DNA from: an uncultured Bacteroidales bacterium
GTDB taxonomy: Bacteria; Bacteroidota; Bacteroidia; Bacteroidales; Paludibacteraceae
Reading direction: 5' to 3'
NCBI GenBank assembly: GCA_946617165.1
Contig: CAMOJP010000001.1
Span: 2,004 to 66,003, forward strand
Length of the DNA stretch: 64,000 bases
Shown: positions 1-64,000 of the stretch, piece after piece
Position numbering within the stretch: the stretch's first letter is position 1
Layout: each line of letters starts with the position of its first letter
Notes under the pieces: model-generated
What the model was told of the DNA's origin: nothing
The model's input: only the letters and a program-made list of their open reading frames with translations
The model's database searches: none
Position numbers and translations under genes: made by a program

Positions 1-1
1 T

Positions 2-808
2 GCTATCTTATTACTTACTTTTTGTTCGGTCAAACTAACCGCCCTCCGTGCGTCCAAGTTGGAGTTTTGTATAGCAGCTTTACAGATAATACTCAGCTTG
101 TCCGGCTACGGTATTACGTTATGGATATGCGGGAATCCTATCTTAGCCGAAGGCGTGCTGATTGGTATTTTATGCCCGGTAGCCGCAAGCGTGAGTGTAG
201 TGAGTTGTGAATTGGGTGCCAACCGTCAAACAGTGGTTTCCTATACCGTATTGGGCAATCTGTTAGTGGTCGTAGCCGCGCCGATTATATTTTCCTTTAT
301 CGGCGTACAGCAGTCAATGCCTTTCGCCGAGTCTTTCTGGAAGATATTCAAGCATATCTCTGCCGTTTTAGCCCTGCCTTATCTCATTGCGCTCTGCTTG
401 CAGTGGCTGGCCCCCAAAGTGAATAATGTCCTTGCTCAATGGAAAGGTTACGCACTGCCCTTGTGGGCATTAGCTCTAACTTTGACCATCGGACGCACCA
501 TGGATTATATTCTGATCCACTATGCCGGCAACGAGCGTAATATTTTATTTTTGGCGTTGATATCGATTGTGCTGTGTATTATTCAGTTTACAATAGGAAA
601 GCTCTTAGGTCGTCACTACGGCGATACGATTGCAGGAGGTCAGTTGATGGCGCAAAAGAATTCCGCAATGGGTATATGGATGGCGTGTTTATATCTCCAT
701 CCGTTGTGTTCGGTTGTCCTTGCTTTCTATTCGATTTGGACAAATCTGTTTAACTCATGGCAATTGTGGTATTATCCGCGTCACAGGATACATTCCGAGA
801 CTGATTAG
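2..808 (+). CDS. Multi-pass membrane transporter, bile acid:sodium symporter (SBF-like) family; 5' end outside the window
   Basis: The frame of ORF 59..808 stays open back to base 2, so the gene is cut by the window edge. The product is almost entirely hydrophobic helices. The family call rests only on remembered resemblance. Confidence 0.45.
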   Translation, partial: AILLLTFCSVKLTALRASKLEFCIAALQIILSLSGYGITLWICGNPILAEGVLIGILCPVAASVSVVSCELGANRQTVVSYTVLGNLLVVVAAPIIFSFIGVQQSMPFAESFWKIFKHISAVLALPYLIALCLQWLAPKVNNVLAQWKGYALPLWALALTLTIGRTMDYILIHYAGNERNILFLALISIVLCIIQFTIGKLLGRHYGDTIAGGQLMAQKNSAMGIWMACLYLHPLCSVVLAFYSIWTNLFNSWQLWYYPRHRIHSETD

Positions 809-3084
809 AAGGGGTAACCAATAGCGAAGTGGAAGGTCATATCGTCATGCCACGACAGGCCGTTTCGGGCAGTACGCCACACTTTAGCTCCATTATCTTC
901 GTATAGACGCGTCGGGTCATAGAGTTTCACACCGAAGTCTATACGGAAGAGTAATATACTGAAGTCCAAGCGCAGACCTACGCCATAGCTCCAAGCGATC
1001 TGTTTATAGAACTCGCTGAACTCAAATGTTCCGTGTTCCTGTCCTGCATAGTCTCGTATGGTCCATATATTTCCCGCATCGGTAAAGGCAGCCAGTTCGA
1101 TGAAGTTCCACACTTTCCAACGATACTCCAAGTTCAGGTCCAGCCGTATATCACCGGCTTGCATATCATAGACCAATCCGCCTCCGGCTCCTTTAAATCC
1201 TCCGGGTCCGAGTGTCCGAGCCTGCCATCCGCGCACGCTGTTCGAGCCTCCTGCGAAGTAACGTTTTTCAAATGGGACAGCCGTGGCATTAAGATACGGG
1301 ACGACCGCCCCTATACCGATGTGATATACCAAGCGGTGATTAGGCACCAAGACTTGGTGGAAGGTGAAGTTCACATCTGCTTTGGCATATTGGGCAAACG
1401 GTATCTTCCACAGCACGTAAGCATTCGCCTCGTTCTTCTCCAACCGGGCTAAAGAGCTTATTCCATAAAGGAAGTTACCCGCCGTTTCGAGTAAGTATTG
1501 GAACCGGATATAGTTATGGTTCGGTTTTTGTTGGAGACGGGAAGTATATATACCGGTATAACTCCAGTCCAAGATGAAGTGGTCCGTATAACTATACTTG
1601 AGCAGACTGGAGCGGTTGATAATCTTGGTTTGAAACTCATCTGACTTCCAGGGCAGATAGACATAGCTCACGTCCACGATGTTAAATACATGGCGCCAGT
1701 GCGAATTAGGATTACGGCGCACGGTGTAATACAGTCCCGCTGAAGCTATATCGCGTATGAACTCATCCGGTCTGTTTTGGTACTGGAAGGCGAGTTTCAG
1801 ATTCAGGCTGTTGGGGAAGAGCAATCCTGCCTCACCTTTGGCTTCAATTGCCCGTCCTCCGTTCTGCCGCCACTCATAACTAAACCGTCCGTTCAGGGAG
1901 AGTTGTTCTGCACCTCTGAAGATATTACGGTTCACGTACCCTACTCCGACGGCGATTCCCCAGTCTCCGGCACTGTAAGTACCTTCCACTTCGGCAGATA
2001 CGCTGTTGAGTTTTGTTCGTGCCAATGTGACATGGCACTCCAAGAGGTCTTCTCCAGCCGGTTCGAATCGTATCTCTACATACTTGACAGGCGGCAGCGA
2101 ATTGAGCAAGGCATAGGAACGTTCTACCACTGATTCGTCGTAATAGTCCCCCGGTTTTATCTTGCAATTACGGCGCAAGACGCTATTTCGCAACAAGGGT
2201 TTGTTGATATAGGAATACTCATAATGCTTCTCATTGCGGACAACGAGCGTTGTATTGACCGGCATATGTTGCGGGTCGTAATCCTGGTGGAAGCAAACGC
2301 GGCTTATCTTATAGCGCGTATATACTTTTTTGCGTACGGAATCGGACCACGCCTCCGTTTGTTTATTCATCTTCAGTTCAACAGCCACTTCGTGCGCATT
2401 ATAGCTACTATCCGCCAAGTAGTCAATCATTGACTTGTCAAAATAGAAATAGCCGTCGCGGCGCATTGCCGTACTGATACGTTGCCGTTCTTGGTCCAAT
2501 GTCTCTGTATTGAAGATGTCACCCTCTTTGACCAGACAGTTCTTATCGGTAGCGATATTGAGCAGGTCGTCCTGAGTCAGGCTGACTTTATAGTCACGCA
2601 ACCGGTATGGCCGGTTGGCTGTTACGTAGTAGGTTATATTCAGCCTTTTGTTTTTCTTGAGGACGATTTGTGTATCCACTTGCGCGTTAAAATAACCGCG
2701 GTTGAGCATGGCTTTATTGAGTTGCTGTATAGAAGCCCGTGTAAGCATCGGGTTATAAACCACAGGTGCTTCTCCCATCTTATGGGCATTTTCCGCCAAT
2801 CGTTTTCTGGACTTTGTGGTTGTATCCGCCGGTGCTGTGTTATAGATGTGCAGCTGCAGTTTCCAGAAGCCGAGTATCTCCGAGTTCTGCTTCTGCTGTA
2901 AGTATTTAGCGAGGTCTGTTGTTGACTCTTCGTGGGTATCAGTCACAACCACTTTGGCTTTATTGAGCAGGTACTCGTTTTCAGGCACATATTTAGCAGC
3001 ACGGCAACCGCTGAGCACGACAATGGAAACCGCCAGCAGCAGTTTCCAACTTGATTTCCATATGTTACGTGCACAATACCGCAT
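805..3084 (-). CDS. tamL: Omp85-family translocation/assembly lipoprotein (TamL/BamA-like)
   Basis: Signal peptide with lipobox LSGC, a POTRA-like N-terminal half, and a C-terminal D15/surface-antigen barrel ending FHFAIGYPF. Start trimmed to ATG 3084 because a TAtcTTTG -7 box (3099-3106), with TTTG 20 nt upstream, lies inside the longer ORF. Confidence 0.75.
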   Translation of the reverse strand: MRYCARNIWKSSWKLLLAVSIVVLSGCRAAKYVPENEYLLNKAKVVVTDTHEESTTDLAKYLQQKQNSEILGFWKLQLHIYNTAPADTTTKSRKRLAENAHKMGEAPVVYNPMLTRASIQQLNKAMLNRGYFNAQVDTQIVLKKNKRLNITYYVTANRPYRLRDYKVSLTQDDLLNIATDKNCLVKEGDIFNTETLDQERQRISTAMRRDGYFYFDKSMIDYLADSSYNAHEVAVELKMNKQTEAWSDSVRKKVYTRYKISRVCFHQDYDPQHMPVNTTLVVRNEKHYEYSYINKPLLRNSVLRRNCKIKPGDYYDESVVERSYALLNSLPPVKYVEIRFEPAGEDLLECHVTLARTKLNSVSAEVEGTYSAGDWGIAVGVGYVNRNIFRGAEQLSLNGRFSYEWRQNGGRAIEAKGEAGLLFPNSLNLKLAFQYQNRPDEFIRDIASAGLYYTVRRNPNSHWRHVFNIVDVSYVYLPWKSDEFQTKIINRSSLLKYSYTDHFILDWSYTGIYTSRLQQKPNHNYIRFQYLLETAGNFLYGISSLARLEKNEANAYVLWKIPFAQYAKADVNFTFHQVLVPNHRLVYHIGIGAVVPYLNATAVPFEKRYFAGGSNSVRGWQARTLGPGGFKGAGGGLVYDMQAGDIRLDLNLEYRWKVWNFIELAAFTDAGNIWTIRDYAGQEHGTFEFSEFYKQIAWSYGVGLRLDFSILLFRIDFGVKLYDPTRLYEDNGAKVWRTARNGLSWHDDMTFHFAIGYPF

Positions 3085-3098
3085 ATTAATAACCGCCG

Positions 3099-3130
3099 CA
3101 AAGATACATAAAAGTTTGCACATGTGCAAA
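3099..3130 (-). promoter_or_regulatory. Promoter of tamL-like gene (-33 TTTG / -7 TATCTTTG, 20-nt spacer)
   Basis: Minus-strand reading is TTTGCACATGTGCAAACTTTTATGTATCTTTG. It shares the 16-bp palindrome TTTGCACATGTGCAAA with the divergent promoter. Confidence 0.6.
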
Positions 3131-3146
3131 AAAAGTTGTACTTTTG
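3115..3146 (+). promoter_or_regulatory. Promoter of TrmH-family methyltransferase gene (-33 TTTG / -7 TACTTTTG, 20-nt spacer)
   Basis: TTTGCACATGTGCAAAAAAAGTTGTACTTTTG, 19 nt upstream of ATG 3165. Confidence 0.6.
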
Positions 3147-3164
3147 CAACAAATTTTGTTAGTT

Positions 3165-3869
3165 ATGCATATCAGCAAGGCACAAATCAAGTTTATCCGT
3201 TCCCTTCAGCACAAAAAATTCCGCGACGAGTCAGGTTTTTTTGTAGCGGAAGGCCGTAAGTCCATAGAGGAGCTCAAGAAAGGTTTTGAGTTGGTATTAG
3301 AGGTCAATTCCTCCAATGCCACAGAGGAAGAGATTAGCAGGATGTCCGGTCTCAAGACCCCGCAAGGCGAGATAGCGGTTTTCAAGAAAGCGGCATCGGG
3401 AGAGCCAGTAGCGGGAGGAGATTTGACGGTGGTGTTAGACGGCATTCAGGACCCGGGGAATTTAGGTACTATTATCCGCACGTGCGATTGGTTTGGTGTC
3501 AAGCAGATTGTCTGTTCCCCTGATACGGCGGATTGTTACAACCCCAAAGTGGTGCAGGCTACGATGGGAGCCCTAACCCGTGTGCGCGTTGTCTATACAG
3601 ACCTTCCGGTATGGCTTGGTCAGCAAGACGTACCTGTCTATGGCACGCTGTTAGACGGTAAGAACATGTACGAGACGGTGAAAGGTAGCAGCGTGAAAGG
3701 AATTATTGTTATGGGTAATGAGGGTAACGGTATATCGCAGGCTGTCAGGCCGTATATTACCCATCCGCTGTATATTCCCTCCTATCCTGCGGGAGCAGAG
3801 ACGTCGGAGAGTCTGAATGTAGCTATTGCGACGGCTGTCGTTCTGGCGGAGTTCAGGCGTCCGGGTTAA
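3165..3869 (+). CDS. TrmH/SpoU-family RNA 2'-O-methyltransferase
   Basis: SpoU-type motifs (LDGIQDPGNLGTIIRTCDWFG, IIVMGNEGNGIS, SLNVAIATAVVL). Start moved to ATG 3165, downstream of the -7 box. Confidence 0.8.
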   Translation: MHISKAQIKFIRSLQHKKFRDESGFFVAEGRKSIEELKKGFELVLEVNSSNATEEEISRMSGLKTPQGEIAVFKKAASGEPVAGGDLTVVLDGIQDPGNLGTIIRTCDWFGVKQIVCSPDTADCYNPKVVQATMGALTRVRVVYTDLPVWLGQQDVPVYGTLLDGKNMYETVKGSSVKGIIVMGNEGNGISQAVRPYITHPLYIPSYPAGAETSESLNVAIATAVVLAEFRRPG

Positions 3870-4503
3870 CGTCTATATTGATACCCAAGTTGAATGTTTT
3901 TCTATGATATGGGCTGATGCCGTGTTCTTTAATAGCGGCATAGTGTGCTTTCGTCGGATAGCCTTTATTTTCCGCCCAGCCATAAACGGGATATTGTTGG
4001 TGCAACTGCACCATATAGTCATCCCGATAGGTTTTCGCCAGTACGGAAGCGGCGGCGATTGCCATATATTTGGCGTCTCCTTTTACGACCGTTTGCGCAG
4101 GCGTCTCGAGCAACCGGTCCGGTGCAACGTAAGGTTTCCATTTATTTCCGTCCACGATGATATGTTCCGGTTGCGGTGTGAGTTGGGAAAGTGCCCGCTG
4201 CATACCTAATATACTGGCGTTGAGGATATTGATACGGTCTATTTCCTCAGCAGTTACTTCCGCCACAGCCCACGCGAGTGCGTATTGTTCGATGAGTGGT
4301 CTGAGTGTATAGCGTGCTTTCTCCGTCAGCTGTTTAGAGTCGTTAAGCAGGTCGAGCCCGACGCTTGCTATCCATTGCGGGTCATCGGCTTGTGGCGGCA
4401 GTATGACAGCAGCCGCGAACACACTGCCTGCCAGTGGTCCGCGGCCTGCTTCATCACATCCTGCTTCCAGGACTCCTTTTATATAATAAGGAAGAAGAGA
4501 CAA
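3853..4503 (-). CDS. rnhB: Ribonuclease HII
   Basis: N-terminal LEAGCDEAGRGPLAGSVFAAAVIL and DSKQLT motifs are typical of RNase HII. The listed start is TTG, with no nearby ATG. Confidence 0.88.
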   Translation of the reverse strand: MSLLPYYIKGVLEAGCDEAGRGPLAGSVFAAAVILPPQADDPQWIASVGLDLLNDSKQLTEKARYTLRPLIEQYALAWAVAEVTAEEIDRINILNASILGMQRALSQLTPQPEHIIVDGNKWKPYVAPDRLLETPAQTVVKGDAKYMAIAAASVLAKTYRDDYMVQLHQQYPVYGWAENKGYPTKAHYAAIKEHGISPYHRKTFNLGINIDVNPDA

Positions 4504-4511
4504 GGGAATAC

Positions 4512-6470
4512 TTATTTTCCGTATTGGGCACTACTCATTTGCTCTTTGACGGTGTTGTTAATAAAGTCGGCGAACTCCTGAATAGTCATTTGTCCTTTTT
4601 CCTCAGCGCCTTGTTGTCTAACGCTTACCAGACCTTGTTCCGCTTCTTTCTCACCGACGATGAGCATAAACGGAATACGTTTGAGTTCGTTATCGCGGAT
4701 TTTCCGTCCCAGTTTCTCGTTACGGTCGTCCACTACTACGCGCACGTCTTGTTGTTCAAGCAGTTCTTTGACTTTCCACGCGTAGTCATTAGATTTCTCG
4801 GAGATAGGCAATACGACAGCTTGGTCGGGTGTGAGCCAAAGCGGGAACTTTCCTGCCGTGTGCTCGATGAGCACAGCAACGAATCGTTCCATAGACCCGA
4901 ACGGAGCGCGGTGGATCATTACAGGACGATGTTTCTGGTTGTCTTCTCCGACGTATTCGAGTTCAAAGCGTTCCGGCAGGTTATAATCGACTTGGATTGT
5001 TCCGAGTTGCCATCTGCGTCCGAGTGCGTCCTTGACCATGAAGTCGAGTTTCGGTCCGTAGAAAGCGGCTTCTCCAGTTTCCTCACGAGCCGGCAGGTTC
5101 ATTTCCCGGCACGCTTCACGGATAGCATTTTCAGCCATCTCCCATACTTCGTCCGACCCCACATATTTCTCGTGGTTATTCGGGTCACGCAGGGATATTT
5201 GTGCCTCGTAGTTCTCGAAGTTGAGGGCTTTGAAGATTATATTGATAATCTCCATAACGCGTATGAACTCTTGTTTTACTTGGTCCGGGCGGCAGAATAT
5301 ATGTGCATCGTCTTGTGTGAACGAGCGCACGCGTGTGAGTCCGTGGAGTTCCCCGCTCTGCTCATATCGATAGACAGTACCGAATTCAGCGCATCGGAAC
5401 GGCAGTTCCTTATAGCTGCGGGGTCTGTCTTTGAATATCATACAGTGGTGCGGGCAGTTCATGGGTTTGAGCATATAGACTTCGCCCTCCTCCGGTGTAG
5501 TGATAGGTTGGAAGGAGTCCTTTCCATAGTGGTCCCAGTGACCGGATGTTACATAGAGTTGTTTAGCGCCTATATGGGGAGTGATGACCTGTTGGTAGCC
5601 GTATCGCTTTTGTATTTTTTTGAGGAAGTCCTCGAGTCTCAGTCTGAGGGCAGTTCCTTTTGGCAACCAGATAGGCAGCCCTTTCCCCACCATATCGGAG
5701 AAGGTGAACAGTTCGAGTTCCTTGCCTATTTTGCGGTGGTCACGTTTTTTTGCTTCCTCGAGCAGTGCGAGATATTCGTCGAGCATTGCTTTTTTGGGGA
5801 AGGAGATTGCGTATATACGCGTCATCATCGGTCTTTTCTCGTCCCCTCTCCAGTAAGCGGCAGCGCAGCTGAGCACTTTAACGGCCTTAATAGGTTCGGT
5901 AGAGAGGAGGTGTGGTCCTTTACAGAGGTCAGTGAAGTTGCCTTGTGTATAGGTGGTGATATGTCCGTCTTCCAGTTCGGATATCAGTTCGCATTTATAT
6001 GTCTGCCCTTTGTCTCCAAATGCTTTGAGTGCGTCGGCTTTAGAGATAGAGTTTTTTACGACAGCCTCTTTTTTAGCGCGCAACTCCATCATTTTATTCT
6101 CGATGGCAGCGAAGTCGCTATCCTTAATGACCTGTCCTTCGGCGGGCATAACGTCGTAGTAGAATCCATTTTCGATTGCGGGACCGATACCGAACTGAAT
6201 ACCGGGATACAGTTCCTGCAAGGCTTCCGCCATAAGGTGGGAAGAAGTATGCCAGAAAGCATGCTTTGCTTCGGGCTCATCCCATTTATGCAACTTAATA
6301 GCTGCATCTGTAGTGATCGGGTAATTCAACTCAACGATTTGGTCATTTACACTGGCGCACAAAATATCTTGCGCGAGTCTGGAGCTGATAGACTCAGCTA
6401 CTTGAAGCGGAGTAATGCCGCTTTCATAGTCACGGACGGAGCCGTCCGGAAAGGTAATTTTAATCATCAT
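4512..6470 (-). CDS. thrS: Threonine--tRNA ligase
   Basis: TGS domain start [11 protein letters not shown], editing-domain HTSSH, class II motifs and an anticodon-binding C-terminus. Start set to ATG 6470 because the -7 box at 6530-6537 lies inside the longer ORF. Confidence 0.95.
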
Positions 6471-6529
6471 ATAAACGTACAAATGTTTACGGTTCGGAGC
6501 TAACGACTGCTCTTTCACCAATTGGGGTG

Positions 6530-6561
6530 CAAAGGTAGTGTTTTTTTTGCATATACGCAAA
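6530..6561 (-). promoter_or_regulatory. thrS promoter (-33 TTTG / -7 TACCTTTG, 20-nt spacer)
   Basis: Minus-strand reading is TTTGCGTATATGCAAAAAAAACACTACCTTTG. Confidence 0.6.
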
Positions 6562-6562
6562 T

Positions 6563-6598
6563 AAAAAGTGCAGCAATGTGAATTTTCTGCACTTTTTT
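6563..6598 (-). terminator. Hairpin terminator after the BspA-like gene (GTGCAG-N13-CTGCAC flanked by A and T runs)
   Basis: Minus strand reads AAAAAAGTGCAGAAAATTCACATTGCTGCACTTTTT, immediately followed by the thrS promoter. Confidence 0.6.
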
Positions 6599-6634
6599 GG
6601 TAGTATCACCTACGTGACAATCAGCCGATTATAC

Positions 6635-7861
6635 TCAACGAATTTCCGCGCCTCGTACATCGTACATCCGTCCATCGTACATCAGATAAAGTACGCCGTC
6701 TTTGACTATTTTCTTGGTAGCTGGAGCTTGTACGGCAGCAACATTGTCAATGGCTGTACCGGCCGTGGTGAAGTAGCCGGGAGCTTCTGTACCGCCGTCA
6801 GGACGTGCGTAGGCAATATCCGTGTGCGTCTCATCGAATTCCGTACCTTTTTCACCGGTAAGAGCCACGCATCCTTTGAACATATCCTCGCTCTCCACTT
6901 CGGTGTAAGTACTCCAATTGTTCTTACACATGATTGTTTTCAGAGCAGCGCAGCCCTCGAACATGCTTCCTGCTTGTGTGGCGTTAGGCATATCGAAATT
7001 AGCGATATTAAGTGTTTCCAAAGCTGTGCAATTAGCGAACATGAGATAAAAACTTTCCACCTTTCCGGTATTGAACTTACGCAGGTCTAACGCCTTAAGT
7101 GCTTTGCATCCTTCAAACATTCCCGGCATGCTGGTAACATTGTTGGTCGCGAATTTGCTTACATTCAACTCAGCAAGCTTTTCGCAATTTAAGAACATCA
7201 TCGCCATGTTCGTCACTTTAAGGGTGCTAAAACTACTCAAGTCGATAGAAGTGAGAGCCTTGCAGTTCGAGAACATTGCAGTCATATCTGTAACATTGAC
7301 GGTATTGAAGCCACTGAGGTCAAGGTTTTTTAGTGCTCCACAGTAACTGAACATATAGCTCATATTCGTTACGTTTTGTGTATTGAACGATGAGAGGTCG
7401 AGTTCGGTCAATGCTGTACACCAAGAGAACATGTTAAACATATTTGTCACCTTATCGGTATTGAAGGTGCTGAGGTCAATTGCTTTGAGTTCTCTGCAGG
7501 AGGCAAACAATTCTTGCATATTCGTAACCTCAGATGTGTTGAGGTTCTCAAGTCCTTTGATAGATGTAATAGTTCTGAATTTGGAGAACCAACGTTGGAT
7601 AACAGTAGGACGTGCCGCAGCCATAGAAGCATCTACTTCCACCGCAGTTATAGCCTCGCAGGCTGAATTTTTCATGTTCAACGTGCCGGCAGTCGGCGTC
7701 CAATCATCAGTTACTCCTTCACGGGTAGATTTTTGGTCATCATAATAGATGGTGAACTTGTTGTCAACTACAGTTGCATAGATTTCAGCAGCTGCCTGAA
7801 CGGTTTGAGCGCCGGTAAGAGCTAAAAAGCAAACAAGCGCAAAGAGGAAATTTCTTTTCAT
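6635..7861 (-). CDS. BspA-type leucine-rich-repeat surface protein (DUF285-like repeats) with short C-terminal tag
   Basis: SPI signal peptide (..TGAQTVQA). About 9 repeats of roughly 25 aa with pattern L..LDLS.FNT..VTNM..MF..C. C-terminus is KKIVKDGVLYLMYDGRMYDVRGAEIR. Confidence 0.8.
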   Translation of the reverse strand: MKRNFLFALVCFLALTGAQTVQAAAEIYATVVDNKFTIYYDDQKSTREGVTDDWTPTAGTLNMKNSACEAITAVEVDASMAAARPTVIQRWFSKFRTITSIKGLENLNTSEVTNMQELFASCRELKAIDLSTFNTDKVTNMFNMFSWCTALTELDLSSFNTQNVTNMSYMFSYCGALKNLDLSGFNTVNVTDMTAMFSNCKALTSIDLSSFSTLKVTNMAMMFLNCEKLAELNVSKFATNNVTSMPGMFEGCKALKALDLRKFNTGKVESFYLMFANCTALETLNIANFDMPNATQAGSMFEGCAALKTIMCKNNWSTYTEVESEDMFKGCVALTGEKGTEFDETHTDIAYARPDGGTEAPGYFTTAGTAIDNVAAVQAPATKKIVKDGVLYLMYDGRMYDVRGAEIR

Positions 7862-7932
7862 TTCTTTTTACTTTTTGTGGTTGATAATGATATAGTTATC
7901 AGATAGTTGGAACTATCATTCAAATTCGGGTG

Positions 7933-7940
7933 CAAAGGTA
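7933..7940 (-). promoter_or_regulatory. Candidate -7 box (TACCTTTG) for the BspA-like gene
   Basis: A TACCTTTG match on the minus strand 72 nt upstream of ATG 7861. There is no good TTTG at -33. Confidence 0.4.
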
Positions 7941-8025
7941 CAGCTTTTTTCTGATACTATTGTAATCATTTTCCGGAAAAAATTAATCATTTTGTTACAA
8001 AATGCACTTTATAGCCTTGTGCCGC

Positions 8026-8069
8026 TCATCTCTCGGTCATCTCTCGGTCATCGGTCGGTCATCTCTCGG
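8026..8069. repeat. Tandem repeat, 4 x 11 bp (TCATCTCTCGG)
   Basis: Units at 8026, 8037, 8048 (variant TCATCGGTCGG) and 8059. The array ends 8 nt from the tamB stop codon. Confidence 0.9.
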
Positions 8070-8077
8070 TGGTGTTT

Positions 8078-11000
8078 TTACTTATTATTCTTTTTCCAGT
8101 TGAAGTCATGTTTGAAGACGAAGCCGATTCCTTCAATCATAGTAGCCTGCCGGAGCGAGTACTTATCTACGGTGTGCGTGTATCCCTTGAGTCGTACTTT
8201 ACCGTTCGGAGTAAGCAGGTACTCTACGTCCAAGTCCCCAAAGAAGGGTTGGTTGGATATATCGTTATATCGATAGCCGAAGTTACCGTTGATGATGAGT
8301 TGGTCCACGGGTTGCAGTTGGAAAACGGCTTCATACTCCTGTGAGGAAGTAGCGCCTTCCCCGTCGGAGCGCACGTTGAAACCGAGTGTAAAGACATTAG
8401 TAATTTTCGAGAGCCAGTTATTTATCTGTCCGGTGATGGTGGAAGAGAGCAGCGAATAGGTATTAGCGGTAGCCTGTGAGGACTGCGCCATGTATTCGGG
8501 CGTAAAGAAGCGTCCGAAGACGAGCAGATAGACGACTTGTCTCATCATCATCTCGTCGGTATTGATTACCGAGCGAATCTGGTTAGCGATGACTTCGTCG
8601 GATTTGGGGAGACTGAGGTCAAATCGTATTATAGGGTCGTTAAGCGGTCCTTCCACATGGACGATGGTAGTGACCGGAATAGAGGTTCTTCCTGAGATGA
8701 GGTTTTGGGTCTCCGTACCGAAGAGGTCTTTGAGCGAAGCGACCACGGTGTATTGTGCAGCGACATTGAGGACCGGTTGTTCCGGGTTCCCGTTCCAAAT
8801 AATCTGTGATCCTTCAGCGATAGTAAATTCGCGGTGGATGAGGTTAGCGACTGTGAGGTCCATTTTTCCTCCGTTGAGGGTATAGGTACCGACGAGTTTG
8901 TAGCTGTCATTGGCATCGTCCATGGAGAATTTGATAGATCCGTCTCCACGCGCCTGGATCATATCTCCCGTAGCTTCGTTGATAACGAGTTGGAAGAGCG
9001 TTTGCGGATCGACATCCACTCCAAGCGCCAGTCTGAAGCGAGAAGGAGTATCATTGACGACAGCCTGTTTGCGTCGTGGTATAACGCGTTTATTGGCAGT
9101 AGGAGTCTGTTGTGTATTCGTTTGCTGCCGGTTGACGAAAGTGATGAACTCATTATCGGCAGCGGAGGAAGCTCCATCGACGGATATACGGAAAGAGGAT
9201 TTCCCGACGGCTTTTGCGTCAGCAGTGAACCTGAGGTCATACTCCGGTCCTTCCAAGAAGAAGTCCCCGTCAGCGTACACATGTCCTCCCATAAACTGTC
9301 CCGCCTTAGCCGGCACATCAAAAGCAAGGGTATGCCTGCAGTGCCCGGCAAGGTCAAGGCTGAAATTACGGAAGTATTCATCGTGTGATATAACTCCGTT
9401 AAAGTAGAGCGGATTGCCTTCATCGTCAGTGAGCGTTATATCAGGGAAGATGATGGAAGTAGAGTCCATAAAGACGGAGTCTGTGAAGTGATACGTACAA
9501 CCGTTATACGGTACGGTGAGCTGTGCGTTGTGCGCGAGGACAGCGATGATAACCCACACTTTCTTTCCCTCTCCGGAGACGGTGACACGTCCTGAAGCCG
9601 TACCGTCGATATTCTCCAAGAAGGGGTCTGTCCAGTGGTTGATAAACCCGAGCGGAATAGAGTCCGGGAATATATCAATAAGGAATCGTCCTTTGGTAGG
9701 TTCGGCGAGTCCGTCCACATGCGCCACTCTATGGAGCCCTTTGTCCACGTTACCGTCAATAAGGATAGAGTTTGTCTTGTGGTCGAGTTCCACCTTAGCG
9801 ACGGCATCTCCGATATGTGCTCCGCACATGACAGCGGAGTCGAGTCGTACTTCGGCTTCAAAGACAGGCGTAGAGAAGATCCCGAATATATTCGCCCATC
9901 CAGTAAGGTCTCCGGAGACAGTAAAGGCTTTCTCAACGAGGACAAACGGCATGAGCAGTCCCAAATCGATATGCGCGAGTTGGATATGTATTGAGTCCTC
10001 CAATCGCGGTGAAGCGACTCCGTCCGCCAGTATATTCTGCGCATGTCCGTATACACGGAAGTGCTGCACGGCAAGCGAAGTGTCCGCCACGCAATAGGTG
10101 AGTCGCGAGTCGTCGATATGATAGACGGAGTCACCGAGTTGCACGACAGAGGGCAATAGATGACTCTCGATAAGCGGCAGTCCTGCATAGTGCGTAAAGT
10201 GGGTAATGATATCAATGGAGCCATTGCTTATATTCGGTGGCATAGCAGCCAGAGACGCATTGAGTTCGAGCGTGTCAGCCGCAGCTTGTGCATTGATATC
10301 GAAGAAGGTACTGTCCATCTCCATGGAGAAGAGGAGTTTGAGGAAGTTGTTATTATTACGCGATGCGAGCGCCACATTATTCATTTCGGCATTGCCTACC
10401 AGCAGTCCGGGCACGCGTGCTTCCAAGTTCCATATCCGGTTCGGTTCGTCAATAATACCCTCAAAAGTAGGATTGTCGGTGAGCATGAACGGCAGTTCGA
10501 GCATCGCCTGCAACAACTCCAAGTCATGTGCACTTACATTGAATGTAACGGTGTTATCAGACGGCGAGGAGACAATAGTGCTGTAGGTATCAGAAGCGAA
10601 AGCGGACGGCAGATGCTGCGCGATAAGTTTCGCCACCGACGTAGGGAGGGTAGTATAAGCAAAATCGCCATCGGCATCGGCGTTGAGGTAATCAGAGCGC
10701 AGTCTCAATGTCTGATGGTTATTGGCATAGCGTGATTTGAGTTCAAAAGACTCCATACGTACCGTATCACCGGCGATACAGAGTTGTACGCCGTTAAGGA
10801 GTGCGGAGAAGGTAGCATGGTCTATATCATGCCCGTAGTAATGTAACGCCGCCGTTCCTGACAGGTCGAAGTCGGGATAGCGTGTAACCAATTGCAGGTT
10901 CTCGGGATGGAACTCCAACAGGACGACATCGGCATCCACCCTTTTATCGTTCTCTCTGAGGTCCGCCTTTCCGTTGATAGAGAGTTTGATATTGGGGTCA

Positions 11001-12481
11001 TCAATAGCAGCCGTAGCCTTGGCGATGAGGTCATCGAGTTCAGCATGGAAGCGGATGTCGGAATAGGTATAATTGCGGAAGGAGAGTTGTTTGATAAGCA
11101 CATCCGCCAATCCTCGCGGTGCATCTTTTTCAGAGAAGTGCCAATTGGTATTGAGCGCGATGGCGATAGGTCCGAGGTCGCTGTTGGCAAGCATTCGTCC
11201 GAGTTGGAACCGCTTGGTGGCGATACGTCCCCGGACATCGATGTCGGAGAAGTCGTGGTTGGCGCTATACGTAGCATCGGTAGTAATGACTCCAAGGGCG
11301 GTACGGAATGCGCCGTGCAGCGTCATACGCCGCACTTGTCCCTGCAGAGTACCTTTATAGTGCGTCTCGCCGAGACGAAGCAATGGTGCGGGCAAGCGGT
11401 ACGGTCTGTTTCTGACATCGGAGATGAAGTCCTGTATAGTAGGCTGATGGACATAGAGATCCTGACAGTTGGCGGTGATATTGATGGAGTCAAGCCGTGG
11501 CAACCCTGATGCGCTGATGTTACCGAGGAACAAACGCTTCTCGTTATAGAAGAGTTCCAAGTTATTGGCATTGACGCTGTCAACCGTACCGGCGAGGTGC
11601 GCCGAGAAAGCGATGATGCCATCCACTTTTGCCCACTCGGGCTCAAAATAGGAGAAGTCACGCGGCGCGACCCGTGCGTGCTCGACATCCAAAGACAGCA
11701 ATATCGAGTCGGCATTCTGGCGGATAAAGGCCAGGAAAGTGTCTCCGCCCTTAGCTGTAGGGAAAGCAGTACGCACGCCTGAAGCATCCACCTGTGAATG
11801 AGGCAACTCAAGGCGCAACGTAGGCAAGGCGATACATGTAGGCGTAGCGATGAGGTGCGCGGAGACGTTATCTATCTGCAACGGCGTATTCGGTCTTGTT
11901 GTGACTTGCACAGACGTGGTGAGATTCTGTATCTCCGCGTCCAGGGAGTCCAACGAGAGGTGGTGCAGCGCGAGGTTCGCCTCCGGTATGCTGATGTTGA
12001 GAGAGTCAAAGCGTGCCTTGACATCCTCTATTCTGATACGATGCAGCTCAACATGCAGTTTGAAGGGTGATCCGATTGTGTCCTTCGAGGCAAACGCATC
12101 GGTCAGGAACTGATAGTTATACTCGCCGGATGGGAGTTGGTAGATGTTCGCACGGACAGTAGAGAGCTCAATAGTCGGGAAGCGGAGGTGGTTGCTTCTA
12201 AGCGCCAAGGGCGAGAAACGCGTGTAGAAGTCCTTGATATACAGGAGCGTATCGCGTTGTTGGTCCTCAATATATATATCCTTAAGGGTGATACGGACGG
12301 GGAAGTCATACTTCACGGAGCCAATGGAGATATTGGTATTGAACCCTCTGCTGAGTTCGTCCGTAGCCAATCGCACAGCCGCCGTCTGAATACGCCCCGA
12401 CTTGAGGAAGATGAGCGACATTCCGAGCGTAATGAGGATACAGCCCAGCAAAGTGAGTAATATGACATATATGCGTCTCAC
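8078..12481 (-). CDS. tamB: Translocation and assembly module protein TamB (DUF490-type C-terminus)
   Basis: 1467 aa with a single N-terminal TM anchor, a long beta-rich body and a conserved C-terminal end. The GTG start overlaps the stop of the upstream PPTase gene (GTGA). Confidence 0.8.
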   Translation of the reverse strand: MRRIYVILLTLLGCILITLGMSLIFLKSGRIQTAAVRLATDELSRGFNTNISIGSVKYDFPVRITLKDIYIEDQQRDTLLYIKDFYTRFSPLALRSNHLRFPTIELSTVRANIYQLPSGEYNYQFLTDAFASKDTIGSPFKLHVELHRIRIEDVKARFDSLNISIPEANLALHHLSLDSLDAEIQNLTTSVQVTTRPNTPLQIDNVSAHLIATPTCIALPTLRLELPHSQVDASGVRTAFPTAKGGDTFLAFIRQNADSILLSLDVEHARVAPRDFSYFEPEWAKVDGIIAFSAHLAGTVDSVNANNLELFYNEKRLFLGNISASGLPRLDSINITANCQDLYVHQPTIQDFISDVRNRPYRLPAPLLRLGETHYKGTLQGQVRRMTLHGAFRTALGVITTDATYSANHDFSDIDVRGRIATKRFQLGRMLANSDLGPIAIALNTNWHFSEKDAPRGLADVLIKQLSFRNYTYSDIRFHAELDDLIAKATAAIDDPNIKLSINGKADLRENDKRVDADVVLLEFHPENLQLVTRYPDFDLSGTAALHYYGHDIDHATFSALLNGVQLCIAGDTVRMESFELKSRYANNHQTLRLRSDYLNADADGDFAYTTLPTSVAKLIAQHLPSAFASDTYSTIVSSPSDNTVTFNVSAHDLELLQAMLELPFMLTDNPTFEGIIDEPNRIWNLEARVPGLLVGNAEMNNVALASRNNNNFLKLLFSMEMDSTFFDINAQAAADTLELNASLAAMPPNISNGSIDIITHFTHYAGLPLIESHLLPSVVQLGDSVYHIDDSRLTYCVADTSLAVQHFRVYGHAQNILADGVASPRLEDSIHIQLAHIDLGLLMPFVLVEKAFTVSGDLTGWANIFGIFSTPVFEAEVRLDSAVMCGAHIGDAVAKVELDHKTNSILIDGNVDKGLHRVAHVDGLAEPTKGRFLIDIFPDSIPLGFINHWTDPFLENIDGTASGRVTVSGEGKKVWVIIAVLAHNAQLTVPYNGCTYHFTDSVFMDSTSIIFPDITLTDDEGNPLYFNGVISHDEYFRNFSLDLAGHCRHTLAFDVPAKAGQFMGGHVYADGDFFLEGPEYDLRFTADAKAVGKSSFRISVDGASSAADNEFITFVNRQQTNTQQTPTANKRVIPRRKQAVVNDTPSRFRLALGVDVDPQTLFQLVINEATGDMIQARGDGSIKFSMDDANDSYKLVGTYTLNGGKMDLTVANLIHREFTIAEGSQIIWNGNPEQPVLNVAAQYTVVASLKDLFGTETQNLISGRTSIPVTTIVHVEGPLNDPIIRFDLSLPKSDEVIANQIRSVINTDEMMMRQVVYLLVFGRFFTPEYMAQSSQATANTYSLLSSTITGQINNWLSKITNVFTLGFNVRSDGEGATSSQEYEAVFQLQPVDQLIINGNFGYRYNDISNQPFFGDLDVEYLLTPNGKVRLKGYTHTVDKYSLRQATMIEGIGFVFKHDFNWKKNNK

Positions 12482-13023
12482 GATTGAGTACAGACAGTAT
12501 AAGCGTAGTTACGTGTGGTTGTAGTAATCAGGTTAGCGTCCCGAGTATTGTCGAGACAATGTTTGGGGTTAGCGATCCCCGTTCCCAGGAACTTGACATA
12601 AGCTTCTTTGCGCGTCCAAATCCGGGTGAAAGCAATCATCGGATTATCCGCCTTGCGGATTGTATCTTGTTCCCTCTCGTTCATAGCGTAGTCAATCAGT
12701 TCGGGCGATACTTCGCGAAAAGACTCGATATCAATACCTATCGGTTTATCATCCACAGCGACGGCAATACCTTGCTTACAATGTGAAATGGAGAAATAAG
12801 GTCCGTCAGGCAGGTAGGGTTTTCCATACTCATTAAACGACCAGGGTTTATCAGGCAGTCCCAGTTCGCGCAACATCAGCCAGGAGCGTAGTGAAGTCCA
12901 CTGTCCGAAAGTGTGCTTATACCGCAACGCCGTTTGTCTCCGTTGTTCAGAGACGAGCGGCAGCAGACGCTTCACTTCGGTGTCTGTGCAGAGAGCCATA
13001 TTATCGTCAATAAGCATGCGCAT
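12478..13023 (-). CDS. 4'-phosphopantetheinyl transferase (Sfp type)
   Basis: Motifs FSISHC, GIDIE and WTRKEAYVKFLGTG are typical of the PPTase superfamily. Confidence 0.8.
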   Translation of the reverse strand: MRMLIDDNMALCTDTEVKRLLPLVSEQRRQTALRYKHTFGQWTSLRSWLMLRELGLPDKPWSFNEYGKPYLPDGPYFSISHCKQGIAVAVDDKPIGIDIESFREVSPELIDYAMNEREQDTIRKADNPMIAFTRIWTRKEAYVKFLGTGIANPKHCLDNTRDANLITTTTRNYAYTVCTQS

Positions 13024-13025
13024 AG

Positions 13026-13661
13026 TCAGTACTGTCTGGCACCGAAGATATCTGTTCCTATACGAATCATATTGGCACCGTCTTGGATAGCAAGCAGGTA
13101 GTCATCGGACATTCCCATGGAACGTATCACGAATTGTTCGTTGCAGTCTGCCAAGTTATTGAGCAGTCGGAAGCAGCGATGTATCTCGTTTGGGTCGTCG
13201 GTGTTGGTAGCCATCGTCATCAGTCCGCAAACGTGGAGGTTGGGGAATTGCTCGAGTTCTATTTGCTTTATCTCATCCGGCAGGAAGCCTGATTTAGTTG
13301 TTTCGTCCGCCGTATGTACCTCCAAGAGTATGTTTACCACGCGTTGAATGCGGGCAGCCTCGGCATTAACAGACTGCATAAGGTGCAGGCTGTCCACCGA
13401 ATGAATAAGATAGACAAACGGTACTATTTGTCGCACTTTATTGGTCTGCAAGTGCCCTATGAAATGCCACCGGATATCCTTCGGCAGCATGGTCTGCTTG
13501 GCGCAGAGTTCCTGCACCCGACTCTCTCCGAAGTCCCGTTCCCCCGCCTCGTAAGCCTCCATAATAGCGGCAGCCGGATGGAACTTACTGACACAAACGA
13601 GTTGCACTCCCTGCGGCAAAGTGGCTCTGATAGCAGCAATATGTTGAGCGATTTCAGACAC
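13026..13661 (-). CDS. YggS-family pyridoxal-phosphate homeostasis protein
   Basis: Motifs LVCVSKFHP, WHFIGHLQTNKV and MGMSDDY. Apparent GTG start. Confidence 0.85.
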   Translation of the reverse strand: MSEIAQHIAAIRATLPQGVQLVCVSKFHPAAAIMEAYEAGERDFGESRVQELCAKQTMLPKDIRWHFIGHLQTNKVRQIVPFVYLIHSVDSLHLMQSVNAEAARIQRVVNILLEVHTADETTKSGFLPDEIKQIELEQFPNLHVCGLMTMATNTDDPNEIHRCFRLLNNLADCNEQFVIRSMGMSDDYLLAIQDGANMIRIGTDIFGARQY

Positions 13662-13663
13662 GA

Positions 13664-14080
13664 TTAGTTGACGGCTCTAATAACTTCCAAAATAGGAGTG
13701 CGGGCAACAGAGACGATTTCGCAATCGTATCCGTTCATAGCCTGCGAGAGGTTCTTCATCGCGTGTGCCGCTGTGGTAGCTTGCACGAGTACAGTGACTG
13801 TACGGCGCGATTCTTTACCGCTATCCTCGACAGTGATGAGTTCGACACGACCTTTATACCACTTATCCGCCTCCGGTGAGGTGATGATTTCAAAGAACTG
13901 TTTCTTGGTGCAAGACGGCATCTCAAAATCACCAAAGATAAGGGGTTTGATTTGCTCGAGCAGGCGTTTCTCCACATCAGCAGGAGTCAGCCCCTCCACA
14001 AGATAAGTTTCTTTCACATTACCGGGGTTATCTTCTCCGGTTTGGCGTTGGTAAACAACTTTGATTTCGTAGAATAACAT
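13664..14080 (-). CDS. DUF4494-like protein
   Basis: 138 aa. The pattern YE.KV.Y....G........YLV..L....E.R, then WYK..V.....D..GKE.R, matches my memory of the DUF4494 family. Confidence 0.65.
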   Translation of the reverse strand: MLFYEIKVVYQRQTGEDNPGNVKETYLVEGLTPADVEKRLLEQIKPLIFGDFEMPSCTKKQFFEIITSPEADKWYKGRVELITVEDSGKESRRTVTVLVQATTAAHAMKNLSQAMNGYDCEIVSVARTPILEVIRAVN

Positions 14081-14092
14081 ATTGTTTGTATT

Positions 14093-15562
14093 TTATTTGA
14101 CCAAGTTAATAATATCGGTAGCGGAGAGTTGTCCGTCCGGGAACTGCAGGAAATTAGCAGACCAGAACATAATGGGCACTGTCGGGTTCGCTTCAAGCAC
14201 ATTGTCGATAGTAGTCTTATCGTTCTCGCACAATCTCCATCCAGGCAGTAAGGTAAAGACGACATCCCCCGTTTGTTTTTTATTGAGCGAAGAAGCGAGG
14301 TCGGGATACAGAATAGCCTCGTTCTGCGGGAAAGCGGCCTGCACTCCCTCAAAGTCCAGCAAGAAATCAGCCACTTGCCGCTGTATTGTCTCAAGCGACA
14401 GTTTCTTTTGAGCGATAAGGGTGCGGTTCAGGTAGATACTATTACCATAACCACCGTTGACCCACCTTTCGTGTCCATAGAGCGCCATAAGGAAAGTAGA
14501 AGTGAGTGCTGCAGCCCTGTCTATATTGAAGTCCTTAGCCGGCAGTCCCGCCAGTTGCATCGTTTTTTGCCCTATTCCCAAGACCGGACGACCGACTATC
14601 AGGAACTCCACGTTTTGCTTTCCCAACCGTTTGATGAGTTGGTCCATAAGGAAGCCGAGATCTTGGTTCAGCCAAAGATGTATATCCTCCTGTTCGGCAG
14701 ATTGGATACGGTCAGCCTGTGCGTTAGGCGTAATGGTATTGAGTTGGAGGAAGAGCAAATCGGGCGTAACATCCGTACCTAATCCTTCTGCTTTCTGCAG
14801 TGCGAGCGCGAGTTCGATGACCAATGTGTTCGCCGCAGGCGAGTGAGTCAGTACCTCGCCGTTTTTGTAAGAGAAGGGCTTACGAATCTCTTCAGCAGTA
14901 GGTGAGGTATAAGATGTTATATTCATACGCGGAGTCCATTGCTTATCCGCCAGTTCGTTAAAGCGCTCACTCATATTCATCTCGTCCGCTACGGAAGGCA
15001 ACCCGATAGGATAGAAAGAGGTACTTGCCCAAACCCGTTTATCAGGATTGATCCAACAGCAAGCATTAGCACTATGTCCGGCCAAGAGGATGGTTGTTTG
15101 TGGTTGGATACCGATAGCGAATATTTTTGCTTTCTCCCCAACCCGCATCCTGAAATTATCTCCCATTGTCGGTGCCAAGAGAGCAGCCGGGGAATAAGGC
15201 ACAGAAGTACCAATACCTTTTTGGTTATCGTCCTGCAGGAGTATGTGTACACGTCTGTCGGCACGAGAGAAATAGTTATCCATCGCATAGCCATGCCGGG
15301 CAGGTGTAGTGCCTGTAACGATAGTAGCAGTGGTTTCATTACCGCCATAAACGAGATGAGGGAAAGAGCATGTTGTCTGATAAGCTTCCTCGCTTAGTGT
15401 ACGCAGTCCTCCTTGTTGCCAATAAGGGCGTAATTGGTCCAGATTATCTTGCCGCAAGCCGTCAACAACAACCACAACAGTGAGCCGTGGAGAAGCATCA
15501 AGTGCCGAGGCAACAAGCAGGCATATGCCAATTAACGCAGTATGTATATAAGTCTTAAGCAT
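14093..15562 (-). CDS. Alkaline phosphatase / nucleotide pyrophosphatase-family exported enzyme
   Basis: Signal peptide MLKTYIHTALIGICLLVASA, then VVVVDGLRQD, a type I phosphodiesterase-like metal site. Start trimmed to ATG 15562, which leaves a 31-nt overlap with the upstream gene. Confidence 0.7.
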   Translation of the reverse strand: MLKTYIHTALIGICLLVASALDASPRLTVVVVVDGLRQDNLDQLRPYWQQGGLRTLSEEAYQTTCSFPHLVYGGNETTATIVTGTTPARHGYAMDNYFSRADRRVHILLQDDNQKGIGTSVPYSPAALLAPTMGDNFRMRVGEKAKIFAIGIQPQTTILLAGHSANACCWINPDKRVWASTSFYPIGLPSVADEMNMSERFNELADKQWTPRMNITSYTSPTAEEIRKPFSYKNGEVLTHSPAANTLVIELALALQKAEGLGTDVTPDLLFLQLNTITPNAQADRIQSAEQEDIHLWLNQDLGFLMDQLIKRLGKQNVEFLIVGRPVLGIGQKTMQLAGLPAKDFNIDRAAALTSTFLMALYGHERWVNGGYGNSIYLNRTLIAQKKLSLETIQRQVADFLLDFEGVQAAFPQNEAILYPDLASSLNKKQTGDVVFTLLPGWRLCENDKTTIDNVLEANPTVPIMFWSANFLQFPDGQLSATDIINLVK

Positions 15563-16458
15563 AGATGTATCAAAGGGAATAAAAACAGTCTCCAGTTGAA
15601 TCCCACTAAAGGATGAATAGAGAAAAAGGTTAAGAATATCACTACAGCGAACAGCACCAAATAAATCACAATAAACGGAAGGTCTATATACCACGACCAT
15701 TTATCGCGTCTTAGGTCTATTATATTGACCGTCAGGAAGAAGAAGACAAACAGGACTAATCCCACGTACCACGTTTTATACCAAGGTGTAGGTGCAATAG
15801 TGAAGGGCTCTATATAACTATCCTTAACGACCGGTGTTCCGTCGGGTAAGACAGCCTGCTGCAGATACAGCATGAGTGCCTCGGGCAGGAAGAAACGGTC
15901 ATCGCCGCTCATAGGCAGGTCTGCGCGTGCCCCAAAAATCATATTAATAGCGAAGTCCGCCCAAGAATCTTTACCTGTATAATGCTGCAAATAACGGCGA
16001 TAAGTCACTCCCTGCCAATCGGCATAAGGTGAATTAATAGAGTCTCCTAAGACGCGCTTGATTTGGTCGTAGGCCCGGGTTGCACAATTGTCAAAAACAA
16101 AATTATATAAGTACGATCTGTTCTCAGGACGATAGTTTGTCCACAATGCATTCGCCAGTTCTTTTGCTTGTGATTCAGAAAGATTGAGTTGCTGCTCATA
16201 AACGGTCCTGTTCTCCAATGCATTATCCTCCATAAACCACTTGGTAGGATCTATGCCCAACTGGTAATAGGTCTCTCCCTTGACAAATTTCCAGTAGAAA
16301 TGATCGGTATTGAAGGTAAAGACGCCGTAGTTGAAGACGAAATCCACATGCTTATCCGTATCTTGCACACGGATAGCCGTGTGTCCGTAACGCGAGTACA
16401 ACTCTTGTCCGGGCGTACACGTCAGAAGCGATATGTATATAACCAGAAGTTTAAGCAT
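15532..16458 (-). CDS. DUF4105 (Lnb N-terminal periplasmic domain) protein with C-terminal TM segments
   Basis: The N-terminal motif ELYSRYGHTAIRV...FNYG.F is typical of DUF4105. The C-terminus is hydrophobic. Confidence 0.7.
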   Translation of the reverse strand: MLKLLVIYISLLTCTPGQELYSRYGHTAIRVQDTDKHVDFVFNYGVFTFNTDHFYWKFVKGETYYQLGIDPTKWFMEDNALENRTVYEQQLNLSESQAKELANALWTNYRPENRSYLYNFVFDNCATRAYDQIKRVLGDSINSPYADWQGVTYRRYLQHYTGKDSWADFAINMIFGARADLPMSGDDRFFLPEALMLYLQQAVLPDGTPVVKDSYIEPFTIAPTPWYKTWYVGLVLFVFFFLTVNIIDLRRDKWSWYIDLPFIVIYLVLFAVVIFLTFFSIHPLVGFNWRLFLFPLIHLCLRLIYILR

Positions 16459-16459
16459 G

Positions 16460-17092
16460 TTATAGTATTCCTATCAAGTAAGTGGGGGTAAAAGTCATGA
16501 TTATTCCTAATATGAAACCTGCAATGACTTGTAAAGGAGTGTGTGCGTTCAGGTACAGGCGCGCGTACATAAGAACGAGTGCAAGCCCCAATATCACAGC
16601 AATAGTTCCTATGGGTAAGGGCAAACTATAGTTAAACGTATAAGCCAATACCCCTCCTAACAAGCCGCCAAGTCCTGATAAGTGCGCCGATATTTTCCAC
16701 CGGCTGTTGATGAGCAAAATCAGTCCCAACGCAATCGTAGCTCCGACACCGATGAGACTGACGAAAGGAGCATAGATGATTTTATAGAGGAAATAGCACC
16801 AGCAGGCATAGCATATAAGCGTATAGAGGTAAACAGGCGTTCGCTCCGGGGCATTGGAGATACTGATGTCACTGATGGTACCTCGCCAGCGCCGGATCAG
16901 CATAAGCGAGAGCGGTATTAAAGCAGTGATGACGAATGTACCGCTACAAGCCACTAACCAATAGACCCGCGGTAGCGGCACTTGGTTGCTGTTAAAGGCA
17001 GCGCAGAAACATACCATGCCGTAAGTAGGCATAAAGAGCGGATGTAAGATAGCGCTCAGGGTCATGGACAATATGTGTAGAACCGACTTCAT
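16460..17092 (-). CDS. PAP2-family membrane phosphatase
   Basis: Six-TM protein with degenerate PAP2 motifs (..PERTP.., ..SAHLSG.., ..ARLYLNAHTPLQV..). Confidence 0.65.
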   Translation of the reverse strand: MKSVLHILSMTLSAILHPLFMPTYGMVCFCAAFNSNQVPLPRVYWLVACSGTFVITALIPLSLMLIRRWRGTISDISISNAPERTPVYLYTLICYACWCYFLYKIIYAPFVSLIGVGATIALGLILLINSRWKISAHLSGLGGLLGGVLAYTFNYSLPLPIGTIAVILGLALVLMYARLYLNAHTPLQVIAGFILGIIMTFTPTYLIGIL

Positions 17093-18562
17093 TTATGCTT
17101 GTTTGCGCAGCCGCGCTACCGGAATATCTAACTGTTCTCTATATTTAGCAACCGTTCTGCGTGCGATGGGGAATCCTGCTTTCGTCAACAGTTCCACTAT
17201 TGCATCATCGTTGAGCGGATTCTGTTTGTCTTCACCTGCAATAATCTCCGCCAATTTATCTTTTATCTCACGCGTGGAGACTTCTTCTCCTTCGGAGTTA
17301 GTCATTGAATCGACGAAGAAGTGTTTGAGAGGGAATATACCGAACTCTGTCTGTACATATTTCGAGTTGCATACACGCGAGATGGTAGATATATCATAAC
17401 CCGTAGCATCTGCGATGTCTTGCATCTTCATTGGTTTCAGACTTGCATCATCTCCTTCAAGGAAATAGTCTTTTTGCCGTTGGAGGATAGCGGTCATTGT
17501 CTTTTTGAGCGTCTCATTGCGCAGTTTGATAGCTTCAATAAAGGTATAAGCCGAATTAATTTTCTCCTTTAGGAAGAGAGCCGTAGCACGACGTTCTTTG
17601 GAGTTGGACTGCGCCTGATCGTTAAGCATATCCCTATATTCCCTGCTCACGTGCAGTTCCGTCACTTCGCCGGTATTAAGGGTGAGGAAAAGTTCACCAT
17701 CTCTATTCTCCACGAAGAAGTCCGGGATAATGGTTGACATCTTTCCCTCATAGGTATTCCCATTAAATGTGTTCGCAGGTTTTTGATTAAGATGCAATAT
17801 CTCATTGACAGCCGCCTTAAACTGGTCATCGTCCACGTTCAGTTTAGCCTTGATAAAATCAAAGCGGTGGCGTGAGAACGCCTCAAAGCAACGTTCTAAG
17901 ATACGCTGAGCCAATTCGTTAGTCGGGCTGTCAGGTTTCTCGCGTAACTGTTTAAGCAAGCACTCTTGCAGGTCATACGAAGCCACCCCCGGCGGATCGA
18001 ACTCTTTGATTTGGTTTACGATATCCGTCATTTCGTCGTCGGAAACGGTCAATCCTTCCTGGAAAGCCAAATCGTCCACCAATTGTTCGATTGTACGCCG
18101 TAAGAATCCGTCCTCATCAATATTACCGAGCACCCACTTAGCGATATGGCGCTGCGGTTTGGTCATGTGGGTGAGGTATATCTGCTGCTTGAGGTATTCG
18201 GTAAACGAAGTGCTACCTGAATATTGTATATCCTCTGTCGATGAGTCTGCCGAATAGTTATTCGTACGCAAGGAGTAATCCGGAGTTTCATCGTCGTTAA
18301 CGTAGTCATCGTAGTTAAAGTCATCATTCTGCAGCGGATTATTGTATTCATCCTCCTCGCCGAAATCATTCTCGTCGAATTTCTCCGCCTGGACTTCTTC
18401 AGGGTCACGTCCTTCCTCTAAGACCGGATTTTCCTGAAGTTCTTCGTTAATACGCTGCTGCAAGTCACACGAAGGCAACTCAAGCAACTTGATTACCTGA
18501 ATCTGCGACGGTGTCAGTTTGGCCTGCAGTCGTTGCTGTTGTGTGACTGATAACTTACTCAT
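17093..18562 (-). CDS. rpoN: RNA polymerase sigma-54 factor
   Basis: Gln/Leu-rich region I, an acidic linker and a C-terminal RpoN box (ARRTVAKYR). Confidence 0.92.
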   Translation of the reverse strand: MSKLSVTQQQRLQAKLTPSQIQVIKLLELPSCDLQQRINEELQENPVLEEGRDPEEVQAEKFDENDFGEEDEYNNPLQNDDFNYDDYVNDDETPDYSLRTNNYSADSSTEDIQYSGSTSFTEYLKQQIYLTHMTKPQRHIAKWVLGNIDEDGFLRRTIEQLVDDLAFQEGLTVSDDEMTDIVNQIKEFDPPGVASYDLQECLLKQLREKPDSPTNELAQRILERCFEAFSRHRFDFIKAKLNVDDDQFKAAVNEILHLNQKPANTFNGNTYEGKMSTIIPDFFVENRDGELFLTLNTGEVTELHVSREYRDMLNDQAQSNSKERRATALFLKEKINSAYTFIEAIKLRNETLKKTMTAILQRQKDYFLEGDDASLKPMKMQDIADATGYDISTISRVCNSKYVQTEFGIFPLKHFFVDSMTNSEGEEVSTREIKDKLAEIIAGEDKQNPLNDDAIVELLTKAGFPIARRTVAKYREQLDIPVARLRKQA

Positions 18563-19689
18563 TGATTAACTATATCTAAAACGTTCCGTGTGATATACGA
18601 TAATTGTTCCTCGTCTAACTCGGTATGCATAGGCAAGGATAAGACGCAATTAGCCAGTCGCTCAGCCACAGGGAAATCTCCCGGCAAGTAGCGCGGGTCT
18701 TGATATGCTTTTTGCAGATGCAGAGGTATCGGGTAATATACCATTGCCGGAATATCGCGAGCCGCCAATTGTTCACGTACGGAGTCTCTGTCCACATCCA
18801 CCAGACGAAGAGTATATTGGTGATAAACATGTGTTGAATGCTCGTCGCGACCGGGAGTAATTATATGTTTATTGCCAGCAAAAGCCTTGTCGTAATATGC
18901 TGCAGCGCGCTGACGGGCTACTATATAGTCATTCAGATGCGGCAGTTTAGCATCCAGAACAGCAGCCTGTATGCTGTCCAAACGCGAGTTTACCCCTATA
19001 AAATCGTGGTGATAGCGTACAAAACATCCATGATTTGCGATTGCTTTCATTTTCTCGGCCAAAGCGTCATCATCAGTAAAGAGAGCGCCTCCATCTCCGT
19101 AGCAGCCGAGATTCTTAGAAGGAAAGAAACTTGTGCAGCCAATATGTCCGATAGTGGCAGCCTGTTTGGTTAATCCGTTAGAGAAAGTGTACTTAGCACC
19201 AATTGCCTGACAGGCGTCCTCAACGACATAGAGATGATGCTCTTTGGCAATCTCCATGATAGCTTCCATATCCGCACACTGCCCAAAGAGGTGCACAGGC
19301 ACAATGGCTTTGGTCTTAGGTGTGATGGCTTTACGGATACCTTCCACGGATATATTCATTGTGTCCCAATCGACATCCACCACAACCGGCGTCAAGCCTA
19401 ACAAAGCCACCACTTCGGCTGTAGCAATGAACGTGAAAGTAGGGGTAATTACCTCATCACCCGGTTTGAGATCCAACCCCATTAAGGCAATCTGCAGAGC
19501 ATCTGTACCATTGCCAACAGGGATGACGTGTTTCGAACCGGTATATTGCTCCAAGTGCGCCTGAAATTCGGTCACTTTCGGTCCTTTAATAAAGGCGGCA
19601 GAGGATATTACCTCTTCTATGCCTTTGTCAATATCTGCTTTTATGTGCTGATACTGCGTCTGCAGATCAACCATTTGTATTTTTTTCAT
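18559..19689 (-). CDS. DegT/DnrJ/EryC1/StrS-family sugar aminotransferase
   Basis: Motifs GNGTDAL and FFPSKNLGCYGDGG. ATGA overlaps at both ends couple it to its neighbours. Confidence 0.85.
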   Translation of the reverse strand: MKKIQMVDLQTQYQHIKADIDKGIEEVISSAAFIKGPKVTEFQAHLEQYTGSKHVIPVGNGTDALQIALMGLDLKPGDEVITPTFTFIATAEVVALLGLTPVVVDVDWDTMNISVEGIRKAITPKTKAIVPVHLFGQCADMEAIMEIAKEHHLYVVEDACQAIGAKYTFSNGLTKQAATIGHIGCTSFFPSKNLGCYGDGGALFTDDDALAEKMKAIANHGCFVRYHHDFIGVNSRLDSIQAAVLDAKLPHLNDYIVARQRAAAYYDKAFAGNKHIITPGRDEHSTHVYHQYTLRLVDVDRDSVREQLAARDIPAMVYYPIPLHLQKAYQDPRYLPGDFPVAERLANCVLSLPMHTELDEEQLSYITRNVLDIVNQ

Positions 19690-20669
19690 TCTTCAGAAGA
19701 ATTTGTTGTTTGTTCAATGAGGAACTCTACCGCGGCAGGTGTACAGCGAGTAAATGTGACGTACGGATTGTGACAAGTCACATGTAACGGCAGTTTATCC
19801 GTAGCGGTCTGCGGATAGTCACAAGAGACTACGATATCTTTATCATCAATATCGTTGAAGCGGGATACGCCTATTCTCAACATCACATGCACCTCAGCGG
19901 GAAAGAGCCGGAGATGCATATTAGCCGGAACTTTCTTTGCGATAACAGGTTTGGTTATCACTTTCTCCGTAAATTGTTCTGCCTCTATTCTTACCGTCAC
20001 CTCGCTTTGTGCAAGACGGATACCGGGAATTGCTGTTAGTGGAACTTGTACGATCGCAGAGTCTTTGACATCCGTAAGGATTAGCGGTTTGGTAGCAATG
20101 GAATCCACCGAGCGCAATTGTCTGGCACTGCCATAAACAGTCACTTTTTCGGAGAGCACACTCGGTTTTCCCACCAACTGATGCTGTGGCGCAGGAGTAA
20201 TCTCCGCCACCAATCGAACAGGCACCTCTTTACTGTGTTGTTTAGTGTAGGATCCTGTAATCTGTTCGGGTGTGATAGACTGTAATTTGGTTGTACCCTG
20301 CAGCAGGCTATTAACAGCGACGTGTATCACATCTGACGAGAGGTTAAAGGTACCGCTTTCACCTTTGAGTTGGTCTCCTATATTAAAAGAGAACGACAAT
20401 GGGTTAACGCCGTACATCTTCAGTCGTCTTCCTGCGTCGCGCAACTCGAGGTAGATCGTAGTCGGGAGACTGTCAGAAAGCATCACGTCGTCCGGCACGC
20501 CGCCGTACGTAACAGACACAGGAACGACGGCACTACGAACCGAACTCATAGCATGGGCATACCACAGCAATCCCGCAAAAACGACGAAGCAGAAGAACAC
20601 ACAGAGCTCGCGCAAGCTAAAACGCTGCAGGATATTTTTGATTGTATGTATTACCTGTTCGCGAGTCAT
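19686..20669 (-). CDS. YbbR-like domain protein
   Basis: N-terminal TM anchor followed by repeated beta-rich modules of about 80 aa. Its position after yajC is as in other Bacteroidota. Confidence 0.6.
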   Translation of the reverse strand: MTREQVIHTIKNILQRFSLRELCVFFCFVVFAGLLWYAHAMSSVRSAVVPVSVTYGGVPDDVMLSDSLPTTIYLELRDAGRRLKMYGVNPLSFSFNIGDQLKGESGTFNLSSDVIHVAVNSLLQGTTKLQSITPEQITGSYTKQHSKEVPVRLVAEITPAPQHQLVGKPSVLSEKVTVYGSARQLRSVDSIATKPLILTDVKDSAIVQVPLTAIPGIRLAQSEVTVRIEAEQFTEKVITKPVIAKKVPANMHLRLFPAEVHVMLRIGVSRFNDIDDKDIVVSCDYPQTATDKLPLHVTCHNPYVTFTRCTPAAVEFLIEQTTNSSEE

Positions 20670-20672
20670 TGA

Positions 20673-21053
20673 TTATTTTTTCTCATCAACAGCCTCTTTG
20701 GGAGCTTGTTGAGCATCTTCAGCAGATACATAAACGCTGTTTTTATCCACTTTGATGGTCACATCTTTAGCAATAGTGATAATAAGCGCATTATCCTGCA
20801 CTTCCTTAATCTCACCATAGATACCACCTGCTGTAATCACCTTGTCGCCTTTCTTCATGGCGTCACGCTGCTTCTGCAACTCCTTCTGTTTCTTCGTCTG
20901 AGGACGAATCATAAAGAAATAGAATACTACAAAGATCAGGAGCATCATGATCCAGAAAGACCAACTGTTACCTTGTCCACTTCCATTTACATCAGAGCCC
21001 GCAGCTGCTGCAGCGCCCATTGTAACTTCTTGCAATAAAATAAAATTCAACAT
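20673..21053 (-). CDS. yajC: Preprotein translocase subunit YajC
   Basis: Motifs FFMIRPQTKKQKE and KGDKVITAGGIYG.I. Confidence 0.85.
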   Translation of the reverse strand: MLNFILLQEVTMGAAAAAGSDVNGSGQGNSWSFWIMMLLIFVVFYFFMIRPQTKKQKELQKQRDAMKKGDKVITAGGIYGEIKEVQDNALIITIAKDVTIKVDKNSVYVSAEDAQQAPKEAVDEKK

Positions 21054-21056
21054 AGT

Positions 21057-21178
21057 TGCTAGTTATTAGTTAGATATTTGTTAGTTATTTGTTAGTTATT
21101 TGTTAGTTATTTGTTAGTTATTTGTTAGTTATTTGTTAGTTATTAGTTAGATATTTGTTAGTTATTAGTTAGTTATTA
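21057..21178. repeat. Tandem repeat, 6 x 11 bp (GTTAGTTATTT, 21080-21145) flanked by 29-bp direct repeats
   Basis: Units start at 21080, 21091, 21102, 21113, 21124 and 21135. AGTTATTAGTTAGATATTTGTTAGTTATT occurs at 21061-21089 and 21138-21166. Confidence 0.9.
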
Positions 21179-21187
21179 TCCTGTTTG

Positions 21188-22141
21188 TTACCTGATTGTC
21201 ATGGCCTTCAGCAATTTGTTTTGTCGCTTCAAATCATGCAAAATCTCATTCAAAATACCATTGATGAAGATATAACTCTTGTCACCGGAGTAGTCTTTCG
21301 CCAACTCAATATACTCATTGAGACTCACTTCGAGTGCTATCTCCGGAAAATACATAATTTCCGTCAAAGCCGTTTGCAAAATGACAACATCCATAAAAGC
21401 AAGTCGGTCCGCCGTCCAGTTCTTCAAATGACCATGTATCAACTCCTGACACTCTTCGCGATGCTCAATAGAACGCGAAAGCAAATCCTGCGCAAACTGC
21501 AGTTCGTCCTCATGATCAAACATCTGCAGCAATTCCTGGTCTGCTCCGTTCTCTTCGCGGAAGCGTTTGACAGTTTTCACCACAAAACTGAGCACATAAT
21601 CCAAGTCTGTAATCCAGTTCTGCTCGTCCAGGGCAATTTCCAACTCTTCCAATCCGGCAATCAACTCGGCATTGTCAGGAAGCAGTTCTGTAAATATCTT
21701 ACGCCAAACCATCTTATCGTCCTCATAAGAGCACTCGTCGGCTTTCATATAATCCTGATAGAAAGGCATCTCCACAAGCTGGTTATAGACCGCTGAGACA
21801 GCGGATTGTCCCGCCTCCCAAGAAAGGTGCTGTTCATCAATATAGTGTCTGAGCATCCGATTATCGAACAGTTGTTTAGCGAAGCGGTTATCCGCAAAAC
21901 GCCGATTAGGAGTAAAGTTCTTATGTGTGAATCTCGCACGCTGAGCCATTTCTGTTATTTGATCCTGTGCGTAGGTCGTCAATTCGTTTACAAAATCAAG
22001 GAGCCCCATATACAAACTATATGTATCCGCAAAGCCTCGCAGCAGTTCTTTACGGGCAGTAGATGGTGTTTTATCCCCACACTGATAATAGGCAAATAGC
22101 GTCTGAATCGTACGCGTTCTAACTAAACTTCTCGTTATCAT
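21188..22141 (-). CDS. nusB: Transcription antitermination factor NusB (long Bacteroidota form)
   Basis: C-terminal NusB fold motifs (ALTEI.YF.EI....LNEYIELAK.Y...KS..FINGILN). Confidence 0.85.
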   Translation of the reverse strand: MITRSLVRTRTIQTLFAYYQCGDKTPSTARKELLRGFADTYSLYMGLLDFVNELTTYAQDQITEMAQRARFTHKNFTPNRRFADNRFAKQLFDNRMLRHYIDEQHLSWEAGQSAVSAVYNQLVEMPFYQDYMKADECSYEDDKMVWRKIFTELLPDNAELIAGLEELEIALDEQNWITDLDYVLSFVVKTVKRFREENGADQELLQMFDHEDELQFAQDLLSRSIEHREECQELIHGHLKNWTADRLAFMDVVILQTALTEIMYFPEIALEVSLNEYIELAKDYSGDKSYIFINGILNEILHDLKRQNKLLKAMTIR

Positions 22142-22168
22142 TCGTAGTATTTTTTATTAAAAAGCGCG

Positions 22169-22200
22169 CAAAATTACTTTTTTTTTTTGATATATACAAA
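22169..22200 (-). promoter_or_regulatory. nusB promoter (-33 TTTG / -7 TAATTTTG, 20-nt spacer)
   Basis: Minus strand reads TTTGTATATATCAAAAAAAAAAAGTAATTTTG. Its -33 region overlaps that of the divergent promoter. Confidence 0.55.
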
Positions 22201-22216
22201 AAAAGTAGTACTTTTG
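22186..22216 (+). promoter_or_regulatory. Promoter of DUF3276-like gene (-33 TTTG / -7 TACTTTTG, 19-nt spacer)
   Basis: TTTGATATATACAAAAAAAGTAGTACTTTTG, 33 nt upstream of ATG 22249. Confidence 0.55.
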
Positions 22217-22248
22217 TGCCGATTTTTGTAACAAAAAACGTAATTATT

Positions 22249-22641
22249 ATGCAAGAGAGAAGATTTGAAGACCGCAAGGAGCCTGAAATTGTATACTCCC
22301 ACTCGGTCAAAGCAGGGAAGCGTATCTATTACTTAGACGTAAAGAAAGCGCGCAACGAAGATTTATATCTGTGTATCACAGAGAGTAAGCGGAAAGCGGG
22401 AGGAGAAGACGAAGCGCCGCAATTTGAGAAGCATAAAGTTTTCCTTTACAAAGAGGATTTCGCTCATTTCATGGAAGGTCTGCAAGATGTCATCGGTTAC
22501 ATCAAAGGCCAGGTTGGTAATATTGAGGAACGCGTTCCATATCAGCCTGAGCAAGCAGAAGAGGAAACTGCAGAAGTAGAAAAAGAAGCGGAAGAGGAGA
22601 AGCCACGCAGAGGTTTATTCCGTCGCTTTACAAAAGGTTAA
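22249..22641 (+). CDS. DUF3276 (PUR-alpha-like nucleic-acid-binding) protein
   Basis: The pattern SHSVKAGKRIYYLDVKKARNEDLYLCITESKR matches the DUF3276 family. Start moved downstream of the -7 box. Confidence 0.72.
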   Translation: MQERRFEDRKEPEIVYSHSVKAGKRIYYLDVKKARNEDLYLCITESKRKAGGEDEAPQFEKHKVFLYKEDFAHFMEGLQDVIGYIKGQVGNIEERVPYQPEQAEEETAEVEKEAEEEKPRRGLFRRFTKG

Positions 22642-23848
22642 TCGAATCAACGATACAGTCAGCGATGTCTTCCTTCGATTGAAGGGGGACATCTTTTTTT
22701 GTGCCGTTATTAAAGAACAGAGTCACTTTATTTGTATTACAGCCGAAACCGGCTCCTTGGTCCTGCAGAGAGTTGAGAACAATCATGTCCAGTTGTTTGC
22801 TTTCCATCTTATGCAGAGCGTGCGATTGTTCATTGCAAGTCTCTAAGGCAAAGCCGATTAGTTTTTGTCCAGTACGTTTCGTTTTGCCTAATGTCGCTGC
22901 AATGTCCGTTGTTGTTTTGAGCGCCAGAGTCATCTGTGTTTGACCGGGTTGTTTTTTTATTTTCTCTTGCGCTGTTTCGGTTGGTGCAAAATCAGCCACG
23001 GCGGCACAGAGAATAGCGATATCAGCATGTTCAAACTGTTCGAGGGTCTGTTCTGCCATCTGCGCAGCAGAAGTAACCGGAATGATATCCAGTTGTTCTT
23101 TGCAGCCGTAGAACAGCGGCACGGACGGTAGTGCGGAGACGGGACCTGCAATGAGCGTGATGTTCGCCCCGCGTCTCCAGCAACTCAATGCCAAGGCGTT
23201 ACCTTGTTTGCCTGTAGAGTGATTTGAGAGATAGCGGACGGGGTCTATTGCTTCCTGTGTAGGACCGGAAGTGATGAGTACATTTTTGTTCTCCAAGTCC
23301 TTATTGGTCAGCGCATAGCGTATAGATTCCGCCAAGACATTCACCTCCTGCATTCGTCCTTTTCCTGTTGTTCCGCAAGCCAATTCACCTGCCACACAAT
23401 CAAGCATCGTAACATTGGTTTGTCCAGACAACTTTCTCATTGCTTCCTGCGTTGCAGGATTGAGATACATTTTATCGTTCATTGCCGGTGCAATAACGAC
23501 GGGTTTACACATAGCGCAGAACGTTGTAGTGAGGGCATCATCAGCGATGCCATGCGCCATTTTACCTATCAGGTCAGCCGTAGCCGGAGCGACAATCATG
23601 ACATCCGCCCAGTCGGGCAAGGAGATATGTTCCGTAGAATGTTCGTTGATTGCGGCAAACACATCTGAATAGACTTTATTACCACTGAGAGTCTGCAAGG
23701 TAAGTTCAGTGACGAACTCCAAGGCGTTCTTGGTGGTCGTCACTTTCACTTCAGCCCCCTCTTTACGCAGGATACGTATCAGTTCGGGTATTTTATAAGC
23801 CGCTATACCGCCGCTTATGCCTACTACTATGTGTTTGCCTTTCAGCAT
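22628..23848 (-). CDS. coaBC: Bifunctional phosphopantothenoylcysteine decarboxylase / phosphopantothenate-cysteine ligase
   Basis: Flavoprotein N-domain (GISGGIAAYK, PAMN) and DFP C-domain (ITSGPT.E.IDPVR.LSN.S.GK). Confidence 0.9.
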   Translation of the reverse strand: MLKGKHIVVGISGGIAAYKIPELIRILRKEGAEVKVTTTKNALEFVTELTLQTLSGNKVYSDVFAAINEHSTEHISLPDWADVMIVAPATADLIGKMAHGIADDALTTTFCAMCKPVVIAPAMNDKMYLNPATQEAMRKLSGQTNVTMLDCVAGELACGTTGKGRMQEVNVLAESIRYALTNKDLENKNVLITSGPTQEAIDPVRYLSNHSTGKQGNALALSCWRRGANITLIAGPVSALPSVPLFYGCKEQLDIIPVTSAAQMAEQTLEQFEHADIAILCAAVADFAPTETAQEKIKKQPGQTQMTLALKTTTDIAATLGKTKRTGQKLIGFALETCNEQSHALHKMESKQLDMIVLNSLQDQGAGFGCNTNKVTLFFNNGTKKDVPLQSKEDIADCIVDSINLL

Positions 23849-23849
23849 T

Positions 23850-24182
23850 TTACTTCAACTGGTCGTCCTTTGAACCGACATTGAATACCAATTGGTCGTC
23901 AATGAGTTCCTGGGTAGCGATCAGTGTAGGTTTAGGCATCACCTCGTAACTGCGAGAGATTTCTATTTGTTCGCGGTTCTCGAAAGTGTCATCGAGAGCT
24001 TCCTGCGGCATAGCGAAATCCTGCAGTTTAGTGTCGAGTTCTTTCTTCAAGGAGCTTGCAATCTGGTTGGAACGTTTTCCGAGGATTGCGACAGTTTCAT
24101 ACACATTACCGACTTTCTCCGTCAATTGGTTCAAGTCACGTGTAATGGTTGTTTTAGGAGCTTTAGTTTGTTTATAGTTCAT
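23850..24182 (-). CDS. rpoZ: DNA-directed RNA polymerase subunit omega
   Basis: 110 aa with N.YE.V.I..KR..QI in the N-terminal third. Its position between bamD and coaBC matches other Bacteroidota. Confidence 0.65.
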   Translation of the reverse strand: MNYKQTKAPKTTITRDLNQLTEKVGNVYETVAILGKRSNQIASSLKKELDTKLQDFAMPQEALDDTFENREQIEISRSYEVMPKPTLIATQELIDDQLVFNVGSKDDQLK

Positions 24183-24197
24183 TGTTGTACAATTAAT

Positions 24198-25007
24198 TTA
24201 TTCTTGTTTTAGTATTTTCTCAATTTCCTTATTCATTTTATCCGCCTGCGCTCGATGTTTTGATTCGGGATACTCAGTAAGGAAGCTATAGTACTCGTCT
24301 TGTGTATCGCGTGCCCGTTCCATTTTCTTTTCCTCGAATGAGTTAACCATCTGTTGGTATTTAGCGCTGAGTACGAGCCAGTTCAGTTCTTCCTGGTGGC
24401 TGTTACTTGGATAATCGCGCAGAGCATTTTTTGCAACGATCTCACAGCTCTCGTAGTTATTGCCGAGATAAGTACCCAAGTTGTAGTATAGTTTAGCGTT
24501 CAAGTACTCTTTGTATGCGAGTTTATCGTACATCTCACTCATTTCCTGATAGGCCTGTTCAGAATAGGGGCTGTTAGGATAGAGTTCGACGAAGGATGTA
24601 TATGCAGCGATAGCCTGTCTGGTTATATCCTGGTCCAAGCGTGCATCGGGCGAGTCCAAGTAATAGCAATGTCCTACCTGAAAACGCGCCTCTGTAATAT
24701 ACTTTCCTTTAGGATAATTGCGTATATATGCAGCATAGTAATCCGCCGCTTCGGTGTAGGCTTTACGTCCGAGGTGTGTGCGTGCCAAATAGCAGAGCAC
24801 ATCCTCGCTCCGTTCAGTTCCTTTGTAGTATGATGCTACATCTTCAAAAAGAGCCTGTGCTTTGACATACTCTTGTGCATTAAAGTAAGCCAAGGCTTTC
24901 TGGAACTTATAATCGGGGTCTTTGGATTTGAGCACTTGCTGGTACTCCCCGCATCCGGCAAGGAGTACCAACAGCACGCCTAATATTATCTGTTTATCAA
25001 ATTTCAA
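24198..25007 (-). CDS. bamD: Outer membrane protein assembly factor BamD (TPR lipoprotein)
   Basis: Lipobox LLAGC and TPR-like repeats rich in Y/A/K/E. Confidence 0.8.
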   Translation of the reverse strand: MKFDKQIILGVLLVLLAGCGEYQQVLKSKDPDYKFQKALAYFNAQEYVKAQALFEDVASYYKGTERSEDVLCYLARTHLGRKAYTEAADYYAAYIRNYPKGKYITEARFQVGHCYYLDSPDARLDQDITRQAIAAYTSFVELYPNSPYSEQAYQEMSEMYDKLAYKEYLNAKLYYNLGTYLGNNYESCEIVAKNALRDYPSNSHQEELNWLVLSAKYQQMVNSFEEKKMERARDTQDEYYSFLTEYPESKHRAQADKMNKEIEKILKQE

Positions 25008-25014
25008 TTTTCAG

Positions 25015-26037
25015 TTATTCATTGACATCCTCCAACCATCGTGAAGAGACGACGATACGTGTACCGTCTCCTTCCGCCAAGATAAGGTGGCAGGAAGCAT
25101 CTTCCGTTTTTTCTATCATCTCGAGAGCAGCCTCTTCTCCCAGAACCATACAAGCAGTAGCCAAGGCGTCAGCGCGGATACCTGATTCAGCGATAACGGT
25201 AGCGCTGAGCAGGTTATGGTTGACGGGGTATCCTGTACGGGGGTCAACAGTATGGCTGCGTCGTTCTCCGCCGTCATCATAGTAGAAGCGTCTGTAGTTA
25301 CCGGACGAAGCGATACACATATCATTCACTTCGATAATTTCTTCCAGTTCCTGTACATCTCCAGTGGGGTCATCAATCGGTTTAGTAATACCGAGGCGCC
25401 ATTTATTTTTCTTTTCGGCATGTCCTTTGCATACTATTTCACCTCCGATATCCACCAAGTAATTTTCGCACCCTTGAGATGCCAAGTAATTAGCAATAAT
25501 ATCGCAGCCGTATCCTTTAGCGATAGCGCTGGCATCCAATTGGATTCTGGTATCCATTTTAGCAATGCGGTGATGCACGGTGTCGAGTTCCACATACTGG
25601 AATCCGACGAACTGCAAGATACTGTCAATCTCTTGCTGAGAGGGAGTGTGTCCTTTCTTTTTAGTACCGAATCCCCACTCATTTACGAGCGGTCCGCATG
25701 TGATGTCAAATGCGCCATGGCTCATTTTGGTGACTTCAACGGCAGTGGTAAACATTTTCTCGAAGAGGGAGTCTGTCTCCACTTCGTCATTGCGGTTAAC
25801 ACGGCTGATGATAGACGCCTTATTGTAGATACTCAAGGAGGAGTCCATCCGTGCCAACTCAGCTTTAATTTCCTTCTCCATATCACGAGTTCCCTCGTAA
25901 CGGATGTTATAGTACGTACCGAACACCAAACCTTCATTCAGATAGTACTGTTTTTTCCGGCACCCAGGCATAAAGATCAGCAGCGCAGCTGCAGCCAGTG
26001 CCATACCTAATGCAATTAGTGTACGTGTTATTTTCAT
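25015..26037 (-). CDS. apbE: FAD:protein FMN transferase (ApbE family)
   Basis: Motifs FDIT.G.LV..WGFG, AIAKGY and SSGNYRRF. Start trimmed to MKITRTLIALG, which removes the overlap with the upstream gene. Confidence 0.85.
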   Translation of the reverse strand: MKITRTLIALGMALAAAALLIFMPGCRKKQYYLNEGLVFGTYYNIRYEGTRDMEKEIKAELARMDSSLSIYNKASIISRVNRNDEVETDSLFEKMFTTAVEVTKMSHGAFDITCGPLVNEWGFGTKKKGHTPSQQEIDSILQFVGFQYVELDTVHHRIAKMDTRIQLDASAIAKGYGCDIIANYLASQGCENYLVDIGGEIVCKGHAEKKNKWRLGITKPIDDPTGDVQELEEIIEVNDMCIASSGNYRRFYYDDGGERRSHTVDPRTGYPVNHNLLSATVIAESGIRADALATACMVLGEEAALEMIEKTEDASCHLILAEGDGTRIVVSSRWLEDVNE

Positions 26038-26083
26038 AAGCTTCAATTTTAGATGGTTATTATTATAAATAAGGTTAACATAT

Positions 26084-26941
26084 TCAGAACCATATTCCCA
26101 GTCCGATGCATCCATTCAGTTTTTGGAGATAGAGTTTATCGTCTCCGGCAGCGTTGATATACACATTTTCCTTATTGATGCCATTAGGATTGAGGCATCC
26201 TTGTGCAAAGAGGTTGAGTGATAGTGCGTCAAACTCCCACTCTTTGTCCAATTTAAGAGACAAGTTGGTTACGGCGAATTTTCCGTTGCCATAGAGGTCA
26301 CTTGCCCATGGGCTTATACCTACCTGTGCTCCGAGCGTGAGTCCCAGATTGTCCCAAGTATAGTTATATCCGAGTTCTATATAAGTACTCCACGCGCGTT
26401 TAGCATTATCATTCTCATCCCAAACGAAGTCGTTACCGGCCACGTTGGTGTACCAATTGATATATGCGTCGACTCCGAAGAAGTGTTCGAAGCTATATCC
26501 TGCCCAGACTTCAGTAGTGGACGTAGTATTCACGTTACCATCCTCATCGAACAGGTCTTTGTCTCGCTGCCATGAGAGGAAATTGGAGCCGTCGCAGTAG
26601 TAGTAATGGTTCACACCCACACTTGCTCCGAAGAAGGAATAATTGAGCATGACATCCACTTCGGGCATAAACATGGTATAGCCGACGCCTTCTCCATTAT
26701 CTTTTTTGAATTTCCAGTCTGATGCGCCAAGGTTCGCCCATACTCCGACACGTAGTGAGGTTTTATCTCCGTCGTACCCAATTTCGAGGTCGGGTTGGAA
26801 CGACAAACCGCCGTTATACTGTCCACGCCAGAGGTAAGCACTTACGATTTCAGCACCGGCGTCATAGGCAAATTCCACATCGGCTTTAGCCAAGGTAGCA
26901 CACCCAACGAGCAGCAGAGCTGCCAACAACATCTTTTTCAT
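26084..26941 (-). CDS. Outer-membrane beta-barrel, TorF/Gcw_chp-like putative porin
   Basis: Signal peptide, the motif SAYLWRGQ..GG.SFQP, alternating aromatic beta-strand pattern, and a terminal GLGIWF. Confidence 0.55.
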   Translation of the reverse strand: MKKMLLAALLLVGCATLAKADVEFAYDAGAEIVSAYLWRGQYNGGLSFQPDLEIGYDGDKTSLRVGVWANLGASDWKFKKDNGEGVGYTMFMPEVDVMLNYSFFGASVGVNHYYYCDGSNFLSWQRDKDLFDEDGNVNTTSTTEVWAGYSFEHFFGVDAYINWYTNVAGNDFVWDENDNAKRAWSTYIELGYNYTWDNLGLTLGAQVGISPWASDLYGNGKFAVTNLSLKLDKEWEFDALSLNLFAQGCLNPNGINKENVYINAAGDDKLYLQKLNGCIGLGIWF

Positions 26942-26965
26942 ACAGATTTACCAATAAATGTATTA

Positions 26966-27214
26966 TCAAAGTCCGTTTTTAGCTTCCCACGCCATCCGCA
27001 GAGCGACTTCGAGGATACGTGTATCGCCAATGACTACGATACCTCCATCGGGTCCGGGTTCAATGTGATAACCGCTTTCCGGGGCGCCTTCTCCATTAAA
27101 AAATGCTCTAACTTCATCGGCAGCAATTCCCAATTCATTAGCGATTGCTGCCATACTGCCGTGTGGCAGGCTGTCCTTTACGTCACGCAGACGATTAAAT
27201 GTTGTTCTTGTCAT
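26966..27214 (-). CDS. Small (82 aa) putative helix-turn-helix DNA-binding protein
   Basis: An HTH-like segment (GSMAAIANELGIAADEVRAFF) and its own promoter. No family recognised. Confidence 0.45.
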   Translation of the reverse strand: MTRTTFNRLRDVKDSLPHGSMAAIANELGIAADEVRAFFNGEGAPESGYHIEPGPDGGIVVIGDTRILEVALRMAWEAKNGL

Positions 27215-27288
27215 ATCTTATTATAATTTAGTATCGTTTGTTTTGTCGTTTACCACACATTTCACCCCACTCTTTCCCTTTCGGGCGG

Positions 27289-27320
27289 CAAAATTACAAC
27301 ATTTTTTTTGATTATGCAAA
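27289..27320 (-). promoter_or_regulatory. Promoter of the small HTH gene (-33 TTTG / -7 TAATTTTG, 20-nt spacer)
   Basis: Minus strand reads TTTGCATAATCAAAAAAAATGTTGTAATTTTG. Confidence 0.55.
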
Positions 27321-27448
27321 TTTTTCGTCAAAAATCGCCAAATATTTTTCACATTCCTACATTCATTTGTGTGAGCGGGAGAGGAAGTTTTTTTTGCCAA
27401 ACGGAGTCTGCCGCATTTTTGTAGCTCGGTAGGCTCTCGAATCGTTTT

Positions 27449-27558
27449 CGTGTTTTTTTCGTCCTTTTTTCGAGTTTTTTTCGTGTTTTTTTCGAGTTGT
27501 TTTCGTCCTTTTTTCGTCTTTTTTTCGAGTTTTTTTCGTCTTTTTTTCGAGTTTGGCG
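27449..27558. repeat. Tandem repeat, 10 x 11 bp phased T-tract array (CGWSTTTTTTT)
   Basis: CG dinucleotides fall at 27449, 27460, 27471, 27482, 27493, 27504, 27515, 27526, 27537 and 27548, exactly 11 bp apart. Confidence 0.92.
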
Positions 27559-27582
27559 GGAAGGGAAGGGAGAAAGATGCAG

Positions 27583-27674
27583 GGTGAAAGGAATTTACAA
27601 TTTAACAATTAATGAATGTAAGGGGATAGGTGAAAGGGATTTACAATTTAACAATTAATGAATGTAAGGGGATA
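27583..27674. repeat. Tandem repeat, 2 x 46 bp
   Basis: GGTGAAAGGRATTTACAATTTAACAATTAATGAATGTAAGGGGATA at 27583-27628 and 27629-27674, with one mismatch. Confidence 0.92.
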
Positions 27675-27871
27675 GAGCGCAATTTTAATATGCCTTGCAT
27701 TGGTTTGCGCCATATTGTAGTAGTTAATCAAAAAGGGAAAAACAACTGCGCCGCGTAGTGCGGCAATCGGAATAGAGAGGATATGGCCGGAAGGGACAAT
27801 ATTTATTAACCTAAACCACAAACAAAACTCGCGGGATAGCATCCCGGATAACGAATATTAACAGATGCCCG

Positions 27872-28714
27872 CATCCGATGCGGGGAAGAAAAGAAAGAAA
27901 AACAATGCAGGGCTGAATGCCGCACATAGATATGCGGCGCATAAACGCTAACAACGGCGGAATACCGCCGGAAACAGAACAACGAAAAGCGGAAATAGGC
28001 AGGAATATGCCGGAATAGGTAGAAATAGGCAGGAATAGACAGAAATATGCCGGAATAGGCAGAAATAGGCAAACCGGCGGGCAAGGGAACAGACATCCGA
28101 TGTTAGAAAAGAACGCGGGGCTGAATGCCGCACATAGATATGCGGCGCATAAACGCTAACAACGGCGGAATACCGCCGGAAACAGAACAACGAAAAGCGG
28201 AAATAGGCAGGAATATGCCGGAATAGGTAGAAATAGGCAGGAATAGACAGAAATATGCCGGAATAGGCAGAAATAGGCAAACCGGCGGGCAAGGGAACCG
28301 ACATCCGATGTTAGAAGAACACGGGGCTGAAGAGCCGCGAAGCTAACGAAGTAGAAAGTCGAAAGGTGCCTACGGGCACTCCGATAAATGTCGAAAGCAA
28401 AGGTCGCACATCAATGTGCGGCGCATAAACGCTAACAACGGCGGAATACCGCCGGAAACAGAACAACGAAAAGCGGAAACAGGCAGGAATAGGCCGGAAT
28501 AGGCCGGAATAGGCAGAAATAGGCAGAAATAGGCACACCGGCAGGCAAGGGAACCGATATCCGATGTTAGAAAAGAACGCGGGGCAGAAGAGCCGCGAAG
28601 CTAACAAATTCAGAAGTCGAAAGCGATTAGTCGAAAGTCGAAAGGGGCCTACGGACACTACGATAAATGTCAAAAGTCGAAAGGTGCCTACGGGCACTCC
28701 GATAAATGTCAAAA
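27872..28714. repeat. Macro-tandem repeat: four units of 222/208/257/about 155 bp containing 10-bp sub-arrays and GC hairpins
   Basis: CATCCGATG marks the unit boundaries at 27872, 28094, 28302 and 28559. Regions 27910-28107 and 28118-28315 are nearly identical. 8 x 10 bp GRAATAKRYM occurs at 27991-28070 and again in later units. Confidence 0.9.
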
Positions 28715-28754
28715 GGCGAGAGGGCGTTGGAGAGGCGAGAGGGCGTTGGAGAGG
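28715..28754. repeat. Tandem repeat, 2 x 20 bp (GGCGAGAGGGCGTTGGAGAG)
   Basis: Perfect copies at 28715-28734 and 28735-28754. Confidence 0.9.
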
Positions 28755-28803
28755 TAAAAATATAGAATAATTATTCTATCCGGTTCATTTTTATGCTAAA
28801 AAA

Positions 28804-28835
28804 TTTGCATATGTGTAAATTTTGTTGTACCTTTG
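28804..28835 (+). promoter_or_regulatory. Promoter of the VOC / oxoamine synthase / SDR operon (-33 TTTG / -7 TACCTTTG, 20-nt spacer)
   Basis: TTTGCATATGTGTAAATTTTGTTGTACCTTTG. It implies a leader of about 210 nt before ATG 29053. Confidence 0.55.
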
Positions 28836-28863
28836 CACGCCGAAATGTGGAAATTGCAACAAG

Positions 28864-29030
28864 CCAATAAGATAATACAATAACAGGCAAACAAAAGCAA
28901 TACAATAACAGGCAAACAAAAGCAATGCAATAACATGCCAATAAGATAATACAATAACAGGCAAACAAAAGCAACACAATAACAGGCAAACAAAAGCAAT
29001 ACAATAACAAGCTCATAAGATAACAACAAG
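28864..29030. repeat. CA-rich tandem repeats in the leader: 25-bp unit (AACAGGCAAACAAAAGCAAYACAAT) x4 nested in a 74-bp unit x2.2
   Basis: AACAGGC starts at 28882, 28907, 28956 and 28981. CCAATAAGATAAT occurs at 28864 and 28938, with a partial copy at 29012. Confidence 0.88.
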
Positions 29031-29052
29031 CAAATAAAAGTTATACAATATT

Positions 29053-30126
29053 ATGGACAAATTTTTAATATCAGGCATCCAGCAAATAGGCGTAGGAACC
29101 GAGAACTTCCGCAAGTCATGGAATTGGTTCATTGAGATGTTCGGCATAGATGTCAAGATACTGGAAGATGACACGGTAGCGGAGCGTATGCTTCCCTACA
29201 CGGGCGGTGAAGCTCAGAAGCGTCATGCGTGCATAGCGGTGAACCTGCAAGGCGGTGGCGGCTTTGAGATATGGCAATACTCCGAGCGCACTCCCGTTTC
29301 CGCCAAATTCAATCCTGCAGTAGGCGACCTTGGTATATTTGCCGCGAAAGTCAAATGCCGCGATGTAGAAGCCTTCTACAAGAAGATACATCAGAAATGG
29401 ACGGAGTGCAGTCCTATTGCCACGCTGCCGGACGGGACGCCCTGTTTTTATGTCCGTGACCTGTACGGGAACTGTTTTCAGTTAGTGGAAGACAAGCGTG
29501 TTTTCATTAACGAGCACAAGCTAACAGGCGGCATTATCGGTGCCGTAGTGGGTGTAACGGATATGGCGAAATCCATTGCGTTCTACAAAGAGATATTAGG
29601 TTACGACACTGTAGTATATGATGAGACGGGAGTCTTTAGCGACTGGCAGTTGCTTGACTGTCCGAATGCGAAGTGCCGTCGTGTACTGCTTGCGTGTTCC
29701 AAGTCTCGGAAAGGAGCCTTTTCCGAGTTGATGGGAGAGAGCAGGATTGAGTTGGTTCAGGCATTAGAGCGCACTCCCCGTAAGATTTACGAAGGTCGTT
29801 ACTGGGGCGATCCGGGTTTTATACAGATATGCTTTGACGTAAGCGGCATGCGTGAGTTAGGCAAGTTCTGCGCCCAAAAAGGTTACCCATTCACGGTGGA
29901 CAGTTGTCCCGGCGACGAGGTATTCGACATGGGGGAAGCTTCGGGTCACTTTACTTATATAGAGGACCCCGACGGTACGCTTATCGAGTTCGTTGAGACG
30001 CACAAGATTCCGGTAGTGAAGAAGCTGAACTGGTATATAGACATGCGCCAACGTGACCGCGAAAAAGCGTTGCCCAAATTCCTATTCCGCATGATGGGAT
30101 TGGTGAGCCGACAAAAAGCGAAGTAG
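29053..30126 (+). CDS. VOC (glyoxalase/bleomycin-resistance/dioxygenase fold) family protein, two-module
   Basis: 357 aa with two beta-alpha-beta-beta-beta-like modules (IQQIGVGTENF.., IIGAVVGVTDM..) and a DPDGTLIEFVE motif. Confidence 0.65.
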   Translation: MDKFLISGIQQIGVGTENFRKSWNWFIEMFGIDVKILEDDTVAERMLPYTGGEAQKRHACIAVNLQGGGGFEIWQYSERTPVSAKFNPAVGDLGIFAAKVKCRDVEAFYKKIHQKWTECSPIATLPDGTPCFYVRDLYGNCFQLVEDKRVFINEHKLTGGIIGAVVGVTDMAKSIAFYKEILGYDTVVYDETGVFSDWQLLDCPNAKCRRVLLACSKSRKGAFSELMGESRIELVQALERTPRKIYEGRYWGDPGFIQICFDVSGMRELGKFCAQKGYPFTVDSCPGDEVFDMGEASGHFTYIEDPDGTLIEFVETHKIPVVKKLNWYIDMRQRDREKALPKFLFRMMGLVSRQKAK

Positions 30127-30170
30127 CGGAAATCATAAAAGGTAGATATTAACATTTAGATTTATACATT

Positions 30171-31436
30171 ATGCAAGTTGACATTTTTGACAAGATCAGG
30201 AAATCGTCCGGTGGACCTATTGGTCAGTATCGTGATCGTGCGGAAGGTTATTTTACTTTCCCGAAGTTAGAAGGCGAATTAGGTCCTCATATGCGTTTTA
30301 ACGGGCAGGAAGTTCTCACATGGAGTTTGAACAACTATCTCGGTTTGGCCAATCATCCGGAGGTCCGCCGTGTAGATGCTGAGGCAGCTGCCAAATGGGG
30401 CATGGCCTATCCGATGGGCAGCCGTATGATGACAGGTCAGACAGCTCTTCATGAGAAGTTGGAGCAGATGCTCGCCAAGTTTGAGAAGAAAGAGGCCGCA
30501 TTTCTGTTCAACTTCGGTTACCAAGGCATTCTCTCTACGATTGATTCTTTAGTAAGCAGACACGATGTTATTGTATATGATGCAGAGGCTCACGCCTGCC
30601 TGCTTGACGGAATACGTCTGCATATCGGCGACAAATTCAAATTCCGTCACAACGACATTGCGGACTGCGAGAAAGTATTGGCTCGTGCCTGCTCTATAGC
30701 CGATAAGAACGGCGGCGGTGTATTGTTGATTACGGAAGGAGTGTTCGGTATGACCGGTGCGTTAGGTATTCTGGACCAGATTGTAGCCCTCAAGAAGAAA
30801 TATTCGTTCCGCTTCCTGATTGATGATGCTCACGGTTTCGGTGTGATGGGCGAACACGGACGCGGTACGTCGGAGCACTTCGGTGTGATGGACGGTGTGG
30901 ATATTTATATCGGTGCCTATGCCAAGTCCATGGCCACTATCGGCGGCTTCGTTGCGTCAGAGAAAGATATCATCACTTACCTGCGCTATAACATGCGTTC
31001 TCAGATGTACGCCAAAGCGTTGCCTATGCCTATTGTTGAAGGATGTATCAAACGGCTTGAGATTATCGACAGTCCGGAAGGCGACCAGTTGCGTGCTCAT
31101 TTGTGGGAAGTGACGCGCCGCATCCAGAAGGGTTTCCGTGATCTGGGTTACGAAATAGGTCCGGCAGAAGCGTGCGTTACTCCTGTTCACCTCTACTGCG
31201 GCATCAACCAGGCAACGAATATTGCAGTTGACCTGCGCGAGAACTACCATATATTCTGCTCCATTGTCTGCTATCCTGTTATTCCTCCCGGAATGCTTAT
31301 TTTCCGTATTATACCTACTGCAGCTCACTCGTTCGAGGACGTAGACCGCACATTGGCGGCATTCAAGGATATCAAGGAACGCCTTGCTAAGGGAGAATAC
31401 GACAAAGAGATACCTGATATGGCATTAATCAAGTAA
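30171..31436 (+). CDS. PLP-dependent alpha-oxoamine synthase, serine-palmitoyltransferase-like
   Basis: Motifs NNYLGLANHP, DDAHGFGVMG and the PLP-lysine segment GAYAKSMATIGGFVAS. The KS....GGFV pattern resembles SPT rather than KBL or BioF. Confidence 0.85.
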   Translation: MQVDIFDKIRKSSGGPIGQYRDRAEGYFTFPKLEGELGPHMRFNGQEVLTWSLNNYLGLANHPEVRRVDAEAAAKWGMAYPMGSRMMTGQTALHEKLEQMLAKFEKKEAAFLFNFGYQGILSTIDSLVSRHDVIVYDAEAHACLLDGIRLHIGDKFKFRHNDIADCEKVLARACSIADKNGGGVLLITEGVFGMTGALGILDQIVALKKKYSFRFLIDDAHGFGVMGEHGRGTSEHFGVMDGVDIYIGAYAKSMATIGGFVASEKDIITYLRYNMRSQMYAKALPMPIVEGCIKRLEIIDSPEGDQLRAHLWEVTRRIQKGFRDLGYEIGPAEACVTPVHLYCGINQATNIAVDLRENYHIFCSIVCYPVIPPGMLIFRIIPTAAHSFEDVDRTLAAFKDIKERLAKGEYDKEIPDMALIK

Positions 31437-31437
31437 T

Positions 31438-32223
31438 ATGAATACCGTTTGGATAACCGGTGCCTCGAGCGGCATAGGCGAAGCATGTGCTTACCGTTAT
31501 GCGACTCAAGGCGACCAACTCATATTGACGTCATCGTCTCGGGAGCGCCTTGAAGTTGTTGCCGAGCGATGCCGTCAGTACGGTGCAGGCAACGTATATG
31601 TTCTGCCGAGTGACCTAAGCGATTTAGAAGGTGTCGGTCTGCTTGTCCGGCAAGCCTGGGACCGGTTCGGCGGAATTGATATTCTCTTTCTGAATGCGGG
31701 TATCAGCCAACGTACGAACGTTGAAGATACGACGATGGATATGGTTCGTCAGATTATGGAGATTAACTACTTTGCTCCTGTAGCGATTGCCAAAGCCATT
31801 TTGCCGATGATGCTGAGTGCCGGCGGCGGAAATATAGCGGTAACCACCTCGATAGCAGGTAAATTCGGTTTTCCGTTACGTTGTGCATACAGTTCCTCCA
31901 AGCATGCGCTATACGGATTTTTCGAGACCCTTCGTGCGGAATACTACGACAAGTACATCCGCGTTACCATTGTTTGCCCCGGTCGCGTAAGGACCAATAT
32001 CTCTGTCCGGGCGCTTGACAAAGGCGGTCAGCCTCACGGCATCATGGACCCGGGTCAAGATAAAGGCATGCAAGTGGATGTGGCAGCACGTAAGATTGTA
32101 AAAGCTATCCGCAAGGGCAAGCGCGAGATTTATATCGGGCGAGGCGAATTAATAATGGTGGATATCAAGCGTTTCTTCCCCGGTCTATGTGCCTGGCTTG
32201 CTCGCCGCATCAAACCTACCTAA
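31438..32223 (+). CDS. Short-chain dehydrogenase/reductase (SDR)
   Basis: Motifs TGASSGIGEA, NAG and YSSSKHAL (catalytic YxxxK). It starts 1 nt after the upstream stop codon. Confidence 0.85.
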   Translation: MNTVWITGASSGIGEACAYRYATQGDQLILTSSSRERLEVVAERCRQYGAGNVYVLPSDLSDLEGVGLLVRQAWDRFGGIDILFLNAGISQRTNVEDTTMDMVRQIMEINYFAPVAIAKAILPMMLSAGGGNIAVTTSIAGKFGFPLRCAYSSSKHALYGFFETLRAEYYDKYIRVTIVCPGRVRTNISVRALDKGGQPHGIMDPGQDKGMQVDVAARKIVKAIRKGKREIYIGRGELIMVDIKRFFPGLCAWLARRIKPT

Positions 32224-32244
32224 GCAGCTCGTATGGGATAAAAC

Positions 32245-32272
32245 AAGAAAGTCCCCGAGCGGAGACTTTCTT
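32245..32272. terminator. 12-bp-stem hairpin between the SDR gene and tRNA-Gln (bidirectional terminator candidate)
   Basis: AAGAAAGTCCCC-GAGC-GGAGACTTTCTT. On the minus strand it is followed by GTTTTAT. Confidence 0.55.
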
Positions 32273-32276
32273 AGAG

Positions 32277-32347
32277 TTGCCTAACCAGGACTCGAACCCA
32301 GACAGACAGAACCAGAATCTGTAGTGCTACCATTACACCATTAGGCA
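32277..32347 (-). tRNA. tRNA-Gln (anticodon CTG)
   Basis: Minus strand reads TGCCTAATGGTGTAATGGTAGCACTACAGATTCTGGTTCTGTCTGTCTGGGTTCGAGTCCTGGTTAGGCAA. Acceptor TGCCTAA/TTAGGCA, anticodon loop TTCTGGT. Confidence 0.8.
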
Positions 32348-32366
32348 TTGCTTTCAAAAGCGGCTG

Positions 32367-32398
32367 CAAAAGTACTACATTTTTTTCAATCCTACAAA
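32367..32398 (-). promoter_or_regulatory. tRNA-Gln promoter (-33 TTTG / -7 TACTTTTG, 20-nt spacer)
   Basis: Minus strand reads TTTGTAGGATTGAAAAAAATGTAGTACTTTTG. The -7 box ends 19 nt before the mature tRNA 5' end. Confidence 0.6.
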
Positions 32399-32453
32399 TT
32401 TTTGGAGAGAAAAATGAAATAAAAAAACAAATAACAAAGTTTTTGACCACATA

Positions 32454-32768
32454 ATGAACGAATTTTTGGAGAAGGAAGAACAAGTTTTGAAGATGCTAAA
32501 GACCGTATTTGATCCGGAGATTCCTGTTAACATCTACGACTTGGGGCTGATATACAAAATCGACATTCAAGATGACGGTGTGTGCAATATAGACATGACC
32601 CTTACCGCGCCGTCATGCCCAGCCGCCGACTTCTTAGTGGAAGATATCGAGCAGAAAGTGAGAAGCGTCGAAGGCATCACAAAAGTGCAAGTCAATATTG
32701 TTTTTGAGCCTGAATGGACCAAAGACATGATGTCCGATGAGGCCAAACTTGAATTAGGATTTATGTAA
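32454..32768 (+). CDS. DUF59 / SufT-like iron-sulfur cluster assembly protein
   Basis: Motifs FDPEIPVNIYDLGLIY and MTLTAPSCP. Confidence 0.8.
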   Translation: MNEFLEKEEQVLKMLKTVFDPEIPVNIYDLGLIYKIDIQDDGVCNIDMTLTAPSCPAADFLVEDIEQKVRSVEGITKVQVNIVFEPEWTKDMMSDEAKLELGFM

Positions 32769-32769
32769 T

Positions 32770-33552
32770 ATGATTTACTTTCTCAGTGACCTGCACCTCG
32801 GTTCTTTAGCATTTGAGAACCGAGTAGTACACCAAAATAAAGTCATCAGCCTGCTCAATGAAATGGGTCGCGATGCCAGTGCGATTTATTTGTTAGGGGA
32901 TGTGTTTGACTTTTGGCACGAGTACTACTGGCCAGACCGCAGCAAGAAACAGTTCGAGCCACTTCTGAAAGTCATCAGGAATCTCGTCAAGCGAGGAATC
33001 AAGGTACACTTCTTTATTGGCAACCACGACATGTGGACCTATGGTCAACTCTGCAAAAAGACGGGGATGATTATACATTATACGCCTTGTACGGTTACGC
33101 TCAAAGGTAAATCTGTTTATTTGGCACACGGTGACGGCCTGCTGCCGTCCTACTACGAGCGACTCTATCCTCCACAAATAGTAAAAAAGATACACTCTTT
33201 TATCCGTCTTCGCTCTGTTTTTCACAATCCTATTCCGCGTTTTCTGTATCGCTGCATGCCTCCCTTTATCGGTAACGCCATCGGTTATAATTGGGCAAAG
33301 AGCAGCCGTTTGAAGGAAATGGCCAATCCACTGGCATACAAGGGCGAAGATAAAGAAGAACTGGTGCTCTACGCCAAAGAGATGGAAGAGAACTATCACC
33401 ACGACTACTATATTTTCGGACACAGACACATCGACTTAGACTTGCAGATAAACCCCTCTTCACGCGTAATTATTTTAGGCGACTGCTTTAAGCTCTTCAC
33501 CTACGCGCAAATGGACCATGACGGCAATCTGCAACTCAAAACAGTGAACTAA
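32770..33552 (+). CDS. lpxH: UDP-2,3-diacylglucosamine diphosphatase
   Basis: Calcineurin-like motifs (FLSDLHLG, LLGDVFDFW, GNHD, AHGD, GHRH). Confidence 0.78.
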   Translation: MIYFLSDLHLGSLAFENRVVHQNKVISLLNEMGRDASAIYLLGDVFDFWHEYYWPDRSKKQFEPLLKVIRNLVKRGIKVHFFIGNHDMWTYGQLCKKTGMIIHYTPCTVTLKGKSVYLAHGDGLLPSYYERLYPPQIVKKIHSFIRLRSVFHNPIPRFLYRCMPPFIGNAIGYNWAKSSRLKEMANPLAYKGEDKEELVLYAKEMEENYHHDYYIFGHRHIDLDLQINPSSRVIILGDCFKLFTYAQMDHDGNLQLKTVN

Positions 33553-33553
33553 T

Positions 33554-34351
33554 ATGCATACAAGACAAGAACAATTAGAGGCTTTTGACCGTCTGCTCAC
33601 TATAATGGACGAACTGCGCGTCAAATGTCCGTGGGATAAAAAACAGACATTCGAATCGCTTCGCCAAAACACCATCGAAGAGACCTACGAATTAGCCTCC
33701 GCACTGATTAAGAAGGACATGAACGAGATAGCTAAAGAATTAGGCGATGTGCTTCTTCATGTCATTTTCTACGCCAAGATAGCCTCCGAAACCGATGAGT
33801 TTGACATTGCAGACGTGTGCAACCGTTTATGCGACAAACTCATCTTCCGCCATCCGCACGTATATGGGGAACAAGCGGCACAAAACGCAGAGGAAGTGAG
33901 TCATCTTTGGGAGCAAGTAAAGCTCAAAGAGAAAGGCGGCAACAAGACGGTTCTTGGCGGTATCCCGGAGGCCTTACCCGCTCTGGTTAAAGCGTATCGT
34001 ATCCAAGACAAAGCAGCAAATGTAGGCTTTGACTGGGAACAGCGAGAAGATGTCTGGGAGAAAGTACGTGAAGAGATAGCCGAATTTGAGAACGAGCTGA
34101 AGGATAACAACCCGACCAATAGAGAGGCCGAATTCGGAGATTTGCTCTTTAGTTTAGTGAACGTTGCACGACTATACAAACTCAAGCCGGATAATGCACT
34201 TGAGAAGACCAATCAGAAGTTCATACGACGTTTTAACTATATAGAGCAGCAGGCACTCGCTTCCGGAAAGCCGTTGCAGGAACTGACTCTTGACGAAATG
34301 GAAGCGCTCTGGCAAGAAGCAAAGACTGCATCTAACGGACAGGCTGGGTAA
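33554..34351 (+). CDS. mazG: Nucleoside triphosphate pyrophosphohydrolase MazG
   Basis: Motifs CPWD..QT..SL....IEE.YE and EE.GD.L, with a duplicated MazG domain. Confidence 0.9.
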   Translation: MHTRQEQLEAFDRLLTIMDELRVKCPWDKKQTFESLRQNTIEETYELASALIKKDMNEIAKELGDVLLHVIFYAKIASETDEFDIADVCNRLCDKLIFRHPHVYGEQAAQNAEEVSHLWEQVKLKEKGGNKTVLGGIPEALPALVKAYRIQDKAANVGFDWEQREDVWEKVREEIAEFENELKDNNPTNREAEFGDLLFSLVNVARLYKLKPDNALEKTNQKFIRRFNYIEQQALASGKPLQELTLDEMEALWQEAKTASNGQAG

Positions 34352-34835
34352 AAGACAAGGAAGACGGGGAGTACTTGGAATCGGACGACACCTTCATGGA
34401 TACATTGGCGTTACCACTCTTACGGGCTATATAGAACAACGGCAAAGAAGCTGCGTTATATCCGGACTTGAAATAGAAAATTCCTTTTGACAAATCCGAG
34501 TCACCCGTTAATGCGCTCTCTAATTCCTTATACGATATAAAATTGTACTTAATCAAGTTCGTATCAGTCTCAAAAACAAAATCGTTTAACGTATTGGTTA
34601 CGGCATTGAGCAATATATCCACGCGCACAGTGTCCCCCACGGAAATCGAATCCAGCACATACGTATCGCCGACTGTTTTAACCCCCAGAGTATCCGCTTT
34701 AGCGGAGGAACCCTGATGGGTAACGGTAAAATAGGACATATAAATACGAGGCGAAGACTGCGGTTCCTCGTTCGTTTTGCAGGCGCTTAAAAGAAAAAGC
34801 ACCATAACCATGGCGCAAAAAATGTATTTTTTCAT
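34332..34835 (-). CDS. Hypothetical lipoprotein
   Basis: Lipobox LLSAC. Start set to MKKYIF (ATG 34835) to avoid overlapping tRNA-Leu. No family recognised. Confidence 0.5.
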   Translation of the reverse strand: MKKYIFCAMVMVLFLLSACKTNEEPQSSPRIYMSYFTVTHQGSSAKADTLGVKTVGDTYVLDSISVGDTVRVDILLNAVTNTLNDFVFETDTNLIKYNFISYKELESALTGDSDLSKGIFYFKSGYNAASLPLFYIARKSGNANVSMKVSSDSKYSPSSLSFTQPVR

Positions 34836-34839
34836 AGTG

Positions 34840-34921
34840 TGCGGCATAAAGGACTCGAACCTTCACTCTGTTAGGAACTAGATCCTAAGTCTAGCGCGTC
34901 TACCAATTCCGCCAATGCCGC
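34840..34921 (-). tRNA. tRNA-Leu (anticodon TAG)
   Basis: Minus strand reads GCGGCATTGGCGGAATTGGTAGACGCGCTAGACTTAGGATCTAGTTCCTAACAGAGTGAAGGTTCGAGTCCTTTATGCCGCA. Long variable arm. A TACTTTTG -7 box sits at 34937-34944. Confidence 0.85.
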
Positions 34922-34961
34922 TCGCAAAATCGGCCGCAAAAGTACAACAAATATTTGAATT

Positions 34962-36224
34962 ATGCAAGAAAAAGATACAACTTTTTACAAATTTTTCCCT
35001 AATGGACTAAAAATTGTACATCGCCAGAGTTCATCCGAGGTGGCTTACGTAGGAATTATGGTAGGTGCCGGCACCCGCGACGAGGAGTCCCGACTCAACG
35101 GCATAGCCCATTATGTGGAGCATACTGTTTTCAAAGGCTGCACCACACCGCACGGGGATAACATCACCGCCCGACAAATCATCAATAAGATTGAAGGTAT
35201 CGGCGGCGAGATTAACGCATACACCACGAAAGAAGAAACCACGTTCTATGCCGCAACGCCTGTCGAACATTATGCACAGACGCTCCAGTTATTGGCAGAC
35301 ATGGTGCTCAGGCCGACCTTTCCGAAACATGAGACAGACAAAGAAGTCGGGGTTATCTTGGACGAGATTGAGAGTTACGAAGACAGTCCAAGCGAACTGA
35401 TTTACGATGATTTTGAGAGTCTTATTTTCCGCGGCAACCCGATTGCGATGTCTATATTAGGGACGAAAAAGACACTCCATAATATATCACGTACGCCTGC
35501 GCACGCGAAAAACTGGGTGGCCAATCACTATACTTTAGACCGTATGGTGGTATTCAGTCAAGGCAAGATGTCCTTCCAGTCCGTATGCCATCAAGTAGAG
35601 AAAGCCTTCGACTCCGTATTTCTTTCCTCACAGCCAGCCTGTCTCTTGACCAGACAACCCATCTCAGCTGTCGAGCCCTGCGAGCAGACCTTTAAGCGAC
35701 ACACTCACCAAGTACATGTCATGCTTGGAGGTTTGGCCTATCCGTTGGGGCACGAACGGCAACTGGCGGCCTACCTGCTTAATAACATATTAGGTGGCGG
35801 AAGTCTTAACTCACGCCTCAACCTCAGTCTGCGAGAACAAAAGGGACTTGTATATACCGTGGAGTCCCAATATGTTCCGCTCAGCGATACCGGGTATTGG
35901 AATATATACTTCGCCTGCGAGGCGCAGAACTTGTCGCATTGCATGGAGCTAACCGGCAAGGAACTGCAGCGACTTCGAGACGACAAGCTAACATCTCTCC
36001 AGTTGCATCGCGCCATTCAGCAACTCCACGGGCAAATGGCAATCTCAGCCGAGAATCAAGAAAACAACGTACTCGCTATGGGCAAATCCATGCTCTATCA
36101 CAATCGAGCGCTCACCTGGCAGGAAGTATTCCGAAAGATAGAAAATGTCTCCGCTGACACTTTGCAAGATGTTGCCGCCGATTTATTTGCACAAAATCAC
36201 ATTTTTACCCTATTTTATGCGTAA
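34962..36224 (+). CDS. M16-family (pitrilysin/insulinase-like) zinc peptidase
   Basis: Inverted zinc motif HYVEHTVFKG (HxxEH) near the N-terminus. Confidence 0.85.
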   Translation: MQEKDTTFYKFFPNGLKIVHRQSSSEVAYVGIMVGAGTRDEESRLNGIAHYVEHTVFKGCTTPHGDNITARQIINKIEGIGGEINAYTTKEETTFYAATPVEHYAQTLQLLADMVLRPTFPKHETDKEVGVILDEIESYEDSPSELIYDDFESLIFRGNPIAMSILGTKKTLHNISRTPAHAKNWVANHYTLDRMVVFSQGKMSFQSVCHQVEKAFDSVFLSSQPACLLTRQPISAVEPCEQTFKRHTHQVHVMLGGLAYPLGHERQLAAYLLNNILGGGSLNSRLNLSLREQKGLVYTVESQYVPLSDTGYWNIYFACEAQNLSHCMELTGKELQRLRDDKLTSLQLHRAIQQLHGQMAISAENQENNVLAMGKSMLYHNRALTWQEVFRKIENVSADTLQDVAADLFAQNHIFTLFYA

Positions 36225-36289
36225 TTTTGTCACAAAAATGGCAAAAAAAGTAAAAAAATGACATAATTGCACTCTTTTTCATAAAAATA

Positions 36290-36321
36290 TTTGCGTAATT
36301 AATATTTTTGTTGTACCTTTG
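36290..36321 (+). promoter_or_regulatory. Promoter of the SusC/SusD locus (-33 TTTG / -7 TACCTTTG, 20-nt spacer)
   Basis: TTTGCGTAATTAATATTTTTGTTGTACCTTTG, 76 nt upstream of ATG 36397. Confidence 0.55.
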
Positions 36322-36396
36322 CGCGATTTTTCGTATTTGTGCGAGAATGGACAAAATGGTAATTAATTAGTTAAGTATAAACCAAACGTACTAAAA

Positions 36397-39300
36397 ATGA
36401 AGAAATTATTTACTTTCTTGGCCGTATGTGTGTTCAGTATTGCCGCGATGGCAAATGTACACGTTAGCGGTACAGTCGTTGATGAGAAGGGGGAGCCTGT
36501 TATTGGTGCCAGTGTGCTGGTAAAGGGTTCCACAAGCGGTACTATCACCGACTTTGATGGTAATTTTGAATTTGACGTTCCTGACAAAGCTGTACTTGTA
36601 ATCAGTTACGTAGGTATGAAGAACCAGGAACTCGCGGCCAAGCCCAAGATGAAGATTACTATGGTGGAGAACACCGAAGTAATCGAAGAAGTTGTCGTTA
36701 CAGGTATGGTTAAGCAAGACAAGCGTCTGTTTACCGGTGCTACAACGAAGTTGGAGGCAGAAGAAACGATGCTGTCCGGTATGGCTGATGTCAGCCGTAG
36801 CCTGGAAGGTCGTGCTGCCGGTGTGAGCGTGCAAAACGTTAGTGGTACCTTTGGTACTGCACCTAAGATTCGCGTGCGTGGTGCCACCTCTATTTATGGT
36901 GCATCCAAACCGTTGTGGGTAGTGGATGGCGTTGTATTGGAAGATGCTGTCGAGATGAGCGCCGACGACCTCAGCAGCGGTGATGCCAAGACTCTGATAG
37001 CCAGTGCTATTGCAGGTATCAATGCCGAAGATATCGAAAGCTTCCAAATTTTGAAAGATGGTTCTGCCACCTCTATTTACGGTGCGCGCGCTATGGCAGG
37101 TGTCATCGTCGTTACTACCAAACGTGGTCAGGCCGGCAAATCCAGCCTCAACTACTCCTGTGAGATGACATATCGTATGCTGCCTTCCTACTCAGACTAT
37201 AACATCTGTAACTCACAAGAACAGATGGGTATCTATAAAGAACTGGAGCGCAAAGGTTGGCTTGAGTACTCTTCCCTGTCGTCTGCCAAGAACTATGGTG
37301 TATACGGTAAGATGTACGAGTTAATCGGTAAAGCAGAAGGTGGCGGTGTCGGTTTGGAGAACACTATTCACGCGAAGAATAACTACCTCCGTAAAGCCGA
37401 GTTCCGTAATACCGATTGGTTCAAAGAGCTCTTCAACCACACGGTTATGCACAACCACTCGCTCTCTTTCTCAACAGGTACAGAGCGCGCACGCGTATAT
37501 GCATCCCTTTCTGCTATGCAAGATCCGGGTTGGTACAAAGCTAGCGAAATGGCCCGTTTCACTGGAAACATGAACGCCAGCTTCGACATTTTGCCAAGCA
37601 CATCCAAACAGAAGCTGACTGCCAGCATTGCAACCATGGGTAGTTACCGTAAGCAAAAAGCTCCCGGAACGATTGCAGCACAGACAGACCCTATTTCCGG
37701 TGCCGTTAGCCGTGAGTTCGATATCAACCCGTTCTCATATGCTATGAACACTGCCCGCGTAATGGATCCTAAAGAGAACTATCGCCGCAACTACTGCGAC
37801 TTCAATATTAATGACGAGTTGGAGCAAAACTACATTGACATTAAGGTAACGGACCTTAAGTTCCAAGGCGAGTTGAACTACAAACCTATTCGCGGACTGG
37901 AATTCAATGCCCTTGCTGCCATACGTTATCAGATGAGCCGTCAAGAGCACAACATCAAAGATAAGAGTAACCAGGCTCGCGCATATCGTGCCGGTGTAGA
38001 TCCTGAGGATAATACGGTTCGTGAACGTAACACTTTCCTCTACACGGATCCGGATAACCCATTGGCATTACCTGAGACCGTTATGCCTAAAGGCGGTATC
38101 TACGACCTCACTGAGTATTCATTGCTCTCATCGGACTTCCGCGGTACGGTTAGCTATAACGCTGACCTCGGTGCTAACGGAGACCACATCCTGAGCCTCT
38201 TCGGTGGTGGTGAATTGAACTCAACCGACCGCCAATACACTTGGTTCCGCGGTTGGGGTTACCAATATGAGAACGGTGGTGTACCTTATAACGACTACCG
38301 TCTGTTCAAACAGAGTCAGGAAGAGAACAGCCAATACTACTCTAACGACTTCACATACTACCGTAACCTCGCCTTCTTCGGAATGGCAACCTATTCATAT
38401 AAAGGACGTTACACCATCAACGGTACAATCCGTTATGAAGGAACGAACAAGTTGGGTAAATCGACTTCCGCCCGTTGGCTTCCTACGTGGAATGTCAGTG
38501 GTGCATGGAATGCACACGAAGAGCGTTGGTGGCAGCCTACATTTGACAAGTGGTGGACCTACGCAAGTTTGAAGGCCAGCTACTCACTGACAGCTGACCG
38601 CGGACCGGCAAGTGTTAGTAACTCACTCGCCATCTTCACCAGCTACTCACCGTTCCGTCCTACAGCAAGCGCTTCTGAGACGGGTATCCAGCTCTATGAC
38701 TTGGAGAACTCAGAACTGACTTACGAGAAGAAACATGAGTTGAATATCGGTGTCGCTTTCGGTTTCATAGATAACCGGATCAACCTGGAGTTCGACTGGT
38801 ATCTGCGTAATAACTACGACTTGATTGGTCTGGTACAGACAATGGGGGTCGGTGGTTCGACTACCAAACTGGCTAACGATGCGACCATGCGTTCTACCGG
38901 TTGCGAGTTCACCCTCTCCACTGTAAACGTCAAATACCAAGACTTCAAGTGGACGACCGACTGGATTTTCTCGTGGGCGGACAATAAAATCACCCGTTTG
39001 CAGTCCCAACCGCAGATTTACGAACTCGTTTCAGGTTCAAGCGGTTCACGTCGTGAGGGCTATCCGGTCGGAGCTATGTTCAGTATTCCGTTCGCCGGCC
39101 TGACCGAAGAAGGTCTTCCTACATTCTACGTAGATAAAGAGCAGAAAGTGACTGCCGGTCCCGGTTCGTATGACCTCATTAACTTCCAAGAATATGAGGA
39201 TATCGACTGGCTGAAATACGAAGGTGTTGTGGACCCGACTATCACAGGTTCGTTTGGCAACACGTTCTCTTGGAGAGGTATTAAGCTGAACGTATTCTTC

Positions 39301-39762
39301 ACTTACAGCTTCGGTAATGTACTTCGTCTGGACCCGCTTTGCTATGTGTATAGCAGCCAATACAGCGACCTCACCGCAAGTATGAAGGAGATGAAGAACC
39401 GTTGGGTTGTGCCTGGCGACGAAGCGCATACCACTATCCCGACTATCGCTACCAAACGTCAGTATCAGGAAATTGACAACCTCTACTGGGGCTATTCTGC
39501 ATATAACTACTCTACCGAGCGTATTGCCAAAGGTGACTTCATCCGCCTCAAAGAGTTGTCAATCAGTTACGACCTGCCTAAAAAATATCTGGAGAAACAG
39601 AAAGTCGTTCAAAACTTCGGCGTTAAGCTCACTGCTACTAACCTGTGGTTGGCTTATGCAGATAAAAAACTGAACGGACGTGACCCGGAGTTCTATAACT
39701 CCGGTGGTGTAAGTTCTCCGAACCCTCGTCAGTTTACATTAACGGTTAAACTTGGTTTCTAA
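36397..39762 (+). CDS. SusC/RagA-family TonB-linked outer membrane transporter
   Basis: Signal peptide, a carboxypeptidase-regulatory-like domain (VSGTVVDEKGEPVIGASVLVKG), a plug, a 22-strand-type barrel, and a terminal TLTVKLGF. Confidence 0.9.
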   Translation: MKKLFTFLAVCVFSIAAMANVHVSGTVVDEKGEPVIGASVLVKGSTSGTITDFDGNFEFDVPDKAVLVISYVGMKNQELAAKPKMKITMVENTEVIEEVVVTGMVKQDKRLFTGATTKLEAEETMLSGMADVSRSLEGRAAGVSVQNVSGTFGTAPKIRVRGATSIYGASKPLWVVDGVVLEDAVEMSADDLSSGDAKTLIASAIAGINAEDIESFQILKDGSATSIYGARAMAGVIVVTTKRGQAGKSSLNYSCEMTYRMLPSYSDYNICNSQEQMGIYKELERKGWLEYSSLSSAKNYGVYGKMYELIGKAEGGGVGLENTIHAKNNYLRKAEFRNTDWFKELFNHTVMHNHSLSFSTGTERARVYASLSAMQDPGWYKASEMARFTGNMNASFDILPSTSKQKLTASIATMGSYRKQKAPGTIAAQTDPISGAVSREFDINPFSYAMNTARVMDPKENYRRNYCDFNINDELEQNYIDIKVTDLKFQGELNYKPIRGLEFNALAAIRYQMSRQEHNIKDKSNQARAYRAGVDPEDNTVRERNTFLYTDPDNPLALPETVMPKGGIYDLTEYSLLSSDFRGTVSYNADLGANGDHILSLFGGGELNSTDRQYTWFRGWGYQYENGGVPYNDYRLFKQSQEENSQYYSNDFTYYRNLAFFGMATYSYKGRYTINGTIRYEGTNKLGKSTSARWLPTWNVSGAWNAHEERWWQPTFDKWWTYASLKASYSLTADRGPASVSNSLAIFTSYSPFRPTASASETGIQLYDLENSELTYEKKHELNIGVAFGFIDNRINLEFDWYLRNNYDLIGLVQTMGVGGSTTKLANDATMRSTGCEFTLSTVNVKYQDFKWTTDWIFSWADNKITRLQSQPQIYELVSGSSGSRREGYPVGAMFSIPFAGLTEEGLPTFYVDKEQKVTAGPGSYDLINFQEYEDIDWLKYEGVVDPTITGSFGNTFSWRGIKLNVFFTYSFGNVLRLDPLCYVYSSQYSDLTASMKEMKNRWVVPGDEAHTTIPTIATKRQYQEIDNLYWGYSAYNYSTERIAKGDFIRLKELSISYDLPKKYLEKQKVVQNFGVKLTATNLWLAYADKKLNGRDPEFYNSGGVSSPNPRQFTLTVKLGF

Positions 39763-39775
39763 AATTGCTTGAGAT

Positions 39776-41479
39776 ATGAAAAAGATTAATATATTTGTAT
39801 TTGCTACATTGACGCTCGCTTTAACGGGTTGTAACTTCTTAGACAAGAACCCGGACATGCGTGCTTCCATCGACTCCAAGGAGAAAGTACAACTACTGCT
39901 TGTTAGTGCATATACGCGTGCCAACTCCGGCGCTATCTGCGAGTTTTCCTCCGACCAAGTCGCGGATAACAACGCACCTGATGCTACCGGACACTGCTAC
40001 GCGCTCAACCCGTTGGATAAGATGTATGACGAGATATTTGCTTGGGAAACCATCAAATCCGACGGTAACCAGGACTCTCCTAAATATATCTGGGATGCAT
40101 GCTATACAGCTATCGCAACTTGTAACCAAGCCCTTCAAGCTATTGCTGAATTGGAAAAGCAAGGCATCAACATGAACGCCGAGAAAGGTGAGGCTCTTAT
40201 CAGCCGCGCTTACCACCACTTTATACTTGTTAATGTGTTCTGTCAGGCTTGGAAAGACGAAGAACGCAGTAAACAGGACTTAGGTATCACTTATATAACA
40301 GAGCCGGAGACTACCGTCGCTCCACATTACGAGAGAGGTACTGTCTATGATACGTATATGGCTATTAAAAAGGATATTGAGGAAGGTCTTCCTTTAGTGG
40401 ATGACAGCTACTACTCCGTTCCTAAATATCACTTCAACACAAGAGCTGCACATGCGTTTGCTGCACGTTTCTATCTCTATATTCGCGACTATGACCAAGT
40501 AATCACCCACGCTAACCAAGTGCTTACTACAGACGACCAGACGACTCTCGCTTGCCTATACGATGCAACTAAGGGACGTGAATTAGGTGACCCGTACCAA
40601 GAACAGAAACTGTGGATTGACCCGACCGGACCATGGAACTTACTGCTCTACACCACGATGTCGCAAGTGCCTTATACCGTTATCCCCGACTACGGACGTT
40701 ATCAACATACCAAAGAAGCAAGCGACTACTCTACACTTGGAGATGGTCCATGCTGGAAGAAACAATGGCCGGGATTCCCACTCTGGATGTACGACCAACA
40801 ATATGGTTGCTTCTGTGCTAAATTCTTATACCTCTTCGAATATACGGATAAGGTGAACGGATATGGATTTATCCACGGCGTAACACGTGCATTCACCACC
40901 AACGAGACTCTCCTTTGCCGAGCTGAAGCTAAAATCTTCAAAAACGACCTGACTGGTGCGGCTAACGACCTGCGTCTCTGGGCTCAAAGCTACAAAACCT
41001 CCCGTATGGACACTTTGGCTAATGGTGATGTCAACCTGTCAGTTGCTAAAATCAGCAACTTCTACAACGCATCAAGCAATAAGAATTATGCACCTACTCT
41101 GCATAACACAGACATGAGTCCCAAATTCACCGTTAGTGCGGAACAAAGACCGCTCGTACAATGCGTTCTGCACTTCCGCCGTATTGAGACCCTGCACGAC
41201 GGACTCAGATGGCACGATATCAAACGATATGGAATCGAGATTACGCACAAACGCGGTACAGAACCTGTTCGTACACTCGTTTGGAACGATGACCGACGCG
41301 CTATACAGTTGCCACAAGATGTCCGCATGGCGGGTATGACCGCTAACCCGCGTGTCAACATGGGTGACCACGTCAGCAACGAAGCAGTTTCCGCGCCTGC
41401 TCCTACAGAAAACGGACCGGATATCAAACTGCCTTTCATCGACTTCACTGTGGGTTTAACTAAATTAGAGAAGGAGTAA
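39776..41479 (+). CDS. SusD/RagB-family nutrient-binding lipoprotein
   Basis: Lipobox LTGC, a TPR-like helical protein, directly downstream of SusC. Confidence 0.85.
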   Translation: MKKINIFVFATLTLALTGCNFLDKNPDMRASIDSKEKVQLLLVSAYTRANSGAICEFSSDQVADNNAPDATGHCYALNPLDKMYDEIFAWETIKSDGNQDSPKYIWDACYTAIATCNQALQAIAELEKQGINMNAEKGEALISRAYHHFILVNVFCQAWKDEERSKQDLGITYITEPETTVAPHYERGTVYDTYMAIKKDIEEGLPLVDDSYYSVPKYHFNTRAAHAFAARFYLYIRDYDQVITHANQVLTTDDQTTLACLYDATKGRELGDPYQEQKLWIDPTGPWNLLLYTTMSQVPYTVIPDYGRYQHTKEASDYSTLGDGPCWKKQWPGFPLWMYDQQYGCFCAKFLYLFEYTDKVNGYGFIHGVTRAFTTNETLLCRAEAKIFKNDLTGAANDLRLWAQSYKTSRMDTLANGDVNLSVAKISNFYNASSNKNYAPTLHNTDMSPKFTVSAEQRPLVQCVLHFRRIETLHDGLRWHDIKRYGIEITHKRGTEPVRTLVWNDDRRAIQLPQDVRMAGMTANPRVNMGDHVSNEAVSAPAPTENGPDIKLPFIDFTVGLTKLEKE

Positions 41480-41483
41480 AATT

Positions 41484-42383
41484 ATGAAACGTATTCACTA
41501 TATTTGCCTTATTGCCCTGATTGCAGTAGGATTTACATCTTGTAAACAAGACGAGTTTACAGACACTATCTTTGTGGACCCCGTTGAGGATACAGAGGCT
41601 TATACTAAAGAATTTGACCAATGGCTCAAGGTGCACTACACCGACAAGTACAACGTGGAGTTCCTGTATAAGCTGGACGATAACGGTACCGACCCTAACT
41701 TCAATGTCGTTCCCGTCAGCCTCGGTAAAGCAGATACGCTTGCACACCTTGCACTCTATCTGTGGTACGACGTCTATGACTCTGTTGCAGGTCCCGGTTT
41801 TATCAAAGAGAACGGACCGAAAATTATCCAACTCATAGGCTCTGCCATGATTATGGCGTCACAGCACACAGAGAAATTAGGTTATGCCGAGGGCGGTAAC
41901 AAGATTACGCTCCTTAAGATTAATCGGATGGAGACCAATAATATCGACCAACTTAACGAGTACATCTTCAAAACGATGCACCACGAGTTCTCGCACATCC
42001 TTCACCAACAGAAAGTCTATCCGAAGGAGTTCAGCCAAATCAATCCGGAGGACTATGACCCTAACCGTTGGCAAGACCGCGCAGATACAACCGCATGGCA
42101 ACTCGGATTTGTTTCGCCATACGGAAGTAGCCAGACACGTGAGGACTTCGTAGAAACAATCGCTAACTATATCGTTAAACACGATACTGCATGGAACTAC
42201 ATGATGGAGAAAGCCGGACCGGTAGGCGGACCTATCATCAACCAGAAACTGGACATGTGCCGCACATGGCTCGCCGATAAATGGGGAATTGACTTGGACG
42301 CAATGCACGCAGAAGTGCAAAAACGCCAGAACAACCTCGATTGGGATATGATTATGAGTCTCGGATTCTTGGACGAAGAGTAA
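41484..42383 (+). CDS. Substrate-import-associated zinc metallohydrolase lipoprotein
   Basis: Lipobox FTSC and HEFSH (HExxH). Its position directly after SusD is typical of this family. Confidence 0.72.
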   Translation: MKRIHYICLIALIAVGFTSCKQDEFTDTIFVDPVEDTEAYTKEFDQWLKVHYTDKYNVEFLYKLDDNGTDPNFNVVPVSLGKADTLAHLALYLWYDVYDSVAGPGFIKENGPKIIQLIGSAMIMASQHTEKLGYAEGGNKITLLKINRMETNNIDQLNEYIFKTMHHEFSHILHQQKVYPKEFSQINPEDYDPNRWQDRADTTAWQLGFVSPYGSSQTREDFVETIANYIVKHDTAWNYMMEKAGPVGGPIINQKLDMCRTWLADKWGIDLDAMHAEVQKRQNNLDWDMIMSLGFLDEE

Positions 42384-42410
42384 TGTTACACGCTTTTAAT
42401 CACTACGAAT

Positions 42411-43748
42411 ATGAAAAATAGTTATATTATACTCTTAGCTTTTGCATTAGTCTTTGCGGCTTGTAGCCGTGACGAAGAAAGCCTGTTCGAGCAATCGGCT
42501 GCGCAACGTATTGAGTATGCACTCAACAACGCAACCGATGTACTTACACATGCCGAGAACGGATGGGAAATGCTCTATTTCCCTAACCCCGTAAGCGCAG
42601 GTTATACCGTACTCATCAAGTTTGACGAACACGGACAGGTATTAGCCGCTTCACGTAACCCGCAAACAACAAAGAACTCATACAAAGAAGATAACAAAAG
42701 TACGTGGGCTATACGCGCTGACTACGGACCTATATTATCTTTTGACACCTATAACGAAGTGATACACGCTTGGGCTGACCCGCAAGACGACGGTGACGGT
42801 TATCTCGGTGACTACGAGTTCCTCATCCTTGAGGCTACGCCGCAAAAAGTGCGCCTCAAAGGTAAAAAGCACGGGGCTTACTGCGAACTGTATCCGCTCG
42901 GGAAGGATGTTAGCTGGACGGGATATTTCGACGAAGTATATAAACTCCGTGACCTCGTCGTTACTAAAAACGACGGCGCAGAATTTAACTTCGTCAGCGG
43001 TAGCGATACACAACACATGTACTATAGCGGCGGCATCATGATCGTTAATATCGAAGAAGGCATCATCTATCCTTTCGTTATACGTCCTAATGTCATCACT
43101 TTCTATAACAAAGGTATGGAAGCACAAGGAGGTAATGCGATTAACTTCAAGGTTAACGACACACAAACGGCACTCATTTGCACCGATAGCGGTGTCAATG
43201 CGCAGTTCGTTCCGGCACTCACTATCGCGGAAATCCTCAATAGTAAACTGGACCACCGCGTACAGTGGATTATTAACAAGACGGATATGGGCTCTGCAAG
43301 CAAAACAACCTATAACACCATCGTTAATGCTGTCAAAGCATCAGGAGGTTCACTTAGTAACATCAAACTGCAACGTGTAGATAGCGTAAAAATTGACGAT
43401 ATTGATACTATTGATTATAAAGTAGATCGTCTCAATATAGAGTTCAACGGTTCTAATGGTCTTACTCAAGCTTTCTTCATTATGGACTTCAAACTCAACG
43501 AGACCTCGCTCACCTACTCCTATAAGTATCCGTCTGGAGAACCGGGAGCCGAGGCTGCTGCTCTTGAGTTCCTACAACGAGCCGGAGGAGGACCCGGGAA
43601 AGAAGCTATCGGACTGCAACGACTCAAAGAACTTATCACTGGCTCATTTAATGTCACCAGTGCTTCCGGATCGACCCTTAATGCACAAGAATTATACATT
43701 ACAGGTACAAATGATTCTAACAAGCGGTTGAAACTCACCGCAAGATAA
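42411..43748 (+). CDS. DUF4302-like lipoprotein
   Basis: Lipobox FAAC. The N-terminal motif LFE.SAAQRI........L....NGW.M.YFP, and its position after the metallohydrolase lipoprotein, match my memory of DUF4302. Confidence 0.6.
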   Translation: MKNSYIILLAFALVFAACSRDEESLFEQSAAQRIEYALNNATDVLTHAENGWEMLYFPNPVSAGYTVLIKFDEHGQVLAASRNPQTTKNSYKEDNKSTWAIRADYGPILSFDTYNEVIHAWADPQDDGDGYLGDYEFLILEATPQKVRLKGKKHGAYCELYPLGKDVSWTGYFDEVYKLRDLVVTKNDGAEFNFVSGSDTQHMYYSGGIMIVNIEEGIIYPFVIRPNVITFYNKGMEAQGGNAINFKVNDTQTALICTDSGVNAQFVPALTIAEILNSKLDHRVQWIINKTDMGSASKTTYNTIVNAVKASGGSLSNIKLQRVDSVKIDDIDTIDYKVDRLNIEFNGSNGLTQAFFIMDFKLNETSLTYSYKYPSGEPGAEAAALEFLQRAGGGPGKEAIGLQRLKELITGSFNVTSASGSTLNAQELYITGTNDSNKRLKLTAR

Positions 43749-43784
43749 TTAACTTAATTATTAACTTAAAAAACAAACACTACA

Positions 43785-45695
43785 ATGAAAAAATTGATTT
43801 CACTTTTGAGCGTGGCTCTGTTGGCAACTAGTGTTTTCGCCATCCCCGCCACCGGAAAGAAAATGACTGACCAAACAGTTCTTCCTGCGAACATTCAAGT
43901 CAGTCGCAGTTCTAAAGCTCTTAACGCACAAGCGCTTCAAGTTGCTAACGCACCTAAAACATATGATGTTCAACGTGCGGCTATTCCTGTTGCAAAAGCA
44001 ATGCAAGCTACACAAGAAGCTCTGCCTAAAGCTTTCTATTACAAACCTATCGGTTCGTATTTCTGCGGTATCAATAATGATGAGAATTTCATTCCTCACG
44101 TATTTGATGTATATTATCCGACAGTCATTGGTTCTTGGTTGAACGGTTATGAGTATTGGACATGGCCTAACTTGGCTACCAATGCAACATCTCTTACCTA
44201 CGTCACTTCATTAGACCAACGTGGTTATAAAGGATATGGCTGGACTGTTGATAAAAATATGAACTTCGTTGATTCATTAACTGCAACTTATTTCGGAGAT
44301 CCAGCATATCTGTTCAGCTATCGCATGCCGGCGCAAATCGCTACTAACGAAGCTGGTAAAGACACCTTCTTCCTCTATGGCCCCGGTACAGCCCGTCCTG
44401 ATACATTAACAAAGGAAGTCTGGACAATTGGTGGTATGTTAAACCCTTACAATTCTGATGGTCTTTGGCCTTTGACCAATGCCATGTTCTCTACTCCTAA
44501 ATACGGAGACAGACAAGGTGCTATTTGGAATTTGGATGCAAATAATAAGCGAGTTGAGTTTATCTACGGTACAGAACCGATTGCTCTCCTTGCACAAATT
44601 GATACAACATTCGCCGCCGACAATGTAACTATTGAGAAGTTAGATTCCATTTATGATACTATCCAACCTGCTGCATTATGGACTAACTATCAAAAGCCGA
44701 TGTCACCACTTTATGTTAAGAATATTACTGTCGCATTATGCAATGTCGACTTTAACACTGGCAAACCTGCATATGAAAACATCCAAATTGATACACTCCG
44801 CCTCGCTATTTTAGACCAGAACGGCAAACCTATCGCAACTTCTGTAGCAACATATTTGGACACCGCTAAAACATACTACTACCCCGGACAAACGGTTACC
44901 TTCAAAATTCAAGAGCAAGATGTTTATGGAACAATTTTTGAGGGCGTAACGCTCACCGACAGATTCTCGATTGTAATCACAGGCTTAGATCGCCCTGCTA
45001 ACAGATTTGGTATCTGGAGCGCTTTGGATCCGTATTTCGGAGGTCGTCAAAACTACGTATATGACACTGAACTTAACAGTCACCAATATGCTGCGTTTGA
45101 TCCGTTCATCATGCTTAATGGTACCTTCTATACAATGGAGCACGCTATGGCTTCTATGTACGCAGGATTTAGAGGAACTAAACCTGAATATACAGGCGAC
45201 ACCATTAACGTAAAAGTTGATTACGATGAAACGTATGACGAATATTCAGTAAGCCACGCTGACGGAACATTTAAAAATTATGTTCCATTGATCCGAGCTA
45301 CTGAACTGCTCTATGATACCGTTTCAATGCAGTATAACTACAAAATCTATGCTCCGGATTGGGCTATGTTCGATATGGACTATGATTCCAACCCATACAA
45401 CGACGCATCAGACGCTACATGGTGGAGCGAGTTTAACGCATACAACCTCTACATTTGGGGTGACGCTTCTGACACTTCTGTGGACGCTCCTGCTGTAGGC
45501 GACGAAATCAAACTTGCACGCTACGGACGTGAACTCGTCTTCAAAGTTGTTGAAGTACAAGAGAAACCCGAAGGTATCAGTAATGTTGTAAAAGGCGTTA
45601 ATGATGGCAAACTCTACAACGTGCTCGGTATCGAAGTGGATAAAGACTACAAAGGTGTAGTTATCCGCAACGGTGAGAAATTCTTACAAAGATAA
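43785..45695 (+). CDS. Hypothetical secreted protein (636 aa) with short C-terminal tag
   Basis: SPI signal peptide and no lipobox. No recognised domain. C-terminus is NDGKLYNVLGIEVDKDYKGVVIRNGEKFLQR. Confidence 0.6.
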   Translation: MKKLISLLSVALLATSVFAIPATGKKMTDQTVLPANIQVSRSSKALNAQALQVANAPKTYDVQRAAIPVAKAMQATQEALPKAFYYKPIGSYFCGINNDENFIPHVFDVYYPTVIGSWLNGYEYWTWPNLATNATSLTYVTSLDQRGYKGYGWTVDKNMNFVDSLTATYFGDPAYLFSYRMPAQIATNEAGKDTFFLYGPGTARPDTLTKEVWTIGGMLNPYNSDGLWPLTNAMFSTPKYGDRQGAIWNLDANNKRVEFIYGTEPIALLAQIDTTFAADNVTIEKLDSIYDTIQPAALWTNYQKPMSPLYVKNITVALCNVDFNTGKPAYENIQIDTLRLAILDQNGKPIATSVATYLDTAKTYYYPGQTVTFKIQEQDVYGTIFEGVTLTDRFSIVITGLDRPANRFGIWSALDPYFGGRQNYVYDTELNSHQYAAFDPFIMLNGTFYTMEHAMASMYAGFRGTKPEYTGDTINVKVDYDETYDEYSVSHADGTFKNYVPLIRATELLYDTVSMQYNYKIYAPDWAMFDMDYDSNPYNDASDATWWSEFNAYNLYIWGDASDTSVDAPAVGDEIKLARYGRELVFKVVEVQEKPEGISNVVKGVNDGKLYNVLGIEVDKDYKGVVIRNGEKFLQR

Positions 45696-45731
45696 GGCAA
45701 ACTGATATTTAAGAGTTTTTTCCTCTACAAT

Positions 45732-45766
45732 AGGTCGTCAACAATGCGTTTGACGGCCTATTTTTA
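45732..45766 (+). terminator. Rho-independent terminator
   Basis: AGGTCGTCAA-N8-TTGACGGCCT followed by ATTTTTA. Confidence 0.7.
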
Positions 45767-45866
45767 TCGTACTCCCAGCGTACTTCCAGCGTACTATTAT
45801 CGACCTCACAAAAATCAACAAAAAGTTAACATTTTTTTCCACTATTGGCGAAAAAATACAAAAATA

Positions 45867-45898
45867 TTTGTATATTCAAAAAAAAAGCAGTATCTTTG
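45867..45898 (+). promoter_or_regulatory. Promoter of the Cys-rich protein / lipoprotein / TBDR / DUF4249 operon (-33 TTTG / -7 TATCTTTG, 20-nt spacer)
   Basis: TTTGTATATTCAAAAAAAAAGCAGTATCTTTG, 21 nt upstream of ATG 45919. Confidence 0.55.
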
Positions 45899-45918
45899 CA
45901 GGCGAAAACTCTGATTTT

Positions 45919-46395
45919 ATGGAAGATGTAACCTATTACTGCCGGAAATGCGGAGCAAAACTTCCGCTTAACGCCGACGCCATACTTAAACACTACGAGA
46001 AAAACCATTTCTCGGATTGGGCGGCAAATAAAGACCTCATCGCACGGATGCCTAAAGCGTTCGTCGTAACATCTACACAAAAGGTACAAACCGTCAAAAA
46101 TGTACAGAAAAACGTAGCTGCCGAAGCCGAGGCTAACAAACCTATCGAAAGCCCGGATACCAAAGAAACCATCGCTAAGCGGGAGGCGAACAAGGACGCT
46201 ATCATGGAGAGACTCAAAAAATGTGCGGACAAACAGCAGTACAAACTCAAAGAACCTTACACCTGCGAGTGCTGCGGAAGACAACTCAATATCGGGATGA
46301 TTATCCTCTGCGCAAGAGAACGTTTCACACTATGCTACGACTGCTATAACGTAACACGTTTCGCTATCCCGCATAAAACAAGAGAAATGAAATAA
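45919..46395 (+). CDS. Small cytoplasmic Cys-rich protein with two putative zinc-binding modules
   Basis: 158 aa with no signal peptide. N-terminal C-X2-C-X13-H-X4-H (YYCRKCG...KHYEKNH), a K/E-rich linker, and C-terminal C-X-CC-X11-C-X7-C-X2-C. Start moved downstream of the -7 box. Confidence 0.5.
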   Translation: MEDVTYYCRKCGAKLPLNADAILKHYEKNHFSDWAANKDLIARMPKAFVVTSTQKVQTVKNVQKNVAAEAEANKPIESPDTKETIAKREANKDAIMERLKKCADKQQYKLKEPYTCECCGRQLNIGMIILCARERFTLCYDCYNVTRFAIPHKTREMK

Positions 46396-46440
46396 TCGTG
46401 CCCGAAAGGGCTAAAAAATCAATAAAATACTAACTCCATT

Positions 46441-47796
46441 ATGAAAAAAACTGTATTCTACGCTATCGCGCTCATCTGTGCCGTAGCATTTAACGGTTGT
46501 AAAGACAAAAATGCAGCCGAAGAACCTAACGCCAATGCGGATAACAACTCCAACGCAATGACTGCCGAACAACAGAAAGACTACATCGAGAAATCAGGCA
46601 AACAGATTCTTGAAGTCTTTAATACGGCTGACCAAAAACCCGCTGTTGAACTCGCGGACGGACTCTATCGTAAATACGAAAACTACGACTGGAAAGCTAT
46701 CGGAGATAAACTCGCAGACATCGACGACGGACGATATGAGAACTTCTTCTCCGCTCCTAAAAGACTCATCGAAATGACCAACGGAACTCGTATCCCTACA
46801 GTCAGAGATATGATCGTCTTCTCATTTAATAACTGCGCATACAACTTCGTAATCGACGAGCAGAAAAAGACCATCAACTATACTCGCAGTACAGACGGAA
46901 CTTGCACCGCTACCTTCCGCGATGAAAAAGGAAATACCTGTACCCTGCGCGCTTGGGGTGAAGGGAAAACAAGTTCATATCAATACACCTTCAACTCCGG
47001 TGATGGCGACAAAACAATCCAAGCGGACATACCCGCTACCACATACGTATCACTCAAACAAGGAAACACAGAACTCATCAACCTCGCTTTGGGATTGGAG
47101 GCTGTGAAAAACAACCACATCTATATCCTGTTTAATCTCAAAGTGACCAACGTACTCATGAAGTACGACATCCGGGTGAACAGCACCAACGGTAGCGCTA
47201 TCTACGAACTGAAATACGGAGACAAAAACCTCGTCACCGCTTCCGTGGATTTGCCTAAATATAAACTCATCGAAAAAGGCGACAACCAAGACTGGGAAGA
47301 CTGGATCGAACAATACGAAGAGCGCTACGAGGAACTACTGAGAGCTATCGGATCCGGTTCAGGACAAATCAACCTCATGAACTTGGTAACAGCTAAACTA
47401 TCTGTTAAAAGCGGAGCCGAACTATACAACACAATCCGTAACTATGACGACAACGGAGACAAAGCTTCATGCCAGGCTTTCTGCGAGGCTTTCAACAAAT
47501 CATATACCGGAGGCTTGTATTTCCCGTCTGATCAAAATACGGTACAAGTGGAGATAAGACTGCAACCGCGTGCTTACGAGTCCACGGATTACAACTATTA
47601 CACCCAAACCTATACCACTGTTACCAAATACGCTCCGGAACCTGTCCTCTACTTCCCTAAAGACCGAACAACCTACGCCGTAGAGGAGTACTTCACTATG
47701 AACCGGTTCTCGTCGTTGATTCAAATGACCGAGAACGTAATCAATGCCTATATCGACCTCGACTCGGAATTTGGCTTGGAACATATCGAATTCTAA
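46441..47796 (+). CDS. Hypothetical lipoprotein (451 aa)
   Basis: Lipobox FNGC. No recognised domain. Ends 3 nt before the TBDR start codon. Confidence 0.6.
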   Translation: MKKTVFYAIALICAVAFNGCKDKNAAEEPNANADNNSNAMTAEQQKDYIEKSGKQILEVFNTADQKPAVELADGLYRKYENYDWKAIGDKLADIDDGRYENFFSAPKRLIEMTNGTRIPTVRDMIVFSFNNCAYNFVIDEQKKTINYTRSTDGTCTATFRDEKGNTCTLRAWGEGKTSSYQYTFNSGDGDKTIQADIPATTYVSLKQGNTELINLALGLEAVKNNHIYILFNLKVTNVLMKYDIRVNSTNGSAIYELKYGDKNLVTASVDLPKYKLIEKGDNQDWEDWIEQYEERYEELLRAIGSGSGQINLMNLVTAKLSVKSGAELYNTIRNYDDNGDKASCQAFCEAFNKSYTGGLYFPSDQNTVQVEIRLQPRAYESTDYNYYTQTYTTVTKYAPEPVLYFPKDRTTYAVEEYFTMNRFSSLIQMTENVINAYIDLDSEFGLEHIEF

Positions 47797-47799
47797 TCA

Positions 47800-49854
47800 A
47801 TGAACAGGCACTCGTGCCTCATAATCTTATATTTCTGCAGCTTGCCTCTTTGGGGGCAAGCTGTTGATGTTACGGATTCAATACAGAACTCCTCCGAAAA
47901 AGTAGTCACATATTCAAAAGAAATAGAACAAATCGAAGTCGTACAAACGCGGCAGGGAGGAAGCGTGGAGAATAAAGGACGACGATTGGTCGTGGACATG
48001 TCAGATGTCAGCGCCATGCCGAAATTCCTTGGAACAAGCGACCCGATGAGGCTCGTACAATCAATCGCAGGCGTCACTACCAACAGCGAATCACAAGCCG
48101 GAATACATATTCAAGGTTGCGACGACTACCAAACACTCACCTCTATCAATAATAGCCCCGTTTATTACCCAAATCACCTCTTAGGACTTTACTCCACCTT
48201 TATACCCGAACATTTCAGTAAAATGACACTCGAGCAGGCGGAGCATATCGGTACAGCGGAAAACCGTATCGGGGGACTGCTTGAACTGGAAACACAACAC
48301 CGGCAGCCTGAACGCTTCGGACTACAGGGAAACATCGGACTCGTCCACAGCGACCTCACACTGCAGATACCTTGCGGCAAAAAATCTGCACTTTGGATAT
48401 CTGCTCGAGCTTCATATATCAATCTCTTGTACGGAAAACTACTCCAAATAAGCGGAATGAGTTTTAACTACTACTTCATGGACTATAATCTAACATACGC
48501 CATCCACCCTACTGACAAAGATGAAATACTCCTATATGGCTTTTACAGCAGGGATAAGATGGGACTTAAGGACACTACCGGTATGGACATAGGTATCTGC
48601 TGGCAGAATGTGGTGGGGGGCTGCAAGTGGAATCATGCGCTTCCGGGAGGACAATGGCAAACAACGGTATCATTCTCCGGATTCGGTAATAATATAAATG
48701 TGGACATGAACGAGTCCGCAGTACAAACAAAAGACCGCTTTGCCTCCTTAGACCTGAAAAACAGACTGTCACTACGAGTACACAAAAACGTACTGCTCAA
48801 CGTAGGTGCTGACTACACACACTATTTCTCCTACCCCTTGCAATTTGCCGAACAGGGACTTAACATACGCCTGCCGGAACAAAAGAGGTACCAACACAGA
48901 GACGAAGTTTCCCTCTCTGCGGACATTCGGCATGATGTCACAGCGTGGTTTGCGTACAATATCGGCTTGCATAACTCGGCGTACCACAGTAACAAATGGT
49001 TCGGAACAATAGACCCAAGGGCTTCACTGCATTTCTATCCGGCACATGACCACGAGATTTCGCTGCACTATGGGATGTATAGCCAGTTCTTCCATAAAGC
49101 AGGACTGACCGGCGGAGGACTGCCTACCGATTTCTTTATCTGCGCTGACTCTACTTTTAAACCCGAACGGGCACACGCCGTCAGCCTCAGTTATACCGCT
49201 ACCTTCCTGAACGACATGCTCTCTTTGCGAGCCGAAGGATATTTCAAACAACTATACGGTGTAGTGGAGTCTTTTGGTAATGTACTGCAACTTATCAATA
49301 AAGGATTTAGATATGAGGACTACTTAATGAACGGAGACGGACGCAACTACGGAGTTAATCTGATGCTCCGTAAAAATACCGGCGCTGTTACTGGACATAT
49401 TTCATACTCATTAGGTTGGGCTGTACGCAAGTTCAAGGACTTGGAAGGTATTGACGATTACATCTACTCCGCTTCACACGAGAGACGGCACGACCTCAAT
49501 ATCGTTGTTAACGGACGGTTCTGTAAACGATGGAGCGTGGGGGGGCAGTTCGTCCTTGCCTCCGGATTACCATATACCAAAGCCGAGGAGGCATACCTCA
49601 TCAACGGCAGAATGGTCTGCCGGTATTCCAACTTTAACGGAGCTCATATGCCGGTCTATCACAGGTTAGACCTCACCTGCTCTTGCGACATCATAAAAAC
49701 AAACGAACACGAATTAGGCATTAACCTCTCTATTTATAACGTTTACTACCAGAAAAACGCACAGTTCGTCGTCTATCGGCAGAATATACACCCTATCTAC
49801 GGCTCCTCACTGTCAACCATTATACCATCCATCAGTATCTATGGCAAATTTTAG
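47800..49854 (+). CDS. TonB-dependent receptor (non-SusC type)
   Basis: Signal peptide, a plug region (DPMRLVQSIAGV, GIHIQGC), a barrel, and a terminal aromatic residue (..SISIYGKF). Confidence 0.8.
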   Translation: MNRHSCLIILYFCSLPLWGQAVDVTDSIQNSSEKVVTYSKEIEQIEVVQTRQGGSVENKGRRLVVDMSDVSAMPKFLGTSDPMRLVQSIAGVTTNSESQAGIHIQGCDDYQTLTSINNSPVYYPNHLLGLYSTFIPEHFSKMTLEQAEHIGTAENRIGGLLELETQHRQPERFGLQGNIGLVHSDLTLQIPCGKKSALWISARASYINLLYGKLLQISGMSFNYYFMDYNLTYAIHPTDKDEILLYGFYSRDKMGLKDTTGMDIGICWQNVVGGCKWNHALPGGQWQTTVSFSGFGNNINVDMNESAVQTKDRFASLDLKNRLSLRVHKNVLLNVGADYTHYFSYPLQFAEQGLNIRLPEQKRYQHRDEVSLSADIRHDVTAWFAYNIGLHNSAYHSNKWFGTIDPRASLHFYPAHDHEISLHYGMYSQFFHKAGLTGGGLPTDFFICADSTFKPERAHAVSLSYTATFLNDMLSLRAEGYFKQLYGVVESFGNVLQLINKGFRYEDYLMNGDGRNYGVNLMLRKNTGAVTGHISYSLGWAVRKFKDLEGIDDYIYSASHERRHDLNIVVNGRFCKRWSVGGQFVLASGLPYTKAEEAYLINGRMVCRYSNFNGAHMPVYHRLDLTCSCDIIKTNEHELGINLSIYNVYYQKNAQFVVYRQNIHPIYGSSLSTIIPSISIYGKF

Positions 49855-50740
49855 AACCTACATATTACTTATACTTATAGGAATAGCCTGCTTCGCGTGC
49901 AAAAAGGAAGAACTACCGCCACCATCAATTATCGTAGAAGGATGGATTGAAGCGGGGAAAGCACCCGTCGTTATGCTACATAAGTCATACGTAGTGGACG
50001 AAGACAGCAAATCACGGGCTTCCTTGCAATCCATTATCGGAGGACAACTCATTACCTTTGGACGCGTTACAATCTTTGACGGGACGGACTCCGTCATCTT
50101 GACCGGCAGATTGGACACTAACTATATGCCGCCGTATATATACTCTACAACAGAATTGGAAGGTGTTGTGGGAAAAACATATACTCTGCACGCTACCTAT
50201 CAGGGATACAACGCAACGGCAAGTACTACCATACCGAATACTGCACGTTTCGACTCCATCAGAGCACAAGAAATTGAACCTGACTTAATGAGACTCACAG
50301 GCTACATAAGCGGCGTGAAGCACGACTCCCGCTATCTGCTTATGGCAAAACTGCTTCATGAACGGCAATACAAACTGTGCCCCCTCGGAGTATTCTCGGG
50401 CGAACAGGCACAAAACGGAAAAATGACTGTGACCATCTACTGCCCCAAGTTCGGCAAATTGGGATTTGATAACAATAATGACAAGAAAGATATTAATACG
50501 AAAATGGCATTCCCTAAATCGGACGAACAAGGATATAGTATCAAAATAGCACAGATAGACCAAACCGCCTACGACTATTGGGACCAATTCGCCGCACAAA
50601 GTCTTACACAGGGCGTCCTCTTTATGACCGTCTATAAGAACTTACCCGGCAACATCAATAACGGATTAGGCATCTGGTACGGCATGGGTAGCAGCGAGTA
50701 CCATCTCCGCCTCACTCAATCCAAAACCTTCATCTTCTAA
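49841..50740 (+). CDS. DUF4249-like lipoprotein
   Basis: Lipobox ACFAC. It overlaps the TBDR by 14 nt. The TBDR + DUF4249 pairing is a recurrent Bacteroidota arrangement. Confidence 0.65.
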   Translation: MANFRTYILLILIGIACFACKKEELPPPSIIVEGWIEAGKAPVVMLHKSYVVDEDSKSRASLQSIIGGQLITFGRVTIFDGTDSVILTGRLDTNYMPPYIYSTTELEGVVGKTYTLHATYQGYNATASTTIPNTARFDSIRAQEIEPDLMRLTGYISGVKHDSRYLLMAKLLHERQYKLCPLGVFSGEQAQNGKMTVTIYCPKFGKLGFDNNNDKKDINTKMAFPKSDEQGYSIKIAQIDQTAYDYWDQFAAQSLTQGVLFMTVYKNLPGNINNGLGIWYGMGSSEYHLRLTQSKTFIF

Positions 50741-50905
50741 TTCATCTTCTCCCCAAAAAACACCATCCTCTAATTCATCTTCTCCCCAAAAACCTCCATC
50801 CTCTAATTCATCTTCTCCCCCAAAAACACCATCCTCTAATTCATCTTCTCCCCCAAAAACACCATCCTCTAATTCATCTTCTCCCCAAAAAACACCATCC
50901 TCTAA
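50741..50905. repeat. Tandem repeat, 5 x 33 bp (TTCATCTTCTCCCCAAAAAACACCATCCTCTAA)
   Basis: Copies start at 50741, 50774, 50807, 50840 and 50873. The array begins immediately after the DUF4249-like stop codon. Confidence 0.92.
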
Positions 50906-50940
50906 TTACCCCATTCGCCTCCACTTCCCCTCCCGTTGGC

Positions 50941-51006
50941 AATGTATGCTCAATGTATGCTCAATGTATGCTGAATGTATGCTCAATGTATGCTCAATGT
51001 ATGCAC
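50941..51006. repeat. Tandem repeat, 6 x 11 bp (AATGTATGCTC)
   Basis: Units start at 50941, 50952, 50963, 50974, 50985 and 50996. Confidence 0.92.
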
Positions 51007-51085
51007 AGCGGGACCATGTCCCGACTTAACCATGATTATCAACCAATTACATCGCCTCCGACTCTCAACTATACAACTGCTTTCG

Positions 51086-51149
51086 CATTTATCGGAGTGC
51101 CCGTAGGCTCCTTTCGACATTTATCGGAGTGCCCGTAGGCACCTTTTGA
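51086..51149 (-). repeat. Two tandem copies (32-bp period) of the dispersed hairpin element also found at 28358-28714
   Basis: CATTTATCGGAGTGCCCGTAGGCWCCTTTYGA is the reverse complement of ..AAAGGTGCCTACGGGCACTCCGATAAATG.. at 28358, 28637 and 28676. Confidence 0.88.
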
Positions 51150-51161
51150 CTTTCGACTAAG

Positions 51162-51197
51162 AAAAAAGTGCAGGTTTTGACGAAACTTGCACTTTTT
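51162..51197 (+). terminator. Hairpin (AAAAAAGTGCAGGTTT-N5-AAACTTGCACTTTTT) directly abutting a promoter
   Basis: Stem of about 11 bp flanked by A and T runs. Part of the repeated terminator-promoter cassette. Confidence 0.55.
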
Positions 51198-51198
51198 A

Positions 51199-51230
51199 TT
51201 TGCATATATGCAAAAAATGTAGTACTTTTG
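51199..51230 (+). promoter_or_regulatory. Promoter of the 737-aa surface protein gene (-33 TTTG / -7 TACTTTTG, 20-nt spacer)
   Basis: TTTGCATATATGCAAAAAATGTAGTACTTTTG, 45 nt upstream of ATG 51275. Confidence 0.6.
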
Positions 51231-51274
51231 CAACGCGGAATGACTTATTAACTTAATTTTTAATTTTAATATTT

Positions 51275-53488
51275 ATGAAAAAACTTCTTCTTTCGCTGCT
51301 ATGTGCAGTCAGTTCAATGACCATCTATGCCCTCAACGACATCGTTCCAGGTTTTTTCTCTGTGGCAGACGACAAAACAGTTGCCTTCGCGCAAGGTAAC
51401 TTGCAGGCGACGACCGCTGACCTCGGTGAGAACTGGACGTGGGGTTTTGCGGAACATCAGTATGACTACGTCGGAAATGCAGTAGCCAACACGATGATCA
51501 GCGGTAATGGCAAAGTCGGTGAAAATGGTACCGTAGATCTGTTCGGCTGGAGCACTGTTGCAAATTTCTTTGGCATCCACTATAGCGAGAATTCCAGTCT
51601 ATATTCAGGAGAGTTTATAGAATGGGGAAAACGGATAGGAGACGGTTGGCGCACACTGACTAAAGACGAGTGGGTATATGTATTTAATACCCGCACCGGC
51701 GCTAAGGCCTCTACCGTAGCCGAAAATGCTAATATCCGTTTTGCCAAGGCAACGGTTAATTCCGTTAAAGGTGTTATTCTCTTCCCGGATGGTGGCACGT
51801 TTGCTGCAAGTGAATTCACAGCCGTTGCAGCTCTCAATCAGGGGAGTGCGTCCTTTACGACCACAACATGTACAGCAGATCAGTGGACGGCTTTGGAAGC
51901 AAAAGGATGTGTTTTCCTGCCTAATGCGGGCTATCGTTTGGGGACTGTGGTGTATAGCGACAACTCTGCCGGTTTCTACTGGTCGTCCACATCGGATACT
52001 GATATCGAGGCGTACGAACTGGCCTTCGAGGCGACCTTCTGCAATCCGCAGGCTCCGGGAACTCGAGAAACGGGTTATCCTGTGCGTCTCGTGCACGAGC
52101 AGCCGAAAGTAGGTGAGAAATTCAAAGCTGCTTCCGGCGACGATATTCTCCAATACGAAGTGACAGCGCTCGCACCGAACATGACCGTGAGAGTAACTGA
52201 AACCGGACATATCCTCAAAGAGGGTACAGACCTCGTTATCCCTGCGACCGTGAAATATATCGGACAAACATTCACTGTGACAGAAGTAGCAGATAGACCT
52301 AAGTTCGGTAACGCCAAAACGCTCTCTCTGCCTAACTCTATAACCAAAAAAGTTAATTGGTGGAATGCAGATTTGAGCTCACTGGAGGCATTTATCGTAG
52401 AAGACGATAATCCGATCTTCACGGTTGTAGGCGGTGTGCTTTATTCAAAAAACAAAGAAACTCTATTCCGTTGCCCCGCTAAGAAAGCCTTCACTTCCGC
52501 GGACTTCCTGCCGGAAACCAAATATCTGGGTTCTCACGCTTTCTATAAGAATACCGCAATTAGCGACTTGGTTATCCCTAATACAATAACCAATACGGAA
52601 CTCAATACATTCTATGCATCAAGTATTACCAGCGTATTCATCCCCACTTCGTTGAAAGGTCTGACTAATGGCGTTTTTGGCTCTTGCGCGCAACTGGCTT
52701 CCGTTACGTTTGAGAACTCTGCTGTGATGAGTATTGCCTGGGATTCGTTCAACGAGAGTAAGATTATCAACGACCAAGAAGGCGATTTCAAGGTTATCGA
52801 CAGCGTAGCCATTAAATACATGGGCACAGCCGACACTGTAGTCTTTCCGGATAGCATCGTAAATATTGTGTATGCTTGTATCAGTTATTCAAGGGAGGGG
52901 TCTAAAACGATGACAACGGTGATTCTGCCGGCTTCGATTAAAGCCTTGAGCTATCAGTTCATGTCCTTTAACAGCGCAAGCGACAAATACCCCTTGCTGG
53001 AAAAGATTATCTGCAAGGCACAAGATGTACCTAATGTTATTGGCTCACAACTCCAGCTTAATTCTGAAAAAGACGTTACGTTGGTCGTACCGTGCGGCAA
53101 GTTATCAGACTACACTACTGCAACAACATTCTCTAATCCGTTCACAACGATTGAGGAAGGCTTCGTCTATAACGTAACGCTCAAGCAGACCGAAGGCGGA
53201 ACGATTGCTTACACTAAGAAGGAAGAATGCAACGAGATCGAACTGACCGCCACACCGGACGAAGGTTATGAGTTCGTTAAATGGAACGACGAAAACACAG
53301 ATGCTACACGCACCGTGGCTGTCAACAGCGATATCGAGTTCTCCGCAACCTTCCAGGTTAAACCGACCGCTATCAGCCAAACAAATCACAAATCAAAAAT
53401 CAAAAATCAAAAAGTGATCAAAGACGGACAATTGTTGATTCTCCACGACGGCAAGAGTTTCAATGCCGTTGGACAAGAAGTAAAGTAA
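51275..53488 (+). CDS. Mosaic secreted surface protein: FISUMP-like N-domain + BspA-type LRRs + Listeria-Bacteroides repeat + short C-terminal tag
   Basis: SPI signal. GWRTLTKDEW...GFYWSST...GYPVRLV resembles the Fibrobacter major paralogous domain. The central region has LRR_5-like repeats. YNVTLKQTEGGTI...TPDEGYEFVKWND...FSATF is InlB-B/Flg_new-like. C-terminus is QKVIKDGQLLILHDGKSFNAVGQEVK. Confidence 0.72.
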   Translation: MKKLLLSLLCAVSSMTIYALNDIVPGFFSVADDKTVAFAQGNLQATTADLGENWTWGFAEHQYDYVGNAVANTMISGNGKVGENGTVDLFGWSTVANFFGIHYSENSSLYSGEFIEWGKRIGDGWRTLTKDEWVYVFNTRTGAKASTVAENANIRFAKATVNSVKGVILFPDGGTFAASEFTAVAALNQGSASFTTTTCTADQWTALEAKGCVFLPNAGYRLGTVVYSDNSAGFYWSSTSDTDIEAYELAFEATFCNPQAPGTRETGYPVRLVHEQPKVGEKFKAASGDDILQYEVTALAPNMTVRVTETGHILKEGTDLVIPATVKYIGQTFTVTEVADRPKFGNAKTLSLPNSITKKVNWWNADLSSLEAFIVEDDNPIFTVVGGVLYSKNKETLFRCPAKKAFTSADFLPETKYLGSHAFYKNTAISDLVIPNTITNTELNTFYASSITSVFIPTSLKGLTNGVFGSCAQLASVTFENSAVMSIAWDSFNESKIINDQEGDFKVIDSVAIKYMGTADTVVFPDSIVNIVYACISYSREGSKTMTTVILPASIKALSYQFMSFNSASDKYPLLEKIICKAQDVPNVIGSQLQLNSEKDVTLVVPCGKLSDYTTATTFSNPFTTIEEGFVYNVTLKQTEGGTIAYTKKEECNEIELTATPDEGYEFVKWNDENTDATRTVAVNSDIEFSATFQVKPTAISQTNHKSKIKNQKVIKDGQLLILHDGKSFNAVGQEVK

Positions 53489-53526
53489 AATCGTTATCAC
53501 ATTATAACGTTATTACACTAACAACA

Positions 53527-53561
53527 AAAAGTGCAGAAAATCACAAATTCTGCACTTTTTA
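53527..53561 (+). terminator. Rho-independent terminator (AAAAAGTGCAG-N13-CTGCACTTTTT)
   Basis: 6-bp GC-containing stem extended by A/T runs, 39 nt after the upstream stop codon. Confidence 0.65.
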
Positions 53562-53562
53562 T

Positions 53563-53593
53563 TTGCATATATGCAAAAAATGCAGTACTTTTG
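53563..53593 (+). promoter_or_regulatory. ssrA promoter (-33 TTTG / -7 TACTTTTG, 19-nt spacer)
   Basis: TTTGCATATATGCAAAAATGCAGTACTTTTG. The -7 box ends 10 nt before the tmRNA 5' GGGG. Confidence 0.7.
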
Positions 53594-53603
53594 CACGCTT
53601 TTT

Positions 53604-53992
53604 GGGGATAACTGGTTTTGACAGCAAGTAGAAAGGGTGTGTAAGCACGTCGAGCATGGATACCGCTCGTACTTAGGATCCAAACAATTAACTGGCAACA
53701 ATTCTTATGCTCTCGCTGCTTAATCGAAGTATAGTAGATTGGCGTCATTTCGGCACAAGGTGCGGAAACGAGACATCGCTCCAAGCCAAGCCTTGCGGCT
53801 TATAGGATATAGCGGTGCGGAAATAGCAAGGATAGTTAGTGCAAGCTGCGATGCAATAACGAAAACTTTAGCAGATAAGGCAACGGTTGGTGGCTTGGGT
53901 CTTGCCGCTGCTCGAAAATCAAGGCCAAGATAAACGTGTAGAAAGCATATCGGTTCCTTGTTTGGACGCGGGTTCGAATCCCGCTATCTCCA
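53604..53992 (+). ncRNA. ssrA: Transfer-messenger RNA (tmRNA)
   Basis: The 5' GGGGATAACTGGTTTTGAC pairs with the 3' TATCTCCA. T-arm GGACGCGGGTTCGAATCCCGC. Tag frame 53694-53723, GGC AAC AAT TCT TAT GCT CTC GCT GCT TAA, encodes GNNSYALAA. Confidence 0.92.
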
Positions 53993-54039
53993 CATAATAG
54001 ATTCTAACTAATCATAACGCGCTATTGCGCAATAACAAA

Positions 54040-55173
54040 ATGGCAGTAGAAGTACGACCTATTAGTAGTAAAAAAGACATTAAACGCTTTATTGAGTTTG
54101 CTAACAATCTATATAAGGATTGCCCTTATTACTGTCCGCCCTTGTTCTTGGACGAGTTGGCAGTATTTGACCGCAAAAAAAATCCGGCTATGGACTTCAG
54201 CGACTTCCAACTGTTCTTAGCCTACCAAAATGATAAAATCGTCGGTCGTATTGCAGCACTGATTAATAACAAAGCCAATGAAGCATGGGGGGTAAAGCAC
54301 GTTCGGTTCGGTTGGATGGACTTTATCGATGACCTCGAAGTAAGTCGCGCGTTGCTCGACGCCGTCGCTGATTGGGGTAAAAAACGAGGCATGACCGAAA
54401 TGAACGGACCTGTCGGATTTACAGATTGGGACCACGAAGGATTACTCCTCGAAGGATATAATTACGTCGCTCCGCTTGCCTCACTTTATAACTATCCGTA
54501 CTACGTCAAGCACATGGAGGCATACGGCCTGACGAAGGACGCTGACTGGGTGGAAATGCTCATTACGTGCCCGGATGCAGTACCCGAAAAAATGGCTCGC
54601 GTTGCCCGAATAGTACAAGAGCGCAGCCACGTTCGAGTAGATAAAGTCCATAGCGCAAAAGAGCTCGTACGCAAGTACGGAAATACATTTATGGACGTCC
54701 TGGACGAAGCGTACCAGAAACTGTATAACTTCCAGCCAATGACAGAACGACAGAAATTGTACTATCGTGATATCTACTTCCCTATCCTCAACTTCGACTT
54801 TGTAACGATTATTGTTAACGAAAAGAACGAAATCGTAGGAGTAGGATTAGGTATGCCGGATATAAGTGATGCCGTTCGTCGTTGCGGAGGTAAACTCTTC
54901 CCGTTCGGCTGGTTCCACATCCTGCGCGCACTCAAAGCGAAACACATGAAACACTTCGACCTGCTACTCGTCGCAGTTAGACCAGACTATCAGGACAAAG
55001 GTATCAATAGTCTCTTCTTCGCAGACCAAATACCTTACTTCAATAAATACGGTGTGAAGACGCTTGACACCACATCCATCTTGGAAACAAATACTAAAAA
55101 CCAACAGCAGTTCCAGCTTTTGGAACATAAGTACCACAAACGCCGTCGTGCTTATATCAAGTCGATTGAATGA
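54040..55173 (+). CDS. GNAT-like acyl-CoA N-acyltransferase-fold protein (about 378 aa), function unknown
   Basis: Weak motif-level resemblance only (..IVGRIAALIN.., ..DYQDKGINSLFF..). The listed start 54025 is TTG; ATG 54040 (MAVEVRP) is preferred. Confidence 0.45.
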   Translation: MAVEVRPISSKKDIKRFIEFANNLYKDCPYYCPPLFLDELAVFDRKKNPAMDFSDFQLFLAYQNDKIVGRIAALINNKANEAWGVKHVRFGWMDFIDDLEVSRALLDAVADWGKKRGMTEMNGPVGFTDWDHEGLLLEGYNYVAPLASLYNYPYYVKHMEAYGLTKDADWVEMLITCPDAVPEKMARVARIVQERSHVRVDKVHSAKELVRKYGNTFMDVLDEAYQKLYNFQPMTERQKLYYRDIYFPILNFDFVTIIVNEKNEIVGVGLGMPDISDAVRRCGGKLFPFGWFHILRALKAKHMKHFDLLLVAVRPDYQDKGINSLFFADQIPYFNKYGVKTLDTTSILETNTKNQQQFQLLEHKYHKRRRAYIKSIE

Positions 55174-55652
55174 TAACTGTCAATCCATATGATAGATTGA
55201 TGATTAAACTCAAGGCATACGCTACGCGTAATCATCTGCGTATGACACCGCAACGCAACGCTGTACTGGAGATATGCTGCAACGAACCGACTCCTATCTC
55301 AACAGCACGATTGGTAACTGTAGCAGCAGAACGAGGCATCAGCCGACCTACCGTATATAACGCTATCGACACGTTCGTACACGCCGAAATACTACAATGC
55401 GTCGGAAAAGCAGTAGATAAAAAATACAGACAGTACGACTTCTTCTTCCAGAAGCATACTTGCATACAAATAGTCTGCACAAGATGCGGACGCATTACAA
55501 AACTGAAAGACAACAACATCACTAAAGCTATACATAACAAAGCATTCACTAATTTTGTCATGCAACACTATACACTGACCGTCTATGGTAAATGTAAAGT
55601 CTGTCGCAGCCTGTTGGCAAAAGAGAACGCCGGTAAAAAACAAGAAGAATAA
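55170..55652 (+). CDS. fur: Fur-family metalloregulator
   Basis: Winged-helix segment LRMTPQR.AVLE, ISRPTVYN, and C-terminal CxxC pairs (CTRCG ... CKVC). An ATGA overlap links it to the upstream gene. Confidence 0.8.
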   Translation: MITVNPYDRLMIKLKAYATRNHLRMTPQRNAVLEICCNEPTPISTARLVTVAAERGISRPTVYNAIDTFVHAEILQCVGKAVDKKYRQYDFFFQKHTCIQIVCTRCGRITKLKDNNITKAIHNKAFTNFVMQHYTLTVYGKCKVCRSLLAKENAGKKQEE

Positions 55653-55654
55653 TT

Positions 55655-56359
55655 ATGGAACAAACCATCCTTAATAACCCTAATCTACTCTATTGGATAC
55701 TCTTCTTAGGAGTCGCTTTGGCAAGTTGGATTGTCAGCGCAATGATGGAGTCCCGCATGAAACGGTATGCACAAGTGCCGCTCAATCTTAGTGGTAGAGA
55801 AGTAGCGGAAAAAATGCTTCGTGACCACGGCATTACGGATGTTAAAGTAACGTGCATAAAAGGACACCTCACAGACCATTACAATCCGGCAGATAAAACT
55901 ATTAATCTGTCAGAGTCCGTCTATAACGAAGCAAATGTAGCGGCCGCAGCGGTAGCCGCTCATGAGTGCGGACATGCCGTACAGCACGCTTGTGCCTATG
56001 CACCTCTGAAATTGCGCTCAGCATTAGTTCCGGTCGTAACATTTGCAAATACGTGGATGACTTGGGTGCTGCTTGGAGGTATTTTATTGGTGGAGGTATT
56101 CCCTTATCTGCTCATTGCCGGTATATGCTTGTTTGCTCTCACTACCTTGTTCTCTTTTATCACCTTACCCGTAGAAGTAAATGCAAGTCAGCGCGCAGTA
56201 AACTGGCTACAAGAAGCCGGTATCACTAACCGGGAGACTACCGAAATGGCTTCCTCTGCTTTACATAGCGCAGCTTACACATATGTTGTGGCGGCATTAT
56301 CCTCGCTCGCAACGCTAATATACTATATCCTCGTTCTCCTCGGAGGAAGACGAGACTAA
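55655..56359 (+). CDS. Membrane zinc metallopeptidase (YugP/Zn_peptidase_2-like)
   Basis: Motif AAHECGHAVQH (HExxH), an N-terminal TM segment and two C-terminal TM segments. Confidence 0.82.
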   Translation: MEQTILNNPNLLYWILFLGVALASWIVSAMMESRMKRYAQVPLNLSGREVAEKMLRDHGITDVKVTCIKGHLTDHYNPADKTINLSESVYNEANVAAAAVAAHECGHAVQHACAYAPLKLRSALVPVVTFANTWMTWVLLGGILLVEVFPYLLIAGICLFALTTLFSFITLPVEVNASQRAVNWLQEAGITNRETTEMASSALHSAAYTYVVAALSSLATLIYYILVLLGGRRD

Positions 56360-56378
56360 AACATAAATACCACTACAA

Positions 56379-56452
56379 GGCCCCGTAGCTTAGTTGAATA
56401 GAGTGTCAGATTCCGGTTCTGAAGGTCCTGGGTTTGAGTCCCAGCGGGGTCA
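56379..56452 (+). tRNA. tRNA-Arg (anticodon CCG), atypical D and T loops
   Basis: GGCCCCGTAGCTTAGTTGAATAGAGTGTCAGATTCCGGTTCTGAAGGTCCTGGGTTTGAGTCCCAGCGGGGTCA. Anticodon stem TCAGA/TCTGA, loop TTCCGGT. The T-loop is TTTGAGT, not TTCGAGT. Confidence 0.75.
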
Positions 56453-56581
56453 CTTCGCGTTCGGCAACAAGTCGCAAAGGTTTATACCACTCCGTTAAAT
56501 AAACGGGCGACTTGTGCCTCCGCTCTCCCCACCACAACAGAGTTGTGTCGGGGCCCCCGAAGGATTTAACTATTTTTAGGT

Positions 56582-56613
56582 ATTGTGGGAATGCGCAAAA
56601 AGCAGTACTTTTG
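56582..56613 (+). promoter_or_regulatory. Promoter of the FeoB-like gene (-33 ATTG / -7 TACTTTTG, 20-nt spacer)
   Basis: ATTGTGGGAATGCGCAAAAAGCAGTACTTTTG, 21 nt upstream of ATG 56634. Confidence 0.5.
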
Positions 56614-56633
56614 CAGTCCGAAAAGAAAAAAGC

Positions 56634-58136
56634 ATGGCTTATAGTACTGACTACATAGAAAATGGCATTCATATCGTAGAAGTGGATGCACGTCACATGG
56701 AAGAAGGTCTGCAACAAGCAGTCCGGTTGTTGGACAAGCGGCAGCACTTCGTTATCTTACTTACTCACTACAAAGACTTGTTAGCCACGGAGCATTGGCT
56801 GGATTATGAATTACTCTCAAAACTGATGGGGGTGCGCATCGGACGGATAGAGGACAAGGACGCCGTCTTAGCGATGCCGAATAATTTCCGCCCCATACAC
56901 ATTGACAGTATTGAGGGATATATACACGGAGCATTGGAAGAGACACTGCACCATGCGCCTAATGATACCAACCATAGTTTTGCAGACCGCTTAGATAAGG
57001 TATTAACCAACCGATGGCTTGGTTTCCCCATTCTTATTGCTATATTATACGCCGTCTTTGAATTAACCTTTGCTATTGGCAGTTACCCGCAAGAATGGAT
57101 CGCAAATGGCATTGATTTGTTATGCGAATGGCTCTCATCCGTCTTGGCACAAGGTTGGCTGAGCAGTCTGTTTATTGATGGTATCGTACGAGGCGTTGGA
57201 GCCGTACTTTCATTCGTACCGAATATCCTTATACTATTTATTCTACTGGCTCTTATGGAAGACTCTGGGTACATGGCTCGTGCTGCCTTTCTTATGGATA
57301 AGATTATGCATGCTGTAGGACTGCATGGACGCAGTTTTATACCTATGCTGGTTGGGTTTGGTTGCAACGTACCGGCTATCATGGCTGCACGAGACATTGA
57401 CAATATCAAGGATCGTACACTCACAATGCTCATGATTCCGTTTATGTCTTGCTCTGCACGACTACCCGTTTACATGCTATTTGTCAGTGCATTCTTTCCA
57501 AGCCATAAGGCACTCGTAATGATGTCACTCTACGCCATTGGTATTGCACTCAGCATCCTTTTTGCCTTAATAATGAAACGTACAAAGTGGTTCCGCCAAC
57601 ATGAACGGGATTATGTCAGCGAACTACCTCAATTCAGCAAACCGACTCTCAAACAGATCGCTACTCATGTATGGGACAGACTATGGGATTATCTTCAAAA
57701 GATAGGAACAGTCATTATATGGGCCAGTATTGTCATATGGGGACTTACATACTTCCCCTCCCACTCTATGGACTTGGAGCACTCGTATTTGGCAATGATA
57801 GGTCAATGGACTGAACCCTTGGTTCGACCGTTAGGATTTGATTGGAAAATGTCGGTATGTTTGTTGACAGGCCTGCCTGCCAAAGAAGCTATTATCTCCA
57901 CCATGGGGATTCTGTATGGCGGAGATGCCACATTATCCGCTTTCACACCGCTTACAGCCTACTCCTTTATGCTCTTTGTCTTACTCTATTTCCCTTGTAT
58001 AGCTACAATCGCGACATTAAAACGGGAAGCAGGAAGACGTTGGGCATGGTTCACTGTATTCCACTCCCTAATCTCAGCTTGGGTGGTTGCTTTTATCGTT
58101 TATCAAATCGGAACAAGCTTATTAACAATAGCATAA
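56634..58136 (+). CDS. FeoB-like ferrous-iron permease lacking a recognisable GTPase P-loop
   Basis: The membrane part matches FeoB gate regions (DRLDKVLTNRWLGFPI, SFVPNILILF, EDSGYMARAAFLMD, GFGCNVPAIMA, LPAKEA). The first 125 aa or so have no GxxxxGK[ST]. Confidence 0.72.
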   Translation: MAYSTDYIENGIHIVEVDARHMEEGLQQAVRLLDKRQHFVILLTHYKDLLATEHWLDYELLSKLMGVRIGRIEDKDAVLAMPNNFRPIHIDSIEGYIHGALEETLHHAPNDTNHSFADRLDKVLTNRWLGFPILIAILYAVFELTFAIGSYPQEWIANGIDLLCEWLSSVLAQGWLSSLFIDGIVRGVGAVLSFVPNILILFILLALMEDSGYMARAAFLMDKIMHAVGLHGRSFIPMLVGFGCNVPAIMAARDIDNIKDRTLTMLMIPFMSCSARLPVYMLFVSAFFPSHKALVMMSLYAIGIALSILFALIMKRTKWFRQHERDYVSELPQFSKPTLKQIATHVWDRLWDYLQKIGTVIIWASIVIWGLTYFPSHSMDLEHSYLAMIGQWTEPLVRPLGFDWKMSVCLLTGLPAKEAIISTMGILYGGDATLSAFTPLTAYSFMLFVLLYFPCIATIATLKREAGRRWAWFTVFHSLISAWVVAFIVYQIGTSLLTIA

Positions 58137-58963
58137 ATGGTCAAACCTGCCGTGGAATGAATATTGAGTTTACGAGTAATATTCTTGCGGTGGGAGATTA
58201 CAGTATGAGTAGAAATGCATAACACATCCGCAATCTCTTTATTACTCAACCCGCGCACAACCTGTATCAACACATCGCGTTCACGGTCACTTAATTCTTC
58301 TGTCTCCTGAATCTGCTGACGACGGCTCTTACGCGGTTTAAGTTTGGTTAGTGCCGGACGATAGATATCATCCTCTATAGCACAATGGTCTGAAAAGTCT
58401 TGCTCCGTATGCCATAACTCACTCATAACACTAATGAGTGTATAGGTCACCGTTCCTTCAAATGATGTACCGGAAGAGGGATAGTACTTGATAATCAAAT
58501 TCTTTATTTCACTAAGCTTATCAGTTATCCTTTGGTCATCGTGCTCATGCTCGTCAAACTGTCCCTCATTCTCATGCTCAATATGAGTACGTATCTCTTC
58601 AACAAACTCGTCATAGCAACGCAATATAAGATTAGGTATCTTTGTGGACGGATCGGCTGGAATAATGGCCTCAATAAGCGCTCTGCGCAGACGAGGCAAA
58701 CGAAAATCAAGAAAATAAGTATGCGCATTATGAAGATAACGCTGTAAAGTAGGTATATCTATCTCATCTAACGTTACACTGTGGTGAAACACTTTATAGT
58801 TAACTACAGCTAAAAAAGTGGGGGTATGTACTCCATGAGCTTCACACACTTGTGATATTGTCTGGTCACCAACTCCCATCGACAAACCAAAGCGACTGAT
58901 GATTTGAATAGCATCTTCCTCATGAGCCATCAAGTCGCATATCTTATCCGTAGCTTTATACAT
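58103..58963 (-). CDS. LuxR-family (HTH) transcriptional regulator with N-terminal hemerythrin/RIC-like putative sensor domain
   Basis: C-terminal LSDRERDVLIQVVRGLSNKEIADVLCISTHTVISHRKNI is a LuxR/GerE HTH. Start trimmed to MYKATDK because the promoter at 58985-59016 lies inside the longer ORF. Confidence 0.72.
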   Translation of the reverse strand: MYKATDKICDLMAHEEDAIQIISRFGLSMGVGDQTISQVCEAHGVHTPTFLAVVNYKVFHHSVTLDEIDIPTLQRYLHNAHTYFLDFRLPRLRRALIEAIIPADPSTKIPNLILRCYDEFVEEIRTHIEHENEGQFDEHEHDDQRITDKLSEIKNLIIKYYPSSGTSFEGTVTYTLISVMSELWHTEQDFSDHCAIEDDIYRPALTKLKPRKSRRQQIQETEELSDRERDVLIQVVRGLSNKEIADVLCISTHTVISHRKNITRKLNIHSTAGLTIYAIVNKLVPI

Positions 58964-58984
58964 AGTAGAATCGTAATTTGGCTG

Positions 58985-59016
58985 CAAAAGTAGTAAAAAT
59001 ATTCGGTTTAGCCAAA
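58985..59016 (-). promoter_or_regulatory. Promoter of the LuxR-family regulator (-33 TTTG / -7 TACTTTTG, 20-nt spacer)
   Basis: Minus strand reads TTTGGCTAAACCGAATATTTTTACTACTTTTG. Confidence 0.55.
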
Positions 59017-59214
59017 TGCGGAGCCCAAAATCACTATTTTTAGGGATGTAGAATGGTTGTATCCTCACACTCGAGCCAGATCAACATGCATTTTTCTCCA
59101 TTTTTTGTTCCTAATTTGTTTTTTTTAACTGCCAGATTATTGCGGGATTATTGCGAGACTTTAGCCTGTCAATAGCAACCTCCATTTTTCTCTATATTAT
59201 TAATGCTTTCTACC

Positions 59215-59232
59215 ATCCCAAATAGTTGGGAT
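59215..59232. promoter_or_regulatory. 18-bp perfect palindrome ATCCCAA-ATAG-TTGGGAT, candidate operator
   Basis: Centred about 50 bp upstream of the -7 box at 59270-59277, between the LuxR-type gene and the divergent secreted-protein gene. Confidence 0.35.
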
Positions 59233-59245
59233 TTTGGGGTATAGG

Positions 59246-59277
59246 CTTGCAAGGATGGGGAAAAAGTAGTAATTTTG
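59246..59277 (+). promoter_or_regulatory. Promoter of the 510-aa secreted protein gene (-33 CTTG / -7 TAATTTTG, 20-nt spacer)
   Basis: CTTGCAAGGATGGGGAAAAAGTAGTAATTTTG. Confidence 0.45.
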
Positions 59278-59346
59278 TCGTCGAAAACAAATGGCTATAG
59301 CCTAATTGGAAATAAATACCAAATACAAATTATAAACTAAATTATT

Positions 59347-60879
59347 ATGCTTATGAAAAAAGTTATCTTTTTAGCAGCTTTAGGGCTGAGTGTAATGGCA
59401 CAGGCAGCAGAACCTGGCTATTTCAAAACATTAGTTGCAGAACAAGCAGACGCTACCAAAGGACAAACGCAATTGTACAACCTCGATTACTATGCTGACG
59501 GCAGTCTGCTACTGCTGTCCAGTTACTCTACGGCTTCCAAGGATGAAGTTGGTTTGCATTTCAATGGTGATACCTATCAAGGAGGTACGGCAAGTAAATT
59601 AGGCTTACAAGCGCTCACAAATGCTTTTATGGCAAAAGTGGACAAAGAAGGTACGGTTCTATGGACTGTTCCGGACACGACGTATCAGTTTGACCTCGGT
59701 GGTAGTGTCAATATGGCTACCAAAGACGGAGGAGCAATCTTTGCGCAGAAGATGCGCAATAAGAAAGGTCGTTACGTAACGTTTATCAACGTGCACGACA
59801 ACACCTCTTTCGTAACCGAGAGCAATAACATCACTGCCAGTTACGAGCGCACCTCCACAATGACTGCAGACCCTAACGACTCATACGCTTGGGCAGGACT
59901 GGCACAAGATGAAGCAAACAACATCTATCTCGCCGGTTATCAAGCTGACACACTCTTCCCTACCTGGATGGACACTATCGCAATGCGTCCGAACAATTGG
60001 AATGGTAATGCACAGCAAAAGAGCAGCAACTGCAACACCGTTATCATCAAATACGACAGCCACATGAAATATCTCGCCTACGTAATCAATAGCGACGATT
60101 TAGTTTACGACCGCCCTGTTAGTATGCACTATGAGAACGGCAAGCTGTATGTGGTTGGTACCTACAAAAACAGTACAGAGAGCGGTATCTATGCTGCTGC
60201 TTACGGAACAGACCTAAAGCGTGAGTTTATCGAATATCACCCGATAAAAGGTAACCTGCAATTCCAACAGACCAAGTTCGAAAAAGGCAGAATTTACATC
60301 TGCGGCGGTATCAGCAAAGGTAGTATCACTATCGGTGAAAAGACTATTTCTACCTCCGGCAACATGAACAATGGTCTCGTTTATGTAATCAACCAAGCGA
60401 ATGGCAAGGCACTCAATGCCGATATCCACGCCGCAGCTAACGACGCTCTGAACATCACCGTTGCGGCTTTCCCAACCGCTACAGGTGTCATTGCATATAA
60501 CCACGAGACGCTAAATGGTATCCAGATGGCATTCAACTACGATGAGGACTTGACCTTGGTCAGCATAGATACGTTGGGTACAGGTGGCGGTTCGTCCACT
60601 ATCAGCTGCGTAGCACGCAATGCAGATGCTACACAAACAGCTATTGGATGCCGCGCAAGAACGGCTGCTGACTACCTGCTCTTAGGACAGACCTTTAACT
60701 TCGCAGACATAACAAACTGGTACAGCGTACTTGCTACATTGAACACCAAGAGCCCGTCAACCGCTATTGAAAGCATTCAACTACCAGCTACACGTACAGA
60801 GAAGTTCATCCAAAACGGACAACTGCTTATCCGCCACAATGGAAAAGTGTACAACGTCGCTGGAGGACTAATGGAATGA
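59347..60879 (+). CDS. Hypothetical secreted protein (510 aa) with short C-terminal tag
   Basis: SPI signal (MKKVIFLAALGLSVMAQA). ATG 59353 is an alternative start. No recognised domain. C-terminus is EKFIQNGQLLIRHNGKVYNVAGGLME. Confidence 0.6.
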   Translation: MLMKKVIFLAALGLSVMAQAAEPGYFKTLVAEQADATKGQTQLYNLDYYADGSLLLLSSYSTASKDEVGLHFNGDTYQGGTASKLGLQALTNAFMAKVDKEGTVLWTVPDTTYQFDLGGSVNMATKDGGAIFAQKMRNKKGRYVTFINVHDNTSFVTESNNITASYERTSTMTADPNDSYAWAGLAQDEANNIYLAGYQADTLFPTWMDTIAMRPNNWNGNAQQKSSNCNTVIIKYDSHMKYLAYVINSDDLVYDRPVSMHYENGKLYVVGTYKNSTESGIYAAAYGTDLKREFIEYHPIKGNLQFQQTKFEKGRIYICGGISKGSITIGEKTISTSGNMNNGLVYVINQANGKALNADIHAAANDALNITVAAFPTATGVIAYNHETLNGIQMAFNYDEDLTLVSIDTLGTGGGSSTISCVARNADATQTAIGCRARTAADYLLLGQTFNFADITNWYSVLATLNTKSPSTAIESIQLPATRTEKFIQNGQLLIRHNGKVYNVAGGLME

Positions 60880-60904
60880 TGAATTGATAAATTGATGAAT
60901 TGAT

Positions 60905-60940
60905 AGAGCCGTACGTCGTTTGACGTGCGGCTCTTGTTTA
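60905..60940. terminator. Rho-independent terminator between convergent genes
   Basis: AGAGCCGTACGTC-GTTT-GACGTGCGGCTCT followed by TGTTTAG. Confidence 0.7.
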
Positions 60941-60962
60941 GTTAAAAATGTAAAATGACGAA

Positions 60963-61397
60963 TTACTGCTCAGGGAGAATGATTTGGTAGGAATCGGCAT
61001 CGATGTAGAACTTCTTAACAGTCGAGCAGACCGAGCAAACCTCTTCGCCCTCTTCGTGCGACTCTTCTGCTTCTTTAACCTCTACCGGTACTTCCAACGC
61101 GCGTAACACGCCGCGCACGCGTACCTCATTATTAACGCACTCAGGCGCGAAAGACTCAAAGGCAACAGCATTAGCACGAATAAACTCACCTTGATCACTA
61201 CTGCGCAAAAACGCTTTACGACCACCATGCTTGCACAAATGCAAACACATACCTTCTACCGAGATGGTATCGCCCACGAGCGAATCACCATGTACAAACA
61301 CTTCGTCCACTAAATAGACTGTTTCTTTCACTTGCCCTTTTTGGCATGCAGTCAACGCCACCAGCGCCACTGCAACGATAAATAGAATCTTTTTCAT
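60963..61397 (-). CDS. Small lipoprotein with Cys/His clusters
   Basis: Lipobox LTAC. CLHLCKHGG and CSVCS motifs and an acidic stretch EAEESHEEGEE. No family recognised. Confidence 0.55.
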   Translation of the reverse strand: MKKILFIVAVALVALTACQKGQVKETVYLVDEVFVHGDSLVGDTISVEGMCLHLCKHGGRKAFLRSSDQGEFIRANAVAFESFAPECVNNEVRVRGVLRALEVPVEVKEAEESHEEGEEVCSVCSTVKKFYIDADSYQIILPEQ

Positions 61398-61451
61398 AAT
61401 TTAAAATTAAAAATTACATATTACAAATGACAAATTATATAATAAGTCTTA

Positions 61452-62594
61452 TTAGAACGTTAAACCGGTTGATAGTCCTACTTGCCAAGCGTGTGCATTA
61501 TCAAACTGTGTCAATCGGGCTTGCGCACGAACTAACCACGAGTAACGCTTTTTGAGCGGGAAAGTATATTGCACCTGAACTCCCTCCTCTACCCGCTGCA
61601 AGAACATGTCATAGTTCACTTTTGCAGCAAAGAGCATATCTCCTACTGGCAATGGTAAACGATAGTCTCCATAAACATGGGCAAACACCAAGTTCTTGCT
61701 ATAATTCGGCACAATGAATAGCAACTCGTAGTAGTTATTGGCATTATCTCCATAGAGATATAGTTCACCACGTTTAAGTTCCGCTCCGGCAGTAGCGGTT
61801 ACTCTCCAACGCGTAGCCACATATCCTATCTGCGCAGAAAGGGTGTGGGTTGTAAGCGCTGCTATTGGAACTTGAGTGTTGATAGAGAGTTCTTTTTTGA
61901 ACCGGAACCAATCATACTGAACTCCTGCCATGAAACCGGTGGTAGGCAGAAGTTGCACGCCTACTCCGGCGCGGTAGCCGGTGTAGTAACTGAGTTTATT
62001 ATTACTGGAGAAGCGCGCATAGGGCTCCGTATCATTCGCCATGTGGTAGATAGTGGTCTCACCTAATTCGGAATAGAATCGTATCTCATTATTCTGCTTA
62101 TACCTACCCCCGTACGCTTGTAGGCTGAGGGCATATTGTTGCCACTGGTACCCGATAGACGCTTCTACACGCAAATCAGTAACTTTATTCTTAGCTCTCG
62201 GGTCACGCATCCGATAACTCTGCTCTGCGCGGAACTGCAATGCGGCATGCCATAAGATATGGTTCTTAAACATTCTATATCCTCCGTAAAAAGCATATGT
62301 CTCGCGTCGCATATCCCCTCCTACACTATCGACTGTCCAATAAGGAGCAACTAATCGGTAGTCGGCATTATCCACATACCGCGTCTGCTTACAATCTTCC
62401 CAGTGATACGACGCCTCGCCGAAAATACGACTACTCGAAGTAATATCATATATGGACTTAGCCTCAACGGAAAAGCCACCAATCTGTGTGCCCTCATAGA
62501 GTTCAGTGCCCTGTCCGAAGTGACCGGATAATGTCAAATCAGTCCGAGCCGTATCGGTAACCAATGCTGTTAATATGACTAATAATATACTCAT
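61452..62594 (-). CDS. Outer-membrane beta-barrel protein (DUF6850-like)
   Basis: Alternating aromatic beta-strand pattern and a terminal LSTGLTF. An ATGA overlap links it to the upstream gene. The family call is from gene context and memory. Confidence 0.55.
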   Translation of the reverse strand: MSILLVILTALVTDTARTDLTLSGHFGQGTELYEGTQIGGFSVEAKSIYDITSSSRIFGEASYHWEDCKQTRYVDNADYRLVAPYWTVDSVGGDMRRETYAFYGGYRMFKNHILWHAALQFRAEQSYRMRDPRAKNKVTDLRVEASIGYQWQQYALSLQAYGGRYKQNNEIRFYSELGETTIYHMANDTEPYARFSSNNKLSYYTGYRAGVGVQLLPTTGFMAGVQYDWFRFKKELSINTQVPIAALTTHTLSAQIGYVATRWRVTATAGAELKRGELYLYGDNANNYYELLFIVPNYSKNLVFAHVYGDYRLPLPVGDMLFAAKVNYDMFLQRVEEGVQVQYTFPLKKRYSWLVRAQARLTQFDNAHAWQVGLSTGLTF

Positions 62595-63775
62595 TTGAAA
62601 TAATTCGGATTAGCAGGTACTCCATGCTCAAAATCGTCAGTAGAGTTATTCGTGTCCTGTAATAAACGCCGTCCATTAACTATCTGTTGTACCTTACGAC
62701 GCACAGCCTTGCCAAATCGCGTGACATCACTACCCGTAGGTGCCACGTAAGTATAACCTGCGTCAAGAGTTTGGCTAAAGGTTAACCACTGAAACGTCTC
62801 CGAGGGAGAGAGATTAACCGCATCCACAATCCACTCGTTCGGGATAACATACGACTTCTTGGACTGAGAGAACGTACCGGCTGAGGTTACTAACTCATAC
62901 TTATAATTCAGGTAATACGTATCCGTTGCGAAGTACTTCTCCGCTGTCATACCTTCGGGGAATCGCGCCAAGCCAAAGGACTTATGTCCCTGATTATGCG
63001 GCACCCAAATCGTATAGGTATAACAATACAACTTATCCATATTCGGCACTTGCGGATTATCCACATCCGTGACACCGGCACTTGATGAGACGTCAAACCA
63101 CTCAAAATCCGCCTCACTTAAATCAAAGGAGTTCGGATTAGCCTCCTTGTGATTCATCGCGTTATCGGCAATAAGCAATGCCTTCCCGGGTGCGACGCGA
63201 TAGGTTGTACCCGTTCCGGGAACACGATACAACGCATCGACTGCAAAATACTCGCTACGGAAGTCATAGTCTAATTTATACTTCTGCACGGAGTTCAGGT
63301 CGGACTCCATTAAAATCAATCCATCGGCTGACAAAGTGTCCTCGGAGTTATTATAGATAACGAAATATTTATCGCCGATGTACCGTTTGCCCTCCGGAGT
63401 CTCTGTTCCCGCAAAGAAAATCTCAGCAAGCACGAAATCACCCTCCCCTGTGCTCATATAGTCGGTTGGGATAGTGACTGAACAATCTTGCGACACTACG
63501 ACACCGCGTAGATACCCTCGAATAGCTCTGCCGTTATTCTCAGCCGATATAGACCAATCGTAATACCCAATGGGAATAGTCAGCGATAACGTACTATCCG
63601 TATAATCTTTGTTCATATTGACGTCATGAGCCGTGATGTGTATATGCGACACATCCTCCAATTGCTCCATCTGCAAAACTACCGTTACACGTGCAGTCCG
63701 GTTCAAAGAGGAAGGTTCGCATGCTGCCAACAGCATGCACACCATGAAACCCATACTAATAACTTTACATTTCAT
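62591..63775 (-). CDS. DUF4876-like lipoprotein with lamin-tail-like segment
   Basis: Lipobox LLAAC. The segment FVLAEIFFAGTETPEGKRYIGDKYFVIYNNSEDTLSADGLIL resembles an LTD fold. It sits directly after a TBDR gene. Confidence 0.55.
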   Translation of the reverse strand: MKCKVISMGFMVCMLLAACEPSSLNRTARVTVVLQMEQLEDVSHIHITAHDVNMNKDYTDSTLSLTIPIGYYDWSISAENNGRAIRGYLRGVVVSQDCSVTIPTDYMSTGEGDFVLAEIFFAGTETPEGKRYIGDKYFVIYNNSEDTLSADGLILMESDLNSVQKYKLDYDFRSEYFAVDALYRVPGTGTTYRVAPGKALLIADNAMNHKEANPNSFDLSEADFEWFDVSSSAGVTDVDNPQVPNMDKLYCYTYTIWVPHNQGHKSFGLARFPEGMTAEKYFATDTYYLNYKYELVTSAGTFSQSKKSYVIPNEWIVDAVNLSPSETFQWLTFSQTLDAGYTYVAPTGSDVTRFGKAVRRKVQQIVNGRRLLQDTNNSTDDFEHGVPANPNYFK

Positions 63776-63776
63776 C

Positions 63777-64000
63777 TTATATATTCAAATTTATCTCCAT
63801 GCCGAAATAAGGACTTGCGGTTCGGTGAATAGTCACTTGTCCACCGCTGGGACCACTTACCTGATAATCAGGAAGGATATCTAATAACCGATTGACATAT
63901 AGCGCGATATTAGCAAAACGAGTTATACTTTTCTGTACGCGCAGGTTCAGATAGCCTTCAAAAGGCACCGTACGACGCACAAATTGTCCGCTATTATAAT
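63777..64000 (-). CDS. TonB-dependent receptor, C-terminal end only (5' part outside the window)
   Basis: The frame remains open to base 64000. The beta-strand-like C-terminus (..GYLNLRVQ..YFGMEINLNI) ends 1 nt before the DUF4876-like start codon. Confidence 0.55.
   Translation of the reverse strand, partial: YNSGQFVRRTVPFEGYLNLRVQKSITRFANIALYVNRLLDILPDYQVSGPSGGQVTIHRTASPYFGMEINLNI

Follow-up and report, generated by a model that had tools for sequence, protein, structure and literature searches.

The gene-free tract of ∼1.5 kb at positions 27321-28803 of the 64,000-nucleotide stretch of DNA that we analysed (the window), from an uncultured rumen Bacteroidales bacterium, is probably one copy, duplicated again internally, of a non-coding modular repeat restricted to this lineage, selfish or neutral in character and further shaped by slippage. 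Its head, body and tail modules fill, in the same order and orientation, a second gap between divergent promoters, upstream of dxs, in independent rumen-metagenome contigs. A repeat of this kind would have spread by a copy-and-insert or ectopic-recombination process and grown locally through slipped-strand mispairing and unequal recombination, and would be neither a dedicated RNA gene nor a protein-binding site. Phased T-tract curvature upstream of the left promoter and a wider spacing of the two divergent promoters may be side effects of its presence.

A gap without genes between two divergent promoters

Nested repeats fill almost all of the gap, which is bounded by two divergent promoters of the Bacteroidetes type. 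The features of the gap and related features of the window are as follows.

27289..27320, minus strand: promoter of a gene for an 82-aa protein, Bacteroidetes type (-33 TTTG, -7 TAnnTTTG); left boundary of the gap, outside the repeat
27418..27572, plus strand: head module (left flank GTAGCTCGGTAGGCTCTCGAATCG, 11-bp phased T-tract array, purine run GGCGGGAAGGGAAGGGAG)
27437-27557, plus strand: T-tract array of the head, TCGWSTTTTTT, ∼10 units
27573..27898, plus strand: 326-bp segment private to the window copy, running from the head to the first body (TRF, repeat search); head and body adjoin in contig L093
27899..28106, plus strand: body unit 1 (repeat search), matching L093 9318-9760
28107..28314, plus strand: body unit 2, 98% identical to unit 1; 28123-28245 is 94% identical to L093 9318-9439
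28315..28399, plus strand: tail copy 1, AAGAACACGGGGCTGAAGAGCCGCGAAGCTAACGAAGTAGA and then one hairpin element (28350-28397); 91% identical to L088 26-168
28400..28567, plus strand: body unit 3, diverged; its first hairpin is the variant CGCACAT-CA-ATGTGCG, and its 10-bp array has 5-6 units
28568..28715, plus strand: tail copy 2, with the leader of tail copy 1 (AAGAACACGGGGCTGAAGAGCCGCGAAGCTAACGAAGTAGA), an (AAGTCGA)x4 run and two hairpin elements
28714..28776, plus strand: 19-bp x 2 duplication (28714-28754) and right repeat end GAGGTAAAAATATAGAATAATTAT (TRF; homology to the dxs-locus copy ends here)
28804..28835, plus strand: promoter of the VOC / alpha-oxoamine synthase / SDR operon, identical in L101; right boundary of the gap, outside the repeat
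28858..29023, plus strand: 25/74-nt A/C-rich tandem array (TRF, 25 nt x 5.5) in the ∼210-nt VOC 5'UTR
51080..51150, minus strand: two inverted copies of the hairpin element, closing a second tract with repeats at several scales (50731-51150)

Both outward-facing promoters had been placed correctly by an earlier reading of the same DNA that used the letters alone (the sequence-only reading). Just two TAnnTTTG motifs occur within 27200-29100, at 28828 (plus strand) and 27289 (minus strand); the latter is also the only CAAAnnTA in that range, and its promoter region is conserved in the sister species L003, L005 and L006. A perfect 18-bp palindrome, ATAGAATAATTATTCTAT, lies at 28762-28779, just upstream of the VOC -33 box. 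A scan for sigma-70 promoters and terminators, whose models are ill-suited to a Bacteroidetes genome, returned six terminator-like sites against 3.2 +/- 1.9 expected. The statement that the tract holds no credible ORF was borne out, since all of its frames are of low complexity and at most 133 aa, and the longest (133 aa, minus strand) has no homologue among 5.8 billion predicted proteins. No tRNA or tmRNA was detected in the tract.

The neighbouring genes, which encode BamD, ApbE, a porin-like protein, VOC, an aminotransferase and SDR, are chromosomal housekeeping genes. Nothing transposase-like, including any RAYT gene, was seen in the partly annotated ORF inventory of the 64-kb window. The arrays run head-to-tail without spacers and no cas gene lies among the neighbours, in keeping with the earlier exclusion of a CRISPR locus.

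Gene orientation switches exactly at the tract, from minus-strand genes (805-27214) to plus-strand genes (29053-58136), and this switch, together with the AT-rich repeated array inside the tract, would fit a replication origin, an iteron array or a centromere-like (parS-type) site. An origin at the orientation switch was nevertheless rejected, as both DnaA boxes and a GC-skew minimum are missing: no DnaA box with up to one mismatch was found between 22079 and 30896, and cumulative GC skew shows no minimum at the tract. There are no rep or par neighbours, BLASTN revealed no similarity to any of 72,556 plasmids or to phages, and neither the body core nor the hairpin core had any match in scans of viral contigs. 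Since the repeat also occupies a second locus and sister species lack the tract (see below), we accord scarcely any probability to such a function, and the iteron or centromere-like array suggested by the sequence-only reading finds no support.

That reading had also tied the tract to the small DNA-binding protein encoded next to it. We found no support for this connection. The 82-aa protein belongs to a widespread small-protein family that is present with or without the tract. It has no Pfam match and a faint NCBIfam match to the N-terminus of Rex (E 0.054). Its AlphaFold2 model (pLDDT 83) has the topology strand, three helices, two strands, helix, and the top Foldseek matches, all weak (E ≥0.48, TM ∼0.3), are mostly winged-helix regulators; judging from the topology of this model, DNA binding is plausible.

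Modular architecture of the tract

Nearly all of the features previously listed for the tract were recovered by TRF and repeat search, at the same coordinates or a few bases away. The array of ten 11-bp units was found by TRF at 27445-27554 (10.0 copies, 80% matches), although the strict consensus CGWSTTTTTTT holds in only 6 of the 10 units. The 46-bp duplication was likewise confirmed (27583-27675, 97-98% identity) and forms part of the private segment 27573-27898, in which it occupies 27583-27674 beside three further GC hairpins. The proposed delimiter, CATCCGATG, is present at 27872, 28094 and 28302, but the fourth, near 28558, reads TATCCGATG, and the delimiters enclose three intervals instead of the four long units that had been counted. 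Weak alignment to the body units suggests that ∼27740-27880, ending in CATCCGATG at 27872, is probably a degenerate old body unit. The first two 208-bp units (27899-28106 and 28107-28314) are 98% identical, while the third copy has diverged, with 67% identity without gaps.

Body unit 1 consists, in order, of the hairpin GCCGCA-N8-TGCGGC, GCATAAACGCTAACAA, the hairpin CGGCGG-AATA-CCGCCG, GAAACAGAACAACGAAAAGC, eight 10-bp units GRAATAKRYM and CGGCGGGCAAGGGAAC-GACATCCGATG. The presence of 10-bp arrays in the long units was correctly recognized, but they number 8, 8 and 5-6 units and not 8 throughout. Of the two hairpins said to occur in every unit, CGGCGG-AATA-CCGCCG is found three times, whereas GCCGCA-N8-TGCGGC is found twice and is replaced by a variant in unit 3. 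Three hairpin insertions are present in the later units, as described before (28350-28397, 28629-28676 and 28668-28715); that of tail copy 1 has the form (AGTCRAA)n-GGTGCCTACGGGCACTCCGATAAAT-GTCGAAAG, and in tail copy 2 TRF reports 39 nt x 2.4 and 7 nt x 4.4. The final repeat, given as two copies of 20 bp, is instead 19 bp x 2.2 at 28714-28754. The window copy therefore comprises three bodies, with a tail after two of them. We define the ends of the composite as the points where homology to L093 stops; the right end was set by eye from an alignment of window positions 28700-28800 with L093 9860-9960.

The array at 28858-29023 lies outside both the modular repeat and the range originally described, and shows the same habit of tandem duplication. 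Nine arrays with at least four copies of a unit of at least 10 nt are present in the 64-kb window, contigs carrying the hairpin element show many more, and the clade makes unrelated short arrays in many intergenic regions. Extension of the window by 12.6 kb via its terminal proteins revealed more 11-bp arrays; neither the composite nor the hairpin element occurs there again.

A second copy upstream of dxs

The dxs-locus copy lies at L093 9080-10000, between a minus-strand GFO_IDH_MocA gene and dxs. Its head (9161-9302) is 82% identical to window positions 27418-27570, and body and tail follow at 9318-9886. Its 10-bp array has ∼29 units, compared with 8, 8 and 6 in the window. The same sequence is present, 100% identical, in three assemblies (L088, L093 and L094), and since L093 crosses the entire gap between unique genes, this copy is not a chimera. 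The full head-body-tail order is thus known from two loci, in composites of 0.75-1.4 kb. No terminal inverted repeats of the kind seen in MITEs occur at the composite ends (27418 and ∼28776 are not complementary), and inspection of the window and L093 disclosed no clear target-site duplication there. Tetranucleotide composition does not discriminate the origin of the dxs contigs, whose correlation with the window (r 0.81-0.83) does not exceed that of sister species (0.83-0.87). The dxs contigs show no difference among the three assemblies, whereas alleles at the VOC locus differ by 1.6%, a contrast that makes it less certain that both loci belong to one genome.

It could be argued that the tract is purely local debris, a random intergenic sequence duplicated in place by slippage with nothing mobile about it. 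The nested tandem structure at six scales, the whole-unit indels between alleles and the readiness with which this clade produces unrelated short arrays between its genes would all fit such an origin. However, head, body and tail recur in order at dxs and the hairpin core is identical at ∼11 sites that include coding sequences, and slippage in place cannot put the same sequence at unlinked loci. We therefore consider an exclusively local origin quite improbable, and favor a modular repeat that has moved between loci. Two composite copies, for their part, would also be expected from a single ectopic duplication.

Alleles and the possibility of mis-assembly

Two alleles of the VOC locus were recovered from sheep-rumen samples: allele A, comprising the window and the identical L001, and allele B, comprising L086 and L101. 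The alleles are 98.4% identical over 8.9 kb and their unique flanks are identical, and they differ by whole units in four arrays, namely the 10-bp, 39-nt hairpin, 19-bp and 25-nt UTR arrays. In L086 and L101, body unit 3 has one 10-bp unit fewer, the hairpin unit is present in 4.2 copies rather than the 2.4 of the window, there is one 19-mer instead of two, and the 25-nt UTR array is one unit shorter. The comparison of copy number among strains that the sequence-only reading had proposed, run here on assembled contigs, thus separates two alleles at four arrays and agrees with its suggestion of a slippage hotspot.

Mis-assembly of metagenomic reads might have made or inflated the repeats. Several independent contigs break exactly at repeats, contigs of several assemblies starting or ending there, and the 208-bp units, 98% identical, probably exceed the k-mer length of short-read assemblers, so that the true number of 208-bp copies is uncertain. 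Yet independent assemblies of different samples gave the same architecture, both at the VOC locus (window/L001 and L086/L101) and at dxs (L088/L093/L094), and in the window as well as in L093 the repeat is enclosed by unique flanks. An assembly artefact is accordingly highly improbable as a source of the repeat.

Absence from the nearest species, and a possible regulation of the flanking promoters

The 82-aa gene is kept beside the VOC gene only in L003-L006, in which the intervening gaps measure 581, 4610, 3487 and 3490 bp; these gaps contain other genes or none. When the tract was compared with these four nearest species by BLASTN, matches were confined to the promoter regions, and all four are without the repeat. 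The genes in the sister-species gap encode ALDH, a nitroreductase, CysK, a lipoprotein or an ADH-ALDH fusion. Decay of such genes was rejected as the source of the tract, as TBLASTN of the sister-species gap proteins against the window matched nothing in it. In the dxs relatives L095 and L096 the region upstream of dxs carries no such repeat.

These observations bear on the possibility that the repeat is a co-opted cis-regulatory or architectural module, whose T-tracts and 10-bp arrays recruit a nucleoid-associated or regulatory protein that sets the divergent promoters. Phased A/T-tracts bend DNA and stimulate promoters. The 10- and 11-bp periods match the helical repeat of DNA, placing the 10-bp sites on one helix face, and the palindrome ATAGAATAATTATTCTAT lies close to the VOC promoter. 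Both copies share polarity and similar distances to the flanking promoters, with the head facing the minus-strand gene and the tail 27-48 nt upstream of the plus-strand -33 box. The downstream units of both copies concern lipid or isoprenoid synthesis, so that one module would serve both the VOC / alpha-oxoamine synthase / SDR operon and dxs as lipid-related targets. Nevertheless, sister species with the same operon and promoter, and the dxs relatives, do without the module; its array units range from 6 to 29 between copies and vary between alleles; and the 326-bp extra segment and triplicated body of the window copy indicate no constraint on spacing. Moreover, no candidate binding protein is linked to the module, the 82-aa family occurring without the tract. 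On balance we regard a regulatory role as unlikely, and continue to prefer selfish or neutral DNA as the nature of the repeat.

A dispersed hairpin element, also within genes

The hairpin element of the tail, ∼40 nt in length (32-39-nt units), has near-identical copies in other intergenic regions. Its 28-nt core occurs five times in the window, compared with 0.00 expected from shuffled sequences. We collected 21 copies, 12 of which are identical over a 36-nt core, from ∼11 distinct sites. Seven of these sites are within intact ORFs, in frame and all in the sense orientation: two in Dxs, two in a GT2 glycosyltransferase (in two reading frames) and one each in a class IV aminotransferase, a THUMP-like methyltransferase and a small membrane protein. 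The host Dxs is intact and matches E. coli Dxs (2O1S, E 1.6e-146) over its full length, and at dxs sites 1 and 4 both presence and absence of the element are seen. The in-frame element encodes the peptide VESRKVPTGTPINVES or SKGAYGHSDKC. An 80-aa query joining four open-frame element peptides found eight word-sharing candidates among proteins, none of which scored.

GTCRAAAG always flanks the element on both sides, and may be a duplicated or preferred target or a part of the element itself; the empty dxs site of L095 already holds GGCGAAAG-like repeats. The flanking 7-nt GTCRAAA repeats themselves expand, giving rise to VESRESR-type heptad repeats in Dxs. Because of these repeats essential enzymes such as Dxs differ in length between close relatives, by as many as 158 residues; in this clade Dxs is 610 to 768 aa long. 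A second element family, (AATGATG)n-GAGCGCGRCTRCGTCGCTC, was also noticed.

The palindrome of the element, GGTGCC-TACG-GGCAC, presents a C(UACG)G loop when read on the plus strand, and this loop, together with the sense orientation of all seven coding-sequence copies, might point to a function as RNA, either as an array of structured small RNAs or as one long non-coding RNA transcribed from the tract. Each body unit also has two stable GC hairpins, and its plus strand folds better than shuffled sequences (z -3.3). The fold of the minus strand is nearly as good (z -2.5), however, which indicates that the hairpins are palindromes of the DNA, and the 10-bp array, most of each unit, remains unpaired. 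No Rfam 15 covariance model matched 26000-30000 on either strand even at E≤1, there is no internal TAnnTTTG on either strand, and the tract is not conserved outside the lineage. The covariation analysis that had been suggested, run on the 21 hairpin copies, found ∼4 stem changes, none compensatory and one a wobble, most of which break pairs; with 12 of 21 copies identical, the variation is too small for covariation. Taken together, these results make an RNA gene very improbable, and the array of structured small RNAs proposed for the tract is without support.

Considering the dispersed copies together with the composites, we tentatively suggest that they may be an undescribed form of non-autonomous mobile DNA in uncultured rumen Bacteroidales of a Paludibacteraceae-like clade, in which ∼40-nt hairpins with a UNCG-type loop and expandable 7-nt flanks would insert, with a sense bias, both intergenically and in frame into essential genes, and would assemble with 10- and 11-bp arrays into kb-sized elements between divergent promoters.

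Relationship to known repeat families

The BOX elements of Streptococcus pneumoniae and the BIMEs and REPs of enterobacteria are mosaic intergenic repeats of 100-300 bp, with copy numbers of about a hundred upwards (in part after the review PMC10969869). An extragenic position is part of the definition of REPs, and RAYT (IS200/IS605-like) transposases are associated with them. Like BOX and BIME, the tract repeat has few module types, one of them variable in number, is hairpin-rich and has no coding capacity; unlike them it is a composite of 0.75-1.4 kb with one intragenic module. The hairpin element shares the short imperfect palindromes of REPs and BIMEs but is not exclusively extragenic, with seven sites in coding sequences.

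BrickBuilt repeats of Porphyromonas gingivalis consist of a leader, then 1 to 22.8 units of a tandem minisatellite, then a tail, 84-991 nt in all (Klein et al. 2015, Mob DNA 6:18, PMC4596501). They have one 23-nt minisatellite and small inverted-repeat ends, and are reported as always intergenic in their 19 copies (PMC4596501). Both of our copies show this order of leader, variable tandem array and tail in an intergenic location, and the two repeats are also alike in being non-coding, modular, strictly host-restricted and placed near promoters in Bacteroidales, a likeness of architecture. In contrast to BrickBuilt, the tract repeat has three internal arrays (11-bp, 10-bp and 32-39-nt), two known loci and one module that also occurs in coding sequences, and we found neither a 23-nt period (TRF) nor inverted repeats at its ends.

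Rickettsia palindromic elements (RPEs) are described by Ogata et al. 2000 and 2002, as summarized in PMC10969869, as palindromes of ∼100-150 bp found between genes and in frame in housekeeping genes. This behavior, an in-frame palindrome in functional ORFs, is shown by the hairpin module only, which is likewise a short palindrome found intergenically and in frame in intact, unrelated housekeeping genes, to which it adds a conserved peptide. The likeness is one of behavior: the hairpin element is ∼40 nt, has expanding 7-nt GTCRAAA flanks and is probably unrelated in sequence, and its host is a free-living gut anaerobe whereas RPEs reside in obligate intracellular Rickettsia.

The occurrence of the same non-coding satellite at several places in a genome has been described as rare, with examples in Leptospira interrogans and Methanocella conradii among 261 species, with no Bacteroidales example in that survey (Subirana and Messeguer 2019, BMC Evol Biol 19:181, PMC6749651). 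The tract repeat resembles such transposed satellites in its non-coding tandem arrays recurring at several places, and differs in being an ordered multi-array composite rather than a single array. The survey terms genomes rich at >4 arrays per Mb, compared with 9 per 64 kb here, a rough comparison as detection methods differ.

Implications

What had been a gene-free tract becomes a defined object, with named modules, two insertion contexts and two alleles. For work on this lineage, the breaking of short-read assemblies at these elements limits the contiguity of MAGs, and the arrays could serve as strain markers. Repeats of the BrickBuilt, BOX and RPE kinds are also present in abundant uncultured rumen Bacteroidales, at unusual density, and their in-frame copies bear on protein evolution and on annotation. 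If the T-tract head or the altered spacing affects the flanking promoters, this would be a case of selfish DNA reshaping promoter architecture. If the elements do prove to be non-autonomous mobile DNA of the type suggested above, a mobilising enzyme specific for hairpins or single strands would be implied, and repeats would even now be changing the length of proteins in a free-living gut bacterium, a behavior for which Rickettsia has been the best-known example.

Architecture and setting of the repeat tract

The window comes from the chromosome of an uncultured rumen Bacteroidales, and the closest genomes in a species-level collection are ruminant-gut MAGs labelled Paludibacteraceae or Bacteroidales, with VOC proteins at most 87% identical to that of the window. 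The tract studied here sits in a 1838-bp intergenic gap, by far the largest in the 64 kb, at which gene orientation flips from minus to plus. Its features and neighbors are as follows.

26966-27214, minus strand: 82-aa gene, left edge of the gap
27321-28803: gene-free repeat tract between the two divergent promoters
27445-27554: 11 bp x 10 array
27583-27675: 46 bp x 2 duplication
27899-28106 and 28107-28314: 208-bp units, 98% identical to each other, their count in the window being a minimum; a third unit is diverged
28350-28715: ~40-nt hairpin element, three copies
28714-28754: two-copy duplication, 19-bp unit
29053-30126, plus strand: VOC/glyoxalase-family gene, right edge of the gap; genes for an alpha-oxoamine synthase-type aminotransferase and an SDR come next

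Tandem-repeat and repeat-family detection recovered the nested repeats reported by the sequence-only reading, including the 11-bp array and the 46-bp duplication. The motif positions were right apart from small slips: the fourth long-unit delimiter reads TATCCGATG, the four long units claimed are three long intervals, and the last repeat, correctly described as a duplication, has a unit of 19 rather than 20 bp. The 10-bp arrays within the tract have 8, 8 and 5-6 units. The flanking promoters lie where they had been placed and are the sole Bacteroidetes -7 motifs (TAnnTTTG) within 27200-29100. We likewise found no credible ORF, tract ORFs being of low complexity and no longer than 133 aa; the longest had zero homologues among 5.8 billion proteins, and the tract gave no Rfam, tRNA or tmRNA match.

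Genes for a porin-like protein, ApbE, BamD and RpoZ lie farther left of the 82-aa gene, which is also present in species without the tract. Its product is one of a family of small proteins (~196 clusters at 50% identity) and has no Pfam match. The structure model is confident and predicts helices and a beta-hairpin in an arrangement as in winged-helix proteins; none of its structural matches was significant. On the other side, the order VOC, aminotransferase, SDR (29053-32223) is kept at ~60 related loci in many Bacteroidales MAGs, where the aminotransferase reaches 98% identity to the window's version. This enzyme matches the serine palmitoyltransferase, Kbl and BioF models, each below cut-off, and the operon may serve a lipid pathway, possibly of the sphingolipid type.

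A second copy of the modular repeat upstream of dxs

The tract has a counterpart elsewhere, and both are copies of one modular repeat. Scanning metagenomes with the hairpin core gave nine loci, one of which, contig L088, has a long-unit end and two hairpin elements ahead of a dxs promoter. L093, a longer contig encoding the same Dxs, covers the entire gap of 921 bp from a minus-strand GFO_IDH_MocA gene to dxs, in which the modules are ordered as follows.

Head: left flank ..GTTAGCCTCTCGAATCG, about nine TCGWSTTTTTT units, CGAGTTTAGCGGGAAAGGA
Body: hairpin GCCGCA-N8-TGCGGC, GCATAGACGCTAACAA, hairpin CGGCGG-AATA-CCGCCG, GAAACAGACAACGAAAAGC, 10-bp array of ~29 units
Remainder, with the tail: CGGCGGGCAGGGAAACCGACATCCGATG, AGAAAAGAACGCGGGACTGAAGAGCCGCAAAGCTAACGAAGTAGA, two hairpin elements, GAGGTAAAATACAGAATATTTAT

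Head, body and tail have the same order and orientation in the window as in L093. The window head (27418-27572) is 82% identical to that of L093, the three window bodies have segments 90-94% identical to L093, and a tail is present after two of the three. Between head and first body the window alone has a 326-bp segment (27573-27898), which holds the 46-bp duplication and, at ~27740-27880, what looks like a degenerate older body, suggesting turnover of units. Homology between the two loci ends ~98 and 76 bp from the respective left promoters, and 27-48 nt short of the -33 box of the right promoters.

Three assemblies give an identical dxs-locus sequence, and upstream of the dxs relatives of other species the repeat is missing. 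Both the window and the dxs contigs lack close relatives, and each occurs in the same two data sets. The two loci may lie in one genome; composition does not discriminate whether the dxs contigs belong to that of the window.

Absence from sister species and variation between alleles

The tract is not conserved in sister species. Among 80 related loci, only those of the four closest species (L003-L006) have the 82-aa gene adjoining the VOC gene, with gaps of 581 bp in L003, which is empty of genes, and of 4610, 3487 and 3490 bp in L004, L005 and L006. Unrelated genes occupy the L004 and L006 gaps (lipoprotein and ADH-ALDH fusion, or ALDH, nitroreductase and CysK), and no remnants of sister-species gap genes were found in the window. 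When the tract was compared by BLASTN with all these loci, just the two promoter regions matched, with no homology to the tract. The sister-species gaps hold short arrays of their own, unrelated in sequence to those of the window, with a period that is again 11 bp.

A sheep-rumen contig (L001) is identical to the window over 8.2 kb, and a second allele of the VOC locus was recovered twice, as L086/L102 and, in a different sample from that sheep study, as L101. Over 8.9 kb this allele shares 98.4% identity with the window, with one 10-mer fewer in body 3, 4.2 hairpin units versus 2.4, one 19-mer versus two, and one 25-mer fewer in the 5'UTR array of the VOC gene; the promoter and remaining UTR are identical between the two alleles. 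The alleles thus differ by whole units, the behavior of a variable-number tandem repeat, and bear out the earlier suggestion of a slippage hotspot.

Independent short-read assemblies break exactly at the repeats. Contig L002 stops at window 27432 and L087 begins at 51024; L086 and L101 begin within a body unit, L088 and L094 within the 10-bp array, and L104 within the UTR array. This indicates that the tract structure is hard to assemble and that the lineage's genomes will fragment at such elements.

A possible operator, the perfectly palindromic 18-bp sequence ATAGAATAATTATTCTAT at 28762-28779, overlaps the right boundary of the repeat. It precedes the VOC -33 TTTG by 24 nt and is unchanged in both L086 and L101. 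At the VOC -7 box (window 28829; L086 column 547 of alignment A6), L086 has TCCCTTTG versus TACCTTTG. L101, with the same tract allele, retains TACCTTTG, and the change in L086 reflects either strain variation or an error in sequencing.

Functional readings of the tract

An array of structured small RNAs had also been proposed. Folding of the body unit against shuffles gave z -3.3 on the plus strand and z -2.5 on the minus strand, with pairing confined to the two palindromes and the 10-bp array open, and variant hairpin copies have broken pairs and no compensatory changes. The near-equal folding on both strands, the pair-breaking variants and the lack of an Rfam match argue against this reading. 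A plasmid or partition site is not supported, the tract having no match in plasmid, phage and viral collections, and neither is a replication origin, with no DnaA boxes near the tract and no GC-skew minimum there.

Dispersal of the hairpin element into coding sequences

The hairpin element of the tail, (AGTCRAA)n-GGTGCCTACGGGCACTCCGATAAAT-GTCRAAAG, is dispersed independently. We collected 21 copies, 12 of them identical over the 36-nt core. Those of the window are exclusively intergenic (28350-28715 and, inverted, 51080-51150), and on other contigs the element lies within long intact ORFs. The in-frame hosts are listed below.

L088 321-2297 (= L093 10001-11977): Dxs
L085 1078-2709: family-2 (GT2) glycosyltransferase, twice, in two reading frames
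L091 2536-3600: class IV aminotransferase
L092 1199-2641: THUMP-like methyltransferase
L089 2-364: small membrane protein, at its end

Four of the six frames of the element are open, and its sense-frame peptides, VESRKVPTGTPINVES and SKGAYGHSDKC, are both hydrophilic. At each of the seven sites in coding sequence the element has the sense orientation, a result with a chance of 1 in 128 if both orientations were equally likely; selection against the hydrophobic antisense peptides could explain this bias. Two short contigs, L084 and L092, carry copies with a core identical to the consensus, and their composition is clearly unlike that of the window (G+C 0.52 and 0.54; tetranucleotide r to the window 0.45 and 0.13). 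If they belong to another species, which is uncertain for such short contigs, the element has either passed between species or been kept uniform.

The element-bearing Dxs aligns full-length to E. coli Dxs, with its extra residues at loops. Within the clade, Dxs length ranges from 610 to 768 aa and is correlated with VES-motif count (r 0.85; 120 homologues, P0001-P0120). Four hot spots in the Dxs alignment A3 contain heptad repeats (VESRESR, VESGESR, VESGETK), which are the 7-nt GTCGARA repeat in three reading frames, together with hairpin-core peptides; the shortest homologues have neither. The dxs of one relative, L096, carries the identical 47-nt element at two sites, and in that of another, L095, site 1 is empty and site 4 has a version without the hairpin core. 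A second hairpin family of the same build, (AATGATG)n-GAGCGCGRCTRCGTCGCTC-(AATGRTGAAATGATGAAA), is in frame in both genes (alignment columns 996-1006 and 1542-1557), with the peptide NDGMSATASLNDGMMK.

Other arrays in the lineage

The lineage as a whole is prone to array expansion and contraction. The 64-kb window holds nine arrays of at least four copies and a unit of at least 10 nt, with more in adjacent sequence; in a survey of reference genomes just 18 of 119 bacterial species had more than four such arrays per Mb (PMC6749651), a rough comparison since the detection methods differ. Arrays with an 11-bp period and unrelated unit sequences recur in non-coding DNA of the window species and its sister species.

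Window: 8026-8070; 21056-21177; 27445-27554; 50940-51004
L097: 1356-1398; 1452-1492
L003: 5765-5816
L004: 2976-3045
L005: 497-553
L006: 2701-2756
L008: 7137-7177

Eleven is the commonest period, with 7 and 14 instead in more distant relatives. The array at 21056-21177 fills the nusB-yajC spacer up to 3 nt from the yajC start codon. That in the VOC 5'UTR (28858-29023) has 5.5 copies of a 25-nt A/C-rich unit, and 4.5 in L086 and L101; sister-species VOC 5'UTRs carry unrelated tandem arrays (L003 5930-5996; L004 5968-6005), indicating that arrays arose there repeatedly. A second multi-scale tract, at 50731-51150 between two plus-strand genes, comprises 33 bp x 5.4, 11 bp x 5.9 and two inverted hairpin elements, followed by a terminator-like hairpin and a promoter. 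In L090, a related contig, other arrays (8/16-nt, 15-nt and 14-nt) occupy the equivalent place.

Relation to known elements and possible origin

The modular architecture is closest to that of BrickBuilt of Porphyromonas gingivalis, an intergenic element of 84-991 nt in 19 copies, whose variable 23-nt minisatellite lies between a leader and a tail (PMC4596501). The tract repeat differs in having three different arrays, in that inverted-repeat ends were looked for and not found, and in that one of its modules enters coding sequences. In this the hairpin module behaves as described for the in-frame insertion of Rickettsia palindromic elements (PMC10969869), although it is shorter, unrelated in sequence and found in another phylum and lifestyle. 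The mosaic principle is shared with BOX and BIME elements.

Four points are firm: the two loci share the same modules, relatives lack the repeat, alleles differ by whole units, and the hairpin is dispersed on its own, in-frame copies included. From these a history can be proposed. The composite would have arrived in one of the two gaps via copy-and-insert or ectopic recombination, perhaps aided by shared hairpin modules. Its arrays would then have grown and shrunk by slipped-strand mispairing, and unequal recombination would have doubled the body-plus-tail block.

In our view the tract is selfish or neutral DNA. Its head, with phased T-tracts, should bend the DNA upstream of the left promoter, and the two divergent promoters should be spaced apart by the additional 1.4 kb.
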